In this document: positions 1-64,000 of the stretch, piece by piece
Numbering within the stretch: position 1 is the stretch's first letter
How the letters are laid out: each line of letters begins with the position of its first letter
Assembly (NCBI GenBank): GCA_963779755.1
Contig: CAVZZO010000003.1
Span: 1,376,001-1,440,000, forward strand
Length of the DNA stretch: 64,000 nucleotides
Direction of reading: 5' to 3'
Source of the DNA: an uncultured Gemmatimonadales bacterium
GTDB lineage: Bacteria > Gemmatimonadota > Gemmatimonadetes > Gemmatimonadales > GWC2-71-9
Notes under the pieces: model-generated
What the model was told of the DNA's origin: nothing
The model's input: the letters and a program-made list of their open reading frames with translations, nothing else
Databases searched by the model: none
Program-made: the position numbers and the translations under genes

Positions 1-1
1 G

Positions 2-202
2 GCCGTCCAGGCGCAGACCCGCTGGGGAAAGGATTCTGTGGTGGCGACCGTCTTCCCCGACAGCAGCCGGAATTACCTCTGCGCGCCACTGACGGAGGAA
101 GAACCCGCCGAGGAGGGCCACCTCACCTCGGAGATCCGGCTCCTGGCCTTCCGGGCCCAGAACCGGACCTGCGAGGCCTGCGCGGATATGGATGCGTTTT
201 GA
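2..202 (+). CDS. 3' end of a PLP-dependent cysteine synthase family protein (partial)
   Basis: Frame 2 reads AVQAQTRWGKDSVVATVFPDSSRNYLCAPL...RTCEACADMDAF, stop TGA 200-202. VVATVFPD..NYL resembles the C-terminal motif of CysK-like enzymes. Confidence 0.6.
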   Translation, partial: AVQAQTRWGKDSVVATVFPDSSRNYLCAPLTEEEPAEEGHLTSEIRLLAFRAQNRTCEACADMDAF

Positions 203-233
203 GGACGGCAAGACGGCAGGACGGCGGGCTACC

Positions 234-1319
234 TCAGTCCTCAGTCCTCAGTCCTTTTCTCTCATACCACCCCCGGCTCCGCCCCACCAGCCACACCACC
301 GACAGCATCACCGGCACCTCCACCAGGACGCCCACTACCGTTGCCAGGGCGGCGCCGGATTCCAGCCCGAAGAGGCTGATGGCGGCCGCTACCGCCAGCT
401 CGAAGAAGTTGCTGGCACCGATGAGCGCCGAGGGGCAGGCGACCCGGTGGGATTCTCCAGCCGCGCGGTTCAGAATGTAGGCCAGGCCGCTGTTGAAATA
501 CACCTGGATCAGAATGGGCACGGCGAGCAGCAGGATGACCAGCGGCTGGGCCAGGATCTGCGGACCCTGGAAACCGAAGAGCAGCACCAGGGTCACCAGC
601 AGCGCGACCAGTGAAATCGGCTGCAGGCGCTGGAGCACGCGCTCCAGCGCGGCGACGCCCCGCCGGAGCAGCGACCGGCGCCAGAGCTGCGCGCCGGCCA
701 CCGGCACCAGGATGTACAGCCCTACCGAGAGCACCAGCGTCTGCCACGGAATGGTGATGGCCGACAGGCCCAGCAGCAGCCCCACGATGGGCGCGAAGGC
801 AACGATCATGATGGCGTCGTTCAGCGCCACCTGGGTGAGAGTGAAGTTGGGGTCGCCGTCGCTCAGATTGCTCCAGACGAAGACCATTGCGGTGCAGGGG
901 GCGGCGGCCAGCAGGATCAGTCCGGCGACGTAGGAATCGAGCTGTGCCGCCGGCAGGAACGGCCGGAATACTCCGCGAACAAAGATCCAGGCGAGGAGGG
1001 CCATGGAAAAGGGCTTTACCGCCCAGTTCACGAACAGGGTGATTCCCATCCCCTTCCAGTGCGAGCGGACGCCTGCGAGCGCACCGAAATCCACCTTCAG
1101 CAGCATCGGCACGATCATGAGCCAGACGAGCACTGCCACCGGGAGATTCACCCGGGCGATCTCGGCACCGCCCAGCGCAGCGAACGCGGCCGGAAAGAGC
1201 ATCCCCAGTCCGATCCCCGCCGCGATACAGAGCAGGACCCAGAGTGAGAGATAGCGGGCAAAGGGCGACAGCTCCGCCCCGGCGGCCTGCCCGGTGGTGA
1301 CCTCGCAGACCGCGCTCAC
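234..1319 (-). CDS. acr3: ACR3 family arsenite efflux transporter
   Basis: 361 aa, highly hydrophobic; RYLSLWV, NWAVKPFSM, AAAPCTAMVFVW, GASNFFELAVA and GVLVEVPVML are Acr3 signatures; ars context. Confidence 0.95.
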   Translation of the reverse strand: MSAVCEVTTGQAAGAELSPFARYLSLWVLLCIAAGIGLGMLFPAAFAALGGAEIARVNLPVAVLVWLMIVPMLLKVDFGALAGVRSHWKGMGITLFVNWAVKPFSMALLAWIFVRGVFRPFLPAAQLDSYVAGLILLAAAPCTAMVFVWSNLSDGDPNFTLTQVALNDAIMIVAFAPIVGLLLGLSAITIPWQTLVLSVGLYILVPVAGAQLWRRSLLRRGVAALERVLQRLQPISLVALLVTLVLLFGFQGPQILAQPLVILLLAVPILIQVYFNSGLAYILNRAAGESHRVACPSALIGASNFFELAVAAAISLFGLESGAALATVVGVLVEVPVMLSVVWLVGRSRGWYERKGLRTED

Positions 1320-1810
1320 CGGCCCGGTTGCTCCGCCTCGAGGCCGATGGCGCGAACCTGCTTCTCCAGCGCCAGCCGCTCCAGCCGCTCCGCCGGCAAC
1401 GCCAGCAGAAGATCAATGCGCCGCTTCAGCAGCCAGAACGCATCACGAAACGCCCGCATACGGTGGACATCGTCTCCCGGTACATCGGCCGGGTCGGCCA
1501 TGCCCCAATGGGCCATGACCGGCTGCCCCGGAAAGACGGGACAGGATTCCTTCGCACGGTCGCAGACCGTGATGACGAAATCGAAATGGCCCCGCTCCAG
1601 CCCCTCTACTGACCGGGGCGGGTGCCCTCCCCACGAGAGCCCCATCTCCTCCAGCGTCCGAACGGCATAGGGATTCACCTCCGCCGCCGGCCGGGATCCG
1701 GCGCTCTCGGCCTGGAACCGCTCGCCGCCATAGGCATTGAGCAGCGCCTCCGCCATCTGGCTGCGGGCGGAGTTGCCGGTGCAAAGGAAGAGGACGCGGA
1801 ACACTCTCAA
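1316..1810 (-). CDS. arsC: Arsenate reductase, thioredoxin-coupled LMW-PTP fold
   Basis: VLFLCTGNSARSQMAE P-loop, ITVCDRAKESCP cysteine pair, HWGMADP. TTG start overlaps the arsM stop, so the start is uncertain. Confidence 0.92.
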   Translation of the reverse strand: MRVFRVLFLCTGNSARSQMAEALLNAYGGERFQAESAGSRPAAEVNPYAVRTLEEMGLSWGGHPPRSVEGLERGHFDFVITVCDRAKESCPVFPGQPVMAHWGMADPADVPGDDVHRMRAFRDAFWLLKRRIDLLLALPAERLERLALEKQVRAIGLEAEQPGR

Positions 1811-2700
1811 GCTCCGGGCTGGGCGGTATGGCGGTATGGCGGTACGGCGGTAGAAGCATGAGCTGATTCACCTGCCGTCCTGCCCTCCTGCCGCCTTGCC
1901 GCCCTGACGAACGCCCCCATCACCCGCCCGCCGATTTCCCGGGCGAACACCTCGGTATCCAGGCCGGCACCGGCCAGGAAGGTCCGGGCGTCGGCGAATT
2001 CATAGACCCGGGTAGGCTCGATGCCGATCTGCGCGAAGCCCGCCTCGGCCAGGAGCCTGCCATACTCCTGCTCTTCCAGCGCGCCGGCGATGCAGCCGAC
2101 CCACAGTTCCATACTGCGGCGCACCTCCTGCGGTATCTCCCCGCGCACGATGATATCGGAGATCGCCAGCCGCCCGCCCGGCTTGAGCACCCGGAAGGCC
2201 TCGGCCAGGACGCGCCGCTTGTCGGCGGACAGGTTGATCACACAGTTGGAGATGATCACGTCCACCGAGGCATCGGGGAGCGGAATGTTTTCGATTTCGC
2301 CCTTCAGGAACTCCGCGTTCTCGATGCCCGACTTGCGCTGATTCTCCCGCGCCAGCGCCAGCATCTCGTCGGTCATGTCGAGGCCGTAGGCCTTTCCGGC
2401 AGGCCCCACGCGACGCGCGGAGAGCAGCACATCGATCCCGCCGCCGGAACCGAGATCCAGCACGATCTCGCCTTCCTTCAGCTCGGCCAGGGCGGTGGGG
2501 TTGCCGCAGCCCAGCGAGGCCAGCACGGCCGTATCCGGCAGGCAGTCAACCTGCTCCGGTGTGTAGTGATTGTCGGTGATCGGGTCGCACCCGCCATTGG
2601 CGGTCGCGGCGCCGCAGCAGGAACTGCCCTCGCCGGAGAGCACGCGAAGGGCGGCAGAGCCGTAACGGGCACGAACGGTGTCCTGGATGTCATCAGACAT
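1807..2700 (-). CDS. arsM: Arsenite S-adenosylmethionine methyltransferase
   Basis: SLGCGNP, VLDLGSGGGID, ISNCVINL, WVGCIAGAL, N-terminal CC. Confidence 0.95.
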   Translation of the reverse strand: MSDDIQDTVRARYGSAALRVLSGEGSSCCGAATANGGCDPITDNHYTPEQVDCLPDTAVLASLGCGNPTALAELKEGEIVLDLGSGGGIDVLLSARRVGPAGKAYGLDMTDEMLALARENQRKSGIENAEFLKGEIENIPLPDASVDVIISNCVINLSADKRRVLAEAFRVLKPGGRLAISDIIVRGEIPQEVRRSMELWVGCIAGALEEQEYGRLLAEAGFAQIGIEPTRVYEFADARTFLAGAGLDTEVFAREIGGRVMGAFVRAARRQEGRTAGESAHASTAVPPYRHTAQPGA

Positions 2701-2722
2701 GAATGCCTCGAGAATCGGATGG

Positions 2723-2803
2723 ATAGTCGCTGGTCGCTGGTCGTTAGTCGTTAGTCGTTAGTCGTTAGTCGTTAGTCGCTCACGCCTCACGCCTTACCCC
2801 TCA
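2723..2803. repeat. Heptamer tracts (TAGTCGT/TGGTCGC)n then (TCACGCC)n between arsR and arsM
   Basis: About 8 TRGTCGY units followed by TCACGCC TCACGCC TTACCCC; the arsR stop lies within them. Confidence 0.9.
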
Positions 2804-3120
2804 CAGCAGGCCCTGGCACAGCTTCCCGCATGCTTCCCTGGTTTCACTGCGCCGGCGAAGGCCGCGATGGCATCCAAGGCCTCGCGGTTCAGGCTGTAAT
2901 GCACCCAGCGGCCGTCCTTCCGGTCGGTGACCAGGCCGGCGTCTTTCAAAGTCCTGAGATGGAACGAGAGGCGGGACTGGGCGGCGTCCAGTGCATCGGT
3001 CAGATCGCAAACACAGCGCTCACCATGAGATAGCAGAGTCACGATCTCCAGCCGGGTGGGGTCGGAGAGGGCGTGGAACCAGCGCGCCGCAGCGGCGAGA
3101 TCCAGGGAAGTGGCAGTCAT
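2794..3120 (-). CDS. arsR: ArsR/SmtB family repressor
   Basis: FHALSDPTRLEI, ERCVCDL metal box, SQ-type HTH (AQSRLSFHLRTLKDAGLV), C-terminal C..ACC. Start placed at ATG 3120, downstream of the promoter. Confidence 0.93.
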   Translation of the reverse strand: MTATSLDLAAAARWFHALSDPTRLEIVTLLSHGERCVCDLTDALDAAQSRLSFHLRTLKDAGLVTDRKDGRWVHYSLNREALDAIAAFAGAVKPGKHAGSCARACCEG

Positions 3121-3128
3121 GGCGAACA

Positions 3129-3156
3129 AACATATCAATTTTTTTTGATATGTCAA
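3129..3156 (-). promoter_or_regulatory. ars promoter (TTGACA-N16-TATGTT) overlapped by a 9-6-9 inverted repeat, candidate ArsR operator
   Basis: Minus strand TTGACA 3156-3151 and TATGTT 3134-3129; perfect arms ACATATCAA (3130-3138) and TTGATATGT (3145-3153). Confidence 0.8.
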
Positions 3157-3214
3157 GCAAGGCGGCAGGTTTCCCCGTTCCCTTTCCCCCTTCCCCCTTC
3201 TTACTTCTTACTTC

Positions 3215-4387
3215 TCATTTGTTCACCGGCTCCGCCCGCAGCATTACCGCGCCATGCGCCGGCACGGTGGTGCCGTACTTGCCCTGCTGCGGCCCCAGGT
3301 CCTTGTGGGTCCACAGGTCGCGCACCCGCGCGGTGGTGCCCCGGGGCAGCCCGACCCGGCTCCAGTAGGCCGTGATTTCGGTCGGGACGTCGGCCCGGTT
3401 GAGCAGGACCACCGCGTAGGAACCGTCCCGGAGCGGTCGCGACCAGACCTGTACCGCCGGCGGCCCCTCCTGCACCAGGGTCCCCTGCATACCCGCCGAA
3501 TCCTGATCCACCGCGATGACCTCAGGGTTGGTCAGGATCTCACGGGTCTCGTCGGACATGCTGCGGAGATCGTTGCCTGCCATGAGCGGCGCCGCCATCA
3601 TGGCCCACAGACTGAAATGGGCCCGGTACTCGTCCCGGCTCATACCGCCGTTGCCCACCTCCAGCATGTCGGGATCGTTCCAGGCGCCGGGTTTCGCCAC
3701 CTCGGCATGGGGCGAGGACAGGTCCAGAATGGTCATGACGCTGTTCCAGCTGTCGTCGATATCGCCCGTCGTCCGCCACAGGTTGCCCACCGGCGGGGCC
3801 CACTCCCATGGCCGGTTGGAGCCCCATTCGCAGATACTGAGCACGATGGGTCGCCCGGCCGCCTTCAGGGCGTCGCTGAACTTCCGGTACTGGGTGGGAG
3901 CGTCCAGCGAGTCGGCGTAACACCAGTCTTCTTTCACATAGTCCACGCCCCACTGGGCGAAGGTCCGGGCATCCTGTTCCTCGTGCCCGTAGGTCCCGGG
4001 GCGGCCCTGGCAGGTCTTGCGGCCGGCGTCGGTGTAGATGCCGAACTTGAGGCCCTTCGAGTGGACATAGTCGGCCAGCGACTTGATCCCCTCGGGAAAC
4101 CGGGTGGAGTCGGCCACCAGCCGGCCCTGGGCATCCCGGGCCACCTGCCAGCAGTCGTCGATCACCACGTAGCGGTACCCGGCATCGCGCATGCCGCTCG
4201 ACACCATGGCGTCGGCCGTTTCCCGGATGAGCTTCGAGCTGACATCGCAGCCGAAATGATTCCAGCTGTTCCAGCCCATCGGCGGCGTCAGGGCGAGCCC
4301 GTTGTCCCAGGGCTTGACGGGGCGGGCTGCCAGCGTGACGATGACGGCCAGAGGGGCAATGACGAATGCGGCAAGGGTCGAGCGCAT
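3215..4387 (-). CDS. Glycoside hydrolase family 27 alpha-galactosidase, secreted
   Basis: NGLALTPPMGWNSWN, VIDDCW, GLKFGIY, WGVDYVKEDWC, WRTTGDI, WNDPDMLEVGN. Signal-like N-terminus from ATG 4387; the ORF-track extension runs into repeats. Confidence 0.93.
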   Translation of the reverse strand: MRSTLAAFVIAPLAVIVTLAARPVKPWDNGLALTPPMGWNSWNHFGCDVSSKLIRETADAMVSSGMRDAGYRYVVIDDCWQVARDAQGRLVADSTRFPEGIKSLADYVHSKGLKFGIYTDAGRKTCQGRPGTYGHEEQDARTFAQWGVDYVKEDWCYADSLDAPTQYRKFSDALKAAGRPIVLSICEWGSNRPWEWAPPVGNLWRTTGDIDDSWNSVMTILDLSSPHAEVAKPGAWNDPDMLEVGNGGMSRDEYRAHFSLWAMMAAPLMAGNDLRSMSDETREILTNPEVIAVDQDSAGMQGTLVQEGPPAVQVWSRPLRDGSYAVVLLNRADVPTEITAYWSRVGLPRGTTARVRDLWTHKDLGPQQGKYGTTVPAHGAVMLRAEPVNK

Positions 4388-4407
4388 GCGACGCTCCGGG
4401 ATAGGGA

Positions 4408-4648
4408 ACCGCAGATGACGCAGATGTATGATCCACAGATTACGATCCACAGATTACGATCCACAGATTACGATCCACAGATTACGATCCACAGATTACA
4501 CAGATTACCCGGATTGTTGAACCAGGGCAGGACGGCAGGACGGCAGGACGGCCCTGAAGGACTTCCTCGCGGCTATCTATTGGAGGCCGCTCGGTCGCAG
4601 GACGGCAGGGAAGATAATCTGCCCCGATCTGTGTAATCTGTGGATTAC
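4408..4648. repeat. (ATCCACAGATTACG) x~5 with an inverted partner ATCTGTGTAATCTGTGGAT and internal (GGCAGGAC)n
   Basis: 14-mer tandem at 4431-4499; reverse-complement arm at about 4627-4646; octamers at about 4524-4551. Confidence 0.85.
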
Positions 4649-4682
4649 CATTAGGGAGCCCTCTGATCTCCGGACCCTCGCC

Positions 4683-7127
4683 ATGATCCGCCTGAACCGT
4701 TCCCTCCGTCACACCCTCCGTGCCGCTCTCGCGATCCTCTTCACCGCCTGCAGCGGTGGGCGAGCCCCCCAGCCACCGGCTTCGGTTGAGCACGCCCGTC
4801 TCCCGACTGGTGCGGTGCTTGACCCGGCCGGGAGCCGGGTGGCCCTGGGCAGCATGCCGCTGGCCGCCGCCCTGGCGCCGGATGGACGCCACGTGGCCGT
4901 CTTGCTCAATGGCTGGCGGGAACAGGGGCTGCAGATCGTGGACCGCTTCTCGGGCACGGTCACGCAGACCCTGAAACAGCCCTGGGCCTTCCTGGGCATC
5001 GCCTTCACGCCGGCGGGCAACGCGCTCTATACCTCGGGCGGCAATCAGGATGTGCTGTACCGCTATCGCTGGGACGGGAGCGCGGCGACCCTGGCCGACA
5101 GCGTCCTGCTGGCCGAGTCGGTGGGCCACGGACGGGCGTATCCCGCCGGGCTCGCGATTTCGCCCGACGGGCGGCGGATCTATGTGGCCCTCAATCTGGC
5201 CGACTCGCTGGCCGTAGTGGACGCGGCGGCGGGACGGGTGATCCAGCGCCTCCCCCTGGGGCGCTATCCCTACGCCGTGGCGGTCGCGCCCGACGGCACG
5301 GTCTACACCTCAATCTGGGCCGGCGACAGCGTGGCGGTATTCCGACCCAGCGGTGATTCGCTGGTGGCGGCGGGCCGCCTGCCGGCGGGCCGCCACCCGA
5401 CCGCCCTGCTCCTTAATGGCGACGGCTCCCGCCTCTACGTCGCCTCCTCGACCACCGACCGGATCAGCGTGCTCGACACCCGGGGCGGAACGCTTCTGGG
5501 GACGCTCGACGATTCGGCGCCCGCCGGCCCGGACGAGGGCAGCACCCCCAACGCGCTGGCGCTCTCGCCCGACGGCACCAAGCTCCTGGTGGCCGAGGCC
5601 GACAACAATGCCGTGGCGGTCTTCAGCCTCTCGACGTCCAGCGCCGGCAAGGTCGCGGCGGCACGGGACACGCTGCTGGGTCGGGTCCCGGTGGAGTGGT
5701 ATCCCACAGCCCTCGTTACTGCCGGCGACACCATCCTGGTGGTGAATGGCAAGGGCAACGGAACCGGGCCCAACCCGGGCCGCTCGCAGCCGGGCCACCG
5801 GCTGCAGGACCGGGCCGACTACACCCTGGGACAGCTCTCCGGCTCCCTCACGACGGTACTGCTGGGCCCGCAGCGGCTGGACCAGCTGCCGGCCTACAGC
5901 GCGCGGGTGGCGCGGGCGAACGGCTGGATCGGCGCAGCAACCGCCGCCCGCCGCTATCCATCGTTCGAGCACGTGATCTATATCATCAAGGAGAACCGCA
6001 CCTACGACCAGGTCCTGGGCGACCTGGAAATGGGCGACGGCGACTCCTCGCTGACCTTTTTCCCCCGGCCGATCTCCCCCAACCATCACGCCCTGGCGGA
6101 GCGGTTCGGCGTCTTCGACCGGTTCTTCGTGAATGCCGAGGTGAGCGCCGACGGCCACAACTGGTCCACGGCTGCGTATGCCCCCGACTACGTGGAAAAG
6201 ACGGTCCCGTCGCAGTACCGGGGCGATGCGCACGACTACGACTATGAGGGAACCAACAGGAACCGGATTCCCGCCGACCCGGATGATGACGTGAACTCCC
6301 CCTCGACCGGGTATCTCTGGGATCTGGCACGGCGGGCGGGGATCACGTTCCGCAATTACGGGGAGTTCGTGGTCGACGACACCAGCGGCGGCACCCTGCA
6401 CTACACCGGCACCAAGCCCTGGCTCGACCAGCACACCAATCATCAGGCGCCGGGCTGGGACCTGGACATTCGGGACCAGCGCCGGGCGGACGTCTGGGTG
6501 GCGGAATTCCGGCAGTTCGTGCAGCAGGGCAGGATGCCGCAGCTGGAGATCCTGCGCCTGCCCAACGATCACACCAGCGGGGCGCAGGCCGGGAAGCCGA
6601 CGCCGCAGGCCTACATGGCCGATAACGACCTGGCGCTGGGCCGGGTGATCGACGCGCTGTCGCACTCACCCTTCTGGACCAGCACGGTGGTCTTCGTGCT
6701 GGAAGACGACGCGCAGGACGGCCCCGATCATGTCGATTCCCACCGCTCGCCCCTGCTGGTGATCTCGGCGTGGAACCGGGGCGGGGTGATCCACCGGTTC
6801 ACCAACACCACCGACGTGATCGCGACCATCGCCGACATTCTGCACCTGGGGTCGCTCTCCCAGTTCGATCATTTCGGCCGGCCGCTGCGCGATATCTGGG
6901 CGACTGAGCCGGACCGGACGCCCTACACCGCCCTCACGCCCGCCGTGTCCCTGGACCGGCGCAATCCGGCCGGCACCGCCGAGGCGCGCGATTCGCGCCG
7001 CCTGGATCTCTCGCAGGAGGACCGGGCGGACGAGGAGCTGTTCAACCGTATCCTGTGGCGGACCATCAAAGGCACGGTGCCCTATCCCGGCCCGCGGCGG
7101 GCGTCGCTGGCGGAGGTGCGGCGGTGA
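4683..7127 (+). CDS. YncE/YVTN beta-propeller plus phosphoesterase (alkaline-phosphatase superfamily) lipoprotein
   Basis: Lipobox-like LFTAC; repeated PxGLAISPDG blades; HVIYIIKENRTYDQVLGD, EVSADGHNW, LPNDHT, EDDAQDGPDHVDSHRS. Confidence 0.88.
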   Translation: MIRLNRSLRHTLRAALAILFTACSGGRAPQPPASVEHARLPTGAVLDPAGSRVALGSMPLAAALAPDGRHVAVLLNGWREQGLQIVDRFSGTVTQTLKQPWAFLGIAFTPAGNALYTSGGNQDVLYRYRWDGSAATLADSVLLAESVGHGRAYPAGLAISPDGRRIYVALNLADSLAVVDAAAGRVIQRLPLGRYPYAVAVAPDGTVYTSIWAGDSVAVFRPSGDSLVAAGRLPAGRHPTALLLNGDGSRLYVASSTTDRISVLDTRGGTLLGTLDDSAPAGPDEGSTPNALALSPDGTKLLVAEADNNAVAVFSLSTSSAGKVAAARDTLLGRVPVEWYPTALVTAGDTILVVNGKGNGTGPNPGRSQPGHRLQDRADYTLGQLSGSLTTVLLGPQRLDQLPAYSARVARANGWIGAATAARRYPSFEHVIYIIKENRTYDQVLGDLEMGDGDSSLTFFPRPISPNHHALAERFGVFDRFFVNAEVSADGHNWSTAAYAPDYVEKTVPSQYRGDAHDYDYEGTNRNRIPADPDDDVNSPSTGYLWDLARRAGITFRNYGEFVVDDTSGGTLHYTGTKPWLDQHTNHQAPGWDLDIRDQRRADVWVAEFRQFVQQGRMPQLEILRLPNDHTSGAQAGKPTPQAYMADNDLALGRVIDALSHSPFWTSTVVFVLEDDAQDGPDHVDSHRSPLLVISAWNRGGVIHRFTNTTDVIATIADILHLGSLSQFDHFGRPLRDIWATEPDRTPYTALTPAVSLDRRNPAGTAEARDSRRLDLSQEDRADEELFNRILWRTIKGTVPYPGPRRASLAEVRR

Positions 7128-7270
7128 CCTGACTTCCCTGCCCCCCTTCCCGGCCGGGAAGGGGGAACTGGACCTGACCCCCTGGCCCCGTTCCCCGCAC
7201 CGGGGTGGCAATCGAGGACAGAATGCGGATCCCCCCTTCCCAACAGGGAAGGGGGACAGGGGGTTAGGTC
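7126..7270. repeat. Pair of opposed P-type palindromes (CCCCCTTCCC-N-GGGAAGGGGG)
   Basis: Hairpins at about 7142-7166 and 7231-7256; the second carries the reverse-complemented CCTAACCCCCTGT leader seen in the 49.8-63.6 kb arrays. Confidence 0.85.
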
Positions 7271-7293
7271 TGGCAGTGCCTGGCGGGACAGAC

Positions 7294-7328
7294 GAAACGC
7301 CCGGCACCTGACTTCGGCACCGGGCGTC
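7294..7328 (-). terminator. Possible intrinsic terminator
   Basis: ACGCCCGG / CCGGGCGT stem with a short T run on the minus strand, downstream of the 7366 stop. Confidence 0.4.
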
Positions 7329-7365
7329 CGGCCCTTCGCGTCGCGCGAGTGCGTACTTCTACTTC

Positions 7366-8025
7366 TTATCCGAATATGTTGAAAATACGCGCCGCGAAGG
7401 ATGAGCCGGTCAGCAGCACGGCACACCCGATGCCAAGCATGGCGACCAGCACCAGCGTGAGGGGGCTGACCCCGCTCAGTGCCAGGATACCCAGCACCAC
7501 GACGCCCGCGCCCACCAGCACGTCGGCCCCGCTCGAGAGGTAGACGGCGTCTTCGGCCGGGCTGCCCGGATTCGCCATCCGGCGCTGCCGCACCATCGAC
7601 TCGAGCCGGGCCAGAGCGCCGCTCTCGAACAGCAACGCGCCGCCCAGGACGATGGCCGAGACGGCCAGCAGATCAACCCCGCCAACCCCGAGCAGCACCA
7701 GCAGTCCAAGCACCAGCCCCGCCAGACCGGCCAGGGCGCCAAACCCCAGTCCACCGGTCACGTCGCGCTGGCTTTCTCCCAGAACGCGGCTGTAACGCGC
7801 GGCGAGGGCGGCACTCCCGACCAGCAGGGCGAAACCCGCTCCGATGGCCGCAATCGACACCAGTCCGCCGGGCAGCACCCCGAACAGTCCCAGCACCGCC
7901 AGGACCATCGCGCCTGCGCCCGCGACTGATTGGGTGAGAGAGCCTCCCTCAAGCTCAGTAGCGGCCCGCGGCCTGGTCGCCTCCACCCCTCCCACACGGA
8001 TGCTCCGTGGGCTCCCGTTCAGCAT
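7366..8025 (-). CDS. Hypothetical Gly/Ala/Leu-rich multi-pass membrane protein
   Basis: Strong RBS AAAGGAGG (8040-8033) before ATG 8025; three internally similar hydrophobic blocks (GAGxxVLxxLxLxG). Confidence 0.75.
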   Translation of the reverse strand: MLNGSPRSIRVGGVEATRPRAATELEGGSLTQSVAGAGAMVLAVLGLFGVLPGGLVSIAAIGAGFALLVGSAALAARYSRVLGESQRDVTGGLGFGALAGLAGLVLGLLVLLGVGGVDLLAVSAIVLGGALLFESGALARLESMVRQRRMANPGSPAEDAVYLSSGADVLVGAGVVVLGILALSGVSPLTLVLVAMLGIGCAVLLTGSSFAARIFNIFG

Positions 8026-8298
8026 ATGTGAACCTCCTTTCTTTCTAGCACGTACCCCGGTCGCTGCGTCGTTGCCGGGGGCCTGCAGTTGTCCAGACCA
8101 TCGAACAACCACCGGGTGCTCTCGTATCGCTGTCCCTTTGCGGTGGGAGCAATTACCGACGGGGCACTACCCGGTTGACTCGGCCGGCAAGTACGTGTCC
8201 CGCAATGCTTTGGACGTCGCCGGCCTCACCCGCACAATAGAGGTGTGCTGCTGCTCCCGATATGCCGCGCATCACACCCGACGGTGCCGGACCGGGGC

Positions 8299-8991
8299 TC
8301 ACATCGGCTCCTTGATCTTCTTCCGGACCAGCCACCAGTTCACCGGAAAGGCGGTGAGGAACCCGGCCAGCATCGCGATCTGCATCATGAGCCAGAACAC
8401 CGGGCCTGTCTTCTCCAGCTCGTGGCCGAAAATCAGAAAAGTGGCAATGGCCATCCACCCGTACATCCCGACCTGCCAGCTGGTGAGCGACAGGGTGTCG
8501 GCCTTCAACGCGGCCTTGAGGCCCTCGGAGGGGGAGAGGCCTTTCATGGGCTTGATGGCGAAGTACTGGAAGGCAATGCCGAAGACGAAGGCGAAACCGT
8601 AGTCCACCAGCCAGGCGGCGAAGATCTTGTGGCCGAAGAGTGTGAACGGCGCCAGCACCAGGAGCCACTCGGCGCAGAGATCCCCCAGGGTGCAACCGCT
8701 GCCGCAGTGCAGCGCCGAAACCATCGTGCTCTGCCAGAAGGGTTTCTGCCTGGACGGAGGCTCCCGGCGTTCGATCTTCGCCCGCCGGAACTGTTCCCGG
8801 GTGCTGAGGCGTCCCACGCGGCAATAGGCCCAGAGACCGACGGGACCGCTGTAGAGTCCGGTCACGGGCCAGACGATGTTCATGACACTCATCTGCTGGG
8901 GATGCAGAATGACATCCACCAGGATGAGGAGGGCGGATAGCCCCCCCACAGCAAGGCAGATCCAGGCGAGCACGACAAGCCAGTGAGGCAT
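8299..8991 (-). CDS. DUF4396-like membrane protein
   Basis: PQQMSVMNIVWPVTGLY, HCGSGCTLGD, GIAFQYFAI, WQVGMYGWM, FPVNWWLV. Confidence 0.8.
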   Translation of the reverse strand: MPHWLVVLAWICLAVGGLSALLILVDVILHPQQMSVMNIVWPVTGLYSGPVGLWAYCRVGRLSTREQFRRAKIERREPPSRQKPFWQSTMVSALHCGSGCTLGDLCAEWLLVLAPFTLFGHKIFAAWLVDYGFAFVFGIAFQYFAIKPMKGLSPSEGLKAALKADTLSLTSWQVGMYGWMAIATFLIFGHELEKTGPVFWLMMQIAMLAGFLTAFPVNWWLVRKKIKEPM

Positions 8992-9182
8992 CTGGCAGAC
9001 TGGGGCCCTCGGGGTCCCGGTACCATGACGCCGATCACAGCCCTGGTCATACGCCAGGCGGCGTCTACTCACCCGGAGGACGCCGAGCGCGCAGAGCTAC
9101 GCAGAGAAACACCGCCGTGATGGTGCCATCGGGATTACATTGTTGAGCGACCCCCATCACCCCCTCAGACCGGCCCGACCCC

Positions 9183-11015
9183 ATGCGCCTACGCCGTCTC
9201 CTGCCAGCCCTGTTCGCCGCACTCGCGTTGCCCGCGGCCCTGCCGGCCCAGGCCGTGGTCTATCACGTGCGCTTCCCCAACGCGGTACACCACGAAGCGG
9301 AGATCACCATGACGCTCACCGGCCTCCCGGCCGGCAGGCCGCTGGAGCTCCGCATGAGCCGCTCCTCGCCCGGGCGCTACGCGTTGCACGAGTTCGCCAA
9401 GAACGTCTACCGCGTGAGCGCCCGCGACGGGCAGGGGCGCGCGCTGATGCTCACGCGCCCGGACCCCTACGGCTGGACCGTCCCGCGGGCCGGAGGATCG
9501 GTGACGGTCTCGTACACGCTCTACGGCGACCGGGCCGACGGGACCTACGATGGAATCGATTCGACCCATGCCCACCTCAACATGCCCGCCACCTTCATGT
9601 GGGCCCGGGGGCTGGAGCAGCGGCCGATTCACGTCACCTTCGAGCCGCCGGCCGGGAGCGGGTGGAAACCGGCCACCCAGCTCCTGCCGACCGACCAGCC
9701 GCTCACCTTCCGGGCGCCCGACCTGCAGTATTTCATGGACAGCCCTACCGAGCTCAGCGACTACGCCCTGCGCACCTGGCCCGTCAGCTCCGGCGGGCAT
9801 GACTACCAGATCCGTCTCGCGGTACACAGCCAGGCCACGCCGGAGCAGCTGGATCAGTACGAGGCCATGGCGAAGAAGGTGGTAGCGGCCGAGGAGGCCA
9901 TCTTCGGCGAGTTCCCGCAGTACGAGCCCGGCACCTATACCTTCATCGCCGACTACCTGCCCTGGGTGTACGGCGACGGCATGGAACATCGGAACTCCAC
10001 CATTATTTCCAGCAGCCGGGCCACTCTGGGCGACAATCCGGTCGCGCTGCTGGGCACGCTGGCGCACGAGTACTTCCACTCCTGGAACATGGAGCGGATC
10101 CGGGCCCGGGAAATCGAGCCGTTCGACTTCGAGCGGGCCGACATGTCGCCCACCCTGTGGTTCGGCGAGGGATTCACCAACTACTACGGCAAGCTGGCGC
10201 TGCGCCGGGCCGGCGTGTGGAACGACTCCACCTATGCCCGCAGCGAAGGCCAGGCGCTGAACTACGTGATGATGGCTCCCGGGCGGCAATTCCACTCCCC
10301 CGTCGGCATGAGCCGGCTGGCGCCCTTCGTGGATGCCGCGACGTCCATCGACCCCGTCAATTTCCCCAACACGTACGTCAGCTACTATCCCTGGGGCGAG
10401 GTCATCGCGCTGGGGCTCGACCTCACGCTGCGGCAGCGCTTCGGCAAGCCGCTGGACGGATTCATGCGGCTCATATGGCAGCGCTTCGGCAAGCCGGGCG
10501 TGCCCTACCGACTGAACGACATCCAGCACGCCCTGGCCCGGTACACCGGCGACAGCGCCTTTGCCCGCCGGTTCTTCGACCACTATGTCCGCGGCAGCGA
10601 CATGCAGGACTACGCCGCCTTGCTGGCCCCCGCCGGCCTGCTCCTCCGCCCGCTGAACCCGGACGCGGCCTGGGCCGGCCCGGCGCAGGTGGAGTACGAC
10701 AGCAGTGGCGGGAGGCTCGCGGTGGGCACGATCATCGGATCGCCGCTCTATGACGCGGGGCTCGACCGCGACGACGTGATCCGTACCCTGGACGGACGGC
10801 CGCTCACCTCCGACAGCGTCTGGGACGCCGTCAAGGCGGCCCACCATCCCGGCGACCGGATCGCCGTGACCTACCGCTCCCGCGGCATGGACAAGGAAAC
10901 GACCATCACGCTGGCAGCCGATCCGCGGCTGGAACTGGTGACCTACGAGCAGGCAGGGCGGCCGGTCACCGACGCCATGCGCGCGCTGCGGCAGCAGTGG
11001 CTTGATGGAGAGTAG
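9183..11015 (+). CDS. M61 family glycyl aminopeptidase with C-terminal PDZ domain
   Basis: Signal peptide; GMEHRNST, HEYFHSWN zinc motif, LWFGEGFTNYY; PDZ-like GSPLYDAGL. Confidence 0.92.
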   Translation: MRLRRLLPALFAALALPAALPAQAVVYHVRFPNAVHHEAEITMTLTGLPAGRPLELRMSRSSPGRYALHEFAKNVYRVSARDGQGRALMLTRPDPYGWTVPRAGGSVTVSYTLYGDRADGTYDGIDSTHAHLNMPATFMWARGLEQRPIHVTFEPPAGSGWKPATQLLPTDQPLTFRAPDLQYFMDSPTELSDYALRTWPVSSGGHDYQIRLAVHSQATPEQLDQYEAMAKKVVAAEEAIFGEFPQYEPGTYTFIADYLPWVYGDGMEHRNSTIISSSRATLGDNPVALLGTLAHEYFHSWNMERIRAREIEPFDFERADMSPTLWFGEGFTNYYGKLALRRAGVWNDSTYARSEGQALNYVMMAPGRQFHSPVGMSRLAPFVDAATSIDPVNFPNTYVSYYPWGEVIALGLDLTLRQRFGKPLDGFMRLIWQRFGKPGVPYRLNDIQHALARYTGDSAFARRFFDHYVRGSDMQDYAALLAPAGLLLRPLNPDAAWAGPAQVEYDSSGGRLAVGTIIGSPLYDAGLDRDDVIRTLDGRPLTSDSVWDAVKAAHHPGDRIAVTYRSRGMDKETTITLAADPRLELVTYEQAGRPVTDAMRALRQQWLDGE

Positions 11016-11034
11016 AGAGCCCTCTGAACAATGG

Positions 11035-11300
11035 AACCGCGAAGACGCACGAAGGGTGCAAACGCCGGTTGGCTCAGGTCTCGTAACTGCAACATGGAGA
11101 CACGGAGCTTCGAAGGGCTACGGAGCAACTGCTGGGTTGAATCTCCGGTTCTCCGTGCCTCCGTGTTGCAGTTTCTGTGGATCAACACTTCGGATCTGGC
11201 TACGGAAGACCGACGGCTCGGTTGTGGGACTCTCCCGGCGCTCTGATACTGCGGAAGCGCCAAAGAAGAGGACCTTCGCGCTCTTCGCGGTTTCGCGGTT
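11035..11300. repeat. Nested inverted repeats with ~9-nt periodic arms
   Basis: Outer AACCGCGAAG / CTTCGCGGTT; inner AACTGCAACATGGAGACACGGAG (11085-11107) / CTCCGTGCCTCCGTGTTGCAGTT (11151-11173). Confidence 0.8.
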
Positions 11301-11326
11301 TGAACCTGAGACTTCAGGAGGACTCG

Positions 11327-12850
11327 ATGCGATTGTCACCCGTTCTGCTCGCCATCACCATTCTCGCTCCGCCGGCCGCGGCGCAGCGCCCCGCTCCGCA
11401 GAGCGACAGCGCCGGAGGGAAGGAAGCGCCCCTGCCGGTGCCGAAGGAAGACTCCTCCGTCACCGAGCACACGATAAAGATCGGCGGCGCGGCGATTCCC
11501 TACCGGGCCCGGGCCAGCACCATGCTGCTCAAGAACGACAAGGGCGAGCCGGTCGGCAGCCTCTACTACACCGCCTACACCCGGACCGACGTAAAGGATG
11601 CGGCGGACCGTCCCATCACCTTCGCCTACAACGGCGGCCCCGGGTCTTCCTCGGCCTGGCTGCACATGGGCGCGTTCGGGCCGCGGCGGATCGTGCTGAA
11701 CGACACCAGCGCCACTCCCCCGCCTTATCGGCTGGCGGACAATCCCAATTCGCTGATTGACGTCACCGACCTGGTCTTCATTGACCCGATCGGAACGGGC
11801 TTCAGCAAGCCGGTGGGGAAGGGGAAGGGGAAGGACTTCTGGGGCGTGGATGAAGACGCCCGATCGCTGGCGCAATTCATCCTGAATTACGTGAGCCGGA
11901 ATCACCGCTGGCTGTCCCCCAAGTACCTGCTGGGCGAAAGCTACGGCACCACCCGCTCCGCCGTGCTGGTGAACCGGATGCAGGACCAGGAACACATGGA
12001 CTTCAACGGCGTGGTACTGATCTCGTCGGTGCTGGATTTCGAAACCCTGCGCTTCGCGCAGGGGCATGACATCTCGTACGCCCTCTACCTGCCGAGCTAC
12101 GCGGCGACGGCCGTCTATCACCACCGCATCAGCCAACCCGCCGACCTCGATGCCTTCCTCCGGCAGGTGCGCACCTTCGCCCTGGGCCCCTATCTGACCG
12201 CGCTCACCCGCGCCGCCCCGCTGCCGCCCGACAGCCTGAGCGCGGTGGTGAAACAGCTTGCCGCCTACACCGGCCTGCCGGAGGATTACCTCAGGAAAGC
12301 CAACCTGCGGGTGTCCCTCGGCATGTTCATGCAGGAGCTGACCCGGGGGGACAGCGTCGTTACCGGACGCTACGACTCACGTTATACCGGACCGACCACC
12401 GATCTCCTGGCGGAACGCTCCAGTTATGATCCCAACTACACCGCAGTCGCTGGCCCGTTTACCGCGGCGGTGAACAGTTACCTCCGGGATGAGCTCCAGT
12501 ACCGCACCGACGATCGGTATAACATCCTGGGCGGGGTAGACTGGAACTGGAACCGGGGAGGCCGGGGCGGCTGGAACGGCGCCACCTACGTCGGCTCCGA
12601 CCTGGTAAACGCGATGGTCTCCAATCCTAATCTCCAGGTGGAGATCGAGAACGGGTACTACGACATGGCCACGCCCTTCCTGGCCACCGAGTACACAGTG
12701 GACCATCTGGATCTCCCGGCCCGTCTGCGGAAGAACATCGGCCTCAAGTACTACCCGGCCGGCCACATGATGTACCTGCTGGAGCCCGCGCTGGCGAAGC
12801 TCAAGGCCAACGTGGCGGCGTTTATCCAGAAGACGGACAATGTGAAATGA
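11327..12850 (+). CDS. S10 family serine carboxypeptidase
   Basis: RBS AGGAGG; signal peptide; NGGPGSSS, FIDPIGTGFS, GESYG nucleophile, GYYDMATP, AGHMMY. Confidence 0.93.
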   Translation: MRLSPVLLAITILAPPAAAQRPAPQSDSAGGKEAPLPVPKEDSSVTEHTIKIGGAAIPYRARASTMLLKNDKGEPVGSLYYTAYTRTDVKDAADRPITFAYNGGPGSSSAWLHMGAFGPRRIVLNDTSATPPPYRLADNPNSLIDVTDLVFIDPIGTGFSKPVGKGKGKDFWGVDEDARSLAQFILNYVSRNHRWLSPKYLLGESYGTTRSAVLVNRMQDQEHMDFNGVVLISSVLDFETLRFAQGHDISYALYLPSYAATAVYHHRISQPADLDAFLRQVRTFALGPYLTALTRAAPLPPDSLSAVVKQLAAYTGLPEDYLRKANLRVSLGMFMQELTRGDSVVTGRYDSRYTGPTTDLLAERSSYDPNYTAVAGPFTAAVNSYLRDELQYRTDDRYNILGGVDWNWNRGGRGGWNGATYVGSDLVNAMVSNPNLQVEIENGYYDMATPFLATEYTVDHLDLPARLRKNIGLKYYPAGHMMYLLEPALAKLKANVAAFIQKTDNVK

Positions 12851-12855
12851 CCGGC

Positions 12856-12920
12856 GGGGCGCAGGGGCGAGGCGCAGGGGCGAGGCATGCCTCGCCCCTG
12901 CGCCCCGCCCCTGCGCCCCT
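12856..12920. repeat. REP-like palindrome GCAGGGGCGAGGCATGCCTCGCCCCTGC
   Basis: Perfect palindrome with partly duplicated arms; related copy at 14752-14780. Confidence 0.8.
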
Positions 12921-13012
12921 GTCTTCAACTTTTCCTGCCTCCCACACGTAGTACCACTATCCCCCGCCGGCCCCGGGCCGGCTATCTGCTTGTCCCTTCA
13001 GCACATGGTCCC

Positions 13013-14740
13013 ATGAAAGCATTTGCCCTGTGTGCGGCCGCGGCGCTCCTGCCCGGCCTCCTCGCGGCCCAGTCCATGGCCCCCGCCGATTCGACGCCCA
13101 TGCGGGCTCCCGCGCCCGACCCCACCCTGCCTCTCAAGCACGCGCCCCAGCCCACCGGGGCGGATATCACGGCCGCCGATCTCATGACGCGGCTCTACAT
13201 CTATGCCGACGATTCGCTCCAGGGCCGCGAGGCGGGCACGGTCGGAAACACCAAGGCCACCGATTACATCGCCGCCCAGGTGAAGAAGATCGGCCTCCAG
13301 CCCGCGGGCGAGAACGGCACCTATTTCCAGACGCTGCCCTTCAAGACCCGGACGATCGACTCCGCCTCCAGCCTGACCGCCGGGGGCACGGCGCTGGAGC
13401 TGGGGCGGGAGTGGGCGGCCACCGGAACCGCCTCCGGGGCGGGACAGGACATGCGGGTCATCTACGCCGGCGAGCTGGGCGACAGCAGCTTTCAGCTCGG
13501 CAGCGATCAGGTCCGGAATCACCTGGTGATCTTCGCGCTGCCCCGGAGCGGCCGCGGCAGCCTGCGCCGTCTGGGCGATCTGGCCGACAGCGCCGGCGCG
13601 ATCGCGGTCGTGGTGCCCGACCGCTACATGGCCTTCTTCAGCCGGCCGGGAACCTTCGTGGACGATCCGGATCGTCAGTCCACGGGCCCCTCCGCCATCG
13701 TGATGCTCACCGCCGACGGCGCCGCCCGGCTCCTGGGCCGGCCCATGGACCAGGTGGCGCCCGGCGACAGCGGCGTAACCGCCTCGCTCGACCTGCGGTT
13801 GAACATCCAGCCGGTGGAGTACCCGGCCCGCAATGTGGTGGCCATCCTCCCGGGCAACGATCCGGCGCTCAGGAACCAGTACGTGGCGATCGGCGCCCAT
13901 AACGACCACATCGGCGTCAACGACCAGCCGGTGGACCACGACTCGCTGCGCCTCTACAACCACCTGGTGCGGCCGGGCGGGGCGGAAGACCGGGGGGCCC
14001 GTGCCACCCCCGCGCAGCAGGCCGAGGTGAACCGCGAGCTCGCCGCCTGGCGGGCGAAGCACCCGGCCATGCGCCCCGATTCCATCGACAACGGCGCCGA
14101 CGACGACGGCTCCGGCACGGTCACCGTGCTCGAGATCGCCCAGAAGATGGCGTCGCTCACGGGGAAGAACGCGCCCCGGCGCTCGATCCTCTTCGTCTGG
14201 CATGTGGGCGAGGAGAAGGGCCTGCTCGGCTCGGCCTGGTTCACCGACCACCCGACCGTGCCGCGCGATTCCATCGTGGCGCAGCTCAACATGGACATGG
14301 TCGGCCGGGGCGATACCTGGGACGAAACCGGCAAGACCAAGGACGGCCAGCCGCTCGCCGGCGCCGCCAACTACCTGCAGATCGTCGGCTCGCGCCGGCT
14401 CTCCACCGAGCTGGGCGACCTGATCGAGCGGGTGAACACCGAGGACAAGCACGGCCTGGTGTTCGACTATGCCATGGACGCCAACGGCCATCCCATGAAC
14501 ATCTACTGCCGCAGCGACCACTATGAGTACGCCCGCTACGGCATTCCCATCGCGTTCTTCACTACCGGCGGCCACTCCGACTACCATCAGGTTACCGACG
14601 AGCCCCAGTACATCGACTATCCGCACATGGCGCGGATCGGCAACCTGGTGGAAGACGTCGCCCTGCACATCGCCAACCTGGATCACCGGCTGGTGGTGGA
14701 CCAGCCCAAGCCGGATCCGAATGGAGGGTGCCGGCAGTAG
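13013..14740 (+). CDS. M28 family peptidase
   Basis: Signal peptide; DDSLQGR, IGAHNDH, NGADDDGSG, GEEKGLLGS, LNMDMVGR, RSDHY, DYHQVTD. Confidence 0.92.
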   Translation: MKAFALCAAAALLPGLLAAQSMAPADSTPMRAPAPDPTLPLKHAPQPTGADITAADLMTRLYIYADDSLQGREAGTVGNTKATDYIAAQVKKIGLQPAGENGTYFQTLPFKTRTIDSASSLTAGGTALELGREWAATGTASGAGQDMRVIYAGELGDSSFQLGSDQVRNHLVIFALPRSGRGSLRRLGDLADSAGAIAVVVPDRYMAFFSRPGTFVDDPDRQSTGPSAIVMLTADGAARLLGRPMDQVAPGDSGVTASLDLRLNIQPVEYPARNVVAILPGNDPALRNQYVAIGAHNDHIGVNDQPVDHDSLRLYNHLVRPGGAEDRGARATPAQQAEVNRELAAWRAKHPAMRPDSIDNGADDDGSGTVTVLEIAQKMASLTGKNAPRRSILFVWHVGEEKGLLGSAWFTDHPTVPRDSIVAQLNMDMVGRGDTWDETGKTKDGQPLAGAANYLQIVGSRRLSTELGDLIERVNTEDKHGLVFDYAMDANGHPMNIYCRSDHYEYARYGIPIAFFTTGGHSDYHQVTDEPQYIDYPHMARIGNLVEDVALHIANLDHRLVVDQPKPDPNGGCRQ

Positions 14741-14751
14741 GACGGCAGGGC

Positions 14752-14862
14752 GCAGGGGCGACGCATCTGTCGCCCCTGCGCCCTGCTTCCGTCTTTCTTC
14801 CGTCCTTCTCCCGTCTTTCTTCCGTCCTTCTCCCGTCTTCTTCCCGTCCTACTTCCGTCCTC
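14752..14862. repeat. REP-like palindrome followed by an ~11-mer pyrimidine tandem (CTTCCGTCYTT)n
   Basis: GCAGGGGCGACGCATCTGTCGCCCCTGC, then about 7 degenerate 11-mers overlapping the ROK gene stop. Confidence 0.8.
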
Positions 14863-15526
14863 CCATCACCCCCCGTCGCTCATCCCATAACCGTCCGCCC
14901 CCCACCAGGGCGTTGACGTTACTGCCGGTCCGTACGTCCTCGGGGATCTTCGTCAGCTTGTCGGTGTTCCCGCCGCCCAGGACGACGTACTCCGCCTGCA
15001 GGCCCTGCCGCAGCAGACCGACGATACGGTGAACATGCTTGGTCCACTTCTTCGCTCCCAGGCGGTGGTACCCGGCCACCCCGGCATAGTCTTCGTAGGT
15101 CCGCCGCTTGCGATAGGGCAGGTGCGCCAGTTCCAGCGGCTGGAGGGTTCCTTCGATCACCAGGGCCGATCCCAGCCCCGTCCCCAGGCCCAGAAAGAGC
15201 ATGCGGCCGCCTTCGTAGCTCCCCAGCGCCTGCATGGCGGCGTCGTTCACCATGCGTATCGGCTTGCCGAAGGCGGCCGCAAAGTCGAACCCCACCCAGC
15301 CCGGCCCCAGGTTGTAGGGGTCCTGGACCGGGCGATTGTCCCTGACCGGGGCGGGATAGCCCATGGCGATCACGTCGTACTCCCAGTCGGCCGCGTGCAG
15401 CACGGCCTCCACCATCCGGTCCGGCGTCATGGCCGGTCCGGAAGGGATCTTGCGCGGGACGCTATCGTCGGGCCGGCCGATCTTCACGTTGTGACCGCCG
15501 ACGTCGATGACGAGGACCTGGTGCAT
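14849..15526 (-). CDS. ROK family sugar kinase (polyphosphate glucokinase-like)
   Basis: VLVIDVGG, NDAAMQALG, FLGLGTGLGSA, ELAHL, VVLGGGN; downstream of zwf. Confidence 0.82.
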   Translation of the reverse strand: MHQVLVIDVGGHNVKIGRPDDSVPRKIPSGPAMTPDRMVEAVLHAADWEYDVIAMGYPAPVRDNRPVQDPYNLGPGWVGFDFAAAFGKPIRMVNDAAMQALGSYEGGRMLFLGLGTGLGSALVIEGTLQPLELAHLPYRKRRTYEDYAGVAGYHRLGAKKWTKHVHRIVGLLRQGLQAEYVVLGGGNTDKLTKIPEDVRTGSNVNALVGGGRLWDERRGVMGGRK

Positions 15527-15690
15527 GGTCTGCTCGATTCGGATCTGAATTGGGAGTACCCGCCAAGACGCAAGGCAACAAAATATGCGCGATGGGGATT
15601 GATCACATCAACATACCATCCGTGATGTAGACAGCGATTGCCTTTGCGGTCCTTCGCTGCCTTTGCGTCTTCGCGGTTGTTCCGACGGCC

Positions 15691-17088
15691 TCAAGGCAAG
15701 CGATTCCAGCCCCCCACCCCGGCCGGCAGCCGGTCGGCCTGCGGCGGCCCCCAGCTCCCCGGCTCATACTCGTAGGGCGCGCCGTCCTTCCCCAGTGCCG
15801 GGTCCACGATGGCCCAGGCAGCCTCGACCACGTCCTGCCGGGCAAAGAGCGTGGCATCACCGGCCATGGCGTCGCCCAGGAGCCGCTCGTAGGCGGTCAT
15901 CCTTCCCTGCTCTCCCTGCGCCGGCTGCTCCACCACCGACAACTGCACCGGCAGCCCGGCCATCGCTTCGCCGGGACGCTTCGCGCGGGCGCCGATGGCG
16001 ATCGCCACCTGGGGGTTGAGCCGGAAGCGGACCGTATTCCCCATCGAGGGCACCGCTTCGTGGAACACTACCTGCGGCGGGTTCTTGAGCTCGACCATCA
16101 CCTCGGTCACCGTCCGGGCCATCGCCTTCCCGGCCCGCACGAAAAACGGCACCCCGTCCCAGCGCCAGGAATCCACGTGCAGGCAGAGCGCCGCGTAGGT
16201 CGGCACGGTGGACTCCCGGTTGACCCCGGGCTCGTCGCGATACCCGCGGAACTGCCCCAGCACCAGATCAACCGGGTCGAGCGGACGCACGGTGCGCAGG
16301 ACCTTGGCCTGCTCGTCCCGGATGGCCTCGGGATAGAGGCTGGACGGCGCTTCCATGGCCAGATAGCTCACCACCTGCAGCAGGTGGTTCTGGATCACGT
16401 CGCGGATGACGCCGGCCTCCTCGTAGAACCGGCCCCGTCCCTTGACGCCGAAGTCCTCCGCCATGGTAATCTGCACGTTCTCGACGTAATGCCGGTTCCA
16501 GATCGGATCCAGGAACGCGTTCGCGAAGCGGAAATACAGGATGTTCTGCACCGCTTCCTTGCCCAGGAAATGATCGATCCGGAAGATGCTGCGCTCGGGA
16601 AACGCCTGGTGCAAAATGTCGTTCAGCTGCTTCGCCGAGGCCAGATCGCGCCCGAAGGGCTTCTCCACGATGACCCGGGCGTCCTTCGCACACCCGGCCC
16701 GCGACAGCTGTTCCACCACCGTGGCAAACATCGAGGGCGGAATGGCGAGATAGTGCAGCGGCCGGGCCGCCCCCGACTCCTTCAGGATGCCCGCCAGTTG
16801 GGCGAAGGTCCGGGGATCGTTGTAGTCGCCGTCCACGTAGCGCAGGCGCTTCGACAACTCTTCCCAGGCGGCCGGGTCGATCCCGCCGCCGTACTCGGTG
16901 ATGCTCGACTTGGCCCGCTCCTTGAGCTGCTCGAGCGTCCAGCCCGACTTGGCGACCCCGATCACCGGGATATCGAGCCGCCCCCGCCTGGCCAGGGCAT
17001 GCAGCGCGGGGAAAATCTTCTTGTACGCCAGGTCGCCGGTGGCCCCGAAGAACACCAGGGCGTCGGAGCGGGGGTGGTCGCCGGTCAC
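15691..17088 (-). CDS. zwf: Glucose-6-phosphate 1-dehydrogenase
   Basis: [43 protein letters not shown]. Confidence 0.97.
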
Positions 17089-18104
17089 GGCTTCTCCCGA
17101 TGGCCGCCGAACTCGTAGCGCATGGCGGAGAGCACCTTGTTCTGGAAGAGGTCGAGATCGCGCGAGGCGAACCGCTCGAACAGGGCGGAGGCCAGCACGT
17201 GAGCCGGGACTCCGATATCGTTCGCCGCCTGCAGAGTCCAGCGGCCCTCGCCGGAGTCCGAAACACGCCCGCCGAACTGCTCCAGGCCGGGATCGGCGGC
17301 CAGGGCGGCGGCGGTGAGGTCGAGCAGCCAGGAGGCGATGACGCTGCCGCGCCGCCAGACCTCGGCGACATCCCGGAGGTTGAGGTCGAACTGGTAGTAC
17401 TCCGGCGTGCGCAGTGGTGCCGTCTCGGCATCCTCGGCATGCTCGGCATGCTCGGCCAGGCCCGCGCCGGCGTTCTTCAGAATGTTGAATCCTTCGGCGT
17501 AGGCCGCCATGACCCCGTACTCGATCCCGTTGTGCACCATCTTGACGAAGTGGCCGGCGCCGTTAGGCCCGCAGTGGAGATAGCCCTGCTCGGCGGTTCC
17601 GGCGATCTTCTCGCGGCCGGGCGTGCGCGGGATATCCCCCCGTCCCGGCGCCAGGGCGGCGAAGATCGGATCCAGCCGCCGTACCACTTCGGTCTCCCCC
17701 CCGATCATGAGGCAGTACCCCCGATCCAGGCCCCAGACCCCGCCGCTGGTCCCCATGTCCACACAGTGGATCCCGCCGGGCTTCAGCCGTTTTGCCCGCT
17801 CGATGTCGTCGTGGTAATGAGAATTGCCGCCGTCGATGATGGTATCGCCATCTTCCAGATGGGGAATCAGCTCGTCGATGGCGGCATCCACCACCGCGGC
17901 GGGGACCATGAGACAGATGGCGCGGGGGGCCTGCAGCTGGCGCGCGAGTTCCGCCGCCGATGCGGCGCCGGTAGCCCCCTCGGCCACCAGCGCCTCCACC
18001 GCGTCGCGGGAGCGGTCGTACACCACGCAGGTATGTCCACCACGCATAAGGCGCCGCACCATATTGGCGCCCATGCGGCCAAGTCCGATCATGCCGAGTT
18101 GCAT
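17085..18104 (-). CDS. gnd: 6-phosphogluconate dehydrogenase, decarboxylating (short form)
   Basis: [51 protein letters not shown]. Confidence 0.97.
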
Positions 18105-18301
18105 CGAAGAATGCCTTTGATTCGGGAGTCGTTAGTCGTTGGTCGTCAGTCGTTAGTCGCTGGTCTCCTGCCCTCCTGCGACCGAGCGGCCCCCAATAGA
18201 GAGCCGCGAGGAAGTCCTTTAGGGCCGTCCTGCCGTCCTGGTAATACTAGCCCCATTCACCCCTCTGTCTCTATACTGAGTCAGACCCGCTCGGGGAGAC
18301 T

Positions 18302-20080
18302 ATGACCCGCCGCTCCCGTTTCGCGCTCATCCTCGTGCTGCCGCTGCTCCCGGCGCTCCTGCCGGAGGCGGTGCCAGCCCAGACCCCCGGCCAATGGCCC
18401 CTCCCGGCGCACGACTACACCGCCACCCGCTACAGCACTCTGTCGCAGATCAGCACCGCCAACGCCTCGCGGCTCCAACCGGTATGGAATTTTTCCACCG
18501 GCGTGCTGGGCGGCCACGAGGGTTCGCCGCTGGTGGTGAACAACACCATGTATGTGGTGACTCCCTGGCCCGACGTCCTCTATGCGTTCGACCTCACCAA
18601 GGAAGACTATCCGCTCAAGTGGAAGTACCGGCCCGATGTGAACCCCGCCGCACTGGGGGTCGCCTGCTGTGACGCGATCAACCGCGGAGCGGCGTACGCC
18701 GACGGGCGCATCGTATTCAACCTGCTGGACGGTCACACCGTGGCGGTGGACGCGGAGACGGGCCGCGAGCTGTGGAAAACGAAAGTCGCCGAGATCGGCC
18801 AGGGCGAAACGCTGACCATGGCGCCCCTGGTGGTGAAGAACCGGGTCATCGTGGGGCCGTCCGGCGGAGAACTGGGCATCCGGGGCTGGGTGAAAGGCCT
18901 CGACCTGACCAGCGGGAAGGTGGTCTGGACCGCCTACAACGCCGGCCCCGACAGCGAGGTGCTGGCGAAACCCGGCGTGTTCAAGCCCTTCTACCAGCCG
19001 GGAGCGGATCTGGCCCTGAAGAGCTGGACCGATGCCGACTATCGGCACGGCGGTGTGCCGGTCTGGGGCTGGCTCTCCTACGATCCCGAGCTCGACCTGG
19101 TCTATTTCGGCACCGGCAACCCGGGCCCCTACAACCCGGAACAGCGGCCGGGCGACAACAAGTGGTCGGCATCGGTGCTGGCCCGCCGGCCGGAAGACGG
19201 CTCGCTGGTCTGGGCCTACCAGTTCACCCCGCACGACAACTGGGATTATGACGCCAACGCCGAGATGATCCTGGCCGATCTTACCATCGCGGGACGGCAG
19301 CGCAAGACGCTGGTGCACTTCGACAAGAACGGCTTCGCCTACGTGCTGGACCGCGCCACCGGGGAAGTGCTCCAGGCGAAGCCGTACGTGGACGTGACCT
19401 GGGCCAGCGGAGTCGATCTCAAGACCGGCCGGCCGCTGGTGGATTCGGCCAAACTGACCGGCGCTTCCCGGGGCGAAGTGCAGCACATCTGTCCCAGTCT
19501 GGAGGGCGGCACCAGCCCCGCCTCGCCCGCCTCCTACTCCCCCGCCACCGGGCTGTTCTACGTCTCTACGGTGAACCTCTGCATGAGCTGGACGGCCACC
19601 AAGACGGGCTATATCGAGGGGACGCCGTATATCGGAGCCAGCACGCCCTATACCGTGGGTGCCGGGGGCAATATGGGCGCCTTCATCGCCTTCGATGCCG
19701 CGGCGGGCAAGCGGGTCTGGCAGATCAGGGAGAAGTTCCCCGTCTGGAGCGGCAGCGTGGTCACCGCCGGCAACGTGGTCTTCTATGGCACGCTCGATGG
19801 ATGGTTCAAGGCGGCCGACGCGAAGACCGGCAAACTGCTCTGGAAGTTCAAGGTCGGCTCCGGCGTGGTGGGGGCGCCCATCACCTACACCGGCGCCGAC
19901 GGCCGGCAGTATGTGGCGGTCTATGCCGGTATCGGAGGCGACTGGTTCCTGCTGTCCGGTGATATGCGTTCCGACGACCCGGCCGACGTCCGGCCACGGT
20001 CGGACTTCGCCCCCGATCTGGCCCGATACACCAGCCAGGGAGGTATGGTGTGGGTGTTTGGGCTGAGGACTGAGGACTGA
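18302..20080 (+). CDS. PQQ-dependent methanol/ethanol family dehydrogenase, XoxF-like
   Basis: Signal peptide; GHEGSPLVV, ACCD vicinal cysteines, SGGELGIRG, GTGNPGP..RPGDNKW, TPHDNWDYD. Confidence 0.93.
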   Translation: MTRRSRFALILVLPLLPALLPEAVPAQTPGQWPLPAHDYTATRYSTLSQISTANASRLQPVWNFSTGVLGGHEGSPLVVNNTMYVVTPWPDVLYAFDLTKEDYPLKWKYRPDVNPAALGVACCDAINRGAAYADGRIVFNLLDGHTVAVDAETGRELWKTKVAEIGQGETLTMAPLVVKNRVIVGPSGGELGIRGWVKGLDLTSGKVVWTAYNAGPDSEVLAKPGVFKPFYQPGADLALKSWTDADYRHGGVPVWGWLSYDPELDLVYFGTGNPGPYNPEQRPGDNKWSASVLARRPEDGSLVWAYQFTPHDNWDYDANAEMILADLTIAGRQRKTLVHFDKNGFAYVLDRATGEVLQAKPYVDVTWASGVDLKTGRPLVDSAKLTGASRGEVQHICPSLEGGTSPASPASYSPATGLFYVSTVNLCMSWTATKTGYIEGTPYIGASTPYTVGAGGNMGAFIAFDAAAGKRVWQIREKFPVWSGSVVTAGNVVFYGTLDGWFKAADAKTGKLLWKFKVGSGVVGAPITYTGADGRQYVAVYAGIGGDWFLLSGDMRSDDPADVRPRSDFAPDLARYTSQGGMVWVFGLRTED

Positions 20081-20765
20081 GGACTGGGGACTGGGGACTG
20101 GGGACTGGGGAGTGAGGAGTGAGGAGTGAGGAGTGAGGACAGACTCCACCCGAAGCCGATGGCTCCCGGAGCGGGCGTAGGTGCCCAGGCACAGCGGGGA
20201 ACCAACCCCCTGTTAGCATCTCCAGCCCGCGGAGGGAGCCACGGCGAGGGTGGGCGATGGACTGAGGAATGAGGACTGAGGACTGAGGACTGAGTCCACC
20301 CGAAGCCGATGGCTCCCGGAGCGGGCGTAGGTGCCCCTGCACAGTGGGGAGCCAATCCCCTGTTAGCACCTCCAGGCCGCGGAGGGAGCCACGACGAGGG
20401 TGGGCGATGGACTCAGGAATGAGGACTGAGGACTGAGGACTGAGGACTGAGGACTGAGTCCACCCGAAGCCGATGGCTCCCGGAGCGGGCGTAGGTGCCC
20501 ATGCACAGTGGGGAGCCAATCCCCTGTTAGCACCTCCAGGCCGCGGAGGGAGCCACGGCGAGGGTGGGCGATGGACTGAGGAATGAGGACTGAGGACTGA
20601 GGACTGAGTCCACCCGAAGCCGATGGCTCCCGGAGCGGGCGTAGGTGCCCAGGCACAGCGGGGAACCAACCCCCTGTTAGCATCTCCAGGCCGCGGAGGG
20701 AGCCACGGCGAGGGTGGACGATGGACTGAGGACTGAGGACTGAGGACTGAGGACTGAGGACTGAG
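20062..20765 (+). repeat. Array of four 117-nt structured units joined by (CTGAGGA)n linkers
   Basis: Units 20145-20261, 20295-20411, 20459-20575, 20609-20725; periods 150, 164, 150; heptamer tracts flank both ends. Confidence 0.95.
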
Positions 20766-20865
20766 CGGAAAAGTAGTGCCGGCGCAGGCACCACCGAACC
20801 GGGCGAATCGGATCGGTGCTGCCGGAACCGGGAACCGGACCCGTCAGCCAAACGCCGGGAGCTTC

Positions 20866-21330
20866 ATGAGGTACTTCCAGACCTGCCTGCTTCTCCTGTT
20901 GGCCGCCGCCTGTAGCGGGGAACGCGGGCGCGCCCGGCCGCCCGCCCAGGCCGGGGCCACGGCTGCCCCGCCGCAGGTGCGCTACGATCAGCATGTCTTC
21001 GCCGGCGGGGTCGCACCCGCGGCGGACAGCATGTCCAATCCCTACGCCAACGATGCGTCTTCGGTCCAGGCCGGCGAGCAGCTCTTCGGCTCGATGAACT
21101 GCGACGGCTGCCATGGCGGGCCACCGACCGGCTTCGTGGGCCCCAGTCTGGTTGACGGGCGCTGGCGCTACGGCGGCGCCGACGGGGCGGTCTTCCAGTC
21201 CATCTTCTACGGCCGTCCGCGCGGCATGCCCGCCTACGGCGGCCTGCTCACCACTGAGATGATCTGGAAGCTGGTGACCTACATCAAGAGCCAGCCGGTA
21301 TCGGACGATGTGCCGACGGAAAGATGGTGA
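20866..21330 (+). CDS. Mono-haem cytochrome c lipoprotein (cytochrome cL/XoxG-like)
   Basis: Lipobox LAAAC; NPY..D....AGEQLF, CDGCH, GPSLVD..WRYG, GMPAYG. Confidence 0.88.
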   Translation: MRYFQTCLLLLLAAACSGERGRARPPAQAGATAAPPQVRYDQHVFAGGVAPAADSMSNPYANDASSVQAGEQLFGSMNCDGCHGGPPTGFVGPSLVDGRWRYGGADGAVFQSIFYGRPRGMPAYGGLLTTEMIWKLVTYIKSQPVSDDVPTERW

Positions 21331-21404
21331 ACACTGGTAAGGCGTGAGGCGTGTGCACGCCTGAGCCCTTACGCCTCACGAAAATCATCCCGAGGCCCGT
21401 ACGG

Positions 21405-21887
21405 ATGAGCCAACCTCCCATTCACCCTGAAACGGTCATCGGTCACATCCATCTCAAGGTGGCCGATCTCGACCGGGCCCTCCGGTTCTACCGTGACGTG
21501 CTCGGGTTCGAGGAGACCCAGCGCTACCCCGGCGCGGCCTTCCTCTCGGCCGGCGGCTATCACCATCATATCGGTCTCAATACCTGGGAAAGCGGAGGCG
21601 GCACGCCGCCACCGCCGGGCTCCACGGGACTCTATCATATCGCTATCCGCTACCCCAGGCGCGCCGAGCTGGCCGACGCGCTGCGGCGCCTGCGCACGGC
21701 CGGCATTCAGCTCGATGGCGCCGCCGACCACGGGGTGAGCGAGGCACTCTACCTGCGCGACCCCGACCAGAACGGCGTCGAGCTGTACTGGGACAGACCC
21801 GAGGCAGACTGGCCACGCAACCCCGACGGAACGCTGGCGATGACCACCGGAAGGCTGGACCTGGGGGCCCTGCTCGACGAGACATAA
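21405..21887 (+). CDS. VOC/glyoxalase family protein
   Basis: IGHIHLKVADL, AGGYHHHIGLNTW, DHGVSEALYLRDPDQNGVELY. Confidence 0.9.
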   Translation: MSQPPIHPETVIGHIHLKVADLDRALRFYRDVLGFEETQRYPGAAFLSAGGYHHHIGLNTWESGGGTPPPPGSTGLYHIAIRYPRRAELADALRRLRTAGIQLDGAADHGVSEALYLRDPDQNGVELYWDRPEADWPRNPDGTLAMTTGRLDLGALLDET

Positions 21888-21961
21888 GATCTGAATTGCC
21901 GCTTCGGTCTTCTTACTTCTCACATCTTACTTCTTACGCCTTACGCCTTACGCCTCACGCC

Positions 21962-22891
21962 TCACGCCTCACCTCTCGCGTCTACGCTCTCAAGAAGCCG
22001 TTGCCGGTAGTACTCCGGCTCCTCCACCACCGCATCTTCCCCGTACTGCAGCACCTGCCGTATCAGCCAGTCGGCACTGGCGACCCGGTAGGTCACCACC
22101 CAGGAACCATCCGGCTCCAGGCTGCCCTCGGGATGGCGCTCCCGGATCCAGCGGCTGATCCGGGGCGAGAAGCGAACCCGGACGGCGTCTACTCCGTCTT
22201 CCGGCTCGAGGAAGAGGCCGTCCGGTCCGGTCACCGGCTCGAAATCCGCCCGGGGTGTGAAGCGGCCGCCCGCCGGCTCGACCTCCAGGATCCGGTCCAT
22301 CCGGAACCGCCGCCAGGCCTGCGCGCGCTCACACCAGCCGATGACATAGGTCTTCCCTTCGGCGCTCACCATCTGGTGCGGCTGAATGACGCGCTCGGTG
22401 CCTTCCCCCGCGCTCAACCCGGCATAGACGATGCGCAGCCGCAAATGGTCCCGCACCGCCTGCGCCGGCAGCGGATGCTCCCCGCCGTCTCCCGACGCCA
22501 GCGACCAGCCGGCCCGGTCCGATGGATGCCCCAGCAGCGCGGCCAGTTCGGTCTGCAGCGGATGTTCCGCATGCTCCTGTCCGGCCAGGCCCAGCTGAAT
22601 CGCAAGCAGCTCGTCGGGAAAGAACCGGATGGGGCGGCGGAAGGGGCCGCCGCTGGAGACCGCAACCCGATCGCCTTCCTGCCACACGCGCAGCGACAGC
22701 AGCCACTCGGCATCGGGCGTCTCGCCCAGCAGCGTCAGGGCCCGCAGATCGGCGCTGATCTGCCCGGTCGTGGTGTCCAGGAGGCGGGCCAGCTCATTCA
22801 GGCCGATCTCGCTCCGGCCGTTCCGGTCGGCGCGGGTGAGATGGGCGACGAGCGACACGATCCGGTTCAGCTGCAGCGCGGAGTTGGTCAT
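21962..22891 (-). CDS. WYL-domain transcriptional regulator, PafC-like
   Basis: N-terminal HTH (LNELARLLDTTTGQISADL); WYL domain RVIQPH..YVIGWC...RRFRMDRI; WCX-like tail WLIRQVLQYG. Confidence 0.88.
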   Translation of the reverse strand: MTNSALQLNRIVSLVAHLTRADRNGRSEIGLNELARLLDTTTGQISADLRALTLLGETPDAEWLLSLRVWQEGDRVAVSSGGPFRRPIRFFPDELLAIQLGLAGQEHAEHPLQTELAALLGHPSDRAGWSLASGDGGEHPLPAQAVRDHLRLRIVYAGLSAGEGTERVIQPHQMVSAEGKTYVIGWCERAQAWRRFRMDRILEVEPAGGRFTPRADFEPVTGPDGLFLEPEDGVDAVRVRFSPRISRWIRERHPEGSLEPDGSWVVTYRVASADWLIRQVLQYGEDAVVEEPEYYRQRLLESVDARGEA

Positions 22892-22904
22892 GGCGCGCTC
22901 CGCC

Positions 22905-23981
22905 TCAACTGTAAAGCGCGGCCACGCGCTGCCGCATGCCGCCGAGCTCCGCAGCCAGCGTGTGGGGCGAGACGATCCGGGCCTGCCGGCCGAAGGTCAG
23001 CAGCCAGCGAAGAAAGGGATTGGTGTCGCGCACCGCGAACTCGAGCAGCGCCCCGGCATCGTCCAGCAGCGGATCGATCACCCGGCCCAGGCCGCGGGCC
23101 TGGACCCGGCGGGAATCGGGAAAGGCGAACCGTACCCGCACCTTGACCGGCTCGTGGTCCGACAGGTCCCACGGCGGCCGATCGACGTAGCTGCGGATGG
23201 AGAACCCGGCGGGCGGCTCGAACCGGCCCGCCCGGCCGGTCAGCGCGCGCGCCCCGCGCATCCGGTCTATCCGGAAGACGCGCAGCGCGTCGCGGTTCCG
23301 CGCCCGCGCCACACAGTACCAGCGGCCCCAGTTGAAGAAGATGCCGCAGGGTTCGATCTCGCGCGTCTCCAGTTCATCGCGCCCGATGGTGTAGTACTCG
23401 CAGGAGACGGCGATCCGCTCCGCGACCGCGCGCTGCAGAACCTGCAGGGCCCTGGTGCCTTCATCCGGCAGGGGCGAGGACAGCGCGCGCTCCACGGCCG
23501 CGGCGGGAAGCGGGAGGTCGAACTCGAGTTTGCGCCGCGCGCTGGCGGCGGCGCGGGAAAAGGGCGGCACGCCCATGGCCGCGACGCGGGCAGTCGCCTC
23601 GTCCAGAGCACGAAGCTCATCCGGCGACACGACAATGCGGTGCAAACCGCGATAGGGCAGCTCCCGTCCGCTGCCGGCCGGCTCCAGCTCGAGGTAGGGA
23701 GCGTAGAACCCGCGGGGCAGGAGGCGATAGCCCTGGGCCGGCTCGTCGCCGGGGGCATCCGGCATCGGCACCGTTTCGATTTCGATGCCGAGGCCGCGAA
23801 GTTCGTCCTTGTCCCGTTCGAAGGCGCGGCGGGCCGACTCCTGCGCCGTGGCGTCGGCGCCGGCGGGATCGTCCAGATACCCCCGTACCCTGGCAAAGAT
23901 GTCCTCCCGCGTCACCGGATAACGGTGCTGCAGGAGATAGGCGATGAGATCGAGCCAGCGTGCGGTCTTGGCGGTGCTCAC
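22905..23981 (-). CDS. WYL-domain transcriptional regulator, PafB-like
   Basis: KTARWLDLIAYLL, RRAFERDKDELRGLGIEI, REIEP..WYCVA..RVFRIDRM, WLLTFG..ARIVSP. Confidence 0.9.
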   Translation of the reverse strand: MSTAKTARWLDLIAYLLQHRYPVTREDIFARVRGYLDDPAGADATAQESARRAFERDKDELRGLGIEIETVPMPDAPGDEPAQGYRLLPRGFYAPYLELEPAGSGRELPYRGLHRIVVSPDELRALDEATARVAAMGVPPFSRAAASARRKLEFDLPLPAAAVERALSSPLPDEGTRALQVLQRAVAERIAVSCEYYTIGRDELETREIEPCGIFFNWGRWYCVARARNRDALRVFRIDRMRGARALTGRAGRFEPPAGFSIRSYVDRPPWDLSDHEPVKVRVRFAFPDSRRVQARGLGRVIDPLLDDAGALLEFAVRDTNPFLRWLLTFGRQARIVSPHTLAAELGGMRQRVAALYS

Positions 23982-23989
23982 GGAGAGAT

Positions 23990-24011
23990 AAGGTACCGCC
24001 GGGGTGGGACA
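23990..24011 (-). promoter_or_regulatory. Candidate PafBC-type promoter TGTCCC-N10-TACCTT
   Basis: Minus strand TGTCCC (24011-24006), 10 nt, TACCTT (23995-23990), then 8 nt to the GTG start. Confidence 0.55.
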
Positions 24012-24072
24012 GCGCTAGGGGGCCAAAGAACTGAGGAGAAGCGTGAGGATAGCACCGAGGACCCAAGCCAGG

Positions 24073-24153
24073 TGTCACCCTGAGGGAGCGCAGCGACCGA
24101 AGGGGCCGAAATCCGGGGAGGGCTTCGGCCCCTTCGCTCCGCTCAGGGTGACA
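24073..24153. repeat. Complete T-type inverted repeat doublet
   Basis: TGTCACCCTGAG...GAAGGGGCCGAA / TTCGGCCCCTTCG...CTCAGGGTGACA. Confidence 0.88.
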
Positions 24154-24187
24154 ATCGAATCCACTCAGTCCTCAGTCTCGTTCTCTC

Positions 24188-26251
24188 CTACCTGTCCCAC
24201 GCCTCCCGCATCCGCTGAATCAGGTCCCGCATTTCCGCGCGCACCCGGACCTTGAGGGATCCGATGCTGATGGTCCAGTCGCCGCCCTGGTGGAGGTTGC
24301 AGCGTTCCGTCGGTTCGGTGCCCGCGCGAAACCATTCCCGCCGGGTGGTGGGGCAGTACCAGCCCGCCAGCATGCCCGACTCCGGGTCGATGTCCGCTTC
24401 CACCACGCCCTCCGGCGGCACCCAGTCCGCGTCCGAGTCGTGCCAGCCATGGCGGTAGAACGAAGCCCAGGCCGGCGCGGCGAGCCGCCCGCCTGAAGCG
24501 CCCCGCCCCAGCGATTGCGGCGTATCGCGCCCGAACCAGAAGCCGGCCACCATGGTGGGCGTGTAGCCCACGAACCAGACGTCGGCACCGTTGTTGGTGG
24601 TACCGGTCTTTCCCGCCGCGGGGCCATACACGCCCAAGCGACGGATGGCGGTCCCGGTACCTTCATCCACCACCGACTGCAGCATGGAGGTCACCAGGAA
24701 GGCGGTCACCGAATCGAGCACCTGCCGGGGGCCGGCCGGCCGCCCGCGGTACACGGTATCGCCGCCCGTTTCGATGCTACGCGCAAACCAGGGCTCGACC
24801 CGCCAGCCGCCGTTGGCCAGGGGGACGTAGCCGGTCACCAGCTCGAGCGGTGTGACCTCCGCCGAACCCAGGGCCAGCGACGGCACCAGCGGCAGGCGGC
24901 TCTCGATGCCCATGCGGTGTGCCAGCTCGGCGATGGGACGAACTCCCACCGCCTGGCTCACCCGCACGGTGGCGGCATTGGCCGACAGCGCCAGCGCGTC
25001 CCGCAGCGTGACCCGGCCGGCGTAATCGCCGCCGTAGTTGGCGGGCTGCCAGGGATGTCCGTCGTTGGCGACCTCCACCGGAACATCGTCGACCAGGGTG
25101 GCGGGCGTGAGGCCGGCCTGCAGCGCGGCCGCATAGACGAAAGGCTTGAAGGCCGAGCCCGGCTGGCGCCGGGCCTGGGACGCGCGGTCGAAGCCGCTGC
25201 CCGCGACCTCGGTGCCGCCTACCGTCGCCAGCATGCCCCCGCTGGCCGGGTCGATCGCCACCATCGCGCCCTCCACGTTCCGCCCGATGGCCGCCGCACG
25301 GTCGCGAACGGCGCGTTCGGCCGCCTGCTGGGCGGCACGATCGAACGTGGTGCGCACGGTAATTTCGCCGTACCAGGGGCGGCCGTGCATCACCGAATCC
25401 ACCAGCGCGCGTGCCGCCGCCACCGCGTAACTGGGCTGTTCCGGCGGACTCCAGCCGCGCCGCGACACCCGTAGCCGCTGCTGCGACGCCTTCTCCGCCT
25501 CCCGGGCGCTGATGAACCCCTGCCGCGCCATCAGCGACAGTACCAGATCGCGCCGCGCGCGCGCCCGCTCCGGGTGAGCGCGGGGATCGTACACCGAGGG
25601 CGCCCGGGGCAGCGCCGCGAGCGTCGCCGCTTCGGCTAGCGAGAGCCGGGAAACCGGCTTGCCGAAGAACTCCCGGCTGGCCGCCTCCACCCCGTAGGTC
25701 CCATCGCCCAGGTAGATCAGGTTCAGATACAGCGAGAGGATCTGGTCCTTGCTCAGGACCTTCTCGATCCTGGGGGCCAGGTGCAGTTCGATCAGTTTCC
25801 GGCCCAACCGGGAAGCGGCGGAGCGGTCGAGAAATCCGCTCCGCACCACCTGCATGGTGAGGGTGGAAGCGCCCTCGCGCACCCCCAGCGACGATACGTC
25901 GCGCCAGAGGGCCCGGCCGATGCCGCGCCAGTCCACGCCATGATGCTGATAGAACCGCCGGTCTTCTACCGCAATGAACGCCTCCCGCACGCTCTCGGGA
26001 ATGCGGTCGAGCGGCACCACCACCCGGCGCACCGGGTTCAGGTGCCCCAGGAGGCGGTCGTGCCGGTCCAGCACCCGACCGCCCTCGGAAGGGCGGAAGG
26101 CGCGGATATCGTGAAGCGACGGACAGCCGCGAAGCCCGCAGCTGGTGCTGTAGAGTGAAGCGGAGAGAATGCCCAGCGCCGGCAGGACCACCAGCCCGGT
26201 CAGGATCCGGCGGCGATTGCGGCGAAAGAATGGGGCGAGGTGCAGCGGCAT
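24188..26251 (-). CDS. Class A penicillin-binding protein (transglycosylase/transpeptidase)
   Basis: EDRRFYQHHG, GASTLTMQ, RKLIE, RQPGSAFK (SxxK), SAN, KTGT; RBS GGAGG before ATG 26251. Confidence 0.93.
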   Translation of the reverse strand: MPLHLAPFFRRNRRRILTGLVVLPALGILSASLYSTSCGLRGCPSLHDIRAFRPSEGGRVLDRHDRLLGHLNPVRRVVVPLDRIPESVREAFIAVEDRRFYQHHGVDWRGIGRALWRDVSSLGVREGASTLTMQVVRSGFLDRSAASRLGRKLIELHLAPRIEKVLSKDQILSLYLNLIYLGDGTYGVEAASREFFGKPVSRLSLAEAATLAALPRAPSVYDPRAHPERARARRDLVLSLMARQGFISAREAEKASQQRLRVSRRGWSPPEQPSYAVAAARALVDSVMHGRPWYGEITVRTTFDRAAQQAAERAVRDRAAAIGRNVEGAMVAIDPASGGMLATVGGTEVAGSGFDRASQARRQPGSAFKPFVYAAALQAGLTPATLVDDVPVEVANDGHPWQPANYGGDYAGRVTLRDALALSANAATVRVSQAVGVRPIAELAHRMGIESRLPLVPSLALGSAEVTPLELVTGYVPLANGGWRVEPWFARSIETGGDTVYRGRPAGPRQVLDSVTAFLVTSMLQSVVDEGTGTAIRRLGVYGPAAGKTGTTNNGADVWFVGYTPTMVAGFWFGRDTPQSLGRGASGGRLAAPAWASFYRHGWHDSDADWVPPEGVVEADIDPESGMLAGWYCPTTRREWFRAGTEPTERCNLHQGGDWTISIGSLKVRVRAEMRDLIQRMREAWDR

Positions 26252-26324
26252 CCGACCTCCGGGGGGCATACCTGAGATGCCCTACGTTCCCCGGAGGATG
26301 CGTGTTTCATCCTGCACCGTACGC

Positions 26325-26522
26325 CTAATCGCGCCGGGCTACCCGGCGCTTGCGGCCCCGGCGGCGGGCGGCGGCGGCCTTGATGCGGCGGGCGGCACTG
26401 GGCTTCTCATAATGCCGGCGCCGGCGCAACTCCTTGAACAATCCGGACTTCAACAGCTTGCGGCGGAAGGCCTTGAGGGCGCGTTCCACGCTCTCCCCTT
26501 CCCGCAGATCCACCTGGGTCAT
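26325..26522 (-). CDS. rpsU: 30S ribosomal protein bS21
   Basis: ESVERALKAFRRK...KELRRRRHYEKPS, 65 aa, basic. Confidence 0.92.
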   Translation of the reverse strand: MTQVDLREGESVERALKAFRRKLLKSGLFKELRRRRHYEKPSAARRIKAAAARRRGRKRRVARRD

Positions 26523-26542
26523 GCCTGCTCCTCTCTGAAAGC

Positions 26543-26581
26543 AGAAGGCCGGCCCGCCATGCGGCGAGCCGGCCGTTCTTC
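26543..26581 (-). terminator. Hairpin between csp and rpsU (possible leaky terminator)
   Basis: GGCCGGC..CGC / GCG..GCCGGCC stem followed by TTCTGCTTT on the minus strand. Confidence 0.45.
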
Positions 26582-26597
26582 TGGAGGCCGGTAGTCC

Positions 26598-26810
26598 TTA
26601 CTGGCCGAGCTTGACGACGTTCTCCGCCGCGGGGCCCTTGGCGCCCTGGACGATGTCGAACTCGACCCGCTCACCCTCGCTGAGGCTCTTGAAGCCGTTC
26701 GCCTGGATGGACGAGTGATGGACAAAGCAGTCCTTCTGGCCGCCTTCGGGGGTGATGAAACCAAAGCCCTTGGCGTCGTTGAACCACTTCACCGTGCCGG
26801 TGGTACGCAT
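26598..26810 (-). CDS. Cold-shock protein
   Basis: [15 protein letters not shown] (RNP1), CFVHHS (RNP2), [10 protein letters not shown]. Confidence 0.96.
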
Positions 26811-27029
26811 GTTCCTGCTCCTGTGCTGTGGTAATCGGGTGCCGGACATGCCGTACGACCGACTACGCAATGTGCGTGAATCAGACCCTCACGCCGGGCT
26901 CGGCCGCCGGTGCGCTTGCATGCGCAACTTCAGAGACGACGGCCGAAGATCAAATGGGGACCGGCTACCAAGGCCGGCCCCCAGTAAACGCTACTCGGAT
27001 TGGGAAAAATGCTCCCAACGCAGAATATG

Positions 27030-27058
27030 AAGATAGGGGCGAAGCGCCGTTTTGGCAA
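27030..27058 (-). promoter_or_regulatory. sigma70-like promoter of csp (TTGCCA-N17-TATCTT)
   Basis: Minus strand hexamers at 27058-27053 and 27035-27030. Confidence 0.65.
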
Positions 27059-27174
27059 GCCTGCCATGGGCCTTACCCCGCCGTCCCGCACCCGGGGGAT
27101 CCCCTGTCGGCTCCGGGGATCCCCTGTCCCCCTTCCCGGTCGGGAAGGGGGCCCCGGGCCACGCCTCCACATGC

Positions 27175-28551
27175 CTAGGGATTATCGATCGGCAGCCCGC
27201 TCGGCACCCATGCCGGCACCGGACTGGGGTGGTGCCGCGGATCGTCCGTCAGGGCGGTCATGAAGTCGGCCAGGTGATCCACGATGGAATCCGGAATGAC
27301 GACGCCGTTGATGATGGTATCGCGGGTACTGAGAATCTCGGCGGCCGTGGGGAGCAGGGTGTTCTGGAGCAACGGCTCCAACTGCCCCGGGTCGTAGTTC
27401 TGGAGCTGCACGTCGGACTGGCTGTAGTGGGCGATGAAGTCGCGCAGCTGGGGGAATGCTCCGTCGTGCCCGTAGGGGCCCGTGAGCATCACGTTGCGCA
27501 GCGGGGTGGTGCGGAAGGTATAGCGCATCGCGGCTTCGTTGTTCACCATGGCCCGTCCATAGTCGTCTCTCCCGCCCGCGCCCACGCCCTTTCCCGGGCC
27601 AAACTGCGCGATGGCGACGTTATGGAACTGATTGTCGCTGAACGCGGGGCCGTTGTGGCAGATGGAGCACTTGAGTTTCATGAAGTCGCGCGCACCCACC
27701 AGCTGCGCCTGGGTCAGGGCCTGGTTGTTGCCGGCCAGGAAGCGATCCCAGCGCGATTGGTTGAAGTTGAACCTGTCCACCAGGAAGCCGGCGATGGCAT
27801 TGCTGGCATACGCGAAATCCATGTCCTTGAACTTCACGCGGGGGTAGGCGGCCTCGAACATCCGCACATACTGCGGAATGGCCCCCAGCCGCTTCATCTC
27901 CATGGCCCAGATGCTGTCCATCATCGCATCGGGAATGGCGGCCAGCTCGTTTCCGTCGAAGCCCCGCATCTCGTCACGGGCGAGCACGGGGAACATCGGC
28001 TGGGCCGACAGCGCGCCGAACTCGAACACCCGCTTCATTGCCGGCGTCAGTGCCTGCCCGGCCGGAGTGAAGACGTGTCCCGTGGAGTCCTGATACACCC
28101 GCCCGTCCCAGAAGAAGCTCGTCAGGGCGGTCAGGTTATAGAGGGGCGGCGCGTTGCGCGGAATGAACCGGTTCTCCGGGTGTACCCGATTCGGGCCGAG
28201 TCCGGTTGCCCCTTCGCCGATGGACAGACTCCGGGTGTCGCCCGTGCCGTAGGCCGGCAGGTGACAGGTCATGCACGAGATGTCGTGGTTACCCGAGAGG
28301 ATCTTGTCGAAGGCCAGGGCCCGGCCCAGCCGCACCAGGGCCGCCCGCACCGGGGGAGGCGACTGGAGCGGGCCGATACCCCGGGCGGCCGCGAGGATCC
28401 GAACGCTGTCGGCCAGGCTGGTTATCGCGGCCTCGTTGAGCACGGAACCCGGTTCCGGTGAGCTGGGGCCGTCGATGCCGCAACCGGCCAGGAACAGGCC
28501 CGAGGCCAGCACGGCCAGCACGGCTCGGCGGGAGATGGGGGATACTCGCAT
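27175..28551 (-). CDS. Di-haem cytochrome c peroxidase/MauG family lipoprotein
   Basis: SRRAVL..FLAGC signal; LAFDKILSGNHDISCMTCH, RNAPPL, FWDGR, CSICH, FRTTPLRNV..TGPYGHDG. Confidence 0.9.
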   Translation of the reverse strand: MRVSPISRRAVLAVLASGLFLAGCGIDGPSSPEPGSVLNEAAITSLADSVRILAAARGIGPLQSPPPVRAALVRLGRALAFDKILSGNHDISCMTCHLPAYGTGDTRSLSIGEGATGLGPNRVHPENRFIPRNAPPLYNLTALTSFFWDGRVYQDSTGHVFTPAGQALTPAMKRVFEFGALSAQPMFPVLARDEMRGFDGNELAAIPDAMMDSIWAMEMKRLGAIPQYVRMFEAAYPRVKFKDMDFAYASNAIAGFLVDRFNFNQSRWDRFLAGNNQALTQAQLVGARDFMKLKCSICHNGPAFSDNQFHNVAIAQFGPGKGVGAGGRDDYGRAMVNNEAAMRYTFRTTPLRNVMLTGPYGHDGAFPQLRDFIAHYSQSDVQLQNYDPGQLEPLLQNTLLPTAAEILSTRDTIINGVVIPDSIVDHLADFMTALTDDPRHHPSPVPAWVPSGLPIDNP

Positions 28552-28716
28552 GGTCTTGGGGGGCGCCAGGCGCGGTATAGGGGAGTCCGCCCGAACCAGA
28601 GCGGCTGGGCGGACCGATATCTGGTAATCGGAATCGGCCGGCCGGAGGGGACACGGCTTCCTCCAACCGGCTCCGGGCGATAATGTGGGGGAATCACGTC
28701 CGCAGGATACCGACCG

Positions 28717-31335
28717 ATGGATCAGAAAGAGTGGGAATCGCTGGAGCCGCTTCTGGACGAGGCGCTGGAGTTGCCGCCCGGTGAACGCGCCTCGTGGCTG
28801 GACCGCCTGCGGAGCCGCTCCGCCGCCCTGGCGGACGCGGTGGAGGCGCTGCTGGCCCGCGAAGCCGAGGCCGACCGGGAGGCCTTCCTGGAAGGGGGGC
28901 TGAGGGTCACCCTGGCTGGGCAGCAGCTCGGGGCCTGGACCCTGGAGCGGCCGCTGGGCCAGGGGGGAATGGGCACCGTCTGGCTGGCCCGGCGGACCGA
29001 CGGCCGCTACGAAGGGATGGCCGCGGTCAAGCTGCTCAACCTGGCGCTGGTCACGCCCGCGGGCCTCCGCCGCTTTCGCCGGGAAGGCAGCACGCTCAGT
29101 CTCCTGGCCCACCCCAACATCGCCCGGCTGCTCGATGCCGGGGTCAGCCCGGCGGGCCAGCCCTATCTCATTCTGGAGTACGTGGACGGGCAGCCGGTCG
29201 ACGCCTGGGCCGCCGCGCGCGGGCTCGGTCTGCGGGAACGGCTCCAGCTCTTCCAGCAGGTGCTGGGGGCCGTGGGGCACGCGCACGCGCATCTGGTGGT
29301 GCACCGCGACCTGAAACCCGGCAACATTCTGGTCACGGCCGACGGCAGGGTGCAGCTGCTGGATTTCGGCATCGCCAAGCTGCTCGACACCGAGGGCGCC
29401 GATCTGGAGACGCGCACCAGCATCCGGGCGCTGACACCCATGTTCGCCGCGCCGGAGCAGCTCTCGGGCGACCAGATCACCACCGCAACCGACATCTACG
29501 CCCTCGGCGTCCTGCTCTATCTCCTGGTCTCCGGGCGCCACCCCACGGCAGGCGATGCCCGCACCCCCGCCGACGCCGTGCGCCGCGCGCTGGAGATCGA
29601 GCCGGCCCCGCTGCATCTGGGAGACCTCGACACCGTCCTGGCCAAGGCGCTGCGCAAGTCCGCGGCGGAGCGCTATCAGACCGTCGCCGCGCTGAGCGAA
29701 GATCTGACCCATTACCTGAATCACGAACCGGTGAGCGCCCGGGCACCGTCCTGGAATTATCGCAGCGCCCGGTTCCTCCGCCGCCACCGCGCCGGCGTCG
29801 TCGCGGCCGCGCTGGCCGCCGCGACCCTGGTGGGCGCGACCGTCTACTCCACCTCGCAACGGGCCGAAGCCATCCGCCAGCGGGATGCCGCCCGGGACGA
29901 GCGGCACCGGGCCGACGCCCAGGTCGAATTCCAGGATCTGCTGCTGTCGGAGGTCGGCGACAAGCCGGTCACCATGCGGCAACTGCTGGACCGCGGGCGC
30001 GGCGTACTCGAGCGCCAGGCCATCGGGGACCCCAAACTCATGGTGACGGTGCTGCTGCAGCTGGCGGAAAATTACGGCGAACTGGGGGACCTGCCGGTCG
30101 GTGATACCCTGCTCGCCCGGGCGGACTCATTCGCCCAGGTGTCGGGCGACCCGGGCGCCAGGGGACGGGTCCACTGCCGGCGCGCGGACCACCTCCGGCA
30201 GCAGGGCCGCTATGCTGACGCCTGGCGCGAGATGGACCAGGCCGACAGCCTCATGCGGAACCTGGCGCGCTCGACCGATCGCGTCGGTTGTCTCGTGATC
30301 CGCTCGCACCTGGCCGAGGAGTCGGGCCTCCACACCGATCTGGCCCTGGCCAGCACGCAGGAGGCCCTGGCCATATTGGACAGCCTGGGGGACACCGACA
30401 ACATGCTGTATGTCAGTGTCCTGGGGGAAGTGTCCTCCGGGCTGTCGGTGGAGGGGCGCCACCGGGAAGCGATGGCGGCGCTACGGCGCACCATGGCCCT
30501 GATGGACAGCACCGGCCGGGGCGGTATGCTTCCCCGGATCATCTACCAGCACAACCTGGGCACCATCCTGGCCGAACTGGGCGAGACGGCCGCGGCGGAA
30601 ACCGTGTTCCACGATGTGCTGGTGCGGTCGGCCGGTGCGGACCCGGAGAACGGCGCGCCCGCCCAGCCTCTGATCCACTACGCCGAGACGGCGCTCTATC
30701 AGGGGCATGCCGACAGCGCCGCCAAGTATTTCGCGGAACTGCTTCAGGGCGCCTCCCGCGACTCCAACGCCTACTGGCAGTGCCGCGCCCTGTTCGGCCT
30801 GGCGCGCGCGCAGATCCGGCTGGGCCGCCTGCGCGATGCCCGGGCCAGCGCCGCGCGGTTCCGCCGCCTCTTCCGGGCCAACTTCAAGCGCCTCAACACC
30901 GATGACCAGGTGGCCGATCCTGGCGTCCTGGACGGCTGGCTCGCCCTGGCGGACGGCAGGGTCGCGGCGGCGCACGACCTGCTCGATTCCGTACTCACGA
31001 GCTACGGCTGGCAGGAGAACCGCTACGTGAAGTTGCTCCGTGCCGACGCCCTGCTGATCGCCGCCGCCGACCTCAAGCTGGACAACCTGGACGAGGCACT
31101 GGCCCTGGCGCGGAAATCCGACAGTTCCGCGGTGCTGGACTCCCTGGCCGAATACCGGAGTGCCTATGTCGGGGAGGCCCGGGCCGAGATCGCTCGCATC
31201 CTGCTGGCCCAAGGCGATAGCGCCGGCGCGCGCGCCCGACTGGAGGAAGCGCGTGCGGCCCTGCGCACCGGCGCGGGACCGGAACATCCGCTGACCCGGG
31301 AGACGGAAGACCTGCTGGTGGAGCTGGGACAGTAA
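28717..31335 (+). CDS. Membrane Ser/Thr protein kinase with TPR-like C-terminal region
   Basis: LGQGGMGTVW, AVKLL, HRDLKPGN, DFG, APE; TM segment near RRHRAGVV; helical repeats. Confidence 0.93.
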   Translation: MDQKEWESLEPLLDEALELPPGERASWLDRLRSRSAALADAVEALLAREAEADREAFLEGGLRVTLAGQQLGAWTLERPLGQGGMGTVWLARRTDGRYEGMAAVKLLNLALVTPAGLRRFRREGSTLSLLAHPNIARLLDAGVSPAGQPYLILEYVDGQPVDAWAAARGLGLRERLQLFQQVLGAVGHAHAHLVVHRDLKPGNILVTADGRVQLLDFGIAKLLDTEGADLETRTSIRALTPMFAAPEQLSGDQITTATDIYALGVLLYLLVSGRHPTAGDARTPADAVRRALEIEPAPLHLGDLDTVLAKALRKSAAERYQTVAALSEDLTHYLNHEPVSARAPSWNYRSARFLRRHRAGVVAAALAAATLVGATVYSTSQRAEAIRQRDAARDERHRADAQVEFQDLLLSEVGDKPVTMRQLLDRGRGVLERQAIGDPKLMVTVLLQLAENYGELGDLPVGDTLLARADSFAQVSGDPGARGRVHCRRADHLRQQGRYADAWREMDQADSLMRNLARSTDRVGCLVIRSHLAEESGLHTDLALASTQEALAILDSLGDTDNMLYVSVLGEVSSGLSVEGRHREAMAALRRTMALMDSTGRGGMLPRIIYQHNLGTILAELGETAAAETVFHDVLVRSAGADPENGAPAQPLIHYAETALYQGHADSAAKYFAELLQGASRDSNAYWQCRALFGLARAQIRLGRLRDARASAARFRRLFRANFKRLNTDDQVADPGVLDGWLALADGRVAAAHDLLDSVLTSYGWQENRYVKLLRADALLIAAADLKLDNLDEALALARKSDSSAVLDSLAEYRSAYVGEARAEIARILLAQGDSAGARARLEEARAALRTGAGPEHPLTRETEDLLVELGQ

Positions 31336-31353
31336 CACATTCCTCTCTTATGC

Positions 31354-31923
31354 TCATCGCGCCTCTCCATCTTCCTGAGAGTGCAGCATCCCATGCAGCA
31401 TGAGCCGGGCCTTCCGCCAGTCGCGCTTGATGGTCCGGTCGGAGACGCCCCGCATGCCGGCGATCTCGGCGAAGGTGAACCCGCAGAAGAAGTGGAGGTC
31501 CACCAGCTGGCTGAGTGCCGGGTTGAGCGTGCCGAGCTCATCCAGCGCCTCGCTGAGCCGGCCCAGTTCTTCGGCCTCGGCTCCCGCGTCGGACGGCAGG
31601 GTCTGATCGCCCACCAGGGTGATCTCGAACTGGCTGCCCCGCTTCTGCGCCCGCCGGGCGCGGACATAGTCGATCACCAGCCCACGCATGGCGCGCGAGG
31701 CGTAGGCCAGAAAGCGGGTCTGATCGGGGAAATCCAGGCCGGCGCGGCCGGCGATGTTCAGGTAGGACTCGTGCAGCAGAGTGGTGGGGCTCAGGGTGAG
31801 GGCAGAGCCCCCGCGGCGCAGATGCTGCTCCGCGATCCGGTGCAGCTCGCCGTAGAGAGCGGCGAACAACTGGTCCGCCGGTGTGGCATCGGCCCGGCGG
31901 AGCAGGTCACCAAGCTCGGGCAT
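31354..31923 (-). CDS. ECF sigma factor of the kinase-associated type
   Basis: LYGELHRIA, LSPTTLLHESY, AMRGLVIDYVR..RAQKRG, SDRTIKRDWRKAR. Confidence 0.88.
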   Translation of the reverse strand: MPELGDLLRRADATPADQLFAALYGELHRIAEQHLRRGGSALTLSPTTLLHESYLNIAGRAGLDFPDQTRFLAYASRAMRGLVIDYVRARRAQKRGSQFEITLVGDQTLPSDAGAEAEELGRLSEALDELGTLNPALSQLVDLHFFCGFTFAEIAGMRGVSDRTIKRDWRKARLMLHGMLHSQEDGEAR

Positions 31924-31989
31924 GGAGCACCTCCCGAGAAAGGATTACAAGCATGCGGCCCGGGCCGGGAAACGGCAAGACCGCATTCC

Positions 31990-32072
31990 CGCCTGACGCC
32001 TGACGCCTCACGCCTCACGCCTCACGCCTCATGCCTCACCCCTCACCCCTCCCTACTTCTCACTTCTCACCC
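31990..32072. repeat. Heptamer tract (CGCCTSA)n/(CTTCTCA)n containing the OMF stop
   Basis: About 7 CGCCTCA-like units plus two CTTCTCA units. Confidence 0.85.
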
Positions 32073-33502
32073 CACTCCCCCCCGACCGCCCGGTACAGCT
32101 GTACCGCCGAGGCGAGTTGAAGCTCCTGGACCTCGGCCAGGGCCAGCTCCGCGTCGAACAGGCTGCGTTCGGAATCCAGCACCTCGAGATAGCTCGACAG
32201 CCCCCCCTCGTAGCGCTCCTGCGCCAGGTGGAGGGCCCGCCGCAACGCCTCCACCTGGATCCGCTGGGCCGCCGCCTGATCGCGGGCGGTGCGGACCGCC
32301 ACCAGGGCATCGTTCACCTCGCGGGTCGCCGAGAGCACCACCTGGTCATAGGACCAGCGGGCCTCGTCGATCCGGGCACGGGCCGCGGCCTGCTGGTCGC
32401 GCAGGCGGCCGCCGGTGAAGAGGGGAATCGAGATCCCGCCCTGGATCTGGTAGATCTCGGTATTCGACTGGAACAGGCCCGAGATATCGGGGCTCTGCGA
32501 CCCGTACTGGCCCAGCACCGTCAGCCGGGGCAGCCGCGCGGCGCCGGCCGCCGCGGCGCGGTAGTTAGCCGCCGCCAGCTCCCGCTCGGCGCGGCGGACA
32601 TCGGGGCGGTTCTCCAGCAGTGTCGCCGGAACCGAGTCGGGCACGTCCACCGCCGTGACCACCCGGTCCAGCGGCAGCCCGCGGGGGATGGGGCCCTGCT
32701 GCCGGCCCAGCAGGACCCGGACCCGGTTCTCCTGTTGCGCCACCAGCCGGGTGAACTCCGCGACCCGTGCGGCGGCGGCGGCGGCATCGGACTCGAACTG
32801 CCGCACATCCAGCTCGGAAATCACCCCCTGGGAGAATCGGCGCCGGGCGAGCCGCAGCGTTTCGCGGCGGGAATCCAGCGTGCGGCTCGCGACATCCAGC
32901 TCGGCATCATAGGCCCGCAACTGGAGGTACCCCTCCGCCACGTCGCCCACCAGCGCCAGCAGGACGGCGCGGCGGTCTTCCTGCCGCGCGGCCAGGTCGG
33001 CGCCGGCGGCCGCGGCGTTCTGGCGGATGCGTCCCCAGAGGTCGGGCTCCCAGGACACCTCGCCCTGCACCCGGTAGGCGTGATAGGCGGCGGGCGGCAC
33101 GATGCCCAGGGCGATCTGCTGCTTGACGTACACCCCGCTCACGCTGAGCTGCGGGAAGAAGTCGCTGCGGGCGACGCCGCGCAGAGCGCGGTATTCCGCC
33201 ACCCGGGCCACCGCCTGGCGCAGATCACGGTTGGAATCCACAGCCACGCCGATCAGCGAGTCCAGCACCGGATCGCGGAAGAGCCCCTGCCAGGACGGCG
33301 TCTGGAGGTCGCCCACGCCCAGCACGGTGGATACCGTGTCGGCCCGCGGGCGCTGCGCGATGCTGTCCAGCACCGGCGGGAGGGAATCGCCGGGACCGGT
33401 GGAGAGCTGGGTGCCGGCGGGGGCCACCCCGGGCGGCTGATAGCCCGCGCCGCAGGCGCTGAGCGCAGCCGTCAGCAGTGCGGCGGCAACGATCTGTTTC
33501 AT
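32060..33502 (-). CDS. RND efflux outer membrane factor (NodT/OprM family lipoprotein)
   Basis: LSAC lipobox; WEPDLWGR, LLENRPDVRRAE, LYRAVGG. Confidence 0.92.
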   Translation of the reverse strand: MKQIVAAALLTAALSACGAGYQPPGVAPAGTQLSTGPGDSLPPVLDSIAQRPRADTVSTVLGVGDLQTPSWQGLFRDPVLDSLIGVAVDSNRDLRQAVARVAEYRALRGVARSDFFPQLSVSGVYVKQQIALGIVPPAAYHAYRVQGEVSWEPDLWGRIRQNAAAAGADLAARQEDRRAVLLALVGDVAEGYLQLRAYDAELDVASRTLDSRRETLRLARRRFSQGVISELDVRQFESDAAAAAARVAEFTRLVAQQENRVRVLLGRQQGPIPRGLPLDRVVTAVDVPDSVPATLLENRPDVRRAERELAAANYRAAAAGAARLPRLTVLGQYGSQSPDISGLFQSNTEIYQIQGGISIPLFTGGRLRDQQAAARARIDEARWSYDQVVLSATREVNDALVAVRTARDQAAAQRIQVEALRRALHLAQERYEGGLSSYLEVLDSERSLFDAELALAEVQELQLASAVQLYRAVGGEWGEK

Positions 33503-36500
33503 GCGCCCTCCCGGGCCGGCTCGCCGGCGTTGGCGGCCCGGCGGCGGAACAGGCCCCGCTCGCTGGCGCCACGGATCACGGCGAAGAAACTCGGTATGAA
33601 GAAGATCCCGATGGTGGTGGCGAACAGCATGCCGGCGAAGACGCCGGTGCCGATCGAATGCCGGCTCGCGGCGCCCGGCCCGCTGGCGATGACCAGCGGC
33701 GCCACGCCCAGGATGAAGGCGAACGAGGTCATCAGGATGGGCCGGAACCGTTCCCGAGCCGCCTCCACCGCCGCCTCGGCGATGGACCGCCCCTGGCCGC
33801 GCAGCTCGCTGGCGAACTCCACGATCAGAATCGCGTTCTTCGCAGCCAGGCCGACCACGGTGATCAGGCCCACCTGGAAGTACACGTCGATCGTCATGCC
33901 CCGCAGGTACACGCCCAGCAGCGCGCCCAGCGCGCCGAACGGGATGCCCAGCAGCACGGCAAAGGGAATGGACCAGCTCTCGTACTGCGCGGCCAGCACC
34001 AGGAACACCAGCACCAGTCCCAGGATCATGATGGTGGCGCCCTGCTCACCCGACGCCTTCTCCTGGAAGGATTGGCCCGAGTAGCCGTAGCCGATCCCCT
34101 GCCCCGCGAATCGCGAGGCGATGAGATGCTCGATGGCGCTCATCATTTCCGCCGTGCTCTTGCCCGGCGCCGGGGCCCCCGTCACCAGCGCGGAGGTGAA
34201 ACCGTTGAACCGGGTGAGGACGCCCGGGCCGGCCGTAAACTCGGTATGGGTGAGCGCCGAGAGGGGGATCATGTCGCCGGTCGTGGCGGAGCGGACGTAG
34301 AGGCGCCCGATATCGGCGGGCGTCTGCCGGAAGCGCGGCTGCGCCTCGGCCTGCACCCGGTAGGTGCGCCCGTAGAGGTTGAAGTCGTTGATGTAGACCG
34401 AGGACAGCATGGCCTGCATGGTCTGGAAGAGGGCCGACAGGTTCACGCCCCGCGCCTTGGCGGCGGCGCGGTCCACCGTGACCCGCACCTGCGGTTCGGA
34501 GGCGCTGAAGACGGTGCGGAGCCCGCCCACCTCGGGCAGCTGGTTGGCCGCCACCACGAAGGCGTTCACCTGCTGCGAAAAGGTCTGCAGGCTGCTGCCG
34601 CCGGTGTTCTCCAGATTCATCTCCAGCCCCGCCGTGGTGCCCAGGCCGGGGACCTCCGGGAAATTGAAGGAGAACGCCAGGGCGTCGCGCATGCCGAAGA
34701 GCTGGCCGTTGAGGCGGCCCAGGATGGCGCTCACCTGCAGGTTCTTCGCCCCGCGCTCGTCCCACGGCTTCAGCTTGATGAACATGGTGGCGGCGTTGCT
34801 CTTGGTAGCCTGGGTCAGGATATCCAGACCCACCAGCGTGGCCGCCTCCTGCACGCCGGGATCGTGCAACACGATCTGCTCCACCCGGCCCACCACCCGT
34901 TCCGTCCGCTGGCGCGAGGCGCCGTCGGGCAACTGCACCGCCAGGGCGATGAAGCCCTTGTCTTCCTCCGGCAGGAAGGTGTGGGGGATGTGATTCCAGA
35001 GCACCCAGGTGAGCGCCAGCAGCACGGCAAAGACGGCGAAGACCGTCTTGGGGTAGCCCAGCACCCGTCCCACGGCGCCGGTATAGCCGCGCCGGGCCCG
35101 GTGGAAGCCGCGGTTGAACCAGCCGAAGGGCCCGTGCTCCGGCTCGTCTTCCTCCCGCTTGCGGAGCAGGAGCGCGCAGAGCGCAGGCGTCAGCGTCAGG
35201 GCCACGATTCCCGAGAGCACCACCGCGATCACGATGGTGATGGCGAACTGCTTGTACAGGGCGCCGGTAATGCCGCCCACGAACGCGACCGGAATGAAGA
35301 CCGCGCAGAGGGAGATGACGATCGCGATCAGCGCCCCGGCCACCTGGCGCATGGCCCGGTCGGCCGCCACCCGCGGGCCCACCCCCTCGTCGGCCATGAT
35401 CCGTTCCACGTTTTCGATCACCACGATGGCGTCGTCCACCACGATGCCGATGGCCAGGACCAGGCCGAACAGCGTCAGCACGTTGATGGAGAAGCCCAGG
35501 AACTGCAGTCCCAGGAAGGTGCCGATCACGCTCACCGGCACGGCCAGGATGGGAATCAGGGTCGCCCGCCAGCTCTGCAGAAAGACGAACACCACCAGCG
35601 TCACCAGCAGCATCGCCTCCGCCAGCGTCTTCACCACCTCATCCACCGACGCCGAAATGAAGAGCGTGGTGTCGTACGGCAGCGACCAGGAGACCCCGCT
35701 GGGGAACTTGGCCGCCAGCTCGTCCATCCGCTCTGCCACGGCTTTCTTCACCTGCAACGCGTTCGCGCCGGCCCGCAGATAGACCAGGAAGAAGGCGGTC
35801 GGATGCCCGCTCAGCCGGCCGACCGCATCGTAGTCCTGGGAACCCAGCGTCACCGTGGCGATATCACCCAGCCGCACCAGCGAAGCATCCGGCGCGGTCC
35901 GCACGATGATGCTGTCGAACTCCGCGGGCGTGGTGAGCCGGCCCTGGGTGGTGACCGGCAGGGTGAACTGGGTGCCGGCGGGCGCGGGTTCGCGGCCCAG
36001 CCGGCCGGCCGGGTTGGTGGTGTTCTGCTCCTGCACGGCCTGGATCACGTCGCCCACCGTCAGGCCCAGCTGCGCCATCCGGTCGGGGTCGAGCCCCAGG
36101 CGCATGGCGAACTGCAGCTGCCCGAAGAACTGGGCGTTCCCCACACCGGGGAGGCGCTTGAGCTCGTCCTCGAGATACAGCTTGCCGTAGTTGCTGAGAT
36201 AGGAGGCGTCGTAGCGGGCGCTGGTCGAGGTCAGCGCCCCAACCAGCAGGATGTCGCTCTGGGCCTTCTGCACGATGATGCCCTGGCGCCGCACCTCTTC
36301 GGGGAGTTGCGGTTCCGCCAGCTTGACCGCGTTCTGCACGTCGATCGCCGCCAGATCGGGGTCGCGCGAAATATCGAACAGCAGGGACAGTGACATCGCC
36401 CCCGAGCTGGAATTGGACGACTTGTAGTAGAGCAGCCCCTGCAGGCCGGAGAGCTGTTCCTCGATCGGCGCCGCCACCGCCCTGGCCACGTCCTCCGAGC

Positions 36501-36675
36501 TGGCGCCGGGATAGAACGCCGTCACCGAGATGGTGGGCGGCGAGATGTTGGGATAACGGTTGACCGGCAGCCGCTGCAGGGCGAACAGCCCGAGCAGGGT
36601 GATGACGATGGAGATGACCATCGCCAGCACCGGCCGGCGGACGAAGAAATAGCGAATCTCCTGGCTGTCGTTCAT
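33499..36675 (-). CDS. RND efflux permease (HAE1/AcrB family)
   Basis: FVRRPVLAMVISI, AIGIVVDDAIVVIENVER, AKNAILIVEFA, RFRPILMTS; ATG 36675 overlaps the adaptor stop. Confidence 0.95.
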   Translation of the reverse strand: MNDSQEIRYFFVRRPVLAMVISIVITLLGLFALQRLPVNRYPNISPPTISVTAFYPGASSEDVARAVAAPIEEQLSGLQGLLYYKSSNSSSGAMSLSLLFDISRDPDLAAIDVQNAVKLAEPQLPEEVRRQGIIVQKAQSDILLVGALTSTSARYDASYLSNYGKLYLEDELKRLPGVGNAQFFGQLQFAMRLGLDPDRMAQLGLTVGDVIQAVQEQNTTNPAGRLGREPAPAGTQFTLPVTTQGRLTTPAEFDSIIVRTAPDASLVRLGDIATVTLGSQDYDAVGRLSGHPTAFFLVYLRAGANALQVKKAVAERMDELAAKFPSGVSWSLPYDTTLFISASVDEVVKTLAEAMLLVTLVVFVFLQSWRATLIPILAVPVSVIGTFLGLQFLGFSINVLTLFGLVLAIGIVVDDAIVVIENVERIMADEGVGPRVAADRAMRQVAGALIAIVISLCAVFIPVAFVGGITGALYKQFAITIVIAVVLSGIVALTLTPALCALLLRKREEDEPEHGPFGWFNRGFHRARRGYTGAVGRVLGYPKTVFAVFAVLLALTWVLWNHIPHTFLPEEDKGFIALAVQLPDGASRQRTERVVGRVEQIVLHDPGVQEAATLVGLDILTQATKSNAATMFIKLKPWDERGAKNLQVSAILGRLNGQLFGMRDALAFSFNFPEVPGLGTTAGLEMNLENTGGSSLQTFSQQVNAFVVAANQLPEVGGLRTVFSASEPQVRVTVDRAAAKARGVNLSALFQTMQAMLSSVYINDFNLYGRTYRVQAEAQPRFRQTPADIGRLYVRSATTGDMIPLSALTHTEFTAGPGVLTRFNGFTSALVTGAPAPGKSTAEMMSAIEHLIASRFAGQGIGYGYSGQSFQEKASGEQGATIMILGLVLVFLVLAAQYESWSIPFAVLLGIPFGALGALLGVYLRGMTIDVYFQVGLITVVGLAAKNAILIVEFASELRGQGRSIAEAAVEAARERFRPILMTSFAFILGVAPLVIASGPGAASRHSIGTGVFAGMLFATTIGIFFIPSFFAVIRGASERGLFRRRAANAGEPAREGA

Positions 36676-37826
36676 CGGGTGCCCCCCGGCGCGGCGGGGG
36701 GCGCCTGGGTGGAATCGGCGCTGCTGTCGGCCGGGACCGGTTTCACCACAGCCCCGGGGCCGATCTTCTGGACGTTGTCCACCACCACGCGGTCGCCCGC
36801 CTGCAGCCCGCTGTCGATCACCCAGCGCTGGCCGCTCCACTGGCCCGGCGTGACGTCCCGGGTGGACACGGTATCGCCGGGGCCGACCACGAACACGTAG
36901 GAGCGGCCGAGGTCCTGGAGCACCGCGGTGGCGGGCACGACGATGGCGCTGTCGAGCTGAAACCCGACCGGCCGTACCCGCACGAACTGGCCGGGTACCA
37001 GCACATGATCGCTGTTGCTGAAACGCGCCCGGAATGCCTGGGTGCCGCTGCCCTGGTCGACCACCGGATCGACATAATCCAGCTTGCCGGTACGCTCGAG
37101 CTGGTTGCCGTCCGGCAGGGTCACCCGAACCGCGAGGCCGCCGCCCGGCCGGGCCAACCCGCGCGACGCCGCGTTGTTGCGCCAGCGCGCCAGGACCTGC
37201 GCCGAGGGGTGGAAGGTCACGTAGACCGGATCGAGCTGGTCGATGGTGGTGAGCAGGTCGGCGGGGCCGGTGACCCGGGCCCCCAGCTCCATCCGGGTGC
37301 GCCCCACCCGTCCCTCGATCTCGGCCCGGATCACCGTGTCGTCCAGATTCTGCTTCGCTTCGGTGACGGCGGCCTGGGCCTGCTCCAGCTCGGTCCGGGC
37401 ATCGTCCACGTCGCGCCGCGCCACGGCATTGTCCTGCTGCAGCGGCTCCAGCCGCTCCAGGTTGCGTTGCGCATTGCGGTACCGGGCCATCGCGCTCCGA
37501 TAAGCCGCGGCGTAGCGGACGGTATCGAGCCGGAAGAGCACCTGGCCCGGATGCACCTCCGAGCCTTCCGTGAAGGGGCGGCTCATGATGATGCCGTCCA
37601 CGCGCGAACGCACCTCCACCCGGCGGAACGGCTCTACCTGGCCGACAAACTCGTACTCCTCGGCCACGTTCTGAGGCGACACCTGCACAATGCCCACCTC
37701 TGTGGGCGGGAACTGGGGCGGCGGGCTCTTCTTGCCGCAGGCCAGGGCCGCGGCGGCCAGCAGAACCACGAGGGCGCCGGGCAGCATCCGGCCGGGCCGT
37801 GAAACAGCGGAGAAGACTGGGCTCAC
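36672..37826 (-). CDS. RND periplasmic adaptor (AcrA family lipoprotein)
   Basis: ALAC lipobox; EVRSRVDGII, IRAEIEGRVG, QLDPVYV, LVPGQFVR. Start may be the later ATG (MLPG). Confidence 0.92.
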   Translation of the reverse strand: MSPVFSAVSRPGRMLPGALVVLLAAAALACGKKSPPPQFPPTEVGIVQVSPQNVAEEYEFVGQVEPFRRVEVRSRVDGIIMSRPFTEGSEVHPGQVLFRLDTVRYAAAYRSAMARYRNAQRNLERLEPLQQDNAVARRDVDDARTELEQAQAAVTEAKQNLDDTVIRAEIEGRVGRTRMELGARVTGPADLLTTIDQLDPVYVTFHPSAQVLARWRNNAASRGLARPGGGLAVRVTLPDGNQLERTGKLDYVDPVVDQGSGTQAFRARFSNSDHVLVPGQFVRVRPVGFQLDSAIVVPATAVLQDLGRSYVFVVGPGDTVSTRDVTPGQWSGQRWVIDSGLQAGDRVVVDNVQKIGPGAVVKPVPADSSADSTQAPPAAPGGTR

Positions 37827-38521
37827 GATGAAGATTCCGGGTTCGAAGCGGGGGAAGCCGTCTCACTGGAGCCGCTCGGCTCCCGACGGAGGTAACACTC
37901 GACCATGCCGAGGTAGCCCGACCAGATCGTGTCGGGCTGGGGCAGCCATCCATGCTTGCGCTCGATGCCGGCCATCTGTTTCGCGGCCCCCACCAGCAGG
38001 AGGAGGAAGAGGTGGGCGGTGGCCTCGGGATCGAGGGCGCGGAACTCGCCTTCACCCATCCCGGCTTCGAGCAGGGCGGAGAGCAGGCGGTGCTTCCGCT
38101 GGTATACCTGGCGCAACACCAGACGGGAGGAGTTGGGAAAGGCGGTGCCCTCGGCGTCGAGCACGCAGGCGAGGGCGGCGACTCCCGGCTCGCGCAGATG
38201 CTCCCAGATCCGGCGCAGGTGGGTCTGCAGCGCCTCGCCCACCGGCATGGAACGGCAGGCTACGATGGCGGCTTCGTCGTCCAGGAAGCAGGCCAGCCGG
38301 GCCTCGACCACCGCCTCGAAGAGGTCGGCCTTGCTGCCGAAGTAGTGGGCCACCGTGCCGGGAGAGACGCCGGCGAGCTGGGCAACCTCCCCCATGGTGC
38401 AGCGCTCGAAGCCCTGCTCGGCGAACACTCGAAAGGCCGCCTCGACGATCTCGAGGCGCCGCTCTTCAGGGCGGCGATGCCAGCGGGGACCGCATTCGGG
38501 TCCGGGCTTTGGAGGACACAT
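37823..38521 (-). CDS. TetR/AcrR family regulator
   Basis: IVEAAFRVFAEQGF..TMGEVAQLAGVSPGTVAHYFGSKADLF. Confidence 0.92.
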   Translation of the reverse strand: MCPPKPGPECGPRWHRRPEERRLEIVEAAFRVFAEQGFERCTMGEVAQLAGVSPGTVAHYFGSKADLFEAVVEARLACFLDDEAAIVACRSMPVGEALQTHLRRIWEHLREPGVAALACVLDAEGTAFPNSSRLVLRQVYQRKHRLLSALLEAGMGEGEFRALDPEATAHLFLLLLVGAAKQMAGIERKHGWLPQPDTIWSGYLGMVECYLRREPSGSSETASPASNPESSS

Positions 38522-38533
38522 GGCCCGGGTAAA

Positions 38534-38555
38534 TAATCGAAGCGCTATTCAATTA
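38534..38555. promoter_or_regulatory. Candidate TetR operator palindrome
   Basis: TAATCGAA-N6-TTCAATTA (one mismatch) just upstream of tetR, overlapping a TTGTAA-N17-TATTTA candidate promoter on the minus strand. Confidence 0.6.
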
Positions 38556-38701
38556 CAAGGGGTAAGTCTATGGGAGGAATGGCGGTTCATGCTGAACGCC
38601 AAGCCGAACGTGGGTTCAGCATGCCGGGGAAAAGGGAACCGGGAAACGGGAAGAGGAAGACCCTTTCCCCTTTCCCTGTTCCCGTTTCCCTTTTCCCCGG
38701 C

Positions 38702-39924
38702 TTACAGCTCCAGCCCCTTGCCGATGGTGAAGTAGAACGTCGCCCCCTGTTCGGGCAGTCCCTCGGCCCAGACCCGGCCGCCATGGCGATAGATAATCCG
38801 CTGCACGGTGGCCAGGCCGATGCCGCTGCCGGGGTAGTCCTCGGAGCGGTGCAGCCGCTGAAAGGGGCCAAAGAGCCGGTCCGCGTAGTTCATGTCGAAT
38901 CCGGCGCCGTTGTCCCGCACGAAGAAGACCGGCTCGCCGTCGCGGACGATGCTTCCCACCTGAATCCTGGCGCCCTCGCGCCGGGCGGTGAACTTCCAGG
39001 CATTCCCCAGCAGGTTCTCCATGACCAGCTGCAGCAGCTGCGGGTCGGCCAGGACCGACATCCCCGGCCGGATCACCACCTGCACCTGCCGGCCGGGCTC
39101 CAGCTCCTCCAGCCGGGAGACGATGCTGGCCGACAGGGCGCTCAGGTCCACCTCCAGGCGCCGGGGTGAGGCCTGGCTGAACTCCGAGAGCCGCATGACG
39201 CTGACGATGAGCGACTCCATCTGGTCGATGGACTCGCAGATGCGGTCCAGGTAGTGGCCGCCCTCGCCGCCCAGATGGCCGGCGCTGGTTTCCAGCAGCG
39301 CCCGGCTGAAGTTCCGGATGCGGCGCAGGGGCGCGCGCAGGTCGTGCGAGACGGCATAGCTGAAGCTTTCCAGCTCGCGGTTCTTGCGCCGCAACTCCTC
39401 GACCAGGGCGGCGCGGGTCTCGGCCAGCTGGGTGGCCCGGCGTTCCTTTTCCTGGAGCTGGCGCGCCTGGCGGCCCAGCAGCTCGTTCTTGCGGGCCAGC
39501 TCGACGAACACCCGGACCTTGGAGCGCACGAACTCCGGGATGATGGGTTTGATCAGGTAGTCCACCGCGCCCAGCTCGTAGCCGCGCCAGGCCAGCTCGG
39601 TGCTGCGCGAGTCGGCCGTGAGGAAGATGATGGGCGTGGCGCTGCTGCGCTCGCGCTGCCGCACCAGCTCGGCGGTCTGGAAGCCGTCGAGATCGGGCAT
39701 CTTCACGTCGAGCAGAATGACGGCGCAGTCGTTCGAGAGGAGCCAGCGCAGCGCCTCGCGGCCCGAGGCCGCGCGCACCAGGTTCTCGCCCAGGTCCTGC
39801 AGCACGGCTTCCAGCGCCAGGAGGTTGGCCGGCTGATCGTCCACCAGCAGCACGTTGACCGGATCGGCCCTGGGCGCCTCGGCTTCCGCCCCGGCCGGCG
39901 CGGCGGTCTTCAGTTCGGTGCCGG

Positions 39925-39928
<4 letters not shown>
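38702..39928 (-). CDS. Hybrid receiver-histidine kinase
   Basis: [48 protein letters not shown]. Confidence 0.92.
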
Positions 39929-46071
<6,143 letters not shown>

Positions 46072-46327
46072 GAGAAGGCACTCCGGAGTGTGATGTGACG
46101 CAGGCACCACGCAACTGGACGGGTGAGATCTGATATTTTGCGGAGAAAACGGGCTCCCCAAACCCGCTACAGTAGGAGCCCGCTCACCTCTGCAATATGA
46201 CTTTTGACCCGATTCTGCGCCGTCGCCCAAAGTCCTGCATGCTTGTAGGCAAATTTCTCATTGACCCGGCGCCCTCTGTGTGCCGAGATTCCGCTCCTGC
46301 ATTGATCCGCCCTCCGGAGGTGTTCCA

Positions 46328-48229
46328 CTGGCCGCCCCGACCCTGAGCCCCCCTGCCGCTGCGCCGGTCCAGATTCTGATTCTCGAAGACGAGGCCATGG
46401 ACGCCGAGCTGGTGGAGTACGAGTTGCGCAAGACCGGCCTGCCGTTCGCGCTGCACCGGGTGGATAGCCGGGAGCGCTTCACCCGGGAGCTGGTGGAGCA
46501 CCGGCCCGACCTGATTCTCTCCGACTACACCCTGCCGGCCTTCGACGGCATGGCCGCGCTGGAGCTGGCCCGCGAGCTGGCCCCCGGCGTTCCCTTCCTT
46601 ATCCTCACCGGCTCTATCAACGAGGAGACCGCGGTCCGCTGCATGAAGGCTGGCGCCACCGACTACCTGCTCAAGAACAACCTGGCGCGCATCGGGCCCG
46701 CCATTGCCCGGGCACTGGAGCGGGAGCGCTCGCGGGCGGAAAAGAAGGAGGCCCAGGCGGCGCTGCGCCGCTCGGAGGCGCGGCTGCGGGCCATTATCGA
46801 CCACAGCCTCCAGGCGTTCGTGCTGCTGGACCGGATGGGCACCATCCAGACCCTGAACCGGCGGGCTGTCGAGTGGCTCAACCGGATGGTGGATCACGGA
46901 CCGAACGAAGGCGACGACTTCTATCAGATCGACCCGTTCCGGGGAAAGGATTGGCAGAACGCTTTCGACCTCGCCTTGCAGGGAAAAATCCTGACACGGG
47001 AGCACACGCTGGCAGTCCCGGGCTCCGAGGCCCGCTGGTTCGAGACCACTCACGCCCCGGTCATGGACGAGGACGAGGTCATCGGCGTCTGCCTCAGCCT
47101 CAGCGATATCACCGAGCGGAAGCGCGCCGAAGAGGAACTGCGGGAGAGCGAGGCCCGGTTCCGCACCCTGGCCGATTCGGCTCCGGTGCTGATCTGGATG
47201 GCCAACCGCGGCGGGCGGATCACCTACGTCAACCGCCGCTGGCTCGAGTTCACCGGGCGGGAGGCGTCCGCCGAGGCAGGGAACAGCTGGCTGGAGCGGG
47301 TACATCCCGAGGACCGCGCCCGCTGCGCCGCCGAACGGAGCGAAGCCATCCACGCCGGGCGGCCGTTCACGCTGGAATTCCGGCTGCAACGAGCCGACCG
47401 GGAGTACCGCTGGATGCTCGACACCGGCACACCGCGCTGCTCTTCGGATGGTGAGCTGGCCGGCTACATCGGCTCCTGCCTGGATATTACCGACCGCAAG
47501 CAGGCCGAAGCGGAGTTGAGCGATTTTGCCCAGCGGCTGGCGCGGAGCAACCGCGAGTTGGAGCAGTTCGCCTATATCGCCTCGCACGACCTGCAGGAGC
47601 CGCTGCGGATGGTCTCCAGCTATACCGAGATGCTGGCGCGGCGCTATCGGGGCAAGCTGGACGAGCGAGCCGACGAGTACATCGGCTACACCGTGGACGG
47701 TGTGAAACGCATGCACGCCCTCATCGGCGACCTGCTGGCGCTCTCCCGGGTGGAGGTGACCCCGCGGCAGTTCCCGCCGCTGCTGCTTTCCCTGGCGGTC
47801 AAGGAGGCAATGGGGAATCTCCGGCGGGCCATCGAGGACGCCGGCGCCGAGGTCACGGTGGGCGAGCTGCCGATGGTGAAGGCCGACGGCACCCAGATGG
47901 TGCAGCTCTTCCAGAACCTGATCGGCAATGCGCTCAAGTTCCGGGGCGAGGCGCCGCCCCGGGTGCGGATCGAGGCGGCGGAAGGGGAGGAACCGGTCGT
48001 CAGCGTGGCGGACAACGGCATCGGCATCGCGGCCGAGCACCGGGAGAAGATCTTCGGCATGTTCCAGCGGCTCCATTCCCGCAGCGAATACGCCGGCACC
48101 GGGATCGGGCTGGCGGTGTGCCGCAAGATCGTGGACCGGCACGGCGGGAGGATCTGGGTGGAATCGGAGCCGGGCCAGGGATGCACGTTCTTCGTGGCGT
48201 TTCCGGCGGTGAGCGAGGAAGTCCTTTAG
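46328..48229 (+). CDS. REC-PAS-PAS histidine kinase
   Basis: ILILEDE, LSDYTLP, two PAS/PAC regions, SHDLQEPL, NLIGNALKF, GTGIGLA. Start uncertain (CTG 46328 or GTG 46280). Confidence 0.88.
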   Translation: MAAPTLSPPAAAPVQILILEDEAMDAELVEYELRKTGLPFALHRVDSRERFTRELVEHRPDLILSDYTLPAFDGMAALELARELAPGVPFLILTGSINEETAVRCMKAGATDYLLKNNLARIGPAIARALERERSRAEKKEAQAALRRSEARLRAIIDHSLQAFVLLDRMGTIQTLNRRAVEWLNRMVDHGPNEGDDFYQIDPFRGKDWQNAFDLALQGKILTREHTLAVPGSEARWFETTHAPVMDEDEVIGVCLSLSDITERKRAEEELRESEARFRTLADSAPVLIWMANRGGRITYVNRRWLEFTGREASAEAGNSWLERVHPEDRARCAAERSEAIHAGRPFTLEFRLQRADREYRWMLDTGTPRCSSDGELAGYIGSCLDITDRKQAEAELSDFAQRLARSNRELEQFAYIASHDLQEPLRMVSSYTEMLARRYRGKLDERADEYIGYTVDGVKRMHALIGDLLALSRVEVTPRQFPPLLLSLAVKEAMGNLRRAIEDAGAEVTVGELPMVKADGTQMVQLFQNLIGNALKFRGEAPPRVRIEAAEGEEPVVSVADNGIGIAAEHREKIFGMFQRLHSRSEYAGTGIGLAVCRKIVDRHGGRIWVESEPGQGCTFFVAFPAVSEEVL

Positions 48230-48337
48230 GGCCGCCTTGCCGCCTTCCCACCTTCTTAAGCCTCTCTTCAGGCCCCGGGCGGTACGATGCATAGGCATTC
48301 CGCCACACCGGCGGGGTGCCTGCCCAGGAGGTGTCCC

Positions 48338-48775
48338 ATGTCCGCTGGAAGCATCTGCAGCCGCATCATCGTGACCGCCATGCCGGGAGAGTCGGTCCGG
48401 ACCGCCGCCCGGCGCATGGCGGAGAATGAAGTCGGCACCGTCGTTGTACTGCACCCCGAATTTCAGGGCCGCCCCTTCGGGATCCTCACCGATCGCGACG
48501 TGGCGGTGCGCTGTCTTGCCCGCGGGCTCGATCCCGACGAGACGGCGATCTCGAAGATCATGAGCACCCCGGTGCAGTCGCTGGAGGAACACACGCCGCT
48601 GGTGGAGGCGATCAGCCGCATGGCGGCCGGAGCGGTCCGCCGCGTGATCGTGACCGGCGAAGAAGGCCGGGTGGTGGGGATCCTGAGCCTGGACGACATC
48701 CTCGATCTGCTGGTGCTCGAGGCCTCGTCGCTGGGCCGGCTGCTGGAGAAGCAGCGCCCCGCGCTCAAGGTGTAA
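48338..48775 (+). CDS. CBS domain pair protein
   Basis: RBS AGGAGG; GILTDRD and VGILSLDD. Confidence 0.88.
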   Translation: MSAGSICSRIIVTAMPGESVRTAARRMAENEVGTVVVLHPEFQGRPFGILTDRDVAVRCLARGLDPDETAISKIMSTPVQSLEEHTPLVEAISRMAAGAVRRVIVTGEEGRVVGILSLDDILDLLVLEASSLGRLLEKQRPALKV

Positions 48776-48859
48776 GAGGTGAGACGTAAGACGTGAGGCG
48801 TGAGACGGGGGGGGCAGGTCCACTGACTCCCCCCTCTCCACCCCCTTACTATTCCCTTC

Positions 48860-49774
48860 ATGCCCGCCTCTACCAGTGCGCTCGTTGCGCTCGCCATGAT
48901 GGCCGCCCGGGCCGACGGCCAGACCGTGCCCGCCGAAGAGGACGCGATCCAGGCTTTCGTCACCCGCCTCGGCTCACCCGACATCTCGCGCCTGGCCGAA
49001 CAGGTCGCCTCCCGCCACCTGCGGGTGGCCGACCTGGCCGAGCGGATCACCGACCCCGCCGAGAAGAAGCTGGCCTATGAGACGGCGCTGGCGGTCTGCC
49101 ACGCCGACGGGGCTGCCAACCCGGCGGAGCAGCAGTTCCTGGAGGAGCTGCGCCAGGCGCTGGGGCTCAGCCCGGAGGAGGTCGCCGCCATGAGCGCGAC
49201 GGCCGACTCGCTGGCCACGGCATCGTTGGAGGTCCACCAGGCCGGCAGCGGCCCCGCGGCGGAGGGTGAAGCCGCGCTGGACCAGCTCATCCTCCAGCAG
49301 GCCATCCTCACCGGCGCGGTGGAGATCCTGCCGGATCGGCTGGCGAATATCGCGGTACTGCCGCTCCAGCTCCGGCTGGTCTATCAGATCGGCAAGCACT
49401 ACGGCCAGCAGCTGGACGGCGATCAGATCAAGGACCTGGCGGTCACCATGGGTCTGGGCACCGCGGCGCAGGCGATGGAGGGCGTGGTGCTGAAGCTGGT
49501 GGGCGGGCTGGCCGGCGGGCTCCTGGGCGGAGTGTTCGGCGGAGCCGGCCGGATCGCCGCCGGCGCCACCGTGACCTTCGCGGCCACCTACGCGCTGGGC
49601 CACGTGGCGAAGCAGTACTACGCTCAGGGCCGCCGCCTCAGCGCCGACGATCTCCGGGGTCTGTTCCAGCGGTTCAAGGACGAGGCGAATACCATCTATC
49701 CCAGGGTGGAGCAGGAGATCCGCTCCAAGGCGAGCGGGCTGGACCTGCGATCGCTGGCGGGGAAACCGACCTGA
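48860..49774 (+). CDS. TerB/DUF533-like N-terminal domain fused to a DUF697-like domain
   Basis: MAARADG, AVCHADG..NPAEQQFL; LPLQLRLVYQIGKHYG, FAATYALG. Confidence 0.7.
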   Translation: MPASTSALVALAMMAARADGQTVPAEEDAIQAFVTRLGSPDISRLAEQVASRHLRVADLAERITDPAEKKLAYETALAVCHADGAANPAEQQFLEELRQALGLSPEEVAAMSATADSLATASLEVHQAGSGPAAEGEAALDQLILQQAILTGAVEILPDRLANIAVLPLQLRLVYQIGKHYGQQLDGDQIKDLAVTMGLGTAAQAMEGVVLKLVGGLAGGLLGGVFGGAGRIAAGATVTFAATYALGHVAKQYYAQGRRLSADDLRGLFQRFKDEANTIYPRVEQEIRSKASGLDLRSLAGKPT

Positions 49775-49794
49775 CCCCTGTCGCCCTTCCCTCA

Positions 49795-50923
49795 CCTTAG
49801 CCCCCTGTTCCCCCTCTGACCTAACCCCATGTCCCCCTTCTGACCTAACCCCCTGTCCCCTTCTGACCTAACCCCCTGTCCCCTTCTGACCTAACCCCCT
49901 GTCCCCTTCTGACCTAACCCCCTGTCCCCCTTCCCTGTTGGGAAGGGGGAACCGGAATCCCGGGCTACCGTCGTCTCGAGCGCGCCGTCTGACCCAACCC
50001 CCTGTCCCCCTTCCCTATCGGGAAGGGGGAACCGGAGTCCCGGACTACCGTCGTCTCGAGCGCGCCGTCTGACCCAACCCCCTGTCCCCCTTCCCTATCG
50101 GGAAGGGGGAACCGGAATCCCGGACTACCGTCGTCTCGAGCGCGCCGTCTGACCCAACCCCCTGTCCCCCTTCCCTATCGGGAAGGGGGAACCGGAGTCC
50201 CGGACTACCGTCGTCCCCGAGCGCGCCGTCTGACCCAACCCCCTGTCCCCCTTCCCTATCGGGAAGGGGGAACCGGAGTCCCGGACTACCGTCGTACCCG
50301 CGCGCGACGTCTCACCTGACCCCCTGTCCCCCTTCCCTGTTGGGAAGGGGGAACCGGAATCCCGGACTACCGTCGTCCCGAGCGCGCCGCCTCACCTGAC
50401 CCCCTGTCCCCCTTCCCTGTTGGGAAGGGGGAACCGGAATCCCGGACTTCTGTCGCACCCACGCGCGCCGTCTGACCTGACCCCCTGTCTCCCTTCCCTG
50501 TTGGGAAGGGGGAACCGGAATCCCGGACTACCGTCGTCCCAGCGCGCCGCCTCACCTGACCCCCTGTCCCCCTTCCCTATTGGGAAGGGGGAACCGGAAT
50601 CCCGGACTTCTGTCGTCCCCGCGCGCGCCGCCTCACCTGACCCCCTGTCCCCCTTCCCTATCGGGAAGGGGGAACCGGAATCCCGGACTACGGTCGTCCC
50701 CGCGCGCGCCGTCTGACCCAACCCCCTGTCCCCCTTCCCTGTTGGGAAGAGGAACCGGAATCCCGGACTTCTGTCGCACCCGCGCGCGCCGTCTGACCCA
50801 ACCCCCTGTCCCCCTTCCCTATCGGGAAGGGGGAACCGGAATCCCGGACTACGGTCGTCCCCACGCGCGCCGTCTGACCCAACCCCCTGTCCCCCTTCCC
50901 TATCGGGAAGGGGGAACCGGAAT
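49795..50923. repeat. About five 23-mers followed by 13 copies of an ~80-bp P-type hairpin unit
   Basis: (CTGACCTAACCCCCTGTCCCCTT)n, then CCCCCTGTCCCCCTTCCCT(GTT/ATY)GGGAAGGGGGAACCGGARTCCCGGACT... every 79-81 bp. Confidence 0.95.
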
Positions 50924-51964
50924 AAGCTCCGCCTGGATGAACTGCAGCACCGTCACCTCTTCCCGCCGGAGGGCGGCGCTGGGATGCTGCGCCCGCTTGC
51001 CCTTCCGGGGCGGCGGGATGGTGCGGCCGGCAAAATAGGCCTCGAGGACGGCAGGATGGACGTAGTACTTCCGGCAGACGGCACGGGTGTTCCGCAGCCG
51101 GTGGGCCACCCGGTCGAGGGCCAGGTTGATGTTCCGCCGGGCCTGCCGCTCCGACTCGGCGGGCCCCAGCTCCCGTAACGCGCCGGCGGCCAGCATGGTG
51201 CCGCTCCAGGTGCGGAAATCCTTGGCCGTTACCTCGCGGCCGGTGATGTGGCGCAGGTACTCGTTCACATCGTCCGAGCCGATCGCCTGCCGCTTGCCGT
51301 CTTCATCCACATACTTGAAGAGCTGCTGGCCGGGGAGATCCTGGAGCTGCTGGACGATCCGCGCCAGCCGCCGGTCGGTGAGCGCCACCGAGTGCTGGAT
51401 GCCGCTCTTGCCCTTGAATTCGAACCGGATGCTGTGCCCCTTCACCTCCACGTGGTGGCGGCGCAGCGTGGTGAGGCCGTAGCTCTTGTTGGCCTTGGTG
51501 TATTCGTCGTTGCCCACCCGGATGAGCGTGCGGTCCAGCAGGCGTACGACCGTGGCGAGGAGCTTGCGGCGCGGGAGCCCGGGCAGGGCGAGGTCGCGCT
51601 CGACCTTCTCCCGTAGCCGGGGCAGCGCCTGGCTGAAGGTGAGCATGCGGCCGAACTTGGACTGGTCGCGCAGGTCGCGGAAGCGGGGGTGGTAGCGGTA
51701 CTGCTTGCGGCCCTTGGCGTCGCGGGCGGTGGCCTGAATGTGGCCGTCGGGGTCGGGACAGATCCACACGTCGGTCCAGGCCGGCGGGATGGCGAGCGAG
51801 GCGAGCCGGTTGCGCTCCGCGGCGCCGGTGATGCGGGTGCCGTCGGGCGCGTAGTAGGCGAAGCCGGTGCCTACTCTCCTGCGGGCAATGCCGCGCTCGC
51901 CGTCGGTGACATAATGAATCCCGGCGGCGGTGAGGTCCTGGAATTGAGCCTGCGGCTTCGCCAT
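50900..51964 (-). CDS. Bacterial DNA topoisomerase IB
   Basis: LAIPPAWTDVWI, GRKQYRYH, IRVGN, FKGKSG, KDFRTW, NTRAVCRKYYVHP. Confidence 0.95.
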   Translation of the reverse strand: MAKPQAQFQDLTAAGIHYVTDGERGIARRRVGTGFAYYAPDGTRITGAAERNRLASLAIPPAWTDVWICPDPDGHIQATARDAKGRKQYRYHPRFRDLRDQSKFGRMLTFSQALPRLREKVERDLALPGLPRRKLLATVVRLLDRTLIRVGNDEYTKANKSYGLTTLRRHHVEVKGHSIRFEFKGKSGIQHSVALTDRRLARIVQQLQDLPGQQLFKYVDEDGKRQAIGSDDVNEYLRHITGREVTAKDFRTWSGTMLAAGALRELGPAESERQARRNINLALDRVAHRLRNTRAVCRKYYVHPAVLEAYFAGRTIPPPRKGKRAQHPSAALRREEVTVLQFIQAELIPVPPSR

Positions 51965-51983
51965 GGCTCCCTGCTCCACTCGA

Positions 51984-52347
51984 GGCTAACTGCGTAACCG
52001 CGAAGACGCGAAGACGCGAAGGATCGCAAAGTGATTGTTAATGGGTGACAACTCGAGTCTTCTCACCGGCTCAAGCGCAGGATTGCTGCACCCCCAAAAT
52101 CTCTCTTCGCGTAGTTCTTCGCGCCTCCGCGTCTTCGCGGTTAGCGCCGCAGGCAAACCGTCGGGGCACGCTTGGCTAACTACGTTAACCGCGAAGGCGC
52201 GAAGAGCGCGAAGGAGCGCGAACGTGGTTGTCTGTGAATGGCGACTCGAGCCGCCTTGCCCGCTCGTGATCTGGACTGCTGTACCCCAAAAAGGTCTTCT
52301 TCGCGTACCTTCGCGTCTTCGCGTCTTCGCGGTAGCGCCGCAGGCAA
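51984..52347. repeat. Two tandem long inverted-repeat units (190-bp period) with different centres
   Basis: GGCTAACT..AACCGCGAAG(ACGCGAAG)n ... (CTTCGCGT)nCTTCGCGGT..AGCGCCGCAGGCAA at 51984-52156 and 52174-52347. Confidence 0.85.
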
Positions 52348-52366
52348 GCTGTGCCAGTGCGTTGAG

Positions 52367-54181
52367 CTAAGGCTTGCCTACGACGGCACCGTCCGGCAGC
52401 TCCTCCCCGGGATTGACGAACCGGTCCATCTCCACCCCGTACTGCTTCTCGTACAGCCGGCGGTAGCGCCCGTTCAGGGCCAGGAGCTCGTCCTGGGTTC
52501 CCCGCTCCACCACCCGGCCGTCGTCGAGCACCAGGATCTGGTCGGCGCTGGCGATGGTGCTCAGCCGGTGGGCGATGACGAAGGTGGTGCGCCCCTGCCG
52601 CAGGTGCCGCAAGCCGTCGCGGATCAGGGCCTCGCTCTCGGAGTCGAGCGAGCTGGTCGCCTCGTCCAGGATCAGGATCTTCGGATCGGCCAGGATGGCC
52701 CGGGCGATGGCCACCCGCTGGCGCTGGCCGCCGGAGAGCTTCACCCCCCGCTCGCCCACCACGGTATCGTAGCCCTTTTCCATGCGGGAGACGAACTCGT
52801 CGCAGTGGGCCACGTGGCCGGCCGCTTCAATTTCCGCGCGGCCGGCACCCGGCGCGGAGTAGGCAATATTCTCCGCGATGGTGCCGTCGAAGAGGAAATT
52901 GTCCTGGAGCACCACGCCCAGGTTGGTACGGTAGTCGCGCAGGCGCAAGTCGCCCAGGTCGATCCCGTCCACCAGCACCCGGCCCGTGGTGGGCCGGTTG
53001 AAGGCCATGATGAGCGAGATCATGGTGCTCTTGCCCGAGCCGCTGGGGCCCACCAGCGCCGTGGTGGTCCCGGCCGGCGCGGTGAAGGTCACCTCCCGCA
53101 GGACGGGCACGCCCTTCTCGTACTCGAACGACACGTCCTGAAACATCACCTGCCCTTCCAGCTCGGGCACGGGCCGGCGGTCGCGGTCGTGCTCGTCCTC
53201 GGTGGTGAGCTCGCGGATCTCCCGGATCCGGTCCAGGCCGGCGAAGGCTTCGCTGATCTGGGTGCCGATGGACGCGACGCCGATCAACGGCGCCGCCACC
53301 AGCCCGATGAAGAAGACGTACATCACGAAGTCGCCCAGCGACATCGTGTGATCGAGAATGGCGCGGCCGCCCACCAGGATCAGCATCACCCCCACGATTC
53401 CCACCAGCAGGGTGGTGAAGCTGGAGACCGCATTCACCCCCACGATGCTCTTCGCGATGTTGCGGAAGAGCCGGTGCACGCCCCGCGCGAAGACCAGCTT
53501 CTCCCGCCGCTCGGCGGTATAGGTCTTCACCAGCCGGATACCGCCCACGGTTTCGGCCAGGCGGCCGGTGACGTCGGCGTTGATCTCGCCTCGCTCGCGG
53601 AAGATGGGCCGCAGCCGGCGAAACCCGACGAACATGACGACCCCGAAGGCGGCGATCACGGCCAGCGTCATGCTGGTGAGCCGCCAATTGAGCCAGAAGA
53701 GCACGCCCAGCGCCAGCGAGGCGGTGAAGATTCCGCCCACCAGCTGCACCAGTCCGGTGCCCACCAGGTTCCGCACACCTTCGGCATCCGTCATGATGCG
53801 GGAGATGAGGATCCCGCTCTTGGTGGAGTCGAAATAGCTTATGGGGAGGCGGAGGACATGCTCCTGCACGTCCTTTCGCATTTCGGTGATGGCGCGCTGG
53901 GCCGCGACGCTCATCACCAGCGCCAGGGCGTAGCCGGTGCCGGCCTGGACCAGCGTGGCGGCGCCGGCGGCGAGCGCCAGCGGCACCAGCAGGTGGGTGT
54001 CGCCTTTGCCGAGGACGCGGTCGATCAGGAATTTGGAGCTGCCGGGCAGCACGAAGCCGGCGAGCCGGTTCACCAGCATGAGTGCCAGGCCAAGCGAGAG
54101 CCGGCCGCGGTAGGTCCAGATCAGGGCCCGGGCTTCGCGCCACGCGCTGGCGGCGGAGATCCGGCGTTTGGGTTGGGGCAT
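52367..54181 (-). CDS. ABC exporter, fused TMD-NBD (MsbA/MdlB-like)
   Basis: GPSGSGKST, LSGGQRQR, ILILDEATSSLD, IAHRLST; N-terminal TM helices. Confidence 0.95.
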   Translation of the reverse strand: MPQPKRRISAASAWREARALIWTYRGRLSLGLALMLVNRLAGFVLPGSSKFLIDRVLGKGDTHLLVPLALAAGAATLVQAGTGYALALVMSVAAQRAITEMRKDVQEHVLRLPISYFDSTKSGILISRIMTDAEGVRNLVGTGLVQLVGGIFTASLALGVLFWLNWRLTSMTLAVIAAFGVVMFVGFRRLRPIFRERGEINADVTGRLAETVGGIRLVKTYTAERREKLVFARGVHRLFRNIAKSIVGVNAVSSFTTLLVGIVGVMLILVGGRAILDHTMSLGDFVMYVFFIGLVAAPLIGVASIGTQISEAFAGLDRIREIRELTTEDEHDRDRRPVPELEGQVMFQDVSFEYEKGVPVLREVTFTAPAGTTTALVGPSGSGKSTMISLIMAFNRPTTGRVLVDGIDLGDLRLRDYRTNLGVVLQDNFLFDGTIAENIAYSAPGAGRAEIEAAGHVAHCDEFVSRMEKGYDTVVGERGVKLSGGQRQRVAIARAILADPKILILDEATSSLDSESEALIRDGLRHLRQGRTTFVIAHRLSTIASADQILVLDDGRVVERGTQDELLALNGRYRRLYEKQYGVEMDRFVNPGEELPDGAVVGKP

Positions 54182-54231
54182 TCATGAAGATACTGGAGTG
54201 GGCAGAGAGGGCGGCAGGGCGGCCCCCTCTG

Positions 54232-54790
54232 AGCCTCACCCCCTGGCCCCCTCTCCACTGCGTGGAGAGGGGGAACGGCGGAAAGGGATATCGCGTGCGG
54301 TCACCCTGAGCGATAGCGAAGGGGCCGAAGCCGATCGAATGATTCCGGCGCGACCTAACCCCCTGTCCCCCTTCCCTGGCGGGAAGGGGGAACGGGGACA
54401 TTGAGCATCGCGCGCTGTCACCCTGAGCGATAGCGAAGGGGCCGAAGCCGATCGAAGGATTCCGGCGCGACCTAACCCCCTGTCCCCCTTCCCTGGCGGG
54501 AAGGGGGAACGGGGACATTGAGCATCGCGCGCTGTCACCCTGAGCGATAGCGAGGGGGCCGAAGCCGATCGAAGGATTCCGGGGCGACCTAACCCCCGTC
54601 CCCCTTCCCTGGCGGGAAGGGGGAACGGGGACATTGAGCATCGCGCGCTGTCACCCTGAGCGATAGCGAGGGGGCCGAAGCCAATCGAATGATTCCGGCC
54701 GCTTCGCTGCGCTCAGCGTGACAGTGCATTGGCAGCCGCGGCCATTGCGAGCTGGCGCCAGCGGGCGAAGCAATTTCCTCAGGTTGCGCA
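54232..54790. repeat. Composite palindrome array, ~117-bp period (Q + [T+P]x3 + T/T' + U)
   Basis: T modules (TCACCCTGAGCGATAGCGA) at 54299, 54416, 54533, 54649, alternating with P hairpins. Confidence 0.93.
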
Positions 54791-55208
54791 AGGTGTCCAG
54801 GTCCAGATCCTCTCCTCCCTGTCCCCACTGAAGCGAAGCACGGGTTCGAACCCGCAATCACGCCTCGCGCCTTACCGACCTCCGCGACGCCCACTTACGC
54901 CTCCCCCCTTACCCCGGTACCGCCCCCGTACCGCCGCGAAAATCGGCGTTCTCTGCACCCTCCGGCCGGTGCCCTCCGCGCTGCGGAATTCCGACCCCGC
55001 GCTCCCCCTTGACTCCGTATTTCACTGGTACCAGGCAACTTGAGCCCTCCTGTTCCCGGTAATCCGGGCACATGCCCGGACCGCCCCGCACAGGGCATGG
55101 ATTCTGCTCCTCAGGCCATGCCGAAATCATTCCCCATTCCCAGATCGATCGGGGCTCCCCCGCCCTGTCGGATAGCGTTTCAGTCTCTTCCTTCAAAGGA
55201 GTGGTCCC

Positions 55209-55763
55209 ATGAGACGTTCATTCGCCTCGCTCATGCTGGTGCTGTGCCTGGGCCTGTTCGCCGGCGCCGGCTCGCTCTCGGCCCAGGCGCCCGACCAGCC
55301 CTTGCCCCGCCACCGGGGGTTGTGGTTCAGCGGCGGGTTCGGCTGGGGCTCGCTGGGTTGCCAGGATTGCGGCAGTCGAACCGGCGGCCTGTCGGGCGGC
55401 CTGACGCTCGGCGGCACCATCAGCCCCAAATTCCTGCTCGGCATCGGTACCACGGGGTGGACCAAGTCGGAGAACGGCGCCACCCTCACGGTGGGGACGC
55501 TGGATGCCCGCCTCCGCTTCTATCCCAGCCTCACCAGCGGCTTCTTCCTCACCGGCGGGCTCGGGATCGGCGAGATGCGCGCCTCGGTGTCCGGCTTCGG
55601 CAGCGCGTCGGAGACCGGCGTCGGCGCCGTGCTGGGCCTCGGCTGGGACATTCCCATTTCGGGGTCGGCCAGTCTCACGCCCTTCTGGAACGGGTTCGCG
55701 GTGAACACCGCGAACGGCGACGCCAACGTGGGGCAGCTGGGAATGAGCATCACGATTCACTAA
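55209..55763 (+). CDS. Outer membrane beta-barrel protein
   Basis: RBS AAGGAG; signal peptide; Gly/aromatic-rich alternating strands (RFYP..GFFLTGGLG, LGLGWDI). Confidence 0.75.
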   Translation: MRRSFASLMLVLCLGLFAGAGSLSAQAPDQPLPRHRGLWFSGGFGWGSLGCQDCGSRTGGLSGGLTLGGTISPKFLLGIGTTGWTKSENGATLTVGTLDARLRFYPSLTSGFFLTGGLGIGEMRASVSGFGSASETGVGAVLGLGWDIPISGSASLTPFWNGFAVNTANGDANVGQLGMSITIH

Positions 55764-55790
55764 ACCCGCACCAGAAAGTCCGGCAGGAGA

Positions 55791-55828
55791 GCGAGGCACG
55801 TCCCATGGGGCGTGCCTCGTTTTCTTTT
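55791..55828 (+). terminator. Intrinsic terminator
   Basis: GCGAGGCACGTCCC / GGGGCGTGCCTCGT stem followed by TTTCTTTT. Confidence 0.8.
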
Positions 55829-55849
55829 AGTTCAAGCGGGCGGTCGGGT

Positions 55850-56062
55850 CGCGCGCTGTCACCCTGAGCGATAGCGAAGGGGCCGAAGCTGGTCGAGTGG
55901 TTTCGACCGCTTCGCTGCGCTCAGCGTGACAGCCCGCCCCATCCGCTCTCCCCGCCTTGGCATTGCGAGACGCGCAGCGGCGAAGCAATCTCCCAGGGTG
56001 CGCACGGAGCACCCGAAACCTCACCCCTGTCCCCTCTCCACTTCGCAACCTCACCCCCTGGG
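55850..56062. repeat. T/T' doublet, U module and partial Q modules
   Basis: TGTCACCCTGAGC...GCTCAGCGTGACA (55857-55931); CATTGCGAG...GCGAAGCAATC; CCTCACCCCTGTCCCCTCTCCA. Confidence 0.85.
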
Positions 56063-56209
56063 AACGCGGTGCGGGCCCAGACCATCCTCGGCTCAAGCCG
56101 AGGCTCGGCCAGCTTTTCACTGAAGTGCAGGAGCCCCACCCGGCGGCCGGGCAGCTTACCGGTTACCGTTTTCTCCCGCCATACCGCCTTTACCACCATA
56201 TTTTACGCC

Positions 56210-57286
56210 ATGCCGCCCCTCTGGATCGTCGAGCGCACCCGCAACCGGCGGTTTCCCTATCGGGTTTCCATCGAGCAGGACGGGCGGCTGATCGCGGCAT
56301 TCCGCACCCAGGCCCGCTGGCCGGGCCCGGGGCAGCAGATCTTCTGCCTGCGGGAACAGGAGCTGGATCCCGCCGAGCCGCTGGAACCGGTCGAGCGGGT
56401 ACCGGTGGCGGGCGTCTCCCGCATCGGCCGGAAGCTGGCGCTGGTGCTGGACCGACCCAACCGGAAACGGTGTGAGTTTCTCACGGTGCAGAAGGCGCGG
56501 AAGGCAGGCGGGGGGCACTATGAGCAGATCTATTTCCGCACCGAGTCCGGCATCCGGGCGCACCGCTCCGGCGGGCGGGTGGAACTGCGAGAGGCTCCCG
56601 ATCAGATCACCGTGGTGGTGGACAGCGGCGAGCGCTACGCCTGGCGCTTTCCCGGCGCCATCCTCGAGCGCCGGAAGCTCGCGGTGGGCGATTATGCGCT
56701 GCTGCGGGACGGGCGCATCGCCGCGGTGGTCGAGCGCAAGAGTTTCGAGCACCTGCTGACGGAAGTGAGCAACGTGCAGGCGCTGCACCAGCAGCTCTCC
56801 GACCTCGCCGGCCGCCCGCATCCGGCGCTGGTCATCGAGGCCGAATACGGCGACTTTCTGAATCCCAAGCGAGTCGCAGGCCGCTGGCCGCCCAGCTTCC
56901 TGGAACGGTTCCTGGCCGAACTGAGTGCGCTGCACCCCACGTTACCGGTGATCTTTGCCGGAAACCGCAAACTGGCCAATCTCTGGACGCAGCGCTTCTT
57001 TCTGGCGGCCGCCTCGGCGCAGGCCCAGACCGAGCCGCAACTGGCGCTGGATATGGCGCGGCAGTTGGAACTGGAGCCGGGATTGCCGCGGCAGGAAGAA
57101 GAGATCCGCCGCGTCGTATTCCACGAGATGCCGGAGGCGTTCACCCTGCCTGACCTGGCTCAGCGTTTTGCCGAGGTCCCCGAAACGCGGGTCAAACGGC
57201 TGCTGGAGCGCTGGCACAAGCAGGGGGCGCTGGAAAAGGAGGGTCGGGGGAGCAGGGCAACGTGGCGGGTAAGGCGAGTGGAGTAG
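56210..57286 (+). CDS. ERCC4-domain (XPF/Mus81-like) nuclease with a putative C-terminal winged helix
   Basis: VVVDSGE, LAVGDYAL, AVVERKS, ALVIEA core motifs. Confidence 0.85.
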   Translation: MPPLWIVERTRNRRFPYRVSIEQDGRLIAAFRTQARWPGPGQQIFCLREQELDPAEPLEPVERVPVAGVSRIGRKLALVLDRPNRKRCEFLTVQKARKAGGGHYEQIYFRTESGIRAHRSGGRVELREAPDQITVVVDSGERYAWRFPGAILERRKLAVGDYALLRDGRIAAVVERKSFEHLLTEVSNVQALHQQLSDLAGRPHPALVIEAEYGDFLNPKRVAGRWPPSFLERFLAELSALHPTLPVIFAGNRKLANLWTQRFFLAAASAQAQTEPQLALDMARQLELEPGLPRQEEEIRRVVFHEMPEAFTLPDLAQRFAEVPETRVKRLLERWHKQGALEKEGRGSRATWRVRRVE

Positions 57287-57287
57287 G

Positions 57288-57778
57288 ACCTCACCCCGTG
57301 CCCCTCTCCACTGCTCTACCTAACCCCCTGTCCCCCTTCCCTGTTGGGAAGGGGGAACGGGGACATTGAGCATCGCGCGCTGTCACCCTGAGCGATAGCG
57401 AAGGGGCCGAAGCCGATCGAATGATTCCGGGGCGACCTAACCCCCGTCCCCCTTCCCTGGCGGGAAGGGGGAACGGGGACGTTGAGCATCGCGCGCTGTC
57501 ACCCTGAGCGATAGCGAAGGGGCCGAAGCCGATCGAAGGATTCCGGCCGACCTAACCCCCTGTCCCCCTTCCCTGCCGGGAAGGGGGAACGGTCCCTTGA
57601 GATCCGCTGTCATTGCGAGCCCGCGCCAGTGGGCGAAGCACCTAACCCCCTGTCCCCCTTCCCTGGCGGGAAGGGGGAACGGGACATTGAGCATCGCGCG
57701 CTGTCACCCTGAGCGATAGCGAAGCCGCCGAAGCTGGTCGAATGGTGTATCGGCCCCTTCGCTGCGCTCAGCGTGATA
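57288..57778. repeat. Composite palindrome array (P/T/U modules)
   Basis: T modules at 57381, 57497, 57702; closed by inverted CTTCGCTGCGCTCAGCGTGA. Confidence 0.93.
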
Positions 57779-57907
57779 CAGTTTCGGAGAGATCTGAAGC
57801 ACCCACCTGCAGTGTTTCGCGTTTTTCTGATACCAGATCCGGCGATGGGCGGCCACAGATTGGGCCATGCTCCGCTCTTGCGCCCCGCTCGCCGAGGCAA
57901 CAATCAT

Positions 57908-58456
57908 ATGGGCATGGCATCGCCGGCATACTATACCGCAGAGATGGTCAGGGCACTGCCTGAGGACGGTAACAAATACGAAGTCGTCCACGGGGAGTTG
58001 CTGGTGACTCCGTCGCCCCGGCCCTGGCACGAAATCGTACAGGGCAGACTGTTTCTTGCGCTCGGGAATTATCTCGACCGTGAGCCCGTCGGGGTTCTGC
58101 TCGGCCCCAAAGGCGATATCTCCTGGGGGCCGGATATCCTGGTGCAGCCCGACCTTTATGTGGTCCGGTCCGACGAAGCGCGCTCATTGGACTGGAAACG
58201 GATGAAGACACTGCTGCTCGTGGCGGAGGTCCTCAGTCCTTCGACTTCCCGCTACGACCGCTTCACCAAGCGCCGGCTGTTTCAGGAGGTGGGAGTCCCA
58301 CTCTACTGGATCGTCGATCCCGATCAACGTCAGGTGGAGATCTGGACCCCCGAAGCGACCTTCCCGGTGATCGAGCGCGAGCGGCTTCGCTGGATGCCGG
58401 AGGGAGCCGAGATGCCGTGCGAGGTGGAGCTGGGGTGGGTGTTTCGGGAGGTGTGA
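57908..58456 (+). CDS. Uma2 family endonuclease (PD-(D/E)XK fold)
   Basis: LPEDGNKYEVVHGEL..PSP..H, VQPDL, LVAEVLSPST..D..KRRLF..GVPLYWIVDP. Start ATG 57908 or 57914. Confidence 0.92.
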   Translation: MGMASPAYYTAEMVRALPEDGNKYEVVHGELLVTPSPRPWHEIVQGRLFLALGNYLDREPVGVLLGPKGDISWGPDILVQPDLYVVRSDEARSLDWKRMKTLLLVAEVLSPSTSRYDRFTKRRLFQEVGVPLYWIVDPDQRQVEIWTPEATFPVIERERLRWMPEGAEMPCEVELGWVFREV

Positions 58457-58652
58457 GGGGAAGGCGGCAAGGCGGCAAGGCGGCAAGGCGGCAAGGCGGC
58501 ACGAAGATGCCAGTCGTCCGAGTGAACGCGAGGGAAGCAAGCGCCGTCACCCTGAGGGAGCGCAGCGACCGAAGGGGCCGAAACCGTAAGCAGCGAGCTT
58601 TTCTTGGGATCACCTCCCGCCGCATCTCTCCACTCCGCCCCTACCGCCCTGC

Positions 58653-58686
58653 CGCCATTTGAGTATCTTTAGAGCGCCATTTGGCG
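58653..58686 (+). promoter_or_regulatory. Candidate antitoxin operator boxes around a -10 hexamer
   Basis: CGCCATTTGA (58653-58662), TATCTT (58664-58669), palindrome CGCCATTTGGCG (58675-58686). Confidence 0.55.
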
Positions 58687-58695
58687 GAGGCTTAC

Positions 58696-59133
58696 ATGGG
58701 CACATCGGTCCTCGAAAAACTGGGCGGCTACAGCGTCTTCCACCGGAAATCGGCCACCGGGCTCGACCTGGCCGAGCGGGTGAGAGCAGGATTGCCAGTG
58801 GAGGCGCTGGAGTACATGCTGCGCGAGATGGTGGGGGAGCAGGTCACCCAGGCCGACATCTACCGGGTGGTCGGGAGTCCCCGGACCCTGCAGCGCAAGC
58901 GCGCCCGGGGCGGCACCCTCTCGCCCGAGGAATCCGACCGGCTGGCGCGGCTGGCCCGGATCCTGGCCCGGGCGGACGAAGTCCTGGGCGGCGCCGAGCC
59001 GGCCAAACGCTGGCTGGGGAAACCCAACACCGCGTTGGGGGACACCCGGCCCCTGTCGCTGCTGGACAGCGACGCCGGCACCCTGGCGGTGGAGCAGGTG
59101 CTGGGCCGGATCGAACACGGCGTCTACGCCTGA
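58696..59133 (+). CDS. Xre/MbcA/ParS family antitoxin
   Basis: RBS GGAGG; VRAGLP, RTLQRK..LSPEESDRLARLAR, WLGKPN.ALG..PLSLL, LGRIEHGV. Confidence 0.92.
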   Translation: MGTSVLEKLGGYSVFHRKSATGLDLAERVRAGLPVEALEYMLREMVGEQVTQADIYRVVGSPRTLQRKRARGGTLSPEESDRLARLARILARADEVLGGAEPAKRWLGKPNTALGDTRPLSLLDSDAGTLAVEQVLGRIEHGVYA

Positions 59134-59136
59134 GCC

Positions 59137-59619
59137 GTGCGCTGCTATCGGATCTGCGACGCGAGGTTCCGCGCGCTGGACGGCGAAGGCGCGCGCCGCT
59201 ACGGTGGCCGCTGGAATCGGCCGGGTCGCGCGGTGGTGTACACCTCCGCCTCGCGTGCGCTGGCGATTCTGGAGCTGCTGGCGCAGGTGGAGCGGGGGGA
59301 CCTGCGCCGGGGACTGCTCCTGCTGACGGTGGAGGTGCCGGAGGTCGGGGAGCTCAAGGAGCTGGTCGTTGGGTCGAGAGGGTCGAGGGGGTCGAGGTTG
59401 CCGCGGGGGTGGGATGCGTATCCCGCGCCGGCGACGTGTCAGAAGATGGGCGACGACTGGATGGAGCGTGCCGAGTCGCTGGTGCTGGCGGTGCCGTCGG
59501 CCATCGTGCCGGAGGAGCGGAACTTCCTGCTCAACCCGGCGCATCCCGCTTTCGCGTGCGTGCGGGAGGCGGGAGCGCGGGAGTTCAGGTTCGATAAGAG
59601 GCTGGGCCTCGGGCCATGA
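59137..59619 (+). CDS. RES-domain toxin (NAD+ phosphorylase family)
   Basis: YRI, GEGA..GGRWN, YTS..ALAILE, VPSAIVP.E.NFLLNP.H. Confidence 0.92.
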   Translation: MRCYRICDARFRALDGEGARRYGGRWNRPGRAVVYTSASRALAILELLAQVERGDLRRGLLLLTVEVPEVGELKELVVGSRGSRGSRLPRGWDAYPAPATCQKMGDDWMERAESLVLAVPSAIVPEERNFLLNPAHPAFACVREAGAREFRFDKRLGLGP

Positions 59620-59625
59620 TCCGAT

Positions 59626-59850
59626 TGTCACCCTGAGCGATAGCGAAGGGGCCGAAGCCGATCGAAGGGTTCCGGCGCTACCTAACCCCCTGTCCCCCTT
59701 CCCTGCTGGGAAGGGGGAACGGGGACATTGAGATCCGCGGTCATTGCGAGCCCGCGCAGCGGCGAAGCACCTAACCCCCTGTCCCCCTTCCCTGTTGGGA
59801 AGGGGGAACGGGGACATTGAGCATCGCGCGCTGTCACCCTGAGCGTGACA
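59626..59850. repeat. Composite palindrome array, one ~206-bp T+P+U+P unit
   Basis: T at 59626 and a collapsed TGTCACCCTGAGCGTGACA at 59832-59850. Confidence 0.92.
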
Positions 59851-59884
59851 GGGCATTTGCCTCTCTTCCTGCGCCCTACCTCTA

Positions 59885-62566
59885 TTACCGCCGCAACAGT
59901 GCCTGGAACGCGGAGTCCTCCCGGATCGGATCCCACAGCGGGTCCAGCCGCAGCGTCTCGATCGAGACCCACGACGGCCTTCTCAGCGGCAACGGGAGTT
60001 CCGCCACGGCCCCCTTCGCGTCGCCCAGTTGGGCCAGGATCTGGGCATGCTGCACCATGGGATCGGGATCCTCCCGCTGCCCGCCGGGCCCGGATGCCGG
60101 CCCCTGGATCCAGCGGGCCTCCTGCAACGCGGCCTCCCGGCGGCCCAGCGCCGCCAGCGTGAGGCCGCGCGACACGTGCACCCGCCAGTCGTTGGGCAGC
60201 CGCACCAGCACCGAATCCAGCAGCGTGAGCGCGGAGTCGAACGCGGCGGCCGCCGCGGCCTCATTGCCCCGGAAGCGATGGGCCCACCCGGCATAGAGGG
60301 CGGCCGGGGTATAGGAGTCTTCACCGTCGAAGGCGGCTGCGGGGTCGCCACGCAGCGTGCGCAGCATCCCCTCCGGGTCCCGCTCCCAGAACTGCAGCAG
60401 GACCCGCTGGCCGGTGACGCCGCCGAACGACCCCGGAGCGTCCGGTGCCAGGCGGTCCAGGCCGGCCCGCAACGTGTCCAGCGTTCCCTGCCAGCGGATG
60501 TAAGTCCACCCCTTCAGGACCACAGCGTTTGGCAGGCCGGGTGACAGCGCCAGCACCCGGTCAAACGATTGTGCGGCATCGGCGTAGCGGTGCATCAGGT
60601 CGTAGGTGACCGCCAGATGCTGGAACAGATCCGGATCCCGCGGATCGAGATCGGTGGCCCGCCGGAAGGCGGCGATCGCTTCGGGCCAGTGCTTCAGCCG
60701 GCGTTGCATGAACCCCATCCGTTCCCAGAGCCGCGCGTCGTTGGGAATACCCTTGAGGGCCCCGGTGAGCGTGCTCAGGGCTCTCTGCCAGTCCTGCCGG
60801 CCCAGCCCATAGTCATAGATCATCGCGGCCTGCGCCTGCGGCAGGTCGGGCGCCAGGCGGACGGCCGTGTGCGCCGCCTCGCGCGCCAGCGCCAGCCGAG
60901 CCGGCGAGGGATCGTAGCGCAGCAGGTAGGTGAGCCCCTGCGCCTCGGCCAGATCCGCATAGGCCAGCGCAAAGGTGGAATCCTGCTCCGTCGCCCGGGT
61001 CAGGAACTGCACCGCCATCTCATAGTCCTGGCGGCTGCGGGTGGGCCGCAGCAGATACTGCCGCCCCTGGAGATAGAGCCGGTACGCCTCCGGGTCGCCG
61101 GTGGGCGCGCGGGTGAGGCCCTCCTGTTCTGCCGCGCTCAGGGTGGCGCCCACCGCCGCCACGATCCGCTGCGCCACCTCGCTCTGGATGGCAAAGGCGT
61201 CGTCCAGCGTCCGGTCGTAGCGCTCGGCCCAGAGGTTGGCATTGGTCGCCACGTCAACGAGCTGCACGTTGACCCGGAGCCGGTCGCCCACTGCCTGCAC
61301 GCTGCCCTCCACCACGCTCCCCACGCCCAGCTCGCGCGCGATCCGCTGGAGCGAAATGCTGCTGTCGGCGTATTCCGCCACCGAGGCGCGGCCGATCACC
61401 TTGAGCGCCGTCACCCGGGAGAGCTCCGTCAGCAGCTCGTCGTGCAGCCCACCGGCGAAATAGCCGTAGGGACCGGGCCCGGTCAGGTTCACGAAGGGAA
61501 GCACCGCGATCGCGGTCCGGGCATAGGCCGGGGCGGCCGGCTGCCCGGCGGAGTTCGAGCCCCGGCGGAGGAGCAGGCCGGTGGCCACCAGCGAGACCAG
61601 CAGCAGGGCAGCGGCCCAGGGCCACCACGGCCGGGGCCGCGAGACCGGCCGGACCGGTGCGGTGGCCGTCCCCTGCTCTCCCGACGCCCGTTCCGCCTGG
61701 CGCAAGGCGCCGGCGAACTGCTGGGCGGTGGCGTAGCGATCGGCCGGGACCTTGGCCATCGCACGGGCGATGGCCAGCTCGAGCGCGCGGGAGAGGGCGG
61801 GGCGCGCAGCCGTCAGACTGGGCGGCGTGTCCATCGCGTGGCGCGCCAGGATCTCCTGGGCCGTGACTCCGGTGAAGGGCGGCCGGCCCGCCAGCATCTC
61901 GTACAGCACGCACCCCAGGGCGTAGATGTCGGACCGGCCGTCCAGGGCGCTGTCGCCGGCCGACTGCTCGGGGCTCATGTAGGAGGGGGTCCCGATGGCG
62001 ATTCCGGTCTCGGTCAGGGCCTCTCCCCCGGCCGACGTCACCGCCCGCGCGATGCCGAAATCGGCCACCCGCGCGTGGCCGCCGGCCAGCAGGATGTTCT
62101 CCGGCTTGATGTCGCGGTGAACGATCCCGCGGCTGTGGGCATAGCCCAGCGCGTCCGCCACCTCGCGGGCGATCTGAAGCGCGTCTTCCAGCGGCAGCTG
62201 GCGTTCCCGCTCCAGCCGGTCGCGCAGGGATTCGCCCTCGACGTAGGGCATGACGTAGAACAGGACCTCGCCCCCTTGCCCCCTCTCCACATCGTGGAGA
62301 GGGGGAACGGGGGTGAGGCTACCGCTGTCCAGCAGCGGGAGGATATGCGGGTGATCCAGTTGGGCGGTGAGGCGGATTTCGCGGAGGAAGCGGTCGGGAC
62401 CCAGGGCGTGGGCCAGCTCCGGCTTCAGCACCTTGAGGGCGACCAGGCGCTGGTGTCGCAGGTCCTCGGCCAGGTAGACCGTGGCCATCCCGCCGCGGCC
62501 CAGCTCGCGCACGATGCGATAGCGGCCGGCCAGGGCCTGATCGAGCGCTGGGGGGAGGTCGCTCAT
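59885..62566 (-). CDS. Ser/Thr protein kinase with TM, TolB-like and TPR regions
   Basis: LGRGGMATVY, VALKVL, HRDIKPEN, DFG, GTPSYMSPE; IAVLPF; TPR repeats. Confidence 0.94.
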   Translation of the reverse strand: MSDLPPALDQALAGRYRIVRELGRGGMATVYLAEDLRHQRLVALKVLKPELAHALGPDRFLREIRLTAQLDHPHILPLLDSGSLTPVPPLHDVERGQGGEVLFYVMPYVEGESLRDRLERERQLPLEDALQIAREVADALGYAHSRGIVHRDIKPENILLAGGHARVADFGIARAVTSAGGEALTETGIAIGTPSYMSPEQSAGDSALDGRSDIYALGCVLYEMLAGRPPFTGVTAQEILARHAMDTPPSLTAARPALSRALELAIARAMAKVPADRYATAQQFAGALRQAERASGEQGTATAPVRPVSRPRPWWPWAAALLLVSLVATGLLLRRGSNSAGQPAAPAYARTAIAVLPFVNLTGPGPYGYFAGGLHDELLTELSRVTALKVIGRASVAEYADSSISLQRIARELGVGSVVEGSVQAVGDRLRVNVQLVDVATNANLWAERYDRTLDDAFAIQSEVAQRIVAAVGATLSAAEQEGLTRAPTGDPEAYRLYLQGRQYLLRPTRSRQDYEMAVQFLTRATEQDSTFALAYADLAEAQGLTYLLRYDPSPARLALAREAAHTAVRLAPDLPQAQAAMIYDYGLGRQDWQRALSTLTGALKGIPNDARLWERMGFMQRRLKHWPEAIAAFRRATDLDPRDPDLFQHLAVTYDLMHRYADAAQSFDRVLALSPGLPNAVVLKGWTYIRWQGTLDTLRAGLDRLAPDAPGSFGGVTGQRVLLQFWERDPEGMLRTLRGDPAAAFDGEDSYTPAALYAGWAHRFRGNEAAAAAAFDSALTLLDSVLVRLPNDWRVHVSRGLTLAALGRREAALQEARWIQGPASGPGGQREDPDPMVQHAQILAQLGDAKGAVAELPLPLRRPSWVSIETLRLDPLWDPIREDSAFQALLRR
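62266..62318. mobile_element. Q-type palindrome inserted in frame in the kinase domain
   Basis: CCTCGCCCCC..CCCCCTCTCCAC ATC GTGGAGAGGGGG..GGGGGTGAGG; its core is the reverse complement of the intergenic copy at 62912-62956. Confidence 0.85.
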
Positions 62567-62658
62567 AGGAGAATGCTACCAGAATGGGGGCAGGACGGCA
62601 GGGCGGCAAGGGAGGAAGGCGGGAAGGCGGGAAGGCGGGAAGGCGGGCCGAACATTGC

Positions 62659-63800
62659 TGTCATTGCGAGGCGGCGCAGCCGCCGAAGCAATCTCCCTGG
62701 GCTGCGCCAGGAGCCTCACCCCCTGGCTCTCCACTTCGTGGAGAGGGGGAACCGGCGGAAACGGCTATCGCATGCGGTCACCCTGAGCGATAGCGAAGGG
62801 GCCGAAGCCGATCGATTGATGCCGGCCGACCTAACCCCCTGTCCCCCTTCCCTGCTGGGAAGGGGGAACGGTCCCTTGAGATCCGCTGTCATCGCGAGCC
62901 CGCGCCAGCCGCCTCACCCCCTGTCCCCCTCTCCACGATGTGGAGAGGGGGAACGGGTGGGACGGATTATCACATGCTGTCACCCTGAGGCCGCGCAGCG
63001 GCCGAAAGGGCCGAAGCCGATCGAATGATTCCGGCCGACCTAACCCCCTGTCCCCCTTCCCTGCCGGGAAGGGGGAACGGTCCCTTGAGATCCGCTGTCA
63101 TTGCGAGCCCGCGCCAGCGGACGAAGCACCTAACCCCCTGTCCCCATTCCCTGTTGGGAAGGGGGAACGGGGACATTGAGCATCGCGCGCTGTCACCCTG
63201 AGCGATAGCGAAGGGGCCGAAGCCGATCGATTGATTCCGGCGCTACCTAACCCCCTGTCCCCCTTCCCTGCTGGGAAGGGGGAACGGTCCCTTGAGATCC
63301 GCTGTCATTGCGAGCCCGCGCCAGCGGACGAAGCACCTAACCCCCTGTCCCCCTTCCCTGTTGGGAAGGGGGAACGGGGACATTGAGCATCGCGCGCTGT
63401 CACCCTGAGCGATAGCGAAGGGGCCGAAGCCGATCGAATGATTCCGGCGCTACCTAGCCCCCTGTCCCCCTTCCCTGCTGGGAAGGGGGAACGGTCCCTT
63501 GAGATCCGCTGTCATTGCGAGCCCGCGCCAGCGGACGAAGCACCTAACCCCCTGTCCCCCTTCCCTGTTGGGAAGGGGGAACGGGGACATTGAGCATCGC
63601 GCGCTGTCACCCTGAGCGATAGCGAAGGGGCCGAAGCCGATCGAATGATTCCGCCGCAGTGTCATTGCGAGCCTGCGTCAGCAGGCGAAGCAATCCCCGC
63701 AGGCACAATCCGATCCGGACAGGTGGACGGGGCCGGACATCGGATCATTCCTCAGGAGATTGCTTCGGGCGCTCCGCGCCCTCGCAATGACAGCCAGGGT
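62659..63800. repeat. Composite palindrome array, 207-bp period, ending in a complete U/U' doublet
   Basis: T modules at 62978, 63191, 63398, 63605; TGTCATTGCGAG...CTCGCAATGACA at 63660-63792. Confidence 0.95.
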
Positions 63801-63840
63801 AGGCGCCGCTCAGCGTGACCGGAGGCGAATACCTGTGGGC

Positions 63841-63999
63841 CTAGGGAACCAGCGACTCGAGGGGGATGCTGAGCAGGTCGCGGAGTCTCCTGGCCTGGGT
63901 CAAGGATAGACTGCGCTTTCCATGGAAGAATTCAGATACGCGGCTCTTCCCACCCATAGGTTCGTGCAGCGCCGTTCGGGTGAACCCTTTCTGTTCCAG
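63841..63999 (-). CDS. higA: 3' end of a HigA-like HTH antitoxin (partial)
   Basis: Manual translation LEQKGFTRTALHEPMGGKSRVSEFFHGKRSLSLTQARRLRDLLSIPLESLVP then TAG. Confidence 0.75.
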   Translation of the reverse strand: MEQKGFTRTALHEPMGGKSRVSEFFHGKRSLSLTQARRLRDLLSIPLESLVP

Positions 64000-64000
64000 C

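Follow-up and report, generated by a model that had tools for sequence, protein, structure and literature searches.

The four hairpin units of 117 nt that separate a PQQ-dependent dehydrogenase gene from a c-type cytochrome gene in the stretch of DNA analysed here (the window, 64,000 nt) belong to a family with ~40 copies at ~20 intergenic loci of the same genome, which rules out an RNA gene specific to this locus. We consider it somewhat probable, at roughly 0.55, that the array arose when an interspersed, REP/BIME-like imperfect-palindrome DNA element was amplified in tandem at this site. Related bacteria have the two genes directly next to each other; here, the element and its 7-base repeat tracts have been inserted between them, and copies of the element's core recur in other genera.

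The layout of the array is as originally predicted, with four 117-nt units at window positions 20146-20726 and linkers of 33, 47 and 33 nt. The dehydrogenase gene (ORF at 18302..20080, + strand; Pfam PF01011, E 3e-64) runs into a leading heptamer tract of 84 nt (20062..20145, +), for which TRF gives period 7 and 11.1 copies and which consists of three heptamer variants, (CTGAGGA)3, (CTGGGGA)4 and (GTGAGGA)4, followed by CAGACT; TGA is present in all three of its frames. There follow, all on the + strand, unit 1 (20146..20262; fold -73.1 kcal/mol), with a covariance-model match at C3:1396141-1396258 that corresponds to window 20141-20258, a 33-nt linker (20263..20295), unit 2 (20296..20412), the 47-nt linker (20413..20459), unit 3 (20460..20576), another 33-nt linker (20577..20609) and unit 4 (20610..20726); units 2 to 4 are placed by fold, covariance model and sequence, and the heptamer linkers by sequence. 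The middle linker is longer than the other two by 14 nt, which is two heptamers. A trailing tract of 39 nt (20727..20765, +; TRF and sequence), made up of (CTGAGGA)5 and partial copies, leads to a degenerate member of a second hairpin family of low copy number (20766..20850, +; core GCAGGCACCACCGAACC...GGTGCTGCCGG; nhmmer and reading of the fold list) and then to the cytochrome gene (20866..21330, +; Pfam PF13442, E 5.5e-13), the usual direct neighbour of the dehydrogenase. On the array, TRF reports periods of 150, 164 and 314 (scores 835-1174) and five heptamer tracts. The two predicted variants are also present, as units 1 and 4 differ from each other at 2 positions, units 2 and 3 likewise at 2, and members of different pairs at 6-8. 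Reading of the sequence indicates that the heptamer register is restored once a unit is taken out, i.e. that the units are inserted in phase. ORFs of 262 and 162 aa that cross the array on the minus strand are made of repeats, have no Pfam match and were rejected as genes.

Each unit folds as one rod, and the minimum free energy (MFE) structure has the same stems, and the same GAA/GA and GGA/GGA internal loops, as the fold drawn by hand. Plus-strand MFEs range from -66.7 to -73.9 kcal/mol (z -3.9 to -6.2 relative to dinucleotide shuffles, with 0 of 200 shuffles as stable as the unit), compared with -62.1 to -68.0 kcal/mol (z -2.4 to -3.9) for the minus strand. The reported change of a G-C to a G-U stem pair is the C/T difference at unit position 74, found in units 1 and 4. 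The use of that pair as an argument for the + strand proved weak, since G-U fills just 8 cells against 6 for A-C across 37 copies of the same genome, and a + strand preference is further undercut by the window's own subfamily, which is antisense to the neighbouring genes at 2 of its 3 loci. Copies from other genomes give 17 G-U against 7 A-C in an alignment fitted to the top-strand model. The top strand has the more stable fold in 34/37 own-genome copies and in 17/26 copies from other genomes, and the conserved purine-purine mismatches GNA/GGA are confined to one strand. Across 57 copies from this genome, isolate and MAG genomes and metagenome contigs, the outer stems covary and the core is conserved: 19 of 21 modelled pairs have changes on both sides, and 96.9% of the cells are paired, against 77.6% in shuffles (0/500 reach the observed value), in alignments that were themselves fitted to the model.

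Iterated nhmmer searches found 42 matches at the ~20 loci of the genome, 9 of which have at least two matches, and covariance models returned 41 and 40 matches. Direct tandem arrays are frequent, the largest having 3, 4, 4, 4 and 6 full units, and all units of any array in this genome share one orientation; inverted adjacent pairs were seen in three other genomes (L051, L069 and G057). The element measures ~105-125 nt, with five or six stem segments, and comprises a conserved core of 80 nt, an apex that varies and outer stems that are specific to each lineage. No longer parent element was found, each of the 42 nhmmer matches being a short unit or a fragment and none marking the edge of anything longer. 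The two arms of a unit act as inverted repeats, inside a repeat tract in which a target-site duplication is unreadable. The neighbours of the units form a mosaic of CTGAGGA-type heptamers, GGACGGCA-type octamers and the second hairpin family.

Insertion at the gene junction, which the original prediction proposed to check by looking for empty sites, is borne out by orthologous loci of other genera, in 11 of 11 of which the dehydrogenase gene adjoins or overlaps the cytochrome c gene; here, the spacing between them is 786 nt. The heptamer tract contains the last four codons of the dehydrogenase (RTED) as well as its TGA stop. Its orthologues end in ...VW[VI]F[GA]L(P)*, corresponding to residue 586-589 of the 592 present here, and the insertion at the end of the gene has thereby given the protein four extra C-terminal residues. 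The locus shows how a tightly coupled dehydrogenase/cytochrome c pair can be pushed 786 nt apart, and expression of both genes may be affected. The genome as a whole contains 544 tracts of period 7 or 8. Of its 28 CTGAGGA-type tracts, 23 run in the same direction as the gene on their 5' side; 14 of these 23 lie within 60 nt of the stop of that gene, and 10 of the 14 overlap it, at offsets of -3, -10 and -17, so that the TGA comes from the tract itself. At least 13 of the 28 are more than 1 kb away from any hairpin. A plasmid search yielded one record, a Sinorhizobium replicon that matches the heptamer linker only, and phage sequences gave no match.

The element is specific to one bacterial family, probably the Gemmatimonadaceae, and 14 of 39 other genera of that family carry 1-12 copies, with a common core of TCCCG-N-AGCGCGCGT...GCGCGCGGAGGGA. 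Matches to the pattern alone in Streptomyces and Cryomorphaceae had no covariance-model match at E <= 1 and were taken as chance, and an exact 25-nt word of the window's subfamily had 0 matches in the metagenome contigs. Diverged genomes have kept the element at one and the same position. Its core arms agree at 65/67 positions (97%) at the orthologous mqn locus, compared with 491/670 third codon positions (73%; p 3e-7), while the outer arms are identical at 45/60 and have matching changes on both arms. Given this persistence at a site and a core more conserved than synonymous sites, a host function fits the data at least as well as a selfish element.

The orientation of the element goes with that of the neighbouring gene and also with the replication strand, in neither case strictly. 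The top strand lies on the strand of negative GC skew at 17 of the 20 own-genome loci, and the same rule applies to 8/12 matches in a complete genome of another genus, for which the skew is coarse only. Judged by crude, GC3-based ORF calls, the element is sense to the upstream gene at 14 of 18 judgeable loci of this genome and, by the same kind of calls, at 10 of 15 loci in other MAG or isolate genomes (2 antisense, the rest unassignable) and at 8 of 17 metagenome loci (7 antisense, the rest unassignable). The conserved copy at the mqn locus is antisense. Several loci lie within a few kb of each other and are not independent, and p-values therefore overstate these biases. A conserved neighbour gene was rejected for the other genomes, where 23 and then 31 flanking ORFs (54 in all) have diverse housekeeping functions.

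How an array of this kind may have arisen is suggested by its register. The element and the heptamer microsatellite that accompanies it entered a junction, until then compact, between the dehydrogenase and cytochrome c genes at the last codon of the former, and the in-phase heptamers flanking a unit could then have served unequal recombination or replication slippage. Such exchange or slippage would duplicate a unit together with its linker and change linkers by whole heptamers. The element might be handled as a folded single strand by a putative partner protein, in parallel with REP/BIME and IS200/IS605-type hairpins; we infer recognition of a single strand because the GNA/GGA mismatches are restricted to one strand and the copies show a replication-strand bias in their orientation. 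The genes are co-directional, and no promoter-like site was found in the array and no terminator-like site on its + strand; the array is therefore most likely part of the operon mRNA. That mRNA would carry four very stable predicted stem-loops, which could block the way of 3' exonucleases and uncouple one cistron from the other. Among the explanations in the original prediction, the closest to the tandem amplification favoured here is a non-autonomous mobile hairpin that amplifies within the heptamers: the ~40-copy family, the in-phase units and the 11/11 empty junctions agree with it, whereas its active mobility gained no such support, with no transposase found among the 54 flanking ORFs scanned in other genomes. 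The three Y1 transposase (PF01797) loci of the genome have no element nearby (best E 0.14 in an unfiltered covariance search), and a link to Y1 transposases was rejected as regards adjacency. One of the Y1 genes is flanked by its own, different short hairpins.

This raises the question as to how the element relates to known families. ERIC/IRU, Correia (NEMIS), RUP and BOX elements are imperfect palindromes of ~100-150 nt in transcribed intergenic DNA that fold in mRNA and can change transcript stability. They share with the present element the long, hairpin-forming imperfect palindrome in intergenic DNA, but have terminal inverted repeats, target duplications and, in some cases, a parent IS, none of which is demonstrable here; to our knowledge, these families do not form direct tandem arrays with microsatellite linkers. 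Mycobacterial MIRUs are tandem intergenic minisatellites of ~50-100 nt that lie in operons, are oriented with transcription, vary in copy number and carry small ORFs that couple translation. The array resembles them as a tandem intergenic minisatellite inside an operon, although MIRUs, as far as we know, do not form long hairpins and lack microsatellite linkers. Integron attC sites (57-141 nt) are also imperfect palindromes arrayed in one orientation, and it is a single folded strand of them that is recognised, via conserved unpaired bases, but their core sites R''/R' are GTTRRRY, with gene cassettes between sites and an integrase; here, the aligned ends have no GTT-type core and the linkers of 33-47 nt hold no gene or cassette, and attC was rejected. 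A CRISPR array was rejected as well, as it needs repeats of 23-50 nt and unique spacers about as long as the repeats, while the repeats here are 117 nt long and the spacers are heptamer runs. The statement that the units match no known RNA family holds against Rfam 15: all matches in the array region have E >= 2.1, far below the cut-offs, the whole window gives 0 matches at gathering scores, and six other loci (from three subfamilies and other-genome copies) gave nothing relevant.

The closest likeness is to REP/BIME sequences (REPINs, mobilised by RAYT/TnpA-REP) of enterobacteria and pseudomonads, which passages of PMC6006769 describe as intergenic imperfect palindromes with bulges that occur as several subfamilies per genome, are clustered in mosaics with other short motifs and are common between co-directional or convergent genes. 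According to the same passages, REPs are believed to be processed as hairpins of ssDNA that the lagging strand provides, and a REP is defined by GT[AG]G at 0-2 nt 5' of the hairpin foot (PMC6006769). The present units are three times longer (105-125 nt vs. 20-40 nt for a REP) and have five or six stem segments instead of a basal stem of 7-20 bp plus at most one further stem. Their arrays consist of direct repeats, as opposed to the alternating inverted repeats of BIMEs, and the spacers are microsatellites, although a mosaic with other motifs is present here too. Assignment to REPs by GT[AG]G at the foot was rejected: the motif is absent, the window's subfamily having GAGTCCA before the foot, and the GTGG that 7 of 37 aligned copies do have is placed 4 nt upstream of it, while the remaining copies have AGAGCGAG or AGCGCGAG. 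A REPtron was likewise rejected, as no tnpA-REP (Y1) gene in the genome is flanked by copies of the element. The linkers, and only the linkers, qualify as heptameric intergenic SSRs of the type of Rehm et al. 2015 (PMC4692102), being similar to the G-rich 7-nt repeats, over-represented in non-coding DNA, of Xanthomonas and Nostoc treated in that paper. There, (GGGGACT) is named as a unit for Nostoc and four units as the preferred count (PMC4692102), and the first tract here contains (GGGGACT)4. The abstract and headings of that paper concern the repeats alone and do not mention a conserved non-repeat hairpin.

Several other readings of the array have to be weighed against tandem amplification of an interspersed DNA element. 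We regard it as unlikely that the hairpin is a dedicated structured RNA module, selected as a protein binding or processing site via its invariant GNA/GGA and U/CA loops, with the array as a multi-site version on the operon transcript for controlled cleavage, stabilisation or protein titration. Purine-purine mismatches form stable non-canonical pairs in RNA, and their restriction to one strand, the core kept in 14/39 other genera and above third codon positions at the orthologous locus, the more stable top strand (34/37 own-genome copies), the sense orientation at 14/18 own-genome loci and at 10 against 2 loci in MAG and isolate genomes, and the 17 to 7 excess of G-U over A-C in other genomes (subject to the fitted alignment) would all be expected of such a module. 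A replication-strand bias of 17/20 would not, and antisense copies are common (2/3 loci of the window's subfamily, the mqn copy, and 7 opposite vs. 8 same in the metagenome), G-U exceeds A-C by just 8 to 6 in the genome itself, the neighbouring genes have no common function and Rfam contains no relative.

A functionless minisatellite without effect, arising as a by-product of microsatellite-rich spacers and kept complementary in its arms by intra-strand templated repair, is in keeping with the 7-8-nt tracts that fill the gene spacers of this lineage and with linker lengths that change in whole-heptamer steps; covariation can also be mimicked when quasi-palindromes undergo templated correction. 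Such repair accounts for complementarity, however, and not for conserved, non-complementary loop bases, for 97% core identity where third positions have 73%, or for the recurrence of the same core sequence across many genera, which makes this explanation quite improbable. That the array was assembled from mis-joined repeat reads is very improbable indeed, considering that the genome is in 4 contigs, two of them >1.8 Mb, that two distinct variants appear in the order 1-2-2-1 with linkers of unequal length, and that similar arrays occur at eight other loci.

A bolder proposal, which we put forward tentatively as possible but not probable, is that the hairpin is a family-wide module under purifying selection, that a putative protein reads it as folded ssDNA at the fork or as RNA via the invariant purine loops, and that the 7-8-nt tracts are its landing or amplification sites. 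If true, the heptamer repeats, a phenomenon hitherto unexplained, would be linked to a specific recognition element. Such repeats occur in large numbers between the genes of several bacterial phyla, and we know of no explanation for them. A conserved non-repeat hairpin recurs beside heptamer-type tracts in several genera, and its constraint, strand asymmetry and replication-strand bias make it a concrete bait for the protein or process behind these spacers. The searched literature on Gemmatimonas/Gemmatimonadetes, judged in part by title and abstract, describes no intergenic hairpin repeat or repetitive extragenic palindromic element, so that even if this is only another REP-like family, it would be the first described for the Gemmatimonadota in that literature. 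Finally, the second hairpin family, represented next to the cytochrome gene, is preceded at other loci by (GGACTGA)n-GCGG(G)AAGCT. The GAAGCT box was rejected as a shared cleavage signal, as its 8-mer occurs 512 times, with permuted controls at 167-1449, and a unit follows within 45 nt at only 5 of these places. For this second family, nhmmer finds two further copies beside that at 20766..20850, and five more come from the folded list of box-plus-hairpin sites (C1:1442143, C1:1288113, C3:1668327, C3:1359701 and others).

In our reading, the feature at 20062-20765 arose when an interspersed, REP/BIME-like hairpin element living in the lineage's microsatellite tracts was amplified in tandem. A re-reading of the sequence agrees with the original prediction: four 117-nt hairpin units (20146-20262, 20296-20412, 20460-20576 and 20610-20726, all + strand) are separated by heptamer linkers of 33, 47 and 33 nt and flanked by a leading tract of 84 nt and a trailing tract of 39 nt, and Tandem Repeats Finder (TRF) returns periods of 150, 164 and 314 as well as five heptamer tracts. 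Units 1 and 4 show 2 differences, as do units 2 and 3, and there are 6-8 between the pairs. The heptamer tracts either side of a unit are in phase and would provide homology for slippage or unequal exchange, which would explain both the linker differences of whole heptamers and the adjacent near-identical units. The proposed single rod per unit, with its listed stems and its GAA/GA and GGA/GGA loops, was reproduced, at plus-strand fold energies of -66.7 to -73.9 kcal/mol (z -3.9 to -6.2); the minus-strand folds are weaker by 5-11 kcal/mol. For the entire 831-nt spacer the predicted fold is -435.8 kcal/mol (z -10.4), with units 3 and 4 as independent rods and units 1 and 2 able to pair together too. 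A scan of the spacer gave neither promoter-like sites nor + strand terminator-like sites, and Pfam matches none of the minus-strand ORFs that cross the array. An operon transcript would likely hold four very stable stem-loops between the + strand genes on the two flanks, encoding a PQQ-dependent dehydrogenase (5') and a c-type cytochrome (3').

The sequence comparison identifies this junction as an insertion. Dehydrogenase orthologues from 11 other genera (69-78% identity) all have the cytochrome c gene immediately 3', its reading frame abutting or overlapping the dehydrogenase end, so that the orthologous junctions are compact and lack the array, the outcome of the empty-site comparison proposed earlier. 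The orthologues end ...VW[VI]F[GA]L, in some cases plus a few further residues such as P or GGGP, and one ends ...VWIFAR. In the window's genome, the CTG of the final conserved Leu opens the heptamer tract, which extends the protein by RTED and provides its TGA stop; the cytochrome gene starts 786 nt further 3'.

Such tracts are abundant in this genome (4.23 Mb, 4 contigs, 68% G+C): merged period-7 or period-8 tracts number 544 and total 22.6 kb, 486 of them outside ORFs by crude ORF calls. Dozens of different tract units occur (for example at window 20062-20145 and 21912-21977), ACGGCAGG appearing 98 times among the TRF rows, AATCAGG 62 and ACTGAGG 58 times, and tracts are commoner between convergent gene pairs (110) than divergent ones (41). 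CTGAGGA-type tracts are co-directional with the gene on their 5' side in 23 of 28 cases; 14 of these 23 lie at most 60 nt from that gene's stop, and 10 of the 14 overlap it at offsets of -3, -10 and -17, so that the gene's stop is the tract's own TGA. For at least 13 of these 28, the nearest 1 kb contains no hairpin, so the tracts exist independently of it. The array linkers are a member of the heptamer-repeat class described for Xanthomonas and Nostoc in PMC4692102. That paper reports (GGGGACT)4-type runs as quadruplex-forming, and the class at the array includes a (GGGGACT)4 run, a putative quadruplex former. Phages gave no match to the array and plasmids a match to the linker only: a Sinorhizobium fredii replicon (plasmid record NZ_CP137017.1, 2225654-2225689) carries a CTGAGGA-type run (97% over 36 nt) in three places, without the hairpin.

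A single unit used as a BLAST query has 31 matches in its own genome, and iterated nhmmer yields 42 hits at about 20 loci, including arrays of 2, 3, 4, 4, 4 and 6 units. The four units are real and were described correctly in the original prediction, but the array belongs to a larger repeat family, previously undescribed, and is not a locus-specific RNA. As predicted, no known RNA family matches (Rfam 15), and the Gemmatimonadota literature searched contained no description of such repeats. The main family has at least three subfamilies, which have their basal stems in common and differ in the apical third, and its units lie among CTGAGGA-type heptamers and GGACGGCA-type octamers. Alongside them we found another hairpin family, low in copy number and about 110 nt long, whose inner stem is GGCACCACCGA/TCGGTGCTGCC; a degenerate copy lies at window 20766-20850, and others are on the two large contigs, C1 and C3 (C1:1288113, C1:1442143, C3:1357004, C3:1359701, C3:1666873 and C3:1668327). 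The leader (GGACTGA)n-GCGG(G)AAGCT regularly stands 5' of this second family and also 5' of some main-family copies.

A covariance model based on 37 copies from the window's genome found 41 copies there and a single weak match in each of 2 of 40 relatives. Across the phylum, 12 of another 71 genomes from the same family had matches, and none of 79 genomes from eleven other families did. Searching species-representative genomes with a gapped pattern gave 7 loci, 5 of them in Gemmatimonadota MAGs, on which the taxonomic placement rests; the Streptomyces and Cryomorphaceae loci were rejected, having no covariance-model match. Metagenome contigs contributed 22 loci with a related pattern. With a broader model of 57 copies, the suggested search among relatives picked up the element in 14 other genera out of 39, at 1-12 copies each, against 40 copies in the window's genome, where an element that is normally low-copy has thus been amplified. 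Locus L081, one of these 57 copies, comes from an unpublished genome, G082; it supplies a single row in alignments A2 and A4, a single "sense" locus and the annotation of one flanking gene, and no conclusion rests on it. At at least five loci of other genomes the element again lies between 7-8-nt tracts (L072, its near-identical metagenome counterpart L115, L103, L107 and L119). In other genera two copies are often adjacent in opposite orientation (L051:1501-1755, L069:598-856, and C3:345170-345416 and C3:588940-589192 of genome G057), resembling REPIN doublets; the arrays in the window's genome are all direct.

Aligned copies have in common the core TCCCG-N-AGCGCGCGT-YRGTGA ... ACYRCAGCGCGCGGAGGGA, around which the outer stems differ by lineage yet stay complementary; one 74-nt copy lacks any apex. 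Among the 37 own-genome copies 96.6% of cells are paired, with both-side changes in 7 of 21 pairs. In the 57-copy alignment, which was fitted to the model and whose related copies inflate pair counts, the values are 96.9% (77.6% in shuffles; 37-57% in all slid controls) and 19 of 21. More telling than these fitted counts is an orthologous site: two diverged metagenome contigs have the element at the same position, between two genes of menaquinone synthesis (futalosine-pathway type), antisense to both (L122:1500-1581 and L116:1500-1583). There the core arms are identical at 65 of 67 positions, against 491 of 670 third codon positions of the flanking genes (binomial p 3e-7), while apex (9/15) and outer arms (45/60) have diverged, the outer-arm changes being matched on both sides. 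At a second orthologous pair, the element is kept 3' of an enoyl-CoA hydratase gene (third positions 217/332 identical), with cores about 80% identical by eye, including one compensated change. Given this conservation of the core at orthologous sites, a role for the host, perhaps exerted through RNA, stays a live alternative to the REP/BIME-like reading.

The strand on which the element might act can be approached from its asymmetry. Conserved mismatches place top-strand purines on both arms (GNA opposite GGA), which a symmetric duplex-binding protein would not require, and the top strand gives the more stable fold in 34 of 37 own-genome copies and 17 of 26 copies elsewhere. The G-U part of the earlier + strand argument gave no clear signal: G-U and A-C cells number 8 and 6 in the window's genome and, where copies from other genomes were aligned by fitting, 17 and 7. 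Orientation to genes, which rests on crude GC3-based ORF calls, is co-directional with the 5'-side gene at 14 of 18 judgeable own-genome loci; the subfamily found in the window has two more loci, and both are antisense, between minus-strand genes. Isolate and MAG genomes (15 loci) have 10 sense, 2 antisense (3 copies) and 3 without an orientation call, and metagenome contigs (17 loci) 8, 7 and 2. GC skew is of opposite sign on C1 and C3 (2.37 and 1.82 Mb) over nearly their full length, and the two contigs look like two replichores of one chromosome, with a skew minimum near C1:300000. The top strand of the unit is on the negative-skew strand, which by the usual rule we take to be the lagging strand, at 17 of 20 loci (p 0.003), as are 11 of 14 sense loci versus ~43% of genes, a tally from per-100-kb gene counts (p 0.008); neighbouring loci are not independent in these statistics. 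In a complete genome of another genus, whose skew profile consists of twenty 20-kb samples only, 8 of 12 hits follow the same rule. The one-strand purine mismatches and the replication-strand bias suggest that the element would be read as a folded single strand, in the way that Y1 (HUH) transposases recognise the hairpins of REP and IS200/IS605 elements, although no enzyme of this kind was linked to it.

The hallmarks of REP elements, as defined in PMC6006769, are missing: GT[AG]G is absent at the unit foot, and none of the three Y1 transposase genes of the window's genome has element copies beside it. Scanning 54 ORFs that flank the element in other genomes turned up no transposase. A 158-aa Y1 (HUH) transposase-like gene at C1:952982-953604 (extracted as L064:1355-1977) is bracketed by two direct 54-nt copies, each with two short hairpins; related pieces occur only about six times in the genome, and the arrangement resembles a small REPtron with no apparent relation to the main family.
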